29,283 nucleotides of DNA. It comes from Candidatus Pacearchaeota archaeon (lineage in GTDB: Archaea > Nanobdellota > Nanobdellia > Pacearchaeales > GW2011-AR1). The stretch covers positions 1 through 29,283 of the forward strand of contig JAFCEV010000001.1 in assembly GCA_017608985.1 (NCBI GenBank). The letters are read 5' to 3'. The notes beneath the pieces are model-generated. The model saw nothing but the letters and a program-made list of their open reading frames with translations, was not told where the DNA came from and searched no databases. Positions 1-29,283 of the stretch are shown here, piece after piece (position 1 is the first letter of the stretch; every line of letters starts with the position of its first letter). The position numbers were made by a program, and so were the translations under genes.

Positions 1-188
1 GAGTTTAGTAACCTTTAAAAACTTCCCCAAACTTTAATTTATATTAGAAAGATATCACAATTATTATAATCACATGACTTTCACATTCACATTTTAGCTT
101 TATGCTATTTTAAGTGAATCTAAGAAGATATTTTTCTAAAAGTGAAATCATAGATTTCAATTAAATAAAATGGAGAAAGAAATAGAAA

Positions 189-1331
189 ATGGCAAAAATA
201 AGTCCTGTATCAATAAAATACATGATACATGTGAATTTTACAGCAGAAGGTGCATTAGAAAAACCTGATGTAATTGGAGCTATATTCGGACAGACAGAAG
301 GACTGCTTGGCGCTGATTTGGAGATGCGGGAGCTTCAGAAAGAAGGCAAAATTGGCAGAATAGAAGTTGATTTAGAAAGAAAGGAAAAAAAGACAATAGG
401 GGTTATAAAAATTCCGACAGCACTTGACCAGTCAGAAACTACTTTGATTGCTGCTGCAATAGAGACTATCGAAAGAATAGGACCTTGCGACGCTCAGATA
501 GAAATTGAAAGAATTGAAGATGTCAGAGGAAGCAAGAGAGATTATATCATTGAAAGAGCCAAAAAATTGATGAAACAGATTGAAGGCTCAACAGATTCAA
601 GAGAAATCTCAAATGAAATCAAGAGTTCGGTAAAAATTGCAGAGACTAGAGAATATGGGGAAGAAAAACTTTTGTGCGGAGATATTTCAGGAAAAGAAAT
701 AATCGTTGTTGAAGGCAGAGCAGATGTTCTTAATTTGCTGAGAAACGGAATAAAAAATGTTATAGCCATGAATGGAACAAAACTCCCTGATTCAATCAAG
801 AAATTGAGCGAAGAAAAAGAAATAACTCTTTTCATTGACGGAGACAGAGGCGGAAAACTGATAGCACAAAATGTTATGGATAACGCCAAAATAAAATACA
901 TTGCAATTGCACCTGATGGAAAAGAAGTTGAAGAATTAAATGGAAAAGAAATCTTGACAAATCTGAGGAAAAAGATTTTAGCAGAAGATTTCTTTTCTAA
1001 ATCTTTTTTGAAAGAGGACATCTCCTTGCAAAACTCCATTGAAAAATCTGAATTAAGCGAGAAAGACAAAGAAAAAATCAGAGAAATTGCAAGAAAAAAT
1101 AAAGATTCAAAAAAAGCTATTCTCCTGAATAAAAATTTAGAAGAAATAAAAAAAATTTCAGTAAGAAGTTTAAATAGCACTCTGCGAAAAAATGTAAAAC
1201 CTTTTGCAATTGTGATTGACGGAACAGTAACAAACTCTGTCATTAAAAGTGCAGAAGAAGTTGGCTGTAAGGCAATAGTTGCCAAGAATTTTGCAACAAC
1301 AGATACAAATATTGAATTATTGAGTTTGTAA
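189..1331 (+). CDS. dnaG: Archaeal DnaG-type primase / exosome-associated TOPRIM protein
   Basis: N-terminal KPDVIGAIFGQTEGLLG..ELQK.GKIGRIEV block; TOPRIM motifs IIVVEGRADVLNLLRNG and DGDRGG. Confidence 0.95.
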   Translation: MAKISPVSIKYMIHVNFTAEGALEKPDVIGAIFGQTEGLLGADLEMRELQKEGKIGRIEVDLERKEKKTIGVIKIPTALDQSETTLIAAAIETIERIGPCDAQIEIERIEDVRGSKRDYIIERAKKLMKQIEGSTDSREISNEIKSSVKIAETREYGEEKLLCGDISGKEIIVVEGRADVLNLLRNGIKNVIAMNGTKLPDSIKKLSEEKEITLFIDGDRGGKLIAQNVMDNAKIKYIAIAPDGKEVEELNGKEILTNLRKKILAEDFFSKSFLKEDISLQNSIEKSELSEKDKEKIREIARKNKDSKKAILLNKNLEEIKKISVRSLNSTLRKNVKPFAIVIDGTVTNSVIKSAEEVGCKAIVAKNFATTDTNIELLSL

Positions 1332-1405
1332 AATCTTTTTTTGAAAATTAGAAAAATTTTCACCGATTGTTCCTAACACTTAGTTATTAAGTAGTAACTC
1401 CAAAA

Positions 1406-1431
1406 TTACGACATATCGTAAGATTTATAAA
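1406..1431 (+). promoter_or_regulatory. TATA box (TTTATAAA 1424-1431) with an adjacent upstream palindrome TTACGA-CATA-TCGTAA (1406-1421)
   Basis: Read directly from the sequence; lies upstream of the surface-protein gene. Confidence 0.6.
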
Positions 1432-1467
1432 TGGTTTTAATGTGGATATTTTACAGAAAAAATTTCT

Positions 1468-2715
1468 GTGCAATTAAATAAAATGGAAGCAAAAATGGAT
1501 ACAAAGAAACTTTTGGTTTCTTTCTGTGCAGTGGCAATTGCTTTGTTCTTAGTTATGACTGTAAGTGCTATTGGCTCAACTGGTGATTTAGCTCTACAGG
1601 ATAGTGTTGAGGTAGAAGTTAATGGAGTGGATGTGAATCTTACTCCGGCAATAATTGCTGGTGAGACAATCACTGTTAAGGTTGTGTTTAAAGCAGAAAC
1701 AGACGCGTCAGAGGTTACTATTAAAGTAGAACTTGATGATGCTACTGCTGAAACAGCTAAGTTTGATGTTATTGATGGCAAGACTTACAAAAGAACTTTG
1801 ACTCTTGAAGTTCCTTATGAACTTAAGGATGAAACTTTTGATGAAGTTAAACTTGAGATAACTATTGAAGGTGAAGACAAAGAGGGTAATAATGTTGAGG
1901 AAGAAGTAAGTAATATTACCTTAACAGTTCAAAGACCTTCATACAACGCAAAGGTTATGTCAGTAACTACAGAACAGAGAGTTGAAGCAGGAGAAATAGT
2001 TCCTGTAAATGTGGTTCTAAAAAATACAGGATACAACGAGCTTGACGATATGTATGTGACATTAAGAATTGCTGAACTTGATGTTGAGAAAAGTGCTTAT
2101 TTCGGAGATGTTGTTGCTGTTGAAGATGAAGACAATGATGATGTTGTCAGTGGAAAATTCTATTTGAAAATTCCGTATGAAGCTCAAGCAGGAGTTTATA
2201 CTCTTGAAGTTGAAGCTACAAATGACGACCTCAGTATTACAAGATTCAAGCAACTCACTGTCGATAATGACTTTCCTGAGAATGTTTTAGCAACAAGCAC
2301 ACACAAACTAGTTTCAGTTGGTGAAAAAGCCGAATACACACTAATGCTTGTGAATCCTACAAACAAACTGAAAGTTTACAGAATTGTTACTGATTCTAAC
2401 TGTGAAGTTTGCAATCTTTTCTCAAGTGTTAATACTGCTGTTGTCGCTGTTCCTGCAGGATTGAGCAAGACAGTAACTGTAACTGCAAGTGCAAAGACAG
2501 AAGGAGAATACATGTTCAATGTAAATGTATTTTCCGGAGAAGAGCTTGAAAGTGTAGTTAGTTTGAGTTTAACTGCTGAAGGTAAGAAAACAAACCCTGT
2601 CGCTGTTCTGACAATTATTCTGGCAATAATCTTCTTGGTATTGCTGGTTGTCTTAATTGTCTTGTTAGGAAAGAAACCTAAGAAAGATGAAGAATTAGGA
2701 GAAAGTTATTACTAA
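1468..2715 (+). CDS. Secreted, C-terminally membrane-anchored acidic surface (S-layer-like) protein with Ig/CARDB-like domains; likely start ATG 1495
   Basis: Signal peptide (MDTKKLLVSFCAVAIALFLVMTVSA), beta-rich acidic body (VNVVLKNTG), C-terminal TM helix and short tail GKKPKKDEELGESYY. Confidence 0.7.
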   Translation: MQLNKMEAKMDTKKLLVSFCAVAIALFLVMTVSAIGSTGDLALQDSVEVEVNGVDVNLTPAIIAGETITVKVVFKAETDASEVTIKVELDDATAETAKFDVIDGKTYKRTLTLEVPYELKDETFDEVKLEITIEGEDKEGNNVEEEVSNITLTVQRPSYNAKVMSVTTEQRVEAGEIVPVNVVLKNTGYNELDDMYVTLRIAELDVEKSAYFGDVVAVEDEDNDDVVSGKFYLKIPYEAQAGVYTLEVEATNDDLSITRFKQLTVDNDFPENVLATSTHKLVSVGEKAEYTLMLVNPTNKLKVYRIVTDSNCEVCNLFSSVNTAVVAVPAGLSKTVTVTASAKTEGEYMFNVNVFSGEELESVVSLSLTAEGKKTNPVAVLTIILAIIFLVLLVVLIVLLGKKPKKDEELGESYY

Positions 2716-2791
2716 TTTCCTTTTTGATTTTTTTAATTTTTAGTACTTTCTCCTTTTTATATTAATTGGAGAAAAAATTGAAGGAGTAAAA

Positions 2792-2962
2792 ATGGAAGAA
2801 GAAAAAAAGTACAATGAAATATCTGCTAAGGATTATGAAGAAAAATCTTTATATGATTCTGACACTATTAAGATGATGGTGGATAATGCAAATAATGGTG
2901 TGATGGATGTTAAAAAGAGTTTGGAAAATATACAGAAGATTAAACAAAAGGCACAAAAATAA
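2792..2962 (+). CDS. Small hypothetical protein, 56 aa (MEEEKKYNEISAKDYEEKSLYDSDTIKMMVDNANNGVMDVKKSLENIQKIKQKAQK); not in the ORF track
   Basis: Translated by hand; GGAG RBS at 2783-2786, ATG 2792, TAA 2960-2962; overlaps the convergent pcm end by 23 nt. Confidence 0.6.
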   Translation: MEEEKKYNEISAKDYEEKSLYDSDTIKMMVDNANNGVMDVKKSLENIQKIKQKAQK

Positions 2963-3549
2963 ATCCATGCAATTCTTTTTTAATCTTAAAATTATCTTTT
3001 TGCCTTTGAATTGCTACTAAAGATTGGCTAAATCTTGAGCCAACAGGAGCTACAATCAAACCTTTATCTTTTAATTGATTTAAAATTTGTTTAGGAATCT
3101 TCTCACATGCTGCACTTATTAATATCCTGTCAAATGGTGCTGCTTCTTTTAACCCCCAATTTTCCATCCCTATTATAAACTTTAATATTTTTATAATCCT
3201 TGATATTATTTTTTGATTTATTTGCTAATTCTTTTACAATTTCAACACCATAAACTTTTCCTTTATTTCCAACTATCCCAGATATTAAAGCCAAAACATA
3301 ACCGCATCCAGAACCAAGTTCAAGAACTTTTTGTCCTGATTTTAAATTCAACAGTTTTAACATTGTTGCAATTGTATATGGTTGGGAAATTGTCTGTCCT
3401 CCTCCAATAGGTAGAGGTCTGTCTTCATATGCTCTTTCTTCCAAATCTTTAGGAACAAAATTCTCCCTTTTAACTTTTGCAAAAGCATTTAATATCTTTT
3501 TTGAAAAGCCTTGATTTTTTAGATGCCCTAATAATTGTGTTTTGTTCAT
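2940..3549 (-). pseudogene. pcm: Protein-L-isoaspartate O-methyltransferase split by a single-base frameshift
   Basis: ORF 3130..3558 carries the PIMT N-half (AYEDRPLPIGGGQTISQP, VLELGSGCGY) and ORF 2940..3167 the C-half (EAAPFDRILISAA, LIVAPVG). Removing one G from the G5 run (plus-strand C5 at 3153-3157) gives one ~202-aa frame from ATG 3549. Confidence 0.85.
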
Positions 3550-3616
3550 TTTAAACAATTTTCACCATCCTTATTAAAATAAAGAAGCGTAATTAAATCT
3601 TTTGTAAAAATAGGAA

Positions 3617-3645
3617 CCCGGCATTGTCCTAAGACCATACCAGGG
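3617..3645 (-). other. GC-rich hairpin (CCUGGUAU-G-GUC-UUAG-GAC-A-AUGCCGGG) followed by a U-tract; terminator, pcm leader or small RNA
   Basis: 8-bp + 3-bp stem with two G-U wobbles that pair only on the minus strand; TATA-like TTTAAATA at 3680-3673 upstream. Confidence 0.4.
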
Positions 3646-3713
3646 ACTTAATAATTATTAAGGTATTACCTCTATTTAAACTTTGACTTGCTTGCCCTCT
3701 TATTTTTTAGAAA

Positions 3714-3794
3714 TTAATCATCATTCCACTCTGGAAGATTTTCCGCATCAACATATTTAAATTCTTCACAAATTTTCAAACTTTCTTCAGCCAT
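3714..3794 (-). CDS. Possible 26-aa acidic micro-ORF (MAEESLKICEEFKYVDAENLPEWNDD)
   Basis: Hand translation; ATG begins 1 nt after the stop of the duplicated smc tail, with GAGG upstream. Confidence 0.35.
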   Translation of the reverse strand: MAEESLKICEEFKYVDAENLPEWNDD

Positions 3795-3795
3795 T

Positions 3796-3911
3796 TTAAA
3801 TCCTCAGACTAATTATCTTTGATATTCCGTCATGCATACAACAAACGTATCTTCGTTTGGAGTCATGCTATATTTTTAAGCTTATAATTTTACTGATTCC
3901 GTCATGCATAC
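3796..3911 (-). repeat. Duplicated smc 3' end: 16-bp identical core ATTCCGTCATGCATAC at 3824-3839 and 3896-3911, followed by synonymously diverged tails
   Basis: 3909-3868 encodes MHDGISKIISLKI*; 3837-3796 encodes MHDGISKIISLRI*. Confidence 0.9.
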
Positions 3912-6750
3912 TTACTCCATAAAGATTTGTTGCATTTGAAATTACTTCATCATTGTGGGTTATTATTATATATTGTCCTTTTTTCATGTATTTATTCAAA
4001 AGAGTTGCAAGTCTTTCTGAATTCCTCTTGTCAAGTGCTGCATCAATTTCATCAAGGATATAAAAGCAATAAGGATTTAACTCTTGTATTGCAAAAATCA
4101 ATGAAAGAGCTACTAAAACCTGCTCTCCTCCTGAGAGGGATTTCACATCAAAATATTTACCGTGTCCTGTCTTGACTGTGATGCTTACTCCTCCTTCAAA
4201 AGGCTCTTTTCTGTTTTCTGGTTCAAGATAAACCTGTCCTTTAGTGCTCAATTGTGAGAAATTCCTTGAGAAAATTTCGTTCAGTTCATCCAGAGTTTTC
4301 AAAAAGGCTTTTCTCTTCTTTATATCAATTTCATGAATAATTTTTAAAATTCCTTGTTTTTCTTTTGTAATAATTTCTGCTTTTTCCCTTACTGAATCAT
4401 ATTCTTTTTTTACAGAATCATAAACCTCTAAACTTCGAAGATTTATTGTTCCTATTCTTGAAAGCAAATCCTGTGTTCTGGATAATCTTTCCACAAGATT
4501 TTCTCTTTTAGTCTTGATTATTTTAATATTATTAAATTCTAACAACTCTGTTTGTAAATTTTCAATGATTGCGTCAAAACGTGCTTTTTCTATTTTCAGC
4601 TCATTTATATCCTGCTCTATATTATGAATTATGTTCTGCTTATTTAAAAGTTCAGATTCTTTATTTCTAATATCTTTTTGAAATTTGTCTTTTTTAAAAA
4701 TCAATTGCTGGAATTCCCTATTTAATTCTTCTTCTTGTTTCTTTTTATTTTTAAGAATCTTTTCTTTATCTCTTATATTTTCTGTAATTTCACTTATCTC
4801 TGTCTCTAAATCTTCTTCCTCTCTAACAACTTGCTTTAAAGAAACTTTTAAACGTTCAAATTCTCTTTGTTTAAATGCAATTTCAGAATCAGTATCTTCT
4901 TCATTTCTAAAAGAAAGTTCCTGAACTTCTATTCTTGCTGTTTCATACTTCTTTTCAATATTTGAATTTTCTTCAAAAGAATCTTCAAGCTTTTTTTTAA
5001 TCTTTTCAAATTCTTTAAATTCCTGCCTTGCTTTCTGAATTTTTTCCTGAATTTCTTTAATCTTTTCTTTTTTCTCCTTTATATTTGAAAGTTTAATTAA
5101 GTCAGATTCTCTTTTTGAAATCTCCTCCTGTAACTGGTTTATATCCTGTTTTAGTAAATCTCTTTTTTTATAAATCTCTCCCAATTCTTCATCTGATTTT
5201 CTTACCTCTTCTTTTAATTTATTTAATCTTGGAAGAGTTTTATCTTTAATTTCACGAATATGTTTTTCTGTTATCTTACTCTTACATATGGGGCAAACAT
5301 CCATTTTGGATATGTTTTCTATTAATTTATTCTCTTTGTCTATCTCATTTTCATTTGCAGAAGCAAGTTTCTCTAATTCTATTTCCTTTTTATTAATGCT
5401 CTCTAAAAGTTCTTTTTTTTCAGATAATGAGATATTTAATGATTTTACGTTTTCTTTATTCGTATTTCTGTCAAATAGTTCTGCATGCAAGGACTTTATC
5501 TGTCTTAACAAAAATTCGGATTCATTTTCATAATTACTGATAAGGCTATTTTTATCTTGAATTCTTTCTTTAATTGATTTTAATTCAGATTTAAGCATAT
5601 AAAATTTCTTTCTCTGTTCTTCTAATTTTTCCAATTCCTGTTTTTTTAATTCAATTTCTTTGTCTCTTATTTCTTTTTTAGAATCCGCTTTTTTAGGTCT
5701 CTTTAAATTTTTAATGTAATTTTTTGCTTCTTCAATATTTTCTTCAAGTTCTTGCTTTTGTTTTAATAAACTGGAATTCTTACTCTCATAATTTTCCAAT
5801 CTTACATTTAATCCTGCTAATTCTGCCCTTAGATCTGCAATTTCTCTGTTTAATTTTTCCTGCTCTAATCCTGTTGATTCCTGAATAGTCTTATTTATAG
5901 AGATTATTTTTGTTTCAAAATTTGAAATAAATGCTTTTATATTTATTATCTCTTTTCTTATTTTATCAATCTCTTTGTTTTTTTTGAATATATTTTCCTC
6001 TATCTTTTCTCTTTCTTTCTCATTCTTTTCCTTGTCATGATTTATAATGCTTGCTTTAAGGATTTGGACATCCTTTTCCAGTTTCTTAAATCTAAGAGCC
6101 TGCTGTCTTTCTTTTTCCAGATTATTGAGATAAATAGTCCTCTCCCTTAAAATTGCTGAAACTTCTTTTAATTTATCCTCTGTTTTTTCAAGTTCTCTCA
6201 GAGATTTTTCTTTTCTTGATTCATAAATTGAAATTCCTGAAACCTCTTCAATTATTTTTCTTCTGTCATCAGGATACATTCTCACAAAATTCTGTATTTC
6301 TCCCTGAAGTATTATATTGAATCCATTAGGGTCAATTCCTGCCTGAGCAAGTAAACTCAAAATCTGCTGCCGTGTTTTTGTTTCATTTTCAATTTTATAA
6401 ATGCTCTGCCCGTTTTTTCTTACAATTCTTTTTATTGAAATCTCATTTTTGTCTATTGAAAAAGTTCTGTCAGAATTATCAAATATTATCTCAACACTCG
6501 CTTCTTTTGCAGGTGCAACTGCCTTTGTTCCCAAGAATATTAAATTTCCTGCTTTTGCTGCTCTCATTGACTTAATGCTCAATCTTCCTAAGACAAAACA
6601 CAGAGCATCTGAAATATTACTTTTTCCAGAGCCATTTGGACCTAAAATTACATTTATCCCCTCTGTAAAAGGGATTTCTGTTTTTCTCGGAAAACTCTTG
6701 AATCCATGCATCACCAGTTTTTTTATATGCAACATGAGGAAGAGAAACAA
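3868..6750 (-). CDS. smc: SMC-family ATPase with condensin-type heads and a central CxxC; likely start ATG 6735
   Basis: GFKSF, Walker A GPNGSGKSN, IILQGEI, signature LSGGE, Walker B/D-loop YILDEIDAALD, long coiled coils, CPIC at aa 486-489. Confidence 0.9.
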   Translation of the reverse strand: MFLFLMLHIKKLVMHGFKSFPRKTEIPFTEGINVILGPNGSGKSNISDALCFVLGRLSIKSMRAAKAGNLIFLGTKAVAPAKEASVEIIFDNSDRTFSIDKNEISIKRIVRKNGQSIYKIENETKTRQQILSLLAQAGIDPNGFNIILQGEIQNFVRMYPDDRRKIIEEVSGISIYESRKEKSLRELEKTEDKLKEVSAILRERTIYLNNLEKERQQALRFKKLEKDVQILKASIINHDKEKNEKEREKIEENIFKKNKEIDKIRKEIINIKAFISNFETKIISINKTIQESTGLEQEKLNREIADLRAELAGLNVRLENYESKNSSLLKQKQELEENIEEAKNYIKNLKRPKKADSKKEIRDKEIELKKQELEKLEEQRKKFYMLKSELKSIKERIQDKNSLISNYENESEFLLRQIKSLHAELFDRNTNKENVKSLNISLSEKKELLESINKKEIELEKLASANENEIDKENKLIENISKMDVCPICKSKITEKHIREIKDKTLPRLNKLKEEVRKSDEELGEIYKKRDLLKQDINQLQEEISKRESDLIKLSNIKEKKEKIKEIQEKIQKARQEFKEFEKIKKKLEDSFEENSNIEKKYETARIEVQELSFRNEEDTDSEIAFKQREFERLKVSLKQVVREEEDLETEISEITENIRDKEKILKNKKKQEEELNREFQQLIFKKDKFQKDIRNKESELLNKQNIIHNIEQDINELKIEKARFDAIIENLQTELLEFNNIKIIKTKRENLVERLSRTQDLLSRIGTINLRSLEVYDSVKKEYDSVREKAEIITKEKQGILKIIHEIDIKKRKAFLKTLDELNEIFSRNFSQLSTKGQVYLEPENRKEPFEGGVSITVKTGHGKYFDVKSLSGGEQVLVALSLIFAIQELNPYCFYILDEIDAALDKRNSERLATLLNKYMKKGQYIIITHNDEVISNATNLYGVSMHDGISKIISLKI

Positions 6751-6774
6751 TAGATATTTTTAAAGATTAGGATG

Positions 6775-7452
6775 TTAAATTTCCAGTTTTTTCTGCTCTG
6801 ATTTGGCCCGGGCTTTTTTCCATGTGCTCCAGTTTTTTCTGAAGATTTTGCTATTTTTGTATTTGTTTGAATTACTTATTAAAAATTTTGAAGTTTTAGG
6901 ATCTGAGGTATAGCCTGAACCAATCTCTTTTCCGTATTTTTCCTTTAATTTATCCATTTCTTTTTCTCTCACACTCTTTGCAAGAATAGACGCTGCTGAA
7001 ACAGAAAGATGATTTTTATCTGCTTTGTGCTCACATATTATTTCTAAATTTGCTAAATTTTTTATTTTAGTTCTCAAATAATCCCTCCACTTTATTATGC
7101 TTACAGAAGGACAATCAATCACAACCTTTATTTTTTTATAACCCTTATTTATTTTGTTTATTATCTCTGCAGATTTCAAAGCTTCTAACATATTCAAATT
7201 TATTCCTTTGTTCTGATGGTAACTTATCTTATCTGCAGATGTTGATAATATTTCAAATGTTTCTGCCTCATCTTTTATTTTTTGCGCCAAAAATTCTCTT
7301 CTCTTGTGCGTTAGTTGCTTTGAATCTTTCACCCCCCATTTTCTAAATTTTGTTGCTGTTTTTTCATCTATGAGACATCCTGCAAGAACCATAGGACCAA
7401 TTACAGGGCCTCTTCCAGCATCATCAATTCCAAGTTCTAACATAGAGAACAC
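6775..7452 (-). CDS. rnhB: Ribonuclease HII; likely start ATG 7443
   Basis: GIDDAGRGPVIGPMV, DSKQL, HKAD...VSAASILAKSVR, GSGYTSDP motifs. Confidence 0.95.
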   Translation of the reverse strand: MFSMLELGIDDAGRGPVIGPMVLAGCLIDEKTATKFRKWGVKDSKQLTHKRREFLAQKIKDEAETFEILSTSADKISYHQNKGINLNMLEALKSAEIINKINKGYKKIKVVIDCPSVSIIKWRDYLRTKIKNLANLEIICEHKADKNHLSVSAASILAKSVREKEMDKLKEKYGKEIGSGYTSDPKTSKFLISNSNKYKNSKIFRKNWSTWKKARAKSEQKKLEI

Positions 7453-7497
7453 AAAACCCTTAGTTTTTTAAAGTTTTATGAGAGTAAGTATATTAAA

Positions 7498-7577
7498 GCC
7501 CGCATCGCATAGTGGTATTGCACATCCCTGGAGCGGATGGCCCTTTGGGCTCGCAGGTTCGATTCCTGCTGCGGGCG
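7498..7577 (+). tRNA. tRNA-Ser(GGA)
   Basis: Acceptor GCCCGCA/TGCGGGC, G73, anticodon arm CATCC-CTGGAGC-GGATG, long variable arm, T-arm GCAGG-TTCGATT-CCTGC; TATA-like at 7465-7472. Confidence 0.93.
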
Positions 7578-7580
7578 TTT

Positions 7581-7659
7581 GCCTCTGTCGCATAATGGTA
7601 TTGCACGCGACTCGAACTCGCGGCCTTTTGGCATCCAGGTTCGATTCCTGGCAGAGGCG
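7581..7659 (+). tRNA. tRNA-Ser(CGA)
   Basis: Acceptor GCCTCTG/CAGAGGC, G73, anticodon arm CGCGA-CTCGAAC-TCGCG, variable arm; 3 nt after the previous tRNA. Confidence 0.93.
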
Positions 7660-7707
7660 TTTTCTTTTTAGAAACTTTTAAAAGCAGTTGGATTTTAGAT
7701 TTTGCAT

Positions 7708-7782
7708 AGCGGGATAGAGCAGCCTGGAGTGCTCGTCGGGCCCATAACCCGGAGGTCGGAGGTTCAAATCCTTCTCCCGCTA
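7708..7782 (+). tRNA. Initiator tRNA-Met(CAT)
   Basis: A1-U72 (AGCGGGA/TCCCGCT), A11-U24, three consecutive G-C pairs in the anticodon stem, loop CCCATAA. Confidence 0.93.
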
Positions 7783-7859
7783 TTCCCAACTCAGCCATTG
7801 AAAAGTCGTCATTGATATCAGAAAATGAGTCGCTTTCCAACAACTTCGCTCCCGCTATT
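7774..7859 (+). repeat. 11-bp direct repeat of the tRNA-iMet 3' end (CTCCCGCTATT at 7774-7784 and 7849-7859)
   Basis: Exact match, 75 bp apart. Confidence 0.7.
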
Positions 7860-7905
7860 TTTCTAATAAAAAACCTTAAAAGTATCAAAAGTTCTTTAAT
7901 TATAT

Positions 7906-8027
7906 GCCTCAGTCGCATAATGGTATTGCACTGGATTGCTAAATTGCCTCCGCTGAAAATCGCGAGAAAGAAAAATGCAAACATCCAGGCCCTTCGGGGC
8001 TCGCAGGTTCGATTCCTGCCTGAGGCG
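7906..8027 (+). tRNA. tRNA-Ser(GCT) with a 41-nt intron at 37/38 (7942-7982)
   Basis: Acceptor GCCTCAG/CTGAGGC; anticodon stem CTGGA/TCCAG; bulge-helix-bulge with central TTGC(7936-7939)/GCAA(7977-7980), two 3-nt bulges and outer ATT/AAT helix. Confidence 0.92.
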
Positions 8028-8151
8028 TTTTCACAATTGAAAATTGTGCAGGAATCTTAACAAAAGTTTGATATTTCCTCTTCGATTCCGAACAAGTCCA
8101 CGAGAACTAATCGCGAAACCATTTTCTAAAAATCTGAGTGAGCTTGGGAGC

Positions 8152-8274
8152 ATGCCTGAGACGTTTTTTGAATGGGAAAAACCAAGTTTTAAAGAAATTA
8201 CAACTATGGATTTGGACGATGTTGGTGAAGAATGCGATAATTTGTTCTCTTTTGGTGTAAAAGAAATTTTATAA
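8152..8274 (+). CDS. Small acidic peptide, 40 aa (MPETFFEWEKPSFKEITTMDLDDVGEECDNLFSFGVKEIL)
   Basis: 3' part of track ORF 8044..8274; ATG 8152 preceded by GGGAG. Confidence 0.45.
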   Translation: MPETFFEWEKPSFKEITTMDLDDVGEECDNLFSFGVKEIL

Positions 8275-8304
8275 ATACACTCTGCTTAATTTTATCATAA
8301 AAAG

Positions 8305-9933
8305 ATGGTGAATGCTGCAATAATTGCACTGATTGGAATTGCTTTTCTTATTGCAAATTATTTTTTATATGGAAGATTTATTGAGAAAAAAATCAAGCCA
8401 ACCAATAAAAAAACTCCTGCTTTTATAAATAAAGATAAGACAGATTTTTATCCTGCTAATAAATTCTTTTTGTTTGGGCATCATTTTGCATCAATTGCAG
8501 GTGCAGGACCAATTATAGGACCAATCTTAGCTGTCTCTTATTTTGGTTGGTTAGCTGTTTCCCTGTGGATTATCTTAGGTACAATTTTTATAGGAGCTGT
8601 TCATGACTATCTCTCATTAATGTTGTCTGTAAGAAATAAAGGAAGAGGAATTTCAAGAATTTCTTCTGATGCTTTGAACAGACGTTCTGGAAAAGTTTTT
8701 GCAATAATGATTTACTTGACTTTAATGCTGATTGTTACTGTTTTTTCTGTTTCAGCTGCTGACAGCATAATTAGCCAGCCAAGTTTAGTTATCCCAATAA
8801 TTGCAATTTCCATTATTGCTGTGATTTTGGGTTTGGCTGTTTATAAATTCAAAAAAAATCCTTTAATTTCAAGTTTAATTGCTCTGGTTTTTGTTTTCTT
8901 TTTTATGTGGGTGGGTTACAAAGTTCCTTTGTCTCTCCCTTTTGCTCTTCAAACTCAACAAATAATCTGGATAACAATTCTTATTAGTTATGGTGCAATT
9001 GCCTCTTTGATTCCTGTCTGGATATTTCTCCAGCCCAGAGATTATTTAAGTGCTATTCAATTAATTTTATTTTTATTTCTTGGATTTGCTTCGATATTTA
9101 TTGTTCAGCCAAATGTTAATATTCCTCTGATAATTAAAGGCAATCTTCCAATGTGGCCTATTTTGTTTATTACAGTTGCTTGCGGTGCTGTTTCAGGGTT
9201 TCATTCGCTCGTAGCATCAGGCACAACATCGAAACAATTAGCAAGTGAAAAACACGGAAAATTCATAGGTTATGGCGGCATGATTGCAGAAGGATTGCTG
9301 GCTTTATTAGTGTTATTGTTTATTGGAAGTTTAGCTTGGAATTCTGGCTCACTGAACTTCCTGGATTCTTTAGAGCAGGGATGGGTTATTGCATTTGGAA
9401 ATGGAATTGGAAATGTTGTTGGAAGTCTGAATATATCTTTTCTTGGGTTTGCAATTGCAAGTTTAATAGGAGTATTTATGGTTAATCAATTTATATTGAC
9501 TTCTTTGGATACTTCAACAAGAATATCAAGATTAGTACTTGCAGATACTTTCAGACAAAAAATACTAAAAAAGAAATGGTTCGGAGTTTTAATAACAGTT
9601 ATTCCTGCTTATATTTTGGCAATTACAAATTCATATGCTAATCTTTGGAGATTGTTTGGAAGTGCAAATCAACTTATAGCTGCAATTGCTTTAATCACTA
9701 TTTCTGCTTATTTTATAGAGCATAAACAACACATAAAGTTCCTGATTATCCCGACTGCATTTATGGTGGCAACTACTGTTGGTGCTCTCTTGTATGGGTT
9801 GTTTAATAAAGCAGGTTATATTCTCACAGGAAACTGGCTATTGTCTATAATATCAATAATTTTGGTTGTGCTGGCTTTGTTTGTTTCTTATGAAGGATTT
9901 CAGGTTGTGAAGAAATACAGGAAGAGGATTTGA
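8305..9933 (+). CDS. cstA: Carbon starvation protein A family transporter
   Basis: LFGHHFASIAGAGPIIGP, GAVHDY, ITVACGAVSGFHSLVASGTTSKQL, LFGSANQL; multi-TM. Confidence 0.95.
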   Translation: MVNAAIIALIGIAFLIANYFLYGRFIEKKIKPTNKKTPAFINKDKTDFYPANKFFLFGHHFASIAGAGPIIGPILAVSYFGWLAVSLWIILGTIFIGAVHDYLSLMLSVRNKGRGISRISSDALNRRSGKVFAIMIYLTLMLIVTVFSVSAADSIISQPSLVIPIIAISIIAVILGLAVYKFKKNPLISSLIALVFVFFFMWVGYKVPLSLPFALQTQQIIWITILISYGAIASLIPVWIFLQPRDYLSAIQLILFLFLGFASIFIVQPNVNIPLIIKGNLPMWPILFITVACGAVSGFHSLVASGTTSKQLASEKHGKFIGYGGMIAEGLLALLVLLFIGSLAWNSGSLNFLDSLEQGWVIAFGNGIGNVVGSLNISFLGFAIASLIGVFMVNQFILTSLDTSTRISRLVLADTFRQKILKKKWFGVLITVIPAYILAITNSYANLWRLFGSANQLIAAIALITISAYFIEHKQHIKFLIIPTAFMVATTVGALLYGLFNKAGYILTGNWLLSIISIILVVLALFVSYEGFQVVKKYRKRI

Positions 9934-10764
9934 TTATTTATTTATCTCACTAGTCCTTTTGTAATTAATATATAATCTATCCAAAATTTTTAGAGCCTGT
10001 TTTCTCTGCTCTGCCTTTCCCATACCTTTCCAGTCAAGAACTGCAAAATCAACTTCTTCGTCTGTTTTATCAATTGCTTCTTTAACCATCTCTTCTGTTA
10101 AAGGAAAAACATAATTTGGAATAACATGAGATATTGCAACATTTGAGCTTAATTGAATTTTATTAAAGTTAGGGCAGTAATGCGGACCTCCAATTCCAAT
10201 TGCAACTTCATTATAAGGATTTGGTTTGAATTCCTGAATTGCTTCTAAAATTGTTTTTGCTAAAATAAATCCTGCTCTTCTGTCTTGCCATTCTGTCTCA
10301 GTTGAACCAATTTCAATGAACAGACAGGGTTTATCAATTAAAGGGCCGTGATGAGTGCATTCTAAAGTTACTTTATATTTTTCAGCTAATCCCGAAGATT
10401 TTGTATTTTTATTCAGGATTTCAAAGATATATTTCTGAAATAATGCAGAAGTTCTGGAAACTTTTCTGCTTTCTCCTCCAAGCTCTGCACTTCTCCAGTT
10501 TCCAGGGGCATGAACTGAAAGAGTTTTTTCATTTTTTTCTGACTTATGCTTTGAAGCAAAAATTATAAAATCATATTTGTTTATTTTCTCCAAATCCAGA
10601 TTTTTTGTATAAATTATTTCATCTTCAACCAGATAAAAATCAAAATTAGGTTTGTCTTTCATTGAAGATAATAAAGGATTTTCTCTGAACTGACTTAATT
10701 GAGTTGTTATATTTATTCCTGCTTTGTCTTTCTTACTGGCAACAATTAAATATTTTGAATACAT
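9934..10764 (-). CDS. dtdA: Archaeal D-aminoacyl-tRNA deacylase (DTD2/GEK1 type)
   Basis: ASKHKS..LSVHAPGN, ECTHHGP, FIEIGS, IGGPHYCPNF motifs. Confidence 0.9.
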   Translation of the reverse strand: MYSKYLIVASKKDKAGINITTQLSQFRENPLLSSMKDKPNFDFYLVEDEIIYTKNLDLEKINKYDFIIFASKHKSEKNEKTLSVHAPGNWRSAELGGESRKVSRTSALFQKYIFEILNKNTKSSGLAEKYKVTLECTHHGPLIDKPCLFIEIGSTETEWQDRRAGFILAKTILEAIQEFKPNPYNEVAIGIGGPHYCPNFNKIQLSSNVAISHVIPNYVFPLTEEMVKEAIDKTDEEVDFAVLDWKGMGKAEQRKQALKILDRLYINYKRTSEINK

Positions 10765-10812
10765 ACAATAGAAAATATTAAATTATTTAAAGAGTTTTTG
10801 CTGTTTAATTAT

Positions 10813-11061
10813 ATGGATTTGATTGAAACTTTAAGAAAAAAAGGAGATTCTAAAATAAAAGAAATTGAGAAAATACTTGAAGAAACAGCAGAACAAAAGG
10901 AGAAGCACAGAGAAACGGCTAAATATGCTTTAAGTATGGCTATAAGATTGTATGAGGAATTGATTAAAGAAAAAGGGGCTTTATATGTTAAACTGGTTTA
11001 TCCAGAGATTTTGGATAAAATTAGCGAAATTACAGATGATTTATTAGAATATGAGAGTTGA
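10813..11061 (+). CDS. Hypothetical helical protein (~82 aa); its stop codon lies inside the 17-bp repeat
   Basis: Track ORF 10798..11061, first ATG at 10813; no family recognised. Confidence 0.55.
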   Translation: MDLIETLRKKGDSKIKEIEKILEETAEQKEKHRETAKYALSMAIRLYEELIKEKGALYVKLVYPEILDKISEITDDLLEYES

Positions 11062-11074
11062 TTTTTAGTGTAAC
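11058..11074. repeat. 17-bp direct repeat, copy 1 (TTGATTTTTAGTGTAAC)
   Basis: Identical to 13098-13114. Confidence 0.9.
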
Positions 11075-11096
11075 TCTTTCTCTATCAAATTTAAAA

Positions 11097-11627
11097 TTAA
11101 GTTTGCTCATTTTTTAATATTAAAAAAATTAAATTGTGTTTGTGTGGAGGAACATTTGGGTGTTCTTCTATTTCTGTTTCATCCTGCAATTCTTTTTCAA
11201 CTTTCCATCCAGGATAAAAAGATAGAATTTCTTCCTTTGTTGGAAAAAATTTTCCTTCATTTTTCATGCTATCTTTCTCAGACATACAAATGATAAAATT
11301 ATATCCTCTTTTTGAGGTAGCTTTTTTAATTTTTTCAAATAATTTATGGACTTTGTCTTTATTGAAAAAATGCAAAATCAAAGAAGCAATTATTAAATCG
11401 TTATCCCTTCCAAAGTCTTCTTTAACTACATTTCCCAATACAAATTCAAAATTGTCTGGTTTTTCTGATAGCAATTCTTTAACATCAATCCCTTTTGTTT
11501 TGATTCCTTTTTTGCTAAAAAATAAAGACATTAAACCTTTTCCGCATCCCAAATCCAAAACTTTCTTCAGTTTCTTATCTTGAAAGAAATTCAAAAATTC
11601 CTTTTTAGTTTGTTTTACGTTTATCAT
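11097..11627 (-). CDS. Class I SAM-dependent methyltransferase (TehB-like size)
   Basis: Motif I VLDLGCGKG, DLIIASLILHF; overlaps the radical SAM gene by 23 nt. Confidence 0.85.
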   Translation of the reverse strand: MINVKQTKKEFLNFFQDKKLKKVLDLGCGKGLMSLFFSKKGIKTKGIDVKELLSEKPDNFEFVLGNVVKEDFGRDNDLIIASLILHFFNKDKVHKLFEKIKKATSKRGYNFIICMSEKDSMKNEGKFFPTKEEILSFYPGWKVEKELQDETEIEEHPNVPPHKHNLIFLILKNEQT

Positions 11628-12675
11628 TTTCTAAATATTCTTTAAAACACATTGGGTCTTTTGCCATATAATCTCCAGTTGTTGCATAGGCAATCGCCCT
11701 ACACCCTCTACAATGAACAACTTTATCACATAAAGACTTTTCTCTTATTTTATTTAAATCTCTTAAATCTTGCATAACCTCATTCTCTAAAACTAAATTT
11801 CTAAATCCTTCTTTAATATTTCCGATAGAAATTGGAAGTCTTCTGCAAGGATAGACTGTTCCATCAGAAAGAACAGAAAGCATCCTGAATCCTGCAGAAC
11901 ATCCGCATAAATAAGTATTATTCTCTTTTGATTTTTTAATTAAATCATTTTCTCCATCCTGAAAAATTTGCCACAAAACATCTGATTGTAATACTGTTAT
12001 TTTTCCTTTATATCTTTCTACTAAATTGTTTGTCTTTTTTAACATTTCATAAACTTCAAAAGAATTAACAAATTTGGGGTCTTTTGTGCCTAATTTTGGA
12101 TCCGGGACATAGGTTTTGAACCCAACCTTTTTAGCACCTGCAATATAAGAATTTTCTATTACATCTTCAAATTCATCCATATTTTGTTTCATTAAAGTCA
12201 TTGCAGAAACAACAGAGATTCCTTCCCTTGATGCATTATTTATTCCTTCCATTGCTTTGTCATAAGCAAACTCTCTTCCTCTTATTTTATTATGGGTTTC
12301 CTTTGTTCCATCAATAGAAATTTGAATTGTGTCTATTCCTCTTTCTTTTATTTGTTTTGCTTTTTTTGGATTAATTAAGGTCCCATTTGTTAACAAATTT
12401 GTAATAACTTCTTGTTTTTGAGTATAATCAAAAATGTTTAGATGATCTCTTCTCATTAAAGGTTCTCCTCCAGAAATTGCAATCCTTGGAATCATATCCC
12501 ATCGTTTTGCAGTTTCTTTTAAATCATCTATCATAGAAAAAACATCTTCTAAACTCATAAGCTCTTTAAATTGTTGATGATTAGAATTTCCTTCAGAATT
12601 ATGATAACAATGAGAACACCTTAAATTACAACTATCTGTTGAGTCCCACTGTAAGTAAAGATGTCTTCTTGCCAT
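11605..12675 (-). CDS. Radical SAM enzyme with C-terminal SPASM-type domain, no N-terminal RRE
   Basis: CNLRCSHC (CxxxCxxC), ISGGEPL, LLTNGT, QISIDG..HNKIRG; C-terminal CSAG...DGTVYPC...C....CRGCRAIAY...GD....DPMC. Confidence 0.92.
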   Translation of the reverse strand: MARRHLYLQWDSTDSCNLRCSHCYHNSEGNSNHQQFKELMSLEDVFSMIDDLKETAKRWDMIPRIAISGGEPLMRRDHLNIFDYTQKQEVITNLLTNGTLINPKKAKQIKERGIDTIQISIDGTKETHNKIRGREFAYDKAMEGINNASREGISVVSAMTLMKQNMDEFEDVIENSYIAGAKKVGFKTYVPDPKLGTKDPKFVNSFEVYEMLKKTNNLVERYKGKITVLQSDVLWQIFQDGENDLIKKSKENNTYLCGCSAGFRMLSVLSDGTVYPCRRLPISIGNIKEGFRNLVLENEVMQDLRDLNKIREKSLCDKVVHCRGCRAIAYATTGDYMAKDPMCFKEYLENDKRKTN

Positions 12676-12690
12676 TTTTTAAGAATAAAT

Positions 12691-12912
12691 TTAATCTAAA
12701 AAACAACCATCATCAGAGTAACAAGCATCAGGACCGCAAGCGTCACAAGGATCACAGTGATACTTGTCTTTAAAAAGATTGTACTTTTTTACCTCGTCCC
12801 TTGGACCATGCTCTCTTACCTGATAAGGTAATTGAGTGATACAATTCAAAAAATCTACTTCCTTCGCTGTTAGCTCAAATTCATTTGATTTTTCCATAAT
12901 TTTTAAGAGCAT
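12691..12912 (-). CDS. Putative RiPP precursor peptide with Cys/Asp-rich C-terminal core; likely start ATG 12897
   Basis: Ends HCDPCDACGPDACYSDDGCFLD (5 Cys and 6 Asp in the last 21 aa); 15 nt upstream of and co-oriented with the rSAM gene. Confidence 0.65.
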   Translation of the reverse strand: MLLKIMEKSNEFELTAKEVDFLNCITQLPYQVREHGPRDEVKKYNLFKDKYHCDPCDACGPDACYSDDGCFLD

Positions 12913-13097
12913 TTGATCTTTTTAAGTTTTATTATTGTAAAAAGATAAAGTGCCCAATAAATTTCTTATGAAACAAGACTATTTTTCTAAAAAAACCAAG
13001 CACACATCTCCAAATTAGAGGCAGGTGGTCAAAAGATTTACAAATCTGCATTTATTGAGTTTAATTCCTGTTAGTTTCTCCCGAATACTTAAAGGGA

Positions 13098-13114
13098 TTG
13101 ATTTTTAGTGTAAC
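13098..13114. repeat. 17-bp direct repeat, copy 2 (TTGATTTTTAGTGTAAC)
   Basis: Identical to 11058-11074; offset 2040 bp. Confidence 0.9.
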
Positions 13115-13276
13115 GATGCTGAGAAAAAATCCAAGGGATTTTGAGAAAAAAGTTTTTCATCAAAGGTGAAGTCCCATCAAATAAAAGAATCAATGAGTGG
13201 GACTAAATAATAAGTTACCACAATTAAGTAGTTAAAAATAAAAAGATTTAAATACTAGTTATACCATAATTATAAT

Positions 13277-13912
13277 ATGAATAGAAGAAAATTTTTAAAA
13301 TATTTAGGATCAGGATTAGTAGCCACAGCAATCGCACCAATGGAAGTTTTGGCAAGAATCCCAGATAAATCTCTAGAAGATAAGTTATTTCCATTATACA
13401 AACAAGTAACTGATAATTTCGGAGTAGAGGATGAAGGAGTAATTCTTGTTGATGGTCAAAATCAAAGACTATATTTAGTAGATGGATACAATGGATTTAG
13501 AGTCAATAAGGAATACGATATTTCAACTGGAAAAGCTGGATTTGGAAATAAATCGGGAAGTGGCAAGACTCCAACAGGAATTCATAGAATAAAAGAAATG
13601 TATGGTAGTAATGCACCTATTGGGACTCTTTTTATAGCACGACAAAATACAGGTAGAATTGCAAAAATACACACAGACGAATATGATTCCCCTAATGATT
13701 TGATAACCAGCAGAATAATGTGGTTGGATGGCTGCGAAAAACAAAACAAAAATAGCCATTCAAGATATATCTATATTCATGGAACTTCTGAAGAAGGATT
13801 AATAGGCAAACCTGCTTCACACGGTTGTATCAGAATGAAAAATAGAGATGTAATTGAGCTATACAATCTAGTAGGTTCAGGAACTTATATTAATATAAAG
13901 AATAATTTATAA
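13277..13912 (+). CDS. L,D-transpeptidase (YkuD/ErfK) family protein with twin-arginine signal
   Basis: MNRRKFLK Tat motif; YDISTGKAG, GKTPTG, IYIHGT...PASHGCIRM catalytic His/Cys motif. Confidence 0.9.
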   Translation: MNRRKFLKYLGSGLVATAIAPMEVLARIPDKSLEDKLFPLYKQVTDNFGVEDEGVILVDGQNQRLYLVDGYNGFRVNKEYDISTGKAGFGNKSGSGKTPTGIHRIKEMYGSNAPIGTLFIARQNTGRIAKIHTDEYDSPNDLITSRIMWLDGCEKQNKNSHSRYIYIHGTSEEGLIGKPASHGCIRMKNRDVIELYNLVGSGTYINIKNNL

Positions 13913-13930
13913 TAATCTTTAATCTTATCC

Positions 13931-13962
13931 ATTAAGACTAATTCCTGTTAATTCTTCCGAAA
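13931..13962. repeat. Imperfect direct repeat of 13054-13085 (24/32 identical, 12-bp core TAATTCCTGTTA at 13062-13073 and 13939-13950)
   Basis: Hand alignment; the two copies bracket the L,D-transpeptidase gene. Confidence 0.5.
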
Positions 13963-13993
13963 GTATTTTAATCTGAATTTTCTTAATTAATTC

Positions 13994-14233
13994 ATGCAAG
14001 AAATATTCAAACTCTTAATCGGTATTGGTGTTTTGATTTTGGCTTTCCCTATCGGAGATATTTTGGCAAAAAAAACAAAAGAAGAACTCAAAGCAGGAAG
14101 AAGATGGTTTAAAATAATTATTTATGCAAGTCTGGTTGGAGGAGTTGTTGGTTTATTGATTGGAAATGACATTTTAATGTTTAGTTTTTTCTTTATTGCA
14201 CTTGTAACAAGTCAGAGTTTGAGAAGAAAATGA
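13994..14233 (+). CDS. Small membrane protein (79 aa, ~3 TM)
   Basis: Hydrophobic segments; overlaps the start of the nfo-like gene. Confidence 0.75.
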   Translation: MQEIFKLLIGIGVLILAFPIGDILAKKTKEELKAGRRWFKIIIYASLVGGVVGLLIGNDILMFSFFFIALVTSQSLRRK

Positions 14234-15063
14234 ATATAAAATTTGGTCCTGCTGGATTAGGTTCTGTAAAAGATGCTGAAAAAACTTTAAAAGAGTATTG
14301 CGAATTAGGATTAAAAGCGTGTGAAATTGCATTTACATATGGGGTTTATATTAAAAGAAAAGAGAATGCTAAAAGAATCGGAAGAACTGCAAAAAAACTT
14401 GGAATTCAGTTAAGCGTCCATGCTCCTTACTGGATTAATCTTAATTCTGAAAATATTAAAAAAACAAAAGCAAGCCAGCAAAGAATTCTGAAATGTGCAG
14501 AGATTGGACATCTCTTAGGAGCAAAAAGAGTTGTATTTCATCCTGGATATTATGGAAAAGGCTTCAGAACAAAGTCCCGGACCTCGTCCGCTGAAAACAT
14601 CGAACGAAACAAAGAGCATGCTTTTGACAATATTAAATTAAGAGTCAGAGAAATGCTTGAGGAAGTTAAAAAAAATAAATGGGATATTGAACTCTGTGCA
14701 GAGACAATGGGAAAGGTGAATGTTTTTGGAAATATTGAAGAAATTTCTCTATTAGTAAAAGAAACAGGATGTGGTTTTTGCCTGGATTTTGCACATATTC
14801 TTGCAAGGGAAAAGAAAGTGGAGTGGAAAAAGATTAAAAAATTATTTCCACAAAAAAACTGGCACTGCCATTTTTCTGGAATTGAATATGGAGAAAGAGG
14901 AGAAAAACACCACAGAAAAACAGGAAGAAAAGAGTGGAAGCATCTTTTTGAAAATCTCCCAAAAAACAAGAATATAACAATAATCAACGAAGCACCTGAT
15001 ACAGTAGGAGATAGTTTTGAGGGCTTGAAAATCTGGGAGAAAATGAAAAAATCTTTTTCTTGA
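14230..15063 (+). CDS. nfo: Endonuclease IV-like (AP endonuclease family 2) TIM barrel
   Basis: SVHAPYWINL, VVFHPG, ETMGK..FG, CLDFAH, HCHFSGIEY...E.HH motifs; carries an apparent ~16-codon insertion after HPGYYGK. Confidence 0.8.
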   Translation: MNIKFGPAGLGSVKDAEKTLKEYCELGLKACEIAFTYGVYIKRKENAKRIGRTAKKLGIQLSVHAPYWINLNSENIKKTKASQQRILKCAEIGHLLGAKRVVFHPGYYGKGFRTKSRTSSAENIERNKEHAFDNIKLRVREMLEEVKKNKWDIELCAETMGKVNVFGNIEEISLLVKETGCGFCLDFAHILAREKKVEWKKIKKLFPQKNWHCHFSGIEYGERGEKHHRKTGRKEWKHLFENLPKNKNITIINEAPDTVGDSFEGLKIWEKMKKSFS

Positions 15064-15118
15064 TTCTACTTAACCAAAAGATTTATAATATTCAAAATTA
15101 CATTATAATTATATACTA

Positions 15119-15144
15119 CCCAGAATTGCTTCGGCAACTCTGGG
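15119..15144 (+). other. Hairpin CCCAGAATTGC-TTCG-GCAACTCTGGG followed by TTTT (terminator-like or small palindromic element)
   Basis: 10 of 11 stem positions pair; C(UUCG)G tetraloop. Confidence 0.55.
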
Positions 15145-15181
15145 TTTTAGATAACTTTTTAATATTAATTATATTTCTCTT

Positions 15182-15556
15182 TTGATGGATTATAAAGAAC
15201 GAATAATTATATTTATCGATGAGAGTAATTTTTATCTCCTCAAGGATATTTATGGAGCTTTTAAAACATTAATGCATTTTAATTTTGAGAAATTTGCAAA
15301 ATTTATTTTAGAAGATAGAAAACTTATTAGAGTATGTTATTACAATGCCCGTCTAGATAGAAAAAAAGATGAATTAACTTATGCTAAACCGCAAAAATTC
15401 TTTGAAAGATTAAAATTAATCCCTGATTTCAAACTAATCCTCTGCAGAATGCAAAAAGAAAAAATTAATGAAAAGGTTATTTATCTAGTAAAAGAAGATG
15501 ATATTCATCTTGCTGGGGATATGGTTCGATTAGCCTACAATAATTCCTATGATTAA
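15182..15556 (+). pseudogene. Truncated NYN/LabA (PIN-like) ribonuclease domain gene
   Basis: IFIDESNF, YYNA, KEDDIHLAGDMV..AY...YD match NYN, but the ORF stops before the expected ILVSGDGDF motif. Confidence 0.65.
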
Positions 15557-16271
15557 AATGTTATACCTTATCGGCTTAGGACTGAATATTGACGGAATTT
15601 CAAAATTTGGATTAGCTGTTGCTAAAAAGTGCAAGAGAATTTATCTTGAAAATTATACTGTGGATTTTCCTTATACCAAACACCAATTAGAAGAAGTTAT
15701 AGGTAAAAAGATAATTGATGCTGACAGGGATTTTATTGAGGGATTGGAAATTATTGATGAAGCAGAAAAATTAGATGTTGCTCTTCTTGTTTATGGAAGT
15801 CCGCTCACTGCTACTACACATATTACTCTTTTGCAAGAAGCAAAGAAATCTGGAATAAGAACAAAAATTATTTACAATGCTTCTATTTTTGATGCTGTTG
15901 CTGAAACAGGTTTGCAGTTATATAAATTTGGGAAAATAACCTCAATGCCTGCATTTAAAAAAAATTACGAGCCCGATAGTTTTATGAAAACTGTGCAGGA
16001 AAATATGTCCATGAAAGCACACAGCCTCATTCTTACTGATATTGGATTAGAATTTCAGGACGCTCTAAAACAGCTTGAAAAATCTGCTGAAAAATATGAC
16101 ATTAAATTAAACAAAATAATTGTCTGTTCTCAATTAGGAACTCAAAATAGAAAAATAATTCATAAAACAATTGAAGAATTAAAAGAATATGAAAACATCA
16201 AAAAACCTTATTGCCTGATTATTCCAAGCAAACTGCACTTTGTTGAGAAAGAAGTTTTGGAGGGGTTTTAA
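15549..16271 (+). CDS. dph5: Diphthine synthase; likely start ATG 15558
   Basis: MLYLIGLGL, IYLENYT, LLVYGSPLTATTH, NASIFDAV.ETGLQLYKFGK, HSLILTDI. Confidence 0.93.
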   Translation: MIKMLYLIGLGLNIDGISKFGLAVAKKCKRIYLENYTVDFPYTKHQLEEVIGKKIIDADRDFIEGLEIIDEAEKLDVALLVYGSPLTATTHITLLQEAKKSGIRTKIIYNASIFDAVAETGLQLYKFGKITSMPAFKKNYEPDSFMKTVQENMSMKAHSLILTDIGLEFQDALKQLEKSAEKYDIKLNKIIVCSQLGTQNRKIIHKTIEELKEYENIKKPYCLIIPSKLHFVEKEVLEGF

Positions 16272-16474
16272 TCATTTTTATTTTTCTCAAACATTTCTTT
16301 ATATGATTCTTCTTTAGCTTTATTAATGTCAGGATCAACATAATCTATTTCATGCATATTACACCAAATTCTATCATAAAGATTATCCATTAAATGTCGT
16401 CTGAATTGAATTGTCTGCTCAGGAGACAAAGCACTTATTTTCTCTTCAATATCTGCCATATCTCTGTAATACAT
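16268..16474 (-). CDS. Hypothetical protein (68 aa)
   Basis: ORF track; fills the gap between dph5 and ileS; no family recognised. Confidence 0.5.
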   Translation of the reverse strand: MYYRDMADIEEKISALSPEQTIQFRRHLMDNLYDRIWCNMHEIDYVDPDINKAKEESYKEMFEKNKND

Positions 16475-16499
16475 AATGAATTTTTAAAGATTTATATTT

Positions 16500-19394
16500 T
16501 TGAATATCTTTAAAAATATTGGATTCTATTTGTTTTGTATGTATAATTTCAAAGAAACAGAAAAAAAGATATTCAAATTTTGGCAGAAGAAAAAAATAAT
16601 TGATAAAATAAGAAAAAGAAACAAAGGAAAAAAGAAATTTTATTTTTTAGATGGTCCTCCTTATACTTCTGGAAGAATCCATATGGGAACTGCATGGAAC
16701 CAGGTTTTGAAAGATGAGGTTTTGAGATACAAGCGAATGAGAGGATTTGATGTCTGGGACAGAGGAGGATATGATATGCATGGATTACCCACAGCCCATG
16801 AAATTCAAAAAAAATTCAATCTCAAAGACAAAAAAGAAATAGAAAAATTCGGAATAGACAGATTTGTTAAAGAATGTAAAAAATTTGCATTAGAAATGAT
16901 GCATCAGATGAACAGAGATTTTGATAAATTGGCTGTTTCTCTAGATCATGTAAATCCTTATATGCCAGTAGAAAACGAATATATGGAAGGAGAATGGTGG
17001 CTGATTAAAAAAGCTCATGAAGCAAACAGATTATATTTAGGAAAAAAAGTTATGACCTGGTGCCCAAAATGTGAAACTGCTTTAGCTAAACATGAACTGG
17101 AATATAAAAATGTGCAAGATAAATCCATCTTTGCCAAATTTAAAGTTGAAGGAAAACCTAATGAATATCTAATAATCTGGACAACAACTCCCTGGACAAT
17201 TGCATATAATTTGGGAGTAATGGTTAATCCAGAACTAAAATATATAAAAGCAAAAGTTGGGGATGAAAAATGGATATTAGCAAAGGAATTGGCTGAATCA
17301 GTGATGCAATTAATAAATAATAAATTAGAGATTTTAGAAGAATTTAAAGGTAAAAAATTAGAAGGATTAAGATATGTTCATCCTTTTTATGATAGTTTAA
17401 AATCTGAATATGAAGATATAAAAAAGAAATCAAAAAAAGCATTTACAGTTGTTTTGTCAAAAGAATATGTAGACACCGATGCAGGAACAGGATTGGTTCA
17501 TATGGCTCCTGGATGTGGGCCAGAAGATTATGAAGTAGGAAGAGAAAATGAAATTCCTCCTTTTAACAATCTGACAGAAAAAGGAAATTATCCCAAGGAA
17601 ATGGGGGAATTTTCAGGTTTAAATGCATTGGAAGACAATGAAAAATTTATAGAAGCTTTGGATAAAAGAAAAGCTTTGGTTGCTTCTGCAAAAGTAGAGC
17701 ATGATTATGCACATTGCTGGAGATGCAAGTCTCCAATTATTTTTAGAACAACAAACCAATGGTTTTTCAAAATAGAAGATTTAATCTCAAAAATGCTAAA
17801 GCAAAGCGAAGACATAAAATATATTCCAAAAGAAATAAAAGAAAGATACCAATTATGGATTAAAAATTTAAAAGATAATTCCATAACAAGGCAAAGATAT
17901 TGGGGAACCCCATTACCAATATGGAGATGCGCCTCCTGTAAAGATTATAGGGTTATAGGTTCAATTGCAGAATTAAAGAAACTTGCAGGAAAACTTCCAA
18001 AAGATTTGCATCGTCCAGGAATTGACAGAATAAAAATCAAATGCAAATGCGGAAAAGAAATGAAAAGGGTTCCTGACATAATTGATGTCTGGGTTGATTC
18101 AGGTGTTGCTTCCTGGAATTGTTTATATTATCCCAAAAAGAAAGAATATATGAAAAAATTCTGGCCAGCAGATTTAATTCTCGAAGCTACAGAACAAACA
18201 AGGCTCTGGTTTTATATGCTTCAGTTGGTTTCAAACATTGTTTTTGGAAAAAATTGCTACAAAGCCATGTACACTCACGGAATGCTGAGAGATTTTGAAG
18301 GTGTCAAAATGAGTAAAAGCTTGGGAAATATAATTTCTCCTGATGAAGTTTTAAATAAATATGGGGTGGATACCATGAGATTATATACCATAACCACAAG
18401 AGCAGGAGATGATATGAATTTTTCATGGGAAGAGATTAAATTAAAATATAGGGAACTTAACATTTTAATTAATACTACTAATTATCTTGTGAATTATCTT
18501 GATAAATCCCCTAAAAACTTACCAAAAAATTTAGAATTAGAAGATAAATGGATTTTATCAAAATTGAATTCAACAATTAAAGAAGTCACAAAACTATTGG
18601 ATGATTATAGGTTGGATGTGGCTCCGCAATTAATAGAACAATTATTCCTAGATTTGAGCAGAAAGTATATTCAGTTTACCAGAGAAAGAAACAATGATGA
18701 AGTTTTCAAAATAATCTTTGAAGTTCTCTTTAATATTCTGAAAATGTTTTCAATAACCTGTCCATATATAAGTGAAGAGTTATATCAAAAATTAAAAGAA
18801 AAATATAAATTGAAAAAAGAAAGTATTCATGAATTTTCCTGGCCAAAAGCAAATGAAAGATTTATTGACAAGAAATTAGAGAAAGATATGGAATTAACTC
18901 TGAAGATTATCGAAGCAGGACTTGCTGTCAGGGATAAAGCAGGAATTGGATTAAAATGGCCTTTACAAACTGCAACAATAAATTATTATAAATCTCTTAA
19001 TAAAAAATTTATTGAGATTATTAAAAGACAGCTCAATATTAAGGAAATAGAATATCTCGTCGGAACTCTGGCAGGAAAAAAAGAGGAAATTTCTGTGAAG
19101 TTTGATACAAAACTTACTCCTGAACTTGAGGCGGAGGGCTATGCCCGAGAAATGTCAAGGCAGGTTCAGGAATTCAGAAAAAAGATAGGATTAAACAAAA
19201 AAGATAGAATAAATTTAGCGATAGTTACCGACGACAAATTCAAAAAAATACTGGAAAAAAAGCAAAAGCTTATAAAAGAAAGAACAAACTTAAAAAAACT
19301 TGAAATTGTTACAACTGAAAAGGAAAGATTTAAAAATAAAATTGATTTTAAAATAAAAGATAAAAGAGGGAAAATTGAGATTATTGACTACTAA
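16500..19394 (+). CDS. ileS: Isoleucyl-tRNA synthetase; likely start ATG 16539
   Basis: FLDGPPY, HMGTA (HIGH), GYDMHGLP, WTTTPWT, DAGTGLVHMAP, RQRYWG, KMSKSLGN. Confidence 0.95.
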   Translation: MNIFKNIGFYLFCMYNFKETEKKIFKFWQKKKIIDKIRKRNKGKKKFYFLDGPPYTSGRIHMGTAWNQVLKDEVLRYKRMRGFDVWDRGGYDMHGLPTAHEIQKKFNLKDKKEIEKFGIDRFVKECKKFALEMMHQMNRDFDKLAVSLDHVNPYMPVENEYMEGEWWLIKKAHEANRLYLGKKVMTWCPKCETALAKHELEYKNVQDKSIFAKFKVEGKPNEYLIIWTTTPWTIAYNLGVMVNPELKYIKAKVGDEKWILAKELAESVMQLINNKLEILEEFKGKKLEGLRYVHPFYDSLKSEYEDIKKKSKKAFTVVLSKEYVDTDAGTGLVHMAPGCGPEDYEVGRENEIPPFNNLTEKGNYPKEMGEFSGLNALEDNEKFIEALDKRKALVASAKVEHDYAHCWRCKSPIIFRTTNQWFFKIEDLISKMLKQSEDIKYIPKEIKERYQLWIKNLKDNSITRQRYWGTPLPIWRCASCKDYRVIGSIAELKKLAGKLPKDLHRPGIDRIKIKCKCGKEMKRVPDIIDVWVDSGVASWNCLYYPKKKEYMKKFWPADLILEATEQTRLWFYMLQLVSNIVFGKNCYKAMYTHGMLRDFEGVKMSKSLGNIISPDEVLNKYGVDTMRLYTITTRAGDDMNFSWEEIKLKYRELNILINTTNYLVNYLDKSPKNLPKNLELEDKWILSKLNSTIKEVTKLLDDYRLDVAPQLIEQLFLDLSRKYIQFTRERNNDEVFKIIFEVLFNILKMFSITCPYISEELYQKLKEKYKLKKESIHEFSWPKANERFIDKKLEKDMELTLKIIEAGLAVRDKAGIGLKWPLQTATINYYKSLNKKFIEIIKRQLNIKEIEYLVGTLAGKKEEISVKFDTKLTPELEAEGYAREMSRQVQEFRKKIGLNKKDRINLAIVTDDKFKKILEKKQKLIKERTNLKKLEIVTTEKERFKNKIDFKIKDKRGKIEIIDY

Positions 19395-19396
19395 TA

Positions 19397-19416
19397 AGTA
19401 ATCTTATAAGGTTACT
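19397..19416. promoter_or_regulatory. Near-perfect 20-bp palindrome AGTAATCTTATAAGGTTACT upstream of trmB (candidate operator)
   Basis: 9 of 10 positions symmetric; TATA-like CTTTAAAA about 15-20 nt downstream. Confidence 0.5.
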
Positions 19417-19462
19417 CTTTTATCATAATAATCTTTAAAAACAAAAATAAGCTAATAAAAAC

Positions 19463-20269
19463 ATGATAGTAAAAGAAGAATTTTTGAGCAGGTTGAGAAA
19501 AATCTTTGATTTGAATCTGTATGAGGTACGGGTTTGGACTGCTCTGCTCTCGCGAGGAACATCAACAGCAGGAGAACTAAGCAATATTTCTGATGTTCCG
19601 CGTTCAAGAACCTATGATATTTTAGAAAGCTTAGAAAAAAAAGGATTTATTATTATGAGGCTAGGAAAGCCTATTAAATTTATAGCATTAAAACCTGAAG
19701 AAGTTGTTGAGAGAGTAAAGAAAAATCTTATAAAAGATGCAAAGGAAAAAAGCCAAAGACTGGAATCATTAAAAGAAGATGAGGTCTTAGAAGAATTAAA
19801 TATGCTTTTCACAAAAGGGATTAAATTTGTTGAACCTTCTGATTTATCCGGGAGTCTGAGAGGAAGACAGAATCTTTACAACCATTTGGACATGATGGTA
19901 AGAGATGCTGAACAAACAATTACAATTGTTACAACAGAAGAAGGACTTAACAGAAAACTTGAAGCTCTAATGCCAAGCTTGGAAAAATGCAAAAAGAGAG
20001 GGGTTAAAATTAGAATTGCTGCTCCTATTGATAAAAACAATCTTAAAGTTGCAAGAGAATTAAAAAAAGTTGCCGAGGTCAGAAGTCTAGAAAAGTTAAA
20101 AGCAAGATTTGTAATTATTGATTCCAATCAGCTAATGTTCATGCTTTTAGATGATAAAAAATTCCACCAGAATTATGATGTGGGAATCTGGATAAATACA
20201 GAATTCTTTGCACAAGCTCTCGAACAAATGTTTGAACTTGCTTGGAAAGAGATGAAAGCTGTAAGATAA
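19463..20269 (+). CDS. trmB: TrmB-family transcription regulator / chromatin protein
   Basis: wHTH LNLYEVRVWTALL...TAGELS.ISDVPRSRTYDILESLEKKG plus C-terminal PLD-like fold. Confidence 0.9.
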   Translation: MIVKEEFLSRLRKIFDLNLYEVRVWTALLSRGTSTAGELSNISDVPRSRTYDILESLEKKGFIIMRLGKPIKFIALKPEEVVERVKKNLIKDAKEKSQRLESLKEDEVLEELNMLFTKGIKFVEPSDLSGSLRGRQNLYNHLDMMVRDAEQTITIVTTEEGLNRKLEALMPSLEKCKKRGVKIRIAAPIDKNNLKVARELKKVAEVRSLEKLKARFVIIDSNQLMFMLLDDKKFHQNYDVGIWINTEFFAQALEQMFELAWKEMKAVR

Positions 20270-20271
20270 AA

Positions 20272-20617
20272 AGGGGTTGGAAAAATTGGAGTTATATCAC
20301 AAAAGGAATTATAATTCGAGAGATTATTTGGTTGGTTCTTTTATTTTTTAACAATAATTAGAAGTTTTTTTCCTTGCGAGATATCTTTGACAAAATAGAT
20401 ATGGATAGGTTTTACTGCATTGCTTCATTTTGAGGAAATAATTTTCTTTATTTCTCTAATAATTAATTTACCAGTTTTTTTATTAGGAGTTAATCCTTTT
20501 TATAGGACAGGGGGTCCTGCATTCTTATTTTATTATATGTTTAGTTTTATTTGGCTTGGAGTTTTAGGGGGAATTGTTTGGTGGATAATTGGAAAGATAA
20601 AAAAAGAAATAAATTAA
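20272..20617 (+). pseudogene. Degraded membrane-protein gene
   Basis: Reads (R)GWKNWSYITKGIII..IIWLVLL, shifts frame in a T-run near 20345, hits an in-frame TAG near 20395, then continues into track ORF 20420..20617. Confidence 0.45.
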
Positions 20618-20785
20618 AAGAGGTTGATATATGAAAATTTCATAAAAAAATTAAAAATGGACATGCATGATTTCTAATAACTGTTTAGAGTGGTTTGCAT
20701 TGAATACATACTGCCTTAAGAGAGTTTGACTTTGTTACAAATAAAATTCTTTAGATTTTAAAAATAAAAAATAGTTAAAAATAAA

Positions 20786-20986
20786 TTAGAATTTAAGTAT
20801 AGCCAATATCACTCCCAAAAGTGTTGTAACTATCACAACCCAACCTGCGATTACATTGACTACTCCTATGTAAGGAACGCTCAATGTTCCACCAATCAGG
20901 CCGAATCCTACAGCCAAGGATACAATTACTCCTGTCAGCCATACAACAAAGTTTAAGACCTTAGATCCTTTTTTTGCCATTTCCAC
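20786..20986 (-). CDS. Small two-TM membrane protein (~64 aa; likely start MAKKGSK)
   Basis: Two hydrophobic helices; GGAGGTGG RBS upstream. Confidence 0.8.
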   Translation of the reverse strand: MEMAKKGSKVLNFVVWLTGVIVSLAVGFGLIGGTLSVPYIGVVNVIAGWVVIVTTLLGVILAILKF

Positions 20987-21045
20987 CTCCTTTTTTATTT
21001 AATTATATAAATTTTAAAAAGAAAAACACTTTAAATAAGTTTTGA

Positions 21046-21453
21046 TTATCTCTTCTTCGTTGTTTTTCTTTTTTTCTTAGTTTTTTTCTTTGTAGTCTTT
21101 TTTCTTTTCTTCTTTTTTTCTCCTCCAGTAATTCCTGAAAGTGTCGCTTTATATTTTATCGGAGCCTGAGCAGATACAAGATTTATCTCTCTGTTTGAAA
21201 TTCTCTTTGCCAACCTTATTATATCTTTTATTGCTTTATCCAGTCTCTGAAGTTCTTTGTTGGTTTTTTTCACAGAAGCCATAAGCGCTCTTTGGGAGAT
21301 TTTCCCGAAGAAAAATCTTTTGCACTCTGCATCAAACTCATCCAGCAATGCCTGCTTTTCATCCTGTCTTGCACGAATAAGCTCCCCCGCAGTCGTAAGT
21401 TCTTTCTGCATCTTCACAAAAAAAGACTCATTCATCTTTTTTGTCTGTACCAT
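21046..21453 (-). CDS. Hypothetical coiled-coil protein with a Lys/Thr-rich basic tail
   Basis: Ends KKKKRKKTTKKKTKKKRKTTKKR. Confidence 0.75.
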   Translation of the reverse strand: MVQTKKMNESFFVKMQKELTTAGELIRARQDEKQALLDEFDAECKRFFFGKISQRALMASVKKTNKELQRLDKAIKDIIRLAKRISNREINLVSAQAPIKYKATLSGITGGEKKKKRKKTTKKKTKKKRKTTKKR

Positions 21454-21567
21454 CTTTTTAAATTTATAATTTCACTTCAGAATTATTTTCTTAAAATTCC
21501 TGGCGAAATTATTTACCTCTTTATTTAATTAAAAATATAAAAGAAATTCCCTTTAAATAATTTTTTG

Positions 21568-23256
21568 TTACATCTCCTCAAGAAGTTCTATTCCTAAAAG
21601 ATGAGAAGCATTTTTCAAAACCTGCCTGAAAGCAGCAATAAGAGCAAGCCTGAAAGATTCTTCTTTTGAACCAATAACAGGGCAAGCATGGTAAAATTCA
21701 TTGAATAATTGGGATATTTTGTGACAGTAGTTAGCAATTACAGACGGATTCAGACTTTTATAGGCATCCAGAACTATTTCCTGAAACTGCAGAAGTTTTT
21801 TTATCAGTTCTATCTCCTGCGGCTGTAATTCATAAACTTCAAATTTATCCTGATTTTTTGTTTTTTTCAGAATAGAGCCTGCTCTTGCATAACTATACTG
21901 AATATAAGGACCTGTATCTCCCTCAAAAGAAACAAATCTTTTTATATCAAAAACCATATTATTGCTTCTGTTGTTTTTTAAATCTCCATAAAAAATTGCA
22001 GCGATTGCTATTTTCAGCGCTCTCTTTTCCAATTCCTTTCTGCTTATGCTTGGAGCTCTCTTGACTATTTCTTTTTTTGCAAGAGAAATAGTCTCATCTA
22101 AAATATCTCTCATGAAAAAAGTTTTTCCTTTTCTTGTTGCAAATCTTTTTCCGTCTTTCCCAAGATAAAGCCCATGCTCGACATGGATACAATCCTTTGC
22201 CCAGTCATAACCCATTAGTTCAAGAATTCTAAAAATCTGTTTAAAATATAACTTCTGTTCCTGCCCAACTTCATAAATCATTTTTTCAAATTTATATTTT
22301 TTGTATCTGTCAATTGCAGAAGCCAAATCCCTTGTAGCATAAAGTGTTGCCTTGTCGCTTTTTTCAATTAAACATACTCCAAGCCCTTCTTTTTTCAAAT
22401 CAACGATTTTTGCCCCTTTGCTTTTTTTCAGAAGTTTCTTTTCTTCCAGTTCCTGAATAACATTTTTCATTTTTTTATTATACATAGATTCTCCAAGATA
22501 AACATCAAATTTGATTCCGAGTGTATTATAAATTTTTTCAAACTCCTCCATACTTATTTCTTTAAATAATCGCCACAGCATTAAAGCCTTCTTGTCTCCT
22601 GCCTCGAGTTTTCTGAACTCTTCCCGTGATTTTTTTTCGTAAATTTTTTTGTTTGCCTTTATATAAATTTCTAGAAGATGTTTTACAGGATTTTTCTGAA
22701 GTTTTTTTTCACTTCCGAATTTATTATATCCCAAAAGAAGTTTTCCAAACTGGGTTCCCCAGTCTCCGAGATAATTTACCCTTATAACTTTGAATCCCAA
22801 AAATTCACAAATATTTGCTATTGAGTTACCTATAATTGTAGAACGAAGGTGTCCTATGCCAAAGGGTTTTGCTATATTAGGTGAGGAAAATTCCACCAGT
22901 ATTTTTTTCTTTTTCCCAAAATCTGTCTTTCCATAATTTTTTTTATAAGTCAGAGCTTCCCAAACCAGCTTTTTTGCGAGAGTTTTCCTGTTGAAGTAAA
23001 AATTTATATAAGGACCTGCTGTCTGAATGTCCTCAAAATCTGTTGCAGGAGGAGTTCCAATTTCCTCCCTCAATTCCAGTGCAATCTGATCTGGTTCTTG
23101 TTTTAATTTTTCAGCAAGAAAAAAACATGGAAAAGCATAATCTCCAAAATCAGCAGAAGGAGGAATTTCCAAAAGATTTTCTATCTCTTCATCCTTTAAC
23201 TTTACTCTCTTTTTCTTAAGTGCCTTTTTTATTAATTTAACCACCAGTTTTTTCAT
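21568..23256 (-). CDS. argS: Arginyl-tRNA synthetase
   Basis: GDYAFPCF, GPYINF, VEFSSPNIAKPFGIGHLRSTIIG, LGDWGTQFG, FEGDTGPYIQY, C-terminal LLGI..LEEM. Confidence 0.96.
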   Translation of the reverse strand: MKKLVVKLIKKALKKKRVKLKDEEIENLLEIPPSADFGDYAFPCFFLAEKLKQEPDQIALELREEIGTPPATDFEDIQTAGPYINFYFNRKTLAKKLVWEALTYKKNYGKTDFGKKKKILVEFSSPNIAKPFGIGHLRSTIIGNSIANICEFLGFKVIRVNYLGDWGTQFGKLLLGYNKFGSEKKLQKNPVKHLLEIYIKANKKIYEKKSREEFRKLEAGDKKALMLWRLFKEISMEEFEKIYNTLGIKFDVYLGESMYNKKMKNVIQELEEKKLLKKSKGAKIVDLKKEGLGVCLIEKSDKATLYATRDLASAIDRYKKYKFEKMIYEVGQEQKLYFKQIFRILELMGYDWAKDCIHVEHGLYLGKDGKRFATRKGKTFFMRDILDETISLAKKEIVKRAPSISRKELEKRALKIAIAAIFYGDLKNNRSNNMVFDIKRFVSFEGDTGPYIQYSYARAGSILKKTKNQDKFEVYELQPQEIELIKKLLQFQEIVLDAYKSLNPSVIANYCHKISQLFNEFYHACPVIGSKEESFRLALIAAFRQVLKNASHLLGIELLEEM

Positions 23257-23306
23257 GAAATAAGTAAATAAAAAAGATTAATAAATGTTGTTCTCTATGG
23301 ATTAAA

Positions 23307-24206
23307 ATGGAAAAATACGACTTAATAATAATAGGAGCAGGACCTGCCGGTCTGACTGCTGCACTTTATGCTTCAAGATACAAAATGAATTTTATAATTA
23401 TTGGTAAAATTCCAGGAGGATTGACAAATGAAGCTTCTAAAATTTGCAATTTTCCTTCTTATGATAAAATATCTGGGATAGAATTAATGAAAAGATTTAT
23501 AGAACCTGTGAAAAAATTAGGAGTTGAGATAAAACAAGAAGAAGTTTTAGATATTAAAAAAAATAAAGAATTTGAGATTGTTACAAATAAGAGCAAATAT
23601 TCTGCTAAAAAAATAATTTTTGCAACAGGAAGTGAAAGAAAAAAATTAGGAATAGCAAAGGAAAAAGAATTTATTGGAAAAGGAATAAGTTATTGTGCAA
23701 CCTGTGACGCTGGTTTTTATAAAAATAAAGTTGTTGGAATTGTCGGAGGAAGTGACGCTGCTCTGACTTCTGCATTGCTCTTGACAAATTTTGCAAGAAC
23801 AGTTTATATAATTTACAGAAAAGAAAGATTTTTCAGAGGTGATAAAATCTGGATTGAAGAAGTCAGGAAAAATAAAAAAATAAAACCTTTGTTTAATTCA
23901 GTTATCACAAAATTAATTGGAAAGGAAAAACTTGAGGCTGTTGAGATTAACAAAGAAAAAAAACTGGAGCTTGACGGGCTTTTTGTGGAAGTGGGCAGTA
24001 CTCCGAATATAGAGCTTGCAGAAGAACTTGGAGTTAAAACAGAAAAACAACAGATTGTCACAGACAAACAGCAAAGAACAAATGTAAAAGGATTTTTTGC
24101 AGCAGGAGACGTGACAAATAATTCCCTGAAGCAGATTATTACTGCATGTGGAGAAGGTGCTGTTGCAGCATACAGTGCATACAGAGAATTAGTGAAAGAG
24201 AAGTAA
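23307..24206 (+). CDS. trxB: Thioredoxin reductase
   Basis: GAGPAG, SYCATCD redox motif, VGIVGGSD, FAAGDVT. Confidence 0.92.
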   Translation: MEKYDLIIIGAGPAGLTAALYASRYKMNFIIIGKIPGGLTNEASKICNFPSYDKISGIELMKRFIEPVKKLGVEIKQEEVLDIKKNKEFEIVTNKSKYSAKKIIFATGSERKKLGIAKEKEFIGKGISYCATCDAGFYKNKVVGIVGGSDAALTSALLLTNFARTVYIIYRKERFFRGDKIWIEEVRKNKKIKPLFNSVITKLIGKEKLEAVEINKEKKLELDGLFVEVGSTPNIELAEELGVKTEKQQIVTDKQQRTNVKGFFAAGDVTNNSLKQIITACGEGAVAAYSAYRELVKEK

Positions 24207-24273
24207 GGTTTTTAAGTGGAATTCTATTTAGATAAACACACTTCAAAAATTAAAGAAAACAAAAATTTTCAAA

Positions 24274-24492
24274 ATGGCAAAAGTAAATAAAGAAAATCTT
24301 GAAAAGGTATTTGACAAAAAAGAATCTCCTAAAATGTCAAAGGAGACAGAAATTGGATTTCATCAGGGTGCACTGAATACACTGATTAATGAAAGAAATG
24401 AATTAATTAAGATGGTTCAGAATGTTGAATCTCTTATGCAGGCACATCTCAAAAGATTAGAAGAACTCGGTATTAAGATAAAAAAAGAATAA
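24274..24492 (+). CDS. Hypothetical coiled-coil protein (72 aa)
   Basis: Clean ORF; no family assigned. Confidence 0.75.
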   Translation: MAKVNKENLEKVFDKKESPKMSKETEIGFHQGALNTLINERNELIKMVQNVESLMQAHLKRLEELGIKIKKE

Positions 24493-24532
24493 TCAGTAAG
24501 ATTTATAACTTCTTCTTGGATTGTTTTTTTAA

Positions 24533-24686
24533 GCAGGGTGTCGGAGGACTCACATACCTGCTCCTATCAGGGGCGATATGGCTGACTCACAAATATGCTT
24601 GACTCACTAGCTCACCCGTTTTAGTTTTGAGGCGAGACTCGTGAACATGCCTGGGGTCAAATAAGTTTTCCCACTCCTCCAAGCAT
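24533..24686 (+). ncRNA. Candidate structured RNA / long leader directly upstream of tRNA-Leu
   Basis: GC-rich island after TATA TTTATAA (24502-24508); helices GCTCCT/AGGGGC, TGGGG/TTCCCA and long-range GGAGGA/TCCTCC; no ORF. Confidence 0.45.
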
Positions 24687-24770
24687 GCGGGGGTGTCGGA
24701 GTGGTCAAACGAGCAGGACTTAAGATCCTGTAGCTTAGTGCTTGCGCAGGTTCGAATCCTGTCCCCCGCA
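24687..24770 (+). tRNA. tRNA-Leu(TAA)
   Basis: Acceptor GCGGGGG/CCCCCGC, A73, anticodon arm CAGGA-CTTAAGA-TCCTG, variable arm, T-loop TTCGAAT. Confidence 0.94.
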
Positions 24771-24804
24771 TAATAAAGAGATTTTATTATGAATTTCTAG
24801 AAAA

Positions 24805-25800
24805 TTATTCAAACAATTTAGAAATAGATAATCCTTTTTGTGCTCTGTAAATTGCTTCTGCAAAGGTAGGGCTTATATCAATTACTTCAGCTCCATTATT
24901 TTCCTGATAATAAGTATTGCTTGTCATTAGAATGTCAAATTTTTTTCTTAATTCCTCTGTTCCTCTTGTAAAAATTCCATGGGTTGAGTAGCAAAAGATT
25001 TTTTTGGCTCTGTTGTTTTTTAATAAATCTGCTGCTTTAAGCAGAGTAGTTCCTGTATCTATTATGTCATCAATTATTATAACATCTTTATCAGAAACTT
25101 CTCCAACCAACTGCATATCTTCAACTTCTCCTGCTTTTGGACGGGTTTTGCTGATTAAGGCGAATGAAAATTCTTTTTGATTGAGGTTGTTCAGTGGATC
25201 TGTCTGATATGCCTTAAGCCTCTTTAAAAAAGATTTTGCCCTATTTACACCTCCTGTATCTGGTGAAACAACAACTAATTTATCAAATTCATTTATGTGG
25301 TTTTTGAAGATATAGCGAACCACTTCTGGAAAACTGTACAGATTATCCAAGGGAATATTCTCAGGATAAAACCCCTGAATTTGGGGAGCATGCAAATCCA
25401 TTGTTATTATTCTTTCTATTCCTTTTGAAATTGATTTTGCAAAAGCCCTCGCTGAAATCGGGACTCTTGATTTTTGTTTTCTGTCCTGTCTTGAATAAAG
25501 CATGTTTGGCAAAACAAAGGTGAGAGTATTTGCAGATGAACTCAAAACCAAATCTTTAATTAACAGAAGTTCAACCCACCACTGTTGCGGATTTTTTGTT
25601 GAATCCTGAATATAGTAAATATCCCTTTTCCTTATATTTTCAGGAACATACATATTAATTTCCCTGTTGTTGAAAAAATCCACAGAAATTTCCCAAAGTG
25701 GAACATGCTCTTCTTTGGTAAATTGAAGGTAATCCTGAATCTTTTTTGCAAAATTCCATGCATTAGAATTCGGATCTGCCATTAAAACCACATTCCTCAT
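24805..25800 (-). CDS. prs: Ribose-phosphate pyrophosphokinase
   Basis: YSRQDRK, TMDLHAPQIQGFY, VVSPDTGGVNRA, IIIDDIIDTGTT, HGIF. Confidence 0.95.
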   Translation of the reverse strand: MRNVVLMADPNSNAWNFAKKIQDYLQFTKEEHVPLWEISVDFFNNREINMYVPENIRKRDIYYIQDSTKNPQQWWVELLLIKDLVLSSSANTLTFVLPNMLYSRQDRKQKSRVPISARAFAKSISKGIERIITMDLHAPQIQGFYPENIPLDNLYSFPEVVRYIFKNHINEFDKLVVVSPDTGGVNRAKSFLKRLKAYQTDPLNNLNQKEFSFALISKTRPKAGEVEDMQLVGEVSDKDVIIIDDIIDTGTTLLKAADLLKNNRAKKIFCYSTHGIFTRGTEELRKKFDILMTSNTYYQENNGAEVIDISPTFAEAIYRAQKGLSISKLFE

Positions 25801-25928
25801 ACTCTACAAAATACGGGTTTATTTATATTAATTTCTATATTAAAAGATAAGGAAATAGGAAAAATGTTCTTTTTGATTTTTTAATACATTTGATTACCTT
25901 AATTTATTTAAATAAGTATTAATTAGAG

Positions 25929-26738
25929 TTGGTAATAAACATCCTTTTTAAAATGGATAAAAAGAAAAAGATTATATTAATAATTATCCTCCTGATTCTC
26001 GCCCTTCTATTAAAATTTTATCCTTCTCTAGATACCAAACTTCAGGGATTTTTAATTGAATCTGAAACTGCATATATTGACAGGATAATAGACGGAGATA
26101 CTGTAAAAAGCAATGAAATTTCAATAAGACTGCTTGGAATTAATTCTCCTGAAAAAGGGGAAAAATATTATTCAGAGGCAAAAGAATTCTTAGAAGAACT
26201 AATTTTAAATGAGACAGTAAGACTGGAATTTAGAAAAGATAGGGAAGACAAATATGGAAGAACACTGGCTTATTTATATTTTAAAGAGGATAATATAAAT
26301 AAAAAAATTGTGGAGGAAGGATATGCAAATTTTTATTTTCCTTCTGGAAGAGATATATATTATAAAGATTTTGAGAAAGCATGGGAAAAATGCATTGAAC
26401 AGAACAAAAATTTATGCGAAGTTTCACAAGATAAGTGTGCAACCTGTATTGAACTCAGAGAATTTGATTATAAAGATGAAATTATAACTCTTTACAATAA
26501 ATGCGGTTTTGACTGCGAACTGACTAAATGGAAAATTAAAGATGAAGGAAGGAAAAAATTCATCTTCCCTGAATTTGTTTTGAAAGATTATGAAGAGGTT
26601 ACTATATTAATAGGAGAAGAAGAAAATACAGAAAATATATTATACTGGAAAGGTGAGGATTATGTCTGGACAGAATCAGGAGATACTTTGTTTTTAAGGG
26701 ATGAAAATGGAAAGTTGGTTTTGTGGAGAGGATATTGA
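25929..26738 (+). CDS. Membrane-anchored thermonuclease (SNase) with C-terminal lamin-tail-like domain; likely start ATG 25953
   Basis: RIIDGDTV, IRLLGINSPE, DKYGRTLAY, then Cys-rich linker and W.IKDEG....F, YVWT.SGDTLFLRD. Confidence 0.85.
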   Translation: MVINILFKMDKKKKIILIIILLILALLLKFYPSLDTKLQGFLIESETAYIDRIIDGDTVKSNEISIRLLGINSPEKGEKYYSEAKEFLEELILNETVRLEFRKDREDKYGRTLAYLYFKEDNINKKIVEEGYANFYFPSGRDIYYKDFEKAWEKCIEQNKNLCEVSQDKCATCIELREFDYKDEIITLYNKCGFDCELTKWKIKDEGRKKFIFPEFVLKDYEEVTILIGEEENTENILYWKGEDYVWTESGDTLFLRDENGKLVLWRGY

Positions 26739-26776
26739 ATAAGATAAATTTATATACATAACTTCTATATACTGTT

Positions 26777-27526
26777 ATGAAAAAAAGGGTGATAATCATA
26801 CTGCTATTAGGAATATTATTAATTTTTCCTTTAGTTCAGGCTCAAAATCAATCTCAAACATATTCTGGTATTAATAAATTTGTAGATAATGTTAAAATGT
26901 TTTTTTCTTCTGGAGATAATAAAGTAATATTGGCTTTAGAAATTAGAGAAAAAGAACTTAATTCAGCGATGGAAAATATTCAGAATGGTGAGGATGATGA
27001 TGCTTCTAGAAATATTGAGCATGCACGTAAAAAACTTCAGTTTGTTCAAAGAAAAGTTTCTTCTGATATCGCTGATGATGTAATTGAAAATATTGAAACT
27101 ACTTTGGGTATGATTGGGGATTCTGAGGAGTTTGAATTGTATGCTTTAGAAGAAAGAAAAACGCAACTGGTTGCAGAACTTGTTGTGGAGATGGAGGGTA
27201 GTGAAGGGCAGACACTGAAGAGAGAGGTATCTAAGGAGCAAAGTACTGGAGAAAAGAAAGTTGGTGTGATGATTGAGGGAGATAGTGGGGAAGTAAATGA
27301 TACGCAAACAACAGTTATGGAAATTGCAGAGAGAATTAGAGAAATTGATGCTCAAATTGAAGATATAATAGTTGAGAGAAACGTTGTTGAGAGTGAAATG
27401 GATATAGATCCGGGCAGAGACCCAGATGCGACTCCGTTTTCGCCTGCTGGTGATGTTGATGATACAGTGGATCCAGGACCACAAGGGATCGTAGGATCTG
27501 AACCAGGTACAGTAGATGAAGATTGA
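26777..27526 (+). CDS. Secreted acidic hypothetical protein with Pro/Gly/Asp-rich tail
   Basis: Signal peptide ending VQA; helical core; tail with DPG/DPD/EPG motifs. Confidence 0.75.
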   Translation: MKKRVIIILLLGILLIFPLVQAQNQSQTYSGINKFVDNVKMFFSSGDNKVILALEIREKELNSAMENIQNGEDDDASRNIEHARKKLQFVQRKVSSDIADDVIENIETTLGMIGDSEEFELYALEERKTQLVAELVVEMEGSEGQTLKREVSKEQSTGEKKVGVMIEGDSGEVNDTQTTVMEIAERIREIDAQIEDIIVERNVVESEMDIDPGRDPDATPFSPAGDVDDTVDPGPQGIVGSEPGTVDED

Positions 27527-27651
27527 AAATGATTTCTTATATTTCTCGTATCAAAAACAGGAAGTTGGTGAGTTATCATATCCTATAAGTTTTCTTAACA
27601 TTGTTATCAAGACAAAAGCAATATTTTTAAGTCAGCTGTCTTTTACATTGC

Positions 27652-28812
27652 ATGACATTATTCGATTTTTTTAAAAAACTAAAAAGAAAAAAGATTGCAG
27701 AACCAGAAAGAAAAATTTCCTTTTCTCAAATAGAAAATTACCTTGAAAAAAAAGAAAGTGAAAATAGGCTTAAAGAAGAGCAGGCTTTCGGTTTGATTCA
27801 GAAGAAAATTGATGAGTTTATGGTGAGCATCAGGGAAAAAATAAATCTTGCAAAGAGTATTGACATTGATTCAAAAAAAGCTGAAGAGCGGTTCAAGTCT
27901 CTTACCAATACAGGAAGAGAAAAATACATTGAATCTGTGGAGAATTTTATACAGGGTCTGGAGAGCCTGCAAAAAAAAGACCTTAAAAAATTTTTTGAAG
28001 ATATGAACAGAATTTTTTCAAATTTTAACAAAAGCACGCATAGGAATTATGAAAAAGCTACGATTCTTATCGGAAAAGAAATGAAAGATATATTAGAATG
28101 CCTGAGAAATTTTTCCAAAGATTTGAAAAAAATATTTGACCAAAACAAGGAAATTATTGAGTTATACAGAAAAATCTCTGCCCTTAGACAAAAATTAAAC
28201 CAGATTAATGAAAGTAAAGAGACTCACAAAAATATTGATGAGGAAATTATTTTGCTGGATAAAAAAATAACTGAGAATGAAAAAGAAACTGAAAAAATTC
28301 TGGAAAAAATTAAAATAATTAAAAAAAGCAAAGATTATCTAAAAAGTCTGGAAACAAAAGAAAAAATCAGATTAGCCAAAACAGAATTGGACAAAAGCAT
28401 TCTTGATTTAAGACAGTTTATTGATTTTAAAGCACTAGCAAATTTTTTCCATATCTTTGAAGACCAGATGGATATTGTAAAAGCACACAGAAATGATTTC
28501 AAAACAGCATTTAAAAAAGATTATGGTGATAGCATTCTGCTTCTGTTAAATGAAGCAAAATTAAATAATGAATTTATTGAAGAAAAAATAAGAGAAATAA
28601 AGAATAAGAAGCAGGAAATAGCAGATTGCGAAAAGAATCTGAAAGAGGATAAAACTCAAAATTTATTGTCTGAAAGAAAAAGGATAGAAATTAATATTTC
28701 TGAGTTGAATGATGAAAGAGACAGGAAAAATAAAATAAGTGAGAAACTAAAAGAAGATAACGAAGATTTGAAAAAAGAGATAAAAAAAGATTTGGAAGAT
28801 TTAGATTTTTAG
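27652..28812 (+). CDS. Hypothetical coiled-coil protein (386 aa)
   Basis: Lys/Glu-rich heptads; no catalytic motif seen. Confidence 0.75.
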   Translation: MTLFDFFKKLKRKKIAEPERKISFSQIENYLEKKESENRLKEEQAFGLIQKKIDEFMVSIREKINLAKSIDIDSKKAEERFKSLTNTGREKYIESVENFIQGLESLQKKDLKKFFEDMNRIFSNFNKSTHRNYEKATILIGKEMKDILECLRNFSKDLKKIFDQNKEIIELYRKISALRQKLNQINESKETHKNIDEEIILLDKKITENEKETEKILEKIKIIKKSKDYLKSLETKEKIRLAKTELDKSILDLRQFIDFKALANFFHIFEDQMDIVKAHRNDFKTAFKKDYGDSILLLLNEAKLNNEFIEEKIREIKNKKQEIADCEKNLKEDKTQNLLSERKRIEINISELNDERDRKNKISEKLKEDNEDLKKEIKKDLEDLDF

Positions 28813-29096
28813 GAGTTTAAAGGGATATTTTCATTAATTTTCAGGAATAACAAAATCCTATTTCTCGAGGATAATAATATTTTTAAATGAAGTTGCCATA
28901 ATTTAGGCATGGTTGAAAGCAAGTTTCCCTGCTCTTATTATGCCAAGATTTCTAACATTAATGCTCATTATCCTTTAGGGATATTTGATATAGAACTGAG
29001 AAGAGACTCTCCCGTAAGAATTGGGATTTCTCTAACTCAATCCTGTTTCACAGGAAGTTCAACAGAATTGAAAGGAGGTTTAAGAAATAGAAAAAA

Positions 29097-29283
29097 ATGA
29101 GAAAACTTTTGAAAAAGAAAGTTAATGTGTTTGGCAAGGGAATTCCAGTGTTTGCGATTGTGATTCTCGGATTGGCTTTGGTAAGTGCTGCTTTGTTGCC
29201 CTACTTTGGTAAGATAACAGGGTTGGTTACTGTAACAAGTCAAGGATTATTGGTTGATGGACAAACTTATGATAAGCCAATAA
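29097..29283 (+). CDS. 5' part of a secreted protein running off the window (MRKLLKKKVNVFGKGIPVFAIVILGLALVSAALLPYFG...)
   Basis: Hand translation; open to the window end; signal-peptide-like N-terminus; GGAGGT upstream. Confidence 0.7.
   Translation, partial: MRKLLKKKVNVFGKGIPVFAIVILGLALVSAALLPYFGKITGLVTVTSQGLLVDGQTYDKPI

Follow-up and report, generated by a model that had tools for sequence, protein, structure and literature searches.

The smc gene of a Candidatus Pacearchaeota archaeon ends twice, its last codons being followed after a short spacer by a second, differently encoded version of the same peptide. This arrangement raises the question of where the additional end comes from, which of the two ends is native to the locus, and whether the DNA between them is the remnant of a larger mobile element or a small element in its own right. 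The sequence analyzed here (the window) is the whole stretch of 29,283 nt, and the assembly to which it belongs (G000) comprises 476 kb in 50 contigs and is 86% complete.

The duplicated end of smc

In the window, smc lies on the minus strand (3868..6738) and encodes a protein of 956 aa counted from the ATG at 6738, with the SMC_N domain covering residues 4-949 and a TAG stop at 3868-3870; the ORF upstream encodes RNase HII and is separate from smc. The product has the C-terminus ...YGVSMHDGISKIISLKI, and its last codons read ...YGVS-MHDGISKIISLKI-TAG on the minus strand. This end contains the first copy of a 16-nt core, GTATGCATGACGGAAT (3896..3911, minus strand), which covers the smc codons S-M-H-D-G-I, followed by the part of the in-use tail that lies past the core (..C AGT AAA ATT ATA AGC TTA AAA ATA TAG; 3868..3895, minus strand). 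On the same strand stands a spacer of 28 nt (3840..3867), a short mini-element of the kind termed type II below, with the composition CATGACTCC-CAAACG/AAGATA/CGTTTG-TT and including a hairpin with a 6-bp stem, CAAACG-N6-CGTTTG (3842-3859). Past the spacer, GT-ATGCATGACGGAAT reappears and runs on into MHDGISKIISLRI-TAA (3837-3796, minus strand): the second core copy (3824..3839, minus strand) is the same 16-mer as the first, and the spare tail, ATG CAT GAC GGA ATA TCA AAG ATA ATT AGT CTG AGG ATT TAA or, in translation, MHDGISKIISLRI*, occupies positions 3796..3837 (minus strand), the starts of the two tail copies being 72 nt apart and in the same frame. An ORF of 26 codons, MAEESLKICEEFKYVDAENLPEWNDD (3714..3794, minus strand), has its ATG one base past the TAA of the spare tail, and a 40-aa homologue of this ORF stands after the second smc tail of another locus (L108). 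Shuffled sequences lead to an expectation of 0 for the 16-mer GTATGCATGACGGAAT in the window, which contains exactly two copies (3896-3911 and 3824-3839); these are also the only two in the complete assembly.

Beyond the core all 10 codons differ between the copies if the stop is counted, 9 of the differences being synonymous (including TAG/TAA) and one a change from K to R; random placement of the 14 substitutions led to one amino-acid change or fewer in 0 of 2000 trials. An earlier note on this DNA had pointed out a spare smc tail 72 bp downstream, recoded after a 16-bp core, and had argued that a plain tandem duplication is inadequate to account for a peptide that is kept while its codons differ; the former is confirmed in every detail and the latter is supported. 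The spacer hairpin described in the same note is present as well (3859-3842), and its loop has a counterpart in L149. Natural variants in the stem at 3847 and 3855 both retain pairing as G-T wobbles. Rfam and tRNA scans of the window and six element-bearing loci gave no match at the site, and single-sequence folding of the between-tail intervals, window included, gave energies no better than those of shuffles.

The duplicated and recoded end of smc is real and not an artefact of assembly. A chimera fusing the smc ends of two co-occurring strains might be suspected in a source genome that is a fragmented MAG of 50 contigs, and public data do hold a second strain that is arranged differently, but such a fusion would not give rise to a new hairpin spacer of 28 nt, a separate Logan contig also contains the junction, and the same architecture is found in many assemblies from different studies and habitats, all of which makes this explanation very improbable. 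The Logan contig (152 nt, from a public run) covers positions 3778-3929 with 1 difference; the evidence from public runs consists of assembled contigs, and this one is not fully independent as the run may derive from the window's own source sample. A strain ~96% identical over the smc 3' region, represented by contigs from another sample, has the same spacer as the window, with a copy-1-type tail on both sides of it and then another downstream gene.

Some further features of the window and its assembly were recorded in passing. The tRNA-iMet gene (7772-7862, plus strand) ends with ...CTTCTCCCGCTA, followed by an insert of 65 nt and then TCCCGCTATTTTT, the 3'-end repeat being TCCCGCTA; the tRNA 3' end is repeated on the far side of a small insert, which is the syntax seen at smc. 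On contig C48 (~4150-4310; L272:850-1010, minus strand) an RNase H-like gene of 142 aa (RVT_3/RNase_H) has a second copy of its first 10 codons (MIYTNSDGGA) 83 nt upstream, with 5 differences, 5/5 of them synonymous; the spacer of 53 nt holds TTGCACC, which is reverse-complementary to the last part of this head, and the spare head opens a 29-codon ORF that ends just before the real ATG. Contig C19 (L273, minus strand) contains a perfect tandem duplication of ~104 nt near the 3' end of a P-loop-ATPase-like gene (identity from sequence reading), in which the first copy introduces an early TAA (…PIIE*) and the second runs to the longer native end; as the copies are identical and have no insert between them, this is a different phenomenon or an assembly issue. 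A candidate small RNA in the window (~3603-3680, minus strand) is composed of a TTTAAATA box, ~25 nt and then GTCCCTGGTATGGTCTTAGGACAATGCCGGGTTCC with a T-run; it has no Rfam match, and its hairpin CCCGG...CCGGG and upstream box are kept in two other genomes (L261, L244). The PCMT (protein-L-isoaspartate methyltransferase) ORF (2940-3558, minus strand) covers profile positions 2-140 of 210 and, being partial and overlapped by a 75-aa ORF in another frame, is probably frameshifted or affected by a sequencing error. An extra insertion between smc and the PCMT gene, bounded by TTTAAAATG, was considered and rejected because the small ORF located there is conserved downstream of smc in a relative.

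Recurrence at smc and at other genes

A second smc tail occurs 47-100 nt downstream of the first in 3 of the 30 closest genomes searched (G001 and G002, which belong to the same genus, and G036), and G009 carries an intervening element-like sequence at smc without a clear second copy. Among 78 metagenomic smc 3' ends that could be analyzed, 14 have a second tail and some of these a third, and one further metagenomic smc locus contains an array of the intervening repeat. Across ~20 independent smc cases the DNA between the tails measures 27 to ~150 nt and is never an island. The second tail is out of frame in G001 and G002, and the first stop may be TAA, TAG or TGA depending on the case. As for the neighborhood, the gene downstream of smc varies among close relatives (L004-L032, L108-L187) and may be PCMT, a small CopG-like gene or the 26/40-aa ORF; since this variation is seen even in close relatives, the smc stop represents a synteny break point.

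The between-tail DNA comprises at least three sequence kinds. In type I a conserved 28-mer, AYGCTCGCCGACRCAGTCGCTTCGCATA, stands behind a variable hairpin; type II includes short spacers that fit the pattern CATGRCTYY-(often a small hairpin)-TYGT, and type III is a unit of ~90-150 nt with a terminal hairpin plus TTTTAT. The window falls within type II, together with metagenomic L149, whose stem differs from that of the window and whose loop, AAGAT(A), is similar. Type II is a loosely defined group found at smc only, several members of which fold no better than shuffles, and the spacer of the window may be a reduced or a separate member of the element group. It contains neither the 28-mer AYGCTCGCCGACRCAGTCGCTTCGCATA nor the type III motif, and a profile search found no canonical copy of the 28-mer in G000.

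Types I and III are dispersed at other genes. The 28-mer with its preceding covarying hairpin is present in 10 of the 201 family genomes (up to 8 copies) and the type III motif in 27 of 201 (up to 11 copies). Within a species-representative collection the 28-mer was found only in MAGs of Pacearchaeota, Woesearchaeota and Nanoarchaeota and in one labelled "archaeon", often at contig ends, and it had 0 matches on viral contigs. Both repeats have duplicated ends of the upstream genes on either side. The end of a YbjQ-like gene (…AYGTAVKLK*) is duplicated around the repeat in three genomes, the G000 ortholog being an empty site, and other ends duplicated in this way are a gyrase-B-like tail, MVSFFREEIYNLKEKVSLGRSI and MKSVR. 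The right junction is exact: in 11 of the 14 significant cases, 0 nt separate the 28-mer from the duplicated target. On the left the junction varies, and the duplication has a length of 10-70 nt. Tandem [tail+element] arrays occur (L105, L122 (smc), L090, L094), and in most cases the elements share the orientation of the gene. The hairpin before the 28-mer is represented by ~25 stem sequences, with a mean stem of 3.25 bp vs. 2.12±0.26 in shuffles, and compensatory change is seen at two pairs within the 28-mer itself. No Rfam family matches these elements, and word searches of the literature on repeats, hairpins and MITEs of DPANN/Pacearchaeota yielded no account of them. A CRISPR array was also considered and discarded: whole units including the "spacer" repeat, the periods are 44-76 nt and there is no Rfam CRISPR-DR match.

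Two individual loci deserve mention. A hairpin+28-mer unit in L042 (G009:C8:about 3790-3840) lies in frame within a lysine-rich coding region and introduces no stop (…GAKKK-PLRGRSPTQSLRI-KKVVKK…), which resembles the in-frame palindromic elements of Rickettsia. In L245 (G149:C17) a type III unit adjoins the 3' end of the 16S rRNA gene, the rRNA gene being on the opposite strand.

Native tail, rival explanations and a possible route

The relationship between the two tails can be read from their differences. Over 23 tail pairs, 108 codon differences are synonymous and 23 non-synonymous, and most of the divergent pairs are individually significant (P<0.001 under random placement). The view expressed in the earlier note that both copies had been under coding selection agrees with these numbers, as both tails bear the signature. 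The non-synonymous changes in the spare copies fall on invariant residues (MSDR, MHDW, MHNG, MRDG, CKDR); it follows from this decay at otherwise invariant positions that the spare copies are unmaintained once displaced. Divergence within pairs extends from none (L122) through 1 difference (L148, L060) to saturation, and the identical "core" shared by the copies measures from 8 to ~44 nt depending on the case. The synonymous bias combined with the decay of the spare copies argues that the divergent pairs are orthologous tails from different lineages and not one duplication that aged in place, and the variable core length fits crossovers inside the tail, by homologous or homology-facilitated illegitimate recombination of diverged lineages.

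Comparison with element-free relatives bears on which tail is native. The closest of these (80-83% identical over the preceding 300 nt) favor the spare copy in 6 of 9 cases, with 1 tie; the single tail of L113, for example, matches the spare copy at 25/30 positions vs. 20/30 for the in-use copy, and L110, L112 and L116 are similar. The first tails of element-bearing loci are nearer to the in-use copy of the window in 9/9 cases, a likeness to other element-linked tails that is based on 30 nt per locus. In addition, the spare tail retains its junction with the downstream small ORF, as found after the second tail of L108. Judging from the tail likenesses and this native junction, the in-use tail and the spacer are most likely the newcomer and the spare tail is the native end, in line with the earlier suggestion that an element had supplied a replacement end.

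With a probability of roughly 70%, we regard the region as the product of a miniature non-coding piece that inserted within the final 13 codons of smc and that belongs to a group of small elements of Pacearchaeota-like DPANN archaea. This piece would comprise the post-core part of the in-use tail with its TAG stop, together with the hairpin spacer of 28 nt, and the original smc tail would have been left 72 nt downstream as a silent spare that is still joined to the native downstream gene. The group as a whole would consist of structured elements of 27-150 nt, of at least three sequence kinds, that reside at gene ends between two copies of the end.

The earlier note had instead interpreted the locus as the attL/attR scar of a large integrase-encoding element at the smc 3' end whose interior was deleted to 28 bp. 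Identical 16-nt repeats do surround an insert that supplies a replacement end, and a like architecture is known for prophages and islands in the 3' ends of protein genes, for instance e14 and phage 21, whose integration site is icd of E. coli and which bring a substitute end with them. However, the DNA between the tails always measures 27-150 nt, with ~150 nt at most in the ~20 smc cases and at other genes, and repeated, independent shrinkage to hairpin-sized remnants sharing conserved ends is unlikely. No integrase (PF00589) was found in G000, and no mimic of the smc tail was found on viral contigs, where the core 16-mer has 54 matches, about the estimated chance number, none of which is then followed by an smc-like tail. 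As no large case occurs at smc or elsewhere, the element would seem to be small in its normal state and not through reduction, and a scar is improbable. Little more can be said for a local tandem duplication within one lineage with both copies selected as expressed sequences, whether by read-through of the TAG, by splicing of the interval as an archaeal bulge-helix-bulge intron, or as a leader ORF of 13 codons through which translation is coupled to the downstream gene. In the window both copies share one frame and the first stop is TAG, the spare copy opens with ATG and its stop abuts the ATG of the next ORF, and the elements are mostly oriented as the gene; against this, the second copy is out of frame in G001 and G002 and first stops of all three kinds (TAA, TAG or TGA) are in use, spare copies elsewhere are disabled at invariant residues, element-free relatives use a copy-2-type tail directly, and Rfam gives no match. 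Canonical archaeal bulge-helix-bulge motifs have two 3-nt bulges with a 4-bp helix between them, but the 8-9-bp target-complementary duplex formed at these loci is by inspection uninterrupted and appears to leave no space for two such bulges. This explanation is improbable.

Diversity-generating retroelements (DGRs) target C-terminal coding regions beside a hairpin, and reverse transcriptases, many of them DGR-sized, are found in 80/201 family genomes. That the locus is a remnant of such an element, with the in-use tail as the variable repeat and the spare tail as the template repeat, is nevertheless barely credible, given that the mismatches are mixed and adenine-specific in neither copy, that the peptide is conserved and not diversified, and that no reverse transcriptase was found in G000. 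For the genus, an old insertion inherited vertically with repeated loss may also account for the distribution.

Returning to the miniature insertion, the order of events that we infer takes as its starting point what is demonstrated at these loci (anatomy, recurrence, synonymous bias, native copy and exact right junction). An element would initially insert with a long target duplication (10-70 nt), giving rise to identical copies. From there the [gene tail + element] unit would spread to this gene in diverged lineages. Two routes are envisaged: the unit may recombine with the resident gene through a crossover in the conserved opening bases of the tail, or it may integrate site-specifically as a small cassette. 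The outcome would be a donor tail and a resident tail, each selected in its own lineage and differing almost only synonymously, and decay of the spare copy would be the last step. The range of pairs from identical to saturated is as expected from duplication in situ followed by cross-lineage transfer. Within the 3' kilobase of smc, a sliding-window comparison revealed no clear recombination breakpoint, identity climbing toward the conserved head domain in all relatives.

A sequence feature near the first stop hints at structure-guided recombination. The reverse complement (6-9 nt) of the start of the duplicated segment is found within 24 nt from the first stop in 15 of 19 element-bearing smc loci; among 81 single-tail smc loci 0 reach 6 nt and the maximum is 5 nt (Mann-Whitney p = 5e-12). 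The complementary segment follows variants of the target (CACGATG with CATCGTG, GAA with TTC, GAC with GTC), and over all copies of the 28-mer the complementarity is weaker, yet beyond 200 permutations. In the window the segment has only 4 nt, unlike most other smc cases. Pairing of this kind would fold the unit and place its exact 3' end beside the first base of the target.

Relationship to known systems and biological relevance

A search for an enzyme that would move these units, among tyrosine recombinases, reverse transcriptases and Y1 transposases, gave no candidate. Tyrosine recombinase (PF00589) had no match in the 86%-complete G000, and reverse transcriptase and Y1 transposase were not detected there either. 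The Y1_Tnp family is present in 3/10 genomes with the 28-mer and 12/27 with type III vs. 62/201 family-wide, and is absent from G090, an element-rich genome (11 copies); the element does not flank the one Y1 transposase gene of G001 or the partial gene of G219. Reverse transcriptase occurs in 6/10 and 14/27 of these genomes, respectively, vs. 80/201 family-wide, and is absent from the element-richest ones. Neither Y1 transposase nor reverse transcriptase shows a clear association with element-bearing genomes.

As in the prophages and islands that reside in gene 3' ends (e14, phage 21), the replacement end is mostly synonymous, the native end is silent downstream and a short identical core marks the crossover. 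Unlike such islands (15-40 kb, with their own integrase), the insert of the window measures 72 nt and those at other loci at most ~190 nt. Except for the tail the inserts are non-coding, the genome as assembled has no recombinase, and tandem [tail+element] arrays occur. CIMEs are att-flanked, recombinase-less remnants of integrative elements, kilobase-sized and with identifiable parents; the units described here share with them the att-like flanking repeats, the lack of a recombinase and a mobility that could only be provided in trans, but no parent element is seen. They also resemble MITEs, REP/BIME and the Rickettsia palindromic elements in being tens to ~150 nt long, hairpin-forming, multicopy, often located at gene ends and occasionally in frame within genes (L042). 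MITEs are bounded by terminal inverted repeats and have a target duplication that is short and constant in length, whereas the target duplications observed here are variable (10-70 nt) and restore the gene end, and the usual terminal inverted repeats are missing. In contrast to REP-type and IS200/IS605-derived elements, no association with a Y1 transposase or RAYT-type gene was found.

Integron gene cassettes with attC sites include those of archaeal integrons (PMC9668308). The beginning of an integron cassette pairs with the inner core site of attC, and the folding suggested above for the units is formally similar. The units are comparable to such cassettes in that the start of the unit is complementary to a segment after the coding part, the region is structured and variable, and the junction with the next unit is exact; covarying hairpins, structure kept more than sequence and arrays (L105, L122, L090, L094) recall attC, although these features are absent from the window itself. 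Differences are equally evident: by junction inspection the R''/R' consensus RYYYAAC/GTTRRRY is absent and the complementary segments are gene-specific (ATGCATGA/TCATGCAT and others), the "cassette" is only the tail of a gene, and the units are located within ordinary genes and not at an attI platform.

A miniature, non-autonomous gene-end cassette is the best reading of the unit. More tentatively, and at somewhat less than even odds, these units may represent an undescribed class of miniature, non-coding, hairpin-defined "gene-end cassettes" of Pacearchaeota-like archaea, which would carry a substitute gene end, use a complementary segment to set their exact 3' end, insert and excise by means of an enzyme that we infer to be of the host or trans-acting and other than a classical integrase, and pass between species at the same gene, with smc as a hot spot (~one locus in six).

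The arrangement illustrates how little cargo, namely the few dozen bases of a substitute tail and a hairpin, is enough to render insertion into essential genes harmless, and it occurs repeatedly in some of the smallest cellular genomes, which are poor in recognizable mobile-element enzymes. It also explains why contig breaks and "orphan" C-terminal fragments are met with when these MAGs are annotated. Should the units prove truly mobile, they would embody a new, tool-like principle, namely a structure- or guide-directed insertion that repairs its own damage. In that case they would also serve as markers of DNA passing from one DPANN lineage to another and would give rise to breaks of synteny at the ends of genes.

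Follow-up and report, generated by a model that had tools for sequence, protein, structure and literature searches.

Canonical Smc proteins dimerise through a hinge domain, Rad50 and SbcC through a CxxC zinc hook, and true Rad50 hooks pair by forming a Zn(Cys)4 site. Which roles the hinge plays beyond dimerisation (in DNA binding, as an entry gate or in loop extrusion) is a long-standing question that has so far been approached with laboratory chimeras. In engineered B. subtilis Smc(Zh), the P. furiosus Rad50 hook took the place of the hinge and the adjacent coiled coil (Burmann et al. 2017, PMC5344682); reciprocal chimeras placed a hinge in Rad50 (Tatebe et al. 2020, PMC6969161). Such engineered hook-for-hinge swaps are functional, given the right arm length (PMC5344682, PMC6969161). 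A cluster of 'hinge-less' SMC proteins that also lack a CXXC motif has been reported from marine Actinobacteria (Sussfeld et al. 2025, PMC12153180). A natural Smc with a hook did not turn up in our literature search. The archaeal protein analysed here appears to be a hook-for-hinge swap made by nature, of a kind previously known only from engineered proteins.

The protein is encoded in a 29,283-nt stretch of a Candidatus Pacearchaeota genome, hereafter the window. Its smc gene lies at 3868..6735 on the minus strand, as do all features given below, and encodes 955 aa from an ATG, followed by a TAG stop. The initial annotation had set the open reading frame at 3868..6750 (-), beginning from a TTG at 6750, with CPIC at nt 5284-5295, and both are present in the sequence. 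Homologues and the upstream sequence point to the ATG at 6735, not the TTG at 6750, as the likely translation start. The length of about 955 aa given in that annotation is the length from the ATG, and its residue numbers for CPIC (aa 486-489) hold only when counted from the TTG; from the ATG the motif is aa 481-484.

Like canonical Smc (TIGR02169; Pyrococcus 5XEI, 5XNS and 4I99), the window protein has ABC-type heads and proximal arms, is a single-copy housekeeping protein and has ScpA and ScpB encoded in the same genome. Unlike canonical Smc, it lacks a hinge, is about 185-210 aa shorter and carries a Rad50-like distal arm and apex with CPxC, and its 522 bits fall short of the equivalog cut-off of 729. 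With Rad50 (PF04423; P. furiosus hook 1L8D, 6ZFF) it shares an antiparallel coiled coil whose apex carries CPxC, within the motif C-P-x-C-x3-[IL]-T-x-E-H, but its heads are not of Rad50 type, Mre11 is not adjacent and the genome holds a separate Rad50. The Smc(Zh) chimeras resemble it in setting SMC heads and proximal arms on a Rad50 hook-bearing coiled-coil tip; in contrast to them it is natural, known from sequence and fixed across the sampled order, and its donor was seemingly its own lineage's Rad50. The marine actinobacterial cluster is likewise SMC-family with normal heads and an absent hinge, but it is bacterial, of unrelated origin and nearer to the hook-less mini-SMCs of sister families than to the window protein.

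The ATPase head has all its motifs. The N-terminal half (aa 1-167; 6235..6735) holds Walker A (GPNGSGKS, 6619-6642), an arginine-finger region (KSMRAAK, 6553-6573) and the Q-loop (6295-6309), and the C-terminal half (about aa 801-955 plus the stop codon; 3868..4335) holds the signature motif (LSGGE, 4123-4137), Walker B (FYILDE, 4048-4065) and the H-loop (ITHND, 3949-3963). Walker A, the Q-loop, the signature motif, Walker B and the H-loop do not vary among 38 homologues, which bears out the canonical Smc heads of the initial annotation. Pfam SMC_N matches at E 1.3e-50, and the NCBIfam models TIGR02169 and TIGR02168 score 522 and 511 bits, versus at most about 108 for Rad50 models. The TIGR02169 match (522.4 bits) falls in two stretches that skip the model's hinge part and is below the equivalog cut-off of 729.4 bits. 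Solved Smc heads match at E 1.6e-101 (Pyrococcus 5xei), 2.7e-84 (4i99) and 1.9e-69 (B. subtilis), and the best E for a solved Rad50 head is only 1.7e-15. In trees, the heads group with Smc and not with Rad50/SbcC. Scores and head trees together show, by sequence comparison, heads of Smc and not of Rad50. Several other SMC-like families were considered and set aside: ASRP (NF045487; 117.7 bits versus a cut-off of 300), arcadin-4 (NF053563; 25.1 bits versus 860), RecN (below its cut-off or far under the Smc scores) and the defence proteins LmuB (92.7 bits) and JetC (43 bits), whose PADLOC scores are far under those of the Smc models; the neighbours of the smc gene are housekeeping genes.

Between the heads, no hinge could be found. 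SMC_hinge (PF06470) had no Pfam match in the protein at E<=1, an HMM of hinges built in this analysis did not match it either, and a six-frame search of the whole genome recovered no SMC hinge. The full-length AlphaFold2 model (mean pLDDT 79) agrees with the globular hinge reported absent at the outset: it has no globular middle, residues 168-829 are helical with short breaks only, and the arm folds back at residues 478-489, that is, at CPIC. A model of the hook fragment is a helix-turn-helix with a pLDDT of 92. Low-confidence breaks in the AlphaFold2 model at 345-355 and 609-614 coincide with the junctions of a distal module. On the head side of these junctions, the two proximal strands of the arm are helical, SMC-like and collinear with hinge-bearing SMCs in hhalign comparisons. 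The N-terminal strand (aa 168-354; 5674..6234) aligns at E 2e-13 to a hinge SMC versus 2e-5 to Rad50, and the C-terminal strand (about aa 611-800; 4336..4905) at E 4e-14 to a hinge SMC.

At the apex of the helical hairpin, CPIC (aa 481-484; 5284..5295) supplies putative zinc-hook cysteines. Of 121 close homologues, 120 have C-P-x-C midway along the protein; in the other (P0024, 1484 aa) an intein shifts the motif, and CPVC is found at residue 1010. C481, P482 and C484 are the sole invariant residues between positions 290 and 675 of a 38-sequence alignment, and the orthologues thus keep the motif first noticed in the window. The extended form, C-P-x-C-K-x-K-I-T-x-E-H, matches Pyrococcus Rad50 CPVCGRELTDEH. 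When a profile of the hook region was compared with solved structures, 1l8d (E 3.2e-7), 6zff (1.4e-6) and 5gox (0.009) came ahead of all others. Pfam Rad50_zn_hook (PF04423) matches 37 of 38 family members, at best with 1.3e-7, and scores 18.8 bits on the window protein itself, under the gathering cut-off of 24.3. With hhalign, the hook aligns to that of the same genome's Rad50 at E 6e-8, and in most of the order's genomes the hook profile retrieves the SMC as well as the Rad50, the latter at E 1e-13 to 1e-19. For the hook model, Foldseek ranked 1l8d first and second (TM 0.76); helical hairpins being generic, the E value was just 0.018, and nothing was returned at E<=0.001. Searched against the PDB as a single sequence, the hook region gave no significant match. 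The top entry was the UBZ finger of RAD18 (E 0.066), and a UBZ-like CCHC finger was ruled out, since the residues that would serve as its third and fourth ligands lack conservation.

Likeness to Rad50 extends past the hook, and here lies a new observation: the entire distal arm (about aa 355-610, hook included; 4906..5673) is collinear at a constant offset with the Rad50 of the same lineage. Seven overlapping 60-aa windows spanning 350 to 619 align to the order's Rad50 at an offset of about 125-130, and distal segments score 60-63 against a null of 25-46 from reversed-sequence and hinge-SMC controls. By hhalign, the hook (450-515) matches the order's Rad50 at E 8.9e-16 and matched nothing in hinge SMCs. 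From these profile comparisons the hook looks derived from Rad50, as does, probably, the whole distal arm, and the 'SMC hybrid' of the initial annotation therefore seems literally true. Such a protein would have originated when smc recombined once with the rad50 of its own lineage, near the base of the order, and about 255 aa (355-610) were swapped in.

The same function could also have been reached by convergence, with a hook arising de novo on a hinge-deleted arm tip, but we consider this unlikely. Compatible with it are the moderate coiled-coil profile scores to which the Rad50 likeness falls beyond about 30 aa on each side of the hook, the S, N or T that SMC hooks have where Rad50 hooks keep a conserved Q after CPxC-K/R, and the poor resolution of the tree of the 254-aa hook-centred segment, which is saturated, so that the precise donor cannot be named. 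Against convergence, the shared extended motif runs well past CPxC, the E value of segment 450-515 has no counterpart in hinge SMCs, and the windows from 350 to 619 hold a constant Rad50 offset while controls stay at 25-46.

We regard it as highly probable that the window protein is the sole Smc of an Smc-ScpA-ScpB condensin in which hinge and distal arm have been swapped for a Rad50-type tip ending in Cys-Pro-x-Cys. The hook would replace the hinge as the constitutive dimer interface, with two protomers held at their arm tips by one Zn2+ and four cysteines, two per chain, as in Rad50. The heads would keep their binding of ATP and of the kleisin ScpA, and the complex would load onto the chromosome and organise it. 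That Zn2+ joins two chains at their hooks is what we infer from the conserved metal ligands, which are two cysteines per chain only (His+11 varies); a tetrahedral site therefore needs two chains. A complex prediction for two copies of aa 426-540 with Zn (score 0.15, mark 0.42) speaks neither for nor against binding.

Rad50 hooks have been proposed to bridge separate complexes (discussed in PMC6969161), and the hook of the window protein might correspondingly tether or cluster separate Smc complexes instead of joining the arms of one dimer. This appears distinctly unlikely for a protein without any other constitutive dimerisation domain; moreover, high-speed AFM has Rad50 hooks persistently joining arms within one complex (PMC6969161), and the hook-bearing engineered B. 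subtilis Smc acts as a normal dimer (PMC5344682). Very unlikely, too, is a structural role in which the CPxC turn caps the hairpin intramolecularly or free of metal, and the dimer forms via arm-arm and head contacts only. Related families whose SMC has lost the hook but is intact otherwise would suit such a cap, but the window family has two invariant cysteines per chain with no third or fourth ligand conserved, its motif and flanks match true Rad50 hooks, and the absolute conservation of C, P and C, in a coiled coil that evolves fast elsewhere, speaks for a specific chemical role.

The genome provides partners for the Smc-ScpA-ScpB complex favoured here. No match to ScpA, ScpB or Mre11 occurred among the 25 window ORFs scanned, in line with the initial annotation, which saw none of the three genes adjoining smc; the neighbours are housekeeping genes. 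The genome-wide kleisin search that it had proposed located ScpA outside the window (39.6 bits, over the cut-off, in a gene cut by a contig end), as well as ScpB (E 4e-35). Among high-quality genomes of the order, 57 of 60 encode ScpB and 29 of 30 encode ScpA. Another contig carries a separate Mre11-Rad50 operon, whose Rad50 is 692 aa long and has its own hook. The window type of SMC occurs as a single copy and was recovered from 40 of the 41 relatives searched, and no other, hinge-bearing SMC was found in the same genome. The genome is a MAG roughly 86% complete and a second SMC is possible; that the window protein is the organism's only Smc is part of the explanation to which we give high probability.

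That the protein is instead an SMC-family ATPase of Rad50-like or defence type (a Rad50 paralogue, or one resembling LmuB or JetC) and no chromosomal condensin is scarcely tenable: the CxxC hook, weak PADLOC matches (mad3 166 bits, LmuB 93 bits) and a score under the TIGR02169 equivalog cut-off would fit, but the heads resemble Smc far more than Rad50 or the defence families, the single-copy gene accompanies ScpA and ScpB in those relatives, and it has housekeeping neighbours in a genome with a genuine Mre11-Rad50 operon elsewhere and no other SMC found.

Across archaea, the hook-for-hinge architecture is common to the sampled order. An SMC hinge was detected in 0 of the order's 151 genomes versus 278 of 301 in a sample of the phylum; among the 23 without one are the window genome and all 14 further members of its order. 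Most other genomes of the class, nearly all of them, carry an SMC hinge. Four hinge-lacking class members (G225, G350, G408 and G411) had no SMC match at all and were ruled out as further hook lineages. In the head tree, the order's hook-SMC clade (support 100/99) is nested among hinge SMCs of sister orders.

A whole archaeal order long living with a Rad50-type hook for a hinge amounts to a natural experiment. Its hook SMCs suggest that Smc-ScpAB, whose ScpA binding and loading we infer, can work without the functions specific to the hinge. The order is also a source of many naturally evolved chimeras, with defined junctions near aa 355 and 610, that could serve in structural and genetic work.

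In several related families the SMC lacks both hook and hinge, and by sequence these families appear to have since deleted the distal hook module. We tentatively suggest, as a possible course of events, a single intragenomic smc-rad50 recombination at the base of the order, after which several descendant families lost the module and were left with a mini-SMC without hinge or hook. If true, the DNA-binding and gate functions of the hinge, and a dedicated apical dimerisation domain, would be non-essential for SMC in small genomes. The sister-family SMCs raise the question of whether any apical link is needed; such a link may be less essential than our model implies.

Contig C15 of the bin holds a second hook-SMC fragment, 45% identical to the window protein. 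A paralogue or heterodimer partner is unlikely, as the fragment shares 56% identity with another genus's orthologue, relatives are mostly single-copy and the contig is short; C15 probably comes from a different genome and was binned in error. No RNA dataset among public runs is listed as containing the smc gene, and the DNA runs that contain it come from one sample, with a small share in a sediment metagenome.

The window contains a minus-strand open frame of 963 codons whose listed start is a TTG at 6750. Homologues, annotated in databases as Pacearchaeota or Nanoarchaeota SMC, all start at a methionine five codons downstream. Because an ATG lies there at 6735, 39 nt past the stop codon of the upstream RNase HII gene, we place the predicted smc gene at 3868-6735 (-), encoding 955 aa (residues are numbered from this ATG unless stated). 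The central CPIC motif occupies nt 5284-5295 (-), as the initial annotation had it; its aa 486-489 hold for the TTG start and become 481-484 from the ATG. Alignments were built with P0002, a cluster representative from the database that shows two residue differences to the window's protein.

The ATPase heads are those of Smc. Pfam SMC_N covers residues 8-953 of the ORF as translated (960 aa). The NCBIfam archaeal and bacterial Smc equivalogs score 522 and 511 bits, both under cut-off, aligning as two blocks with the model's hinge portion left out; Rad50 models reach at most 108 bits. Among solved structures, Pyrococcus Smc heads match best (5xei, E 1.6e-101; 4i99, 2.7e-84), followed by B. subtilis Smc (1.9e-69), with Rad50 heads at 1.7e-15 at best. 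The Walker A, Q-loop, signature, Walker B and H-loop motifs are all present and invariant across 38 homologues, bearing out the initial description of canonical Smc heads. Its claim that a globular hinge is absent also held: Pfam SMC_hinge gave no match at E<=1, and in a full-length AlphaFold2 model (mean pLDDT 79), residues 168-829 are helical with short breaks and the chain turns back at 478-489 without a globular middle.

In place of a hinge, the arm apex carries a highly conserved CPxC. Of 121 close homologues, 120 have the motif at the protein midpoint; the remaining one, 1484 aa long, has it at residue 1010 owing to an intein. From position 290 to 675 of the 38-sequence alignment, nothing is invariant except C481, P482 and C484. 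A longer consensus, [IV]-S-K-x-D-x-C-P-x-C-K-x-K-I-T-x-E-H, holds over 171 sequences, and Pyrococcus Rad50 is identical in the stretch after the cysteines. Strict conservation is limited to the two cysteines, with His+11 variable, so a four-ligand metal site here would need two chains. A 94-aa hook-region profile retrieved solved Rad50 hooks first (1l8d, E 3.2e-7; 6zff, 1.4e-6), with human 5gox (0.009) likewise above every other match. The predicted hook fragment is a helix-turn-helix (pLDDT 92) for which Foldseek ranked 1l8d first (TM 0.76, but E 0.018). Pfam Rad50_zn_hook matches 37 of 38 family members, although the window's own protein, at 18.8 bits, falls below the 24.3 cut-off.

To locate the source of this module, we aligned profiles of hook-SMC pieces against the order's Rad50 alignment and the class hinge-SMC alignment. 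The proximal arm matched hinge SMC best and collinearly (230-340, E 2.3e-13 versus 2.4e-5 for Rad50; 620-730, 3.8e-14 versus 2.5e-3). The hook (450-515) matched Rad50 at 8.9e-16 and hinge SMC not at all. The distal arm also favoured Rad50, keeping precisely the register set by the hook (355-465, 1.6e-8 versus 1.1e-5 for hinge SMC, the latter out of register; 501-605, 3.9e-9 versus 3e-5). Sliding 60-aa windows from 350 through 619 matched Rad50 at a constant offset of ~125-130, and SMC collinearity returned only at <=349 and from about 590-620 up. The two distal segments scored 60 and 63 against Rad50, compared with 25-46 for controls (reversed segments, and hinge-SMC distal arms against Rad50). 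Globally, ~185 hinge-SMC residues are missing between the two junctions, which accounts for a length of 955 rather than 1140 aa, and the inferred junctions match low-confidence AlphaFold2 breaks at 345-355 and 609-614. The hook profile retrieved the order's own Rad50 genes (E 1e-13 to 1e-19). A tree of the hook-centred segment was saturated, and all SMC segments share one side of a 97/92 split with Rad50s of the order and its nearest relatives. These comparisons argue strongly for a Rad50 origin of the hook with 30 aa on either side, and moderately for one of the whole distal arm, the latter newly proposed here.

Hinge loss extends across the sampled Pacearchaeales. We found the hinge in none of 151 sampled genomes of the order (68 of high quality) and in 278 of 301 genomes of the phylum sample, where 23 lack it, among them the window genome and every one of the order's 14 other genomes; a handful of further genomes in the class without a hinge were checked and gave no SMC match whatever. 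Among high-quality genomes of the order, 57 of 60 have ScpB and 29 of 30 have ScpA. In a tree of head domains, the proteins of the order, including the window's, form a single clade (support 100/99) nested within hinge-bearing SMCs of sister orders (99/93), which places the protein within Smc and shows that its ancestor possessed a hinge.

Several families of the order have 779-887-aa SMCs with neither hinge nor CxxC (for example L028-L032 in genomes G028, G029, G030, G035 and G040, and proteins P0143, P0145, P0146 and P0148). Compared with the hook form they are missing roughly aa 420-590, and with it most of the Rad50-like module; in their genomes the hook profile retrieves Rad50 only. One hook-less group branches as sister to the entire set of hook forms and others fall inside the hook clade, with at least one loss nested there, which points to secondary loss. 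One hook-less family retains a single Cys near the tip.

Potential partners are encoded elsewhere in the assembly (476 kb, 50 contigs, ~86% complete), which has no SMC hinge on any contig. They comprise the kleisin ScpA, above the Pfam cut-off in a gene cut by a contig end, and ScpB (E 4e-35). On a different contig, an Mre11 gene precedes a Rad50 of 692 aa that itself carries a CPTC hook. The window's protein is therefore distinct from the cell's Rad50, and it is the sole candidate partner for the kleisin. The same bin holds a truncated second hook-SMC (L001, 637 aa, CPLC) on a short contig (C15:1-2195, -), which shares 45% identity with the window's protein and 56% with an orthologue of another genus; since relatives are mostly single-copy, this contig is probably foreign.

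The reading best supported by conservation and homology is that an otherwise normal Smc-ScpAB motor would use a Rad50-type Zn(Cys)4 hook as its constitutive dimer interface. B. subtilis Smc chimeras engineered with a hook are functional (PMC5344682), and together with the reciprocal Rad50 chimeras bearing a hinge (PMC6969161) they make such a natural dimer plausible. In the literature searched, no naturally occurring Smc with a hook was described; hinge-less actinobacterial SMCs (PMC12153180), unlike the window's protein, are without CXXC.

A second hook-bearing SMC-like protein, L033 (G039, contig C20; 1000 aa, CPVC at 502, 31% identical), has heads that pair with those of P0262, a hinge SMC, and fall outside the clade of the order (99/96); either a hook replaced the hinge independently here or the contig is foreign. 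Some orthologues (P0024, P0124, P0131 and frames of ~1490-1516 aa) carry a ~530-aa insert exactly at the Walker A region, which in P0024 matches intein/homing-endonuclease Pfam families; many ~1700-aa hinge SMCs of the class seem to carry a similar kind of insert. Several Rad50 matches in the class (L053, L056, L067, L072 and others) contain one or two in-frame TAG/TGA codons, which may reflect pseudogenes, errors in sequencing, or recoding.

Directly 3' of the smc stop, at 3796-3867 (-), the frame runs on in phase beyond TAG and ends in a second copy of Smc's last 13 residues (MHDGISKIISL-R-I versus -K-I), with a short identical DNA core beyond which codons mostly differ; this repeat may have been left by an element that once integrated at the smc 3' end. 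At 2940-3558 (-), a protein-L-isoaspartate O-methyltransferase gene occupies two overlapping frames (3130-3558 and 2940-3167, both -, covering Pfam model positions 2-140 and 135-206), a split due to a frameshift or assembly error. In addition, 25929-26738 (+) encodes a protein in which a staphylococcal-nuclease domain is joined to a lamin-tail domain.

Follow-up and report, generated by a model that had tools for sequence, protein, structure and literature searches.

Three co-oriented genes lie on the minus strand between positions 12912 and 11097 of the window, the whole stretch of 29,283 nucleotides that was analyzed. They encode a small Cys-rich peptide, a radical SAM (rSAM) enzyme with a SPASM domain, and a TehB-like methyltransferase (MTase). 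The locus comprises the following features.

12912..11097, minus strand: cassette of three co-oriented ORFs (peptide gene, rSAM gene and MTase gene)
12912, minus strand: alternative upstream ATG of the peptide gene, which would give 73 aa
12691..12897, minus strand: precursor-like peptide gene, 68 aa plus stop (ORF, starts of homologues, dN/dS of 0.13 against relative L001)
12757..12897, minus strand: leader-like part of the peptide, residues 1-47, with the family motif E13-x-x-F16-L17-x-x-I20
12694..12756, minus strand: core of the peptide, residues 48-68, CDPCDACGPDACYSDDGCFLD (alignment and profile search)
11605..12675, minus strand: rSAM/SPASM enzyme, 356 aa (PF04055, PF13186 and PF13353; no RRE domain)
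11097..11627, minus strand: TehB-like class-I SAM-dependent MTase, 176 aa (PF03848), overlapping the rSAM gene by 23 nt
11075..11110, minus strand: remnant of a HExxH zincin-like gene, its first 12 codons, MSKLNFKFDRER (translation and homology to L001)
11058..11074: 17-bp direct repeat, copy 1, GTTACACTAAAAATCAA on the minus strand, at the point where the HExxH gene is truncated
13098..13114: 17-bp direct repeat, copy 2, ~200 nt upstream of the peptide gene

The initial annotation had described a tightly packed candidate RiPP cassette in a reduced-genome archaeon, and the ORF list bears out the packing. The ORFs span 12912..12691 (73 aa), 12675..11605 (356 aa) and 11627..11097 (176 aa); the rSAM gene begins 15 nt beyond the peptide stop and overlaps the MTase gene. 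The host is a DPANN archaeon with a 476-kb assembly of 85.7% completeness. Comparison with L001, the relative used for dN/dS (85-92% identical), reveals purifying selection on all three genes, with values of 0.13 for the peptide, 0.06 for the rSAM enzyme and 0.17 for the MTase. A search of sequencing runs yielded DNA runs alone, none containing more than 10% of the sampled words, and no run of RNA.

In close homologues, which have 67-68 aa, the peptide begins at the counterpart of the second ATG (MEK..., position 12897), and the leader is therefore ~47 aa, the length first proposed. The small ORF represents a genuine gene: it has a dN/dS of 0.13, and a profile search of 1.84 billion proteins recovered 48 cluster representatives of the peptide and no others, all of 49-90 aa. 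When 35 unique peptides are aligned, the leader motif E-x-x-[FYL]-L-x-S-M is common to all core types, and its E13 is nearly invariant. In the core, the first Cys of CxxCxxC (C48) is nearly invariant, being retained in at least 90% of the peptides, the other two (C51 and C54) occur in every one, and G55 is conserved; a variable tail follows. The same CxxCxxC motif is present in 46 of the 48 cluster representatives, and CxxCxxCG in 41. A short gene adjacent to the enzyme gene, a conserved leader and a variable C-terminal core are the generic features of a RiPP precursor and maturase pair.

The core carries the motifs originally listed for it, two of the CX3D type (CDPCD, CYSDD) and three of the CX2D type (CGPD, CYSD, CFLD). 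In 21 residues that include five Cys and six Asp, several such motifs are expected from composition alone. Only peptides of the window's core type share the CX3D and CX2D motifs; across the family, CxxCxxC(G) alone is constant. Cys-to-Asp ranthipeptide chemistry is therefore no more than possible.

The cassette was compared with 52 non-redundant related loci from Pacearchaeota and Woesearchaeota MAGs and metagenomes. A frame coding for CxxCxxC lies within 330 nt upstream of the rSAM gene at 48 of 50 loci, compared with 83 of 1040 random 360-nt control stretches, and the MTase is present in 41 of 47. A chance cluster of ORFs is excluded, because the peptide frame and the MTase recur across the 52 non-redundant relatives. 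The family is patchy and accessory, occurring in 10 of 401 genomes of the sampled class. In the rSAM tree, core types A, B and D each correspond to one supported clade (99/98, 100/96 and 100/98), although this clustering overstates independence, since kin share labels. The family as a whole forms a clade (100/99) separate from peptide-less AhbD/NirJ-like relatives, the nearest of which also lack the MTase. Two outcomes that the initial annotation had named as damaging to a RiPP assignment, homologues without adjacent Cys-rich peptides and clustering with cofactor enzymes, are thus not what these loci exhibit. The cassette is an rSAM/SPASM RiPP-like system that belongs to an uncharacterized family scattered among DPANN archaea. 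In some relatives, the rSAM gene is truncated (L014, L016) or the peptide gene frameshifted (L003, L017, L178).

The rSAM enzyme matches Radical_SAM (PF04055, 96.7 bits against a cut-off of 29.5), SPASM (PF13186, 32.8 bits against 21.5) and Fer4_12 (PF13353). The three Cys of its CX3CX2C motif (C16, C20 and C23) are invariant in the family alignment. Because this motif begins at residue 16 and Pfam identifies only these three domains, the enzyme lacks a fused RRE, as had been noted from the start. When compared with the seven-Cys SPASM motif CX9-15GX4C...CX2CX5CX3C...C, six Cys are present (C259, C277, C316, C322, C325 and C343). The seventh, the first Cys of CX2C, falls within the segment "EKSLC", where the initial annotation had already suspected a gap, and alignment with CteB places a non-Cys residue at that position. 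Among 51 family members this Cys is absent from 38, shifted to an adjacent "CC" in eight and kept in four basal members, whereas all 33 outgroup sequences keep it. The loss is derived within the family. Among solved structures, the nearest sequences are those of the thioether-forming peptide maturases CteB (1.7e-24, aligned over the full length) and SkfB (2.5e-24). Like CteB, the window enzyme has no conserved extra Cys upstream of the first SPASM Cys.

Co-folding of the peptide with the enzyme gave an ipSAE of 0.89, compared with 0.02 for the best control. Of 80 solved complexes, 58 attain this mark, as do two of 110 mismatched pairs, a calibration that is only rough because analysis-specific alignments were used. 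The confident predicted interface involves leader residues 6-27 together with core residues 54-59, and the fold of the peptide itself within the complex is uncertain (pLDDT ~50). The model supports docking of the leader on the rSAM enzyme.

The MTase matches PF03848 with 50.8 bits (cut-off 20.4), and its nearest solved structure is TehB (2xva, E 2.5e-9). Its scores on the NCBIfam TehB equivalogs reach only 49-68 bits against cut-offs of 218-303. These matches point to a protein with a TehB-like fold that is not a TehB orthologue. TehB-type enzymes methylate chalcogen centers, and we know of no TehB-like MTase from RiPP pathways.

The absence of a protease and an exporter from the cassette had also been remarked upon initially. 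For the window this is correct: it contains no protease, and neither an exporter nor an immunity gene accompanies the cassette. As a family trait it does not hold, since close relatives encode a HExxH protein. This protein occurs in 13 of 52 loci, all in the type-A clade, where the intact gene follows the MTase gene and carries GHELxH. Its absence from the window is a secondary loss, because the HExxH gene of the closest relatives is here cut to 12 codons. Homology to L001 stops at 11064, and divergence begins at repeat copy 1. The two repeat copies are perfect and bracket the cassette, 2040 bp from start to start, and none of 100 shuffles gave two exact copies. With the query used, no second HExxH copy turned up elsewhere in the 85.7%-complete genome. 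The search for an empty site of the repeat among 80 family genomes found no homologue of the L,D-transpeptidase-like neighbor at E<=1e-20. The HExxH protein is a candidate leader peptidase; its structural model has only weak Foldseek matches in the PDB (E >= 0.1) and significant matches in AlphaFold DB clusters alone. Types B, C and D, which make up most loci, keep the peptide, rSAM and MTase genes and never have the HExxH gene; therefore, the peptidase is not essential to the core system. Repeat copy 1 also overlaps the stop codon of a convergent 87-aa ORF.

Among curated families, ACGX is nearest to the window enzyme. To our knowledge, the ACGX system is functionally uncharacterized. The ACGX model TIGR04340 is the best NCBIfam match, with 190 bits against a cut-off of 400, and the enzyme falls below every curated NCBIfam cut-off. 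The two systems share an RRE-less rSAM/SPASM enzyme of ~350 aa directly downstream of a small peptide that contains Cys and Gly. Both enzymes carry the C-terminal signatures CRGC... and DPxC, and the window core includes one ACGP. For comparison we used L039, a bona fide ACGX locus and the one useful locus among the 120 matches listed for a back-translated repeat pattern. Its rSAM enzyme scores 605 bits on TIGR04340 and its peptide 85 bits on TIGR04341. In contrast, neither the window peptide nor any of the 35 family peptides matches TIGR04341, even at E<=1. The window enzyme is 29% identical to that of L039 and its clade lacks the first Cys of CX2CX5CX2C, which the ACGX enzyme keeps. The window core has CxxCxxC(G) rather than tandem repeats with CX3C spacing, and the one ACGX locus examined has nitroreductase-like and ferredoxin-like neighbors and no TehB-like MTase. 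Membership in ACGX is rejected on the basis of the enzyme score, the missing TIGR04341 peptide and the wrong motif.

The system also resembles CteB-SCIFF, PapB-freyrasin, SkfB and CrpC-CrpA, in which an rSAM/SPASM enzyme is paired with a Cys-rich C-terminal core behind a leader. CrpC is an archaeal rSAM/SPASM enzyme that installs ranthionine on a Cys-rich substrate at C-x-x-Q/D motifs (PMC13692751). Unlike these ranthi- and sactipeptide systems, the window cassette has an enzyme that lacks an N-terminal RRE, a CX3D motif that is not conserved across the family, and an MTase that looks obligatory. The clade also lacks one more SPASM Cys ligand than CteB, which would belong to Aux II by CteB mapping. 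The StsB, SkfB and CcpM models yield 76-80 bits. Membership in the PapB family, to which the initial annotation had likened the system, is rejected, because the PapB model (NF047865) gives 93.7 bits against a cut-off of 340 and the N-terminal RRE is missing.

Taken together, these observations lead us to favor, as the probable explanation, that the cassette is a peptidase-less copy of a conserved DPANN system that matures a small peptide post-translationally. Its substrate would be made as a ~47-aa leader joined to a Cys-rich C-terminal core of ~21 aa. The leader motif (E-x-x-F-L-x-x-I/M) would bind the RRE-less rSAM enzyme directly, at its SPASM/N-terminal face, and the enzyme would then act on the CxxCxxC(G) core by 5'-deoxyadenosyl radical chemistry. 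The likeliest products are intramolecular thioether cross-links from Cys sulfur to carbon, of the sacti or ranthi type, a tentative assignment to which we give slightly less than an even chance. Their topology is not predictable because the core types have no conserved acceptor residue in common. The translationally coupled MTase may subsequently methylate the product, with a free thiol or carboxylate group as plausible acceptor. The HExxH protein of related cassettes probably removes the leader, a step whose gene has been lost in the window.

The same RiPP-like system might instead perform a different Cys chemistry, forming heterocycles (thiooxazoles, -4 Da per Cys) or another product without cross-links to yield a metal-binding peptide, with the TehB-like enzyme S-methylating a new exocyclic sulfur. 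The known preference of TehB-type enzymes for chalcogen centers, together with the Pfam match of the MTase, would suit such a step, as would the Cys-Gly pair conserved at the third Cys in 41 of 48 representatives. The precedent is SbtM, an rSAM/SPASM enzyme that acts on Cys in a leader-bearing peptide and was shown to convert it to thiooxazole (PMC11002830). Its model (TIGR04082) is the second-best NCBIfam match of true ACGX enzymes (157 bits for L039 and 213 bits for L224), the curated family nearest to the window enzyme. However, the window enzyme itself scores 109 bits on SbtM against a cut-off of 350, over only the C-terminal 317 of 516 model positions, and the AhbD, NirJ, WgkB and ScmE models all score higher. 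Moreover, no Sec or SECIS context is seen in the window, and the nearest solved sequences are thioether synthases; we consider this chemistry unlikely. Also rather unlikely is a more unusual reading based on the six conserved SPASM Cys of the window's clade. Here, the auxiliary clusters would lack a fourth conserved protein Cys ligand and the CxxCxxC of the substrate would complete the coordination during catalysis. The product would represent a new class of S-methylated, Cys-derived peptide, neither sactionine nor ranthionine, that DPANN cells keep without an exporter as a metal-handling or host-interaction factor.

If the peptide were not modified at all, it could bind metal or an Fe-S cluster and assist, as an electron donor, chaperone or sulfur carrier, an rSAM enzyme acting on a cofactor, tetrapyrrole or lipid, in the manner of AhbD/NirJ or Gms. 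A CxxCxxC with a fourth Cys nearby resembles cluster- and metal-binding motifs, and a plain binding peptide would exhibit an invariant CxxCxxC as well. AhbD and NirJ2 are similar to the enzyme in size and architecture, and their models come second and third among its HMM matches (174 and 167 bits), nearly level with ACGX; some homologues are automatically named "AdoMet-dependent heme synthase". These scores are nonetheless far below the 500-bit cut-offs, and neither hemB (PF00490) nor hemC (TIGR00212) turned up in the genome (85.7% complete), whereas the controls matched in 11 of 14 cases. With the separate clade, this leads us to reject a heme or d1 assignment. Archaeal rSAM/SPASM lipid enzymes do exist, also in some DPANN, but Gms proteins have at least 400 aa and a COG4001 domain (PMC11214058). 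The window enzyme has 356 aa and no Pfam domain beyond the three listed, and it aligns with the Tes structure (7tol) over the rSAM core alone (residues 6-179); it is not a Gms-type GMGT synthase. A redox partner would also not be expected to combine a conserved N-terminal motif with a variable Cys-rich tail that tracks the enzyme clade. The confident predicted contacts are made mainly through the leader. Pairing with a Cys-rich peptide at 48 of 50 loci, usually alongside an MTase that the nearest peptide-less relatives lack, further sets the enzyme apart from AhbD and NirJ. We judge this explanation improbable. Very improbable is a relic without a mature product, moved by illegitimate recombination that severed the peptidase gene. 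Such an event would explain why that gene ends exactly at a repeat copy bracketing the cassette with no second copy found, and decayed rSAM or peptide genes do occur in relatives. Yet the three genes are intact with dN/dS values of 0.06-0.17, most loci never had the HExxH gene, and the genome searched is only 85.7% complete.

The family provides a new type of precursor-like peptide, defined by its leader motif and CxxCxxC(G) core, an RRE-less rSAM enzyme that appears to read the leader directly, and a derived SPASM variant lacking one cluster ligand. We know of no characterized product of any DPANN radical-SAM peptide system. The fact that the cassette is kept under purifying selection in genomes of ~0.5 Mb suggests a role worth its cost, which, we speculate, may concern the handling of metals or interactions with hosts. 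The literature on ACGX and radical SAM enzymes, on RiPPs of Pacearchaeota and Woesearchaeota, and on SPASM proteins of DPANN contains no description of the family that we could find, and its 2-4 genes make it a compact and defined target. In large-scale archaeal mining, the DPANN clusters counted are only generic "ranthipeptide/sactipeptide" ones (PMC12144867).

Three closely packed, co-oriented genes were evident in the ORF listing, as the initial annotation had described.

12912..12691, minus strand: peptide ORF, 73 aa from the first ATG
12675..11605, minus strand: radical SAM/SPASM enzyme (rSAM) ORF, 356 aa
11627..11097, minus strand: methyltransferase (MTase) ORF, 176 aa

The peptide and rSAM ORFs are separated by a 15-nt gap, and the rSAM and MTase ORFs overlap by 23 nt. 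The peptide's four close homologues, 67 to 68 aa long, start at a position matching the second ATG (window 12897), so the window peptide is likely 68 aa in length, with a probable leader of 47 residues and a core of 21 residues that includes five Cys and six Asp. The CX3D and CX2D motifs had been counted correctly in this core, but several such motifs are expected anyway from its composition. Pfam domains assigned to the enzyme are Radical_SAM, SPASM and Fer4_12, and those of the third protein are TehB/class-I methyltransferase domains, whereas the peptide has no Pfam match. The window spans the whole of one contig in an assembly of 476 kb and 50 contigs (85.7% complete), which agrees with the proposed reduced-genome archaeon. 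The nearest relatives of the enzyme reside in MAGs of Candidatus Pacearchaeota and Woesearchaeota, and the one rSAM/SPASM copy found in the window's genome is that of the cassette.

Homologous loci were drawn from one-genome-per-species contigs, a class-level genome sample and metagenomes, yielding a family set of 52 non-redundant enzymes that are 44 to 92% identical to the window's rSAM. A CxxCxxC-containing frame lies no more than 330 nt upstream of the rSAM in 48 of the 50 loci with enough upstream sequence, compared with 83 of 1040 random 360-nt control segments. A TehB-like MTase lies directly downstream of the rSAM in 41 of 47 loci, and there is one further locus with an MTase, diverged (L188). 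An HExxH protein of ~222 aa, a zincin-like candidate leader peptidase, follows the MTase in 12 of the 41 loci whose downstream sequence extends 1300 nt or more (13 of 52 when flanking ORFs were clustered). It is replaced in 15 loci by an APH/EcKL-like kinase, and the examples examined belong to the clade with type-B peptides, whose cores are rich in Ser/Thr; six of these 15 loci additionally encode a DUF3419-like (methyltransferase-like) protein (e.g., L006:5584-7189 and L007:5584-6318). No recurring transporter was present among the flanking ORFs. The cassette occurs in 10 of 401 sampled genomes of the class, in 7 of 76 from the window's own family and in 2 of 17 from one other family, a patchy distribution that argues for an accessory system rather than a core cofactor pathway. 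Overall, the original observation holds: the family, for which we found no description in the searchable literature, is a real, conserved rSAM/SPASM cassette of DPANN archaea, with peptide maturation as its candidate function.

The window carries a form of this cassette that has lost its putative peptidase. In L001, a close relative with the same (type A) peptide core, the HExxH gene follows the MTase with a 14-nt overlap. The proteins of type-A relatives have invariant H137-E138-x-x-H141 and E166 residues, and an AlphaFold2 model (pLDDT 92) matches the zincin-like AlphaFold DB clusters DUF45, IrrE/ImmA and DUF4932 (E 4e-11 to 5e-3). Matches in the PDB to M1/M4 peptidases and the lanthipeptide peptidase EryP are weak, and the Pfam match to SprT-like is sub-threshold. 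The window itself has the following features.

11110..11075: remnant of the HExxH gene, first 12 codons
11058-11074: copy 1 of a 17-bp direct repeat, at the HExxH truncation point, where similarity to L001 stops
13098-13114: copy 2 of the repeat, ~200 nt upstream of the peptide gene

The repeat is perfect and brackets the cassette, and two copies were found in 0 of 100 shuffles. In ~10 of the first 13 positions, copy 1 matches the native L001 HExxH sequence. The arrangement points to recombination at a short homology, with relocation or truncation as the outcome. A search for an empty site for the repeat recovered none, and with the query used the rest of the 85.7%-complete genome yielded no HExxH homologue. 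The divergent neighbor at 13277-13912 encodes a 211-aa protein, for which a search of 80 other genomes from the window's own family recovered no homologue at E ≤ 1e-20.

The top NCBIfam model for the window's rSAM is that of the ACGX system (TIGR04340; 190 bits versus a cut-off of 400), followed by AhbD (174), NirJ2 (167), WgkB (114), ScmE (113), SbtM (109), MftC (98) and PapB (94), with every score under its model's cut-off. A bona fide ACGX locus from Oscillospiraceae (L039) has an rSAM scoring 605 bits and a peptide scoring 85 bits on TIGR04341, and its enzyme is 29% identical to that of the window. Maximum-likelihood analysis recovers the DPANN family as a single clade (100/99) on a long branch, apart from the ACGX-like pair and from a group (31 to 34% identical) lacking both peptide and MTase. 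Core types A, B and D each correspond to one supported rSAM clade; since kin share labels, this reflects clustering rather than independent co-evolution. A sister rSAM/SPASM group (L194-L228; e.g., L198:2480-3538 and L206:2477-3526) shares CRGCRAIAYA and DPQCF signatures and retains an intact CX2CX5CX2C, with no adjacent Cys-rich peptide or MTase; its enzymes score ~165 to 195 bits on the NirJ2, AhbD and ACGX models, under every cut-off. At L224:2200-3583, from a groundwater metagenome, a 78-aa peptide with a long terminal Gly/Ser/Cys run (CGGC, CGSSCGSGCSGC...) adjoins an rSAM that is intermediate between ACGX and SbtM, as judged by its 291 bits on TIGR04340 and 213 on SbtM.

The solved sequences closest to the family profile are CteB (5wgg, E 1.7e-24, residues 14-331 aligned) and SkfB (E 2.5e-24). 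Invariant Cys residues in the enzyme alignment are C16, C20 and C23 of the rSAM cluster, together with C259, C277, C316, C322, C325 and C343. The missing SPASM Cys noticed previously (EKSLC) is indeed absent from 38 of 51 family sequences, and the first Cys of CteB's CX2C aligns with a family position that lacks Cys. Eight sequences have an adjacent "CC" instead, and four, from basal members (type D and L186), keep CxxC. As this Cys is also kept in 33 of 33 outgroup sequences, the ACGX enzyme among them, the loss arose within the family. If the published CteB and anSME structures are a guide, Aux II would be left with three Cys ligands. Aux I likewise has no conserved fourth Cys: 45 of 49 sequences have none within 8 residues upstream.

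An alignment of 35 unique peptides reveals a common leader motif, E-x-x-[F/Y/L]-L-x-S-M, in which the Glu is nearly invariant. In the CxxCxxC motif, at least 90% of the peptides have the first Cys and all have the other two; Gly is usually next. The sequence after CxxCxxC(G) is variable, and four core types are distinguished.

Type A (the window's): CDPCD[A/G]CG...
Type B: C-V-S-G-C-x-x-C-x-S-C-G-G-N-D
Type C: C-x-x-C-N-x-C-G-S-G-[D/N]-C-x-x-C-C...D-D
Type D: C-N-T-C-x-Q-C-P-G-C-G-C-M-C-N-N-D

Asp or Asn 3-4 residues past the third Cys is frequent, with exceptions, and is the sole semi-conserved acceptor-like feature. A peptide profile searched against 1.84 billion representatives retrieved just 48 clusters, each of 49-90 aa (CxxCxxC in 46, CxxCxxCG in 41, a C-terminal Asp in 23), and NCBIfam models gave zero matches to the 35 peptides. 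Between the window and L001, dN/dS is 0.13 for the peptide, 0.06 for the rSAM and 0.17 for the MTase.

Co-folding of rSAM and peptide with our own alignments supports binding of the peptide by the enzyme, as modeled. The interface score (ipSAE) was 0.89 in three runs versus 0.01-0.02 in three controls. Of 80 solved complexes, 58 attained the former mark, as did 2 of 110 mismatched pairs, although this calibration is only rough with user alignments. On the peptide side, the confident contacts fall in the leader motif (residues 6-27) and at the third Cys and Gly (54-59), and on the enzyme side at residues 1-7, 57-59, 187, 231, 245-264, 292-297, 305 and 320; the peptide's own fold in the complex is uncertain. 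Both this leader-centered predicted interface and the leader/core architecture fit poorly with an unmodified peptide that binds metal or Fe-S.

Heme/d1 chemistry was rejected on the basis of AhbD and NirJ2 scores below the cut-offs and the separation of the family from its peptide-less relatives; hemB and hemC were not found in the 85.7%-complete genome. GMGT-type lipid chemistry was also rejected: GMGT synthase (Gms) proteins have a COG4001 domain and a minimum length of 400 aa (PMC11214058), whereas the enzyme here is 356 aa long and lacks the domain. The interpretation in the initial annotation survives in part: a conserved peptide-maturation cassette is supported, but Cys-to-Asp thioether formation, proposed by analogy with PapB, is one plausible sub-case of its chemistry. 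QhpD is a precedent for this idea. Another is CrpC, which acts at C-x-x-Q/D motifs (PMC13692751). Other Cys chemistry, such as an SbtM-type thiooxazole (PMC11002830), may apply instead.

Several peptide genes have unusual structures. Leader and core are split by a +1/-1 frame change at L003:1540-2040 and L017:3500-4000 (separate MAGs) and at L178:2000-2500, and the gene at L022:1000-1500 is without an ATG start, which could reflect homopolymer assembly error, pseudogenization or recoding. At one type-A locus (L004:306-1187; the same position in L158), a 293-aa protein with 26 Cys in repeated C-x-x-x-D/E-rich modules is encoded directly upstream of the peptide gene.
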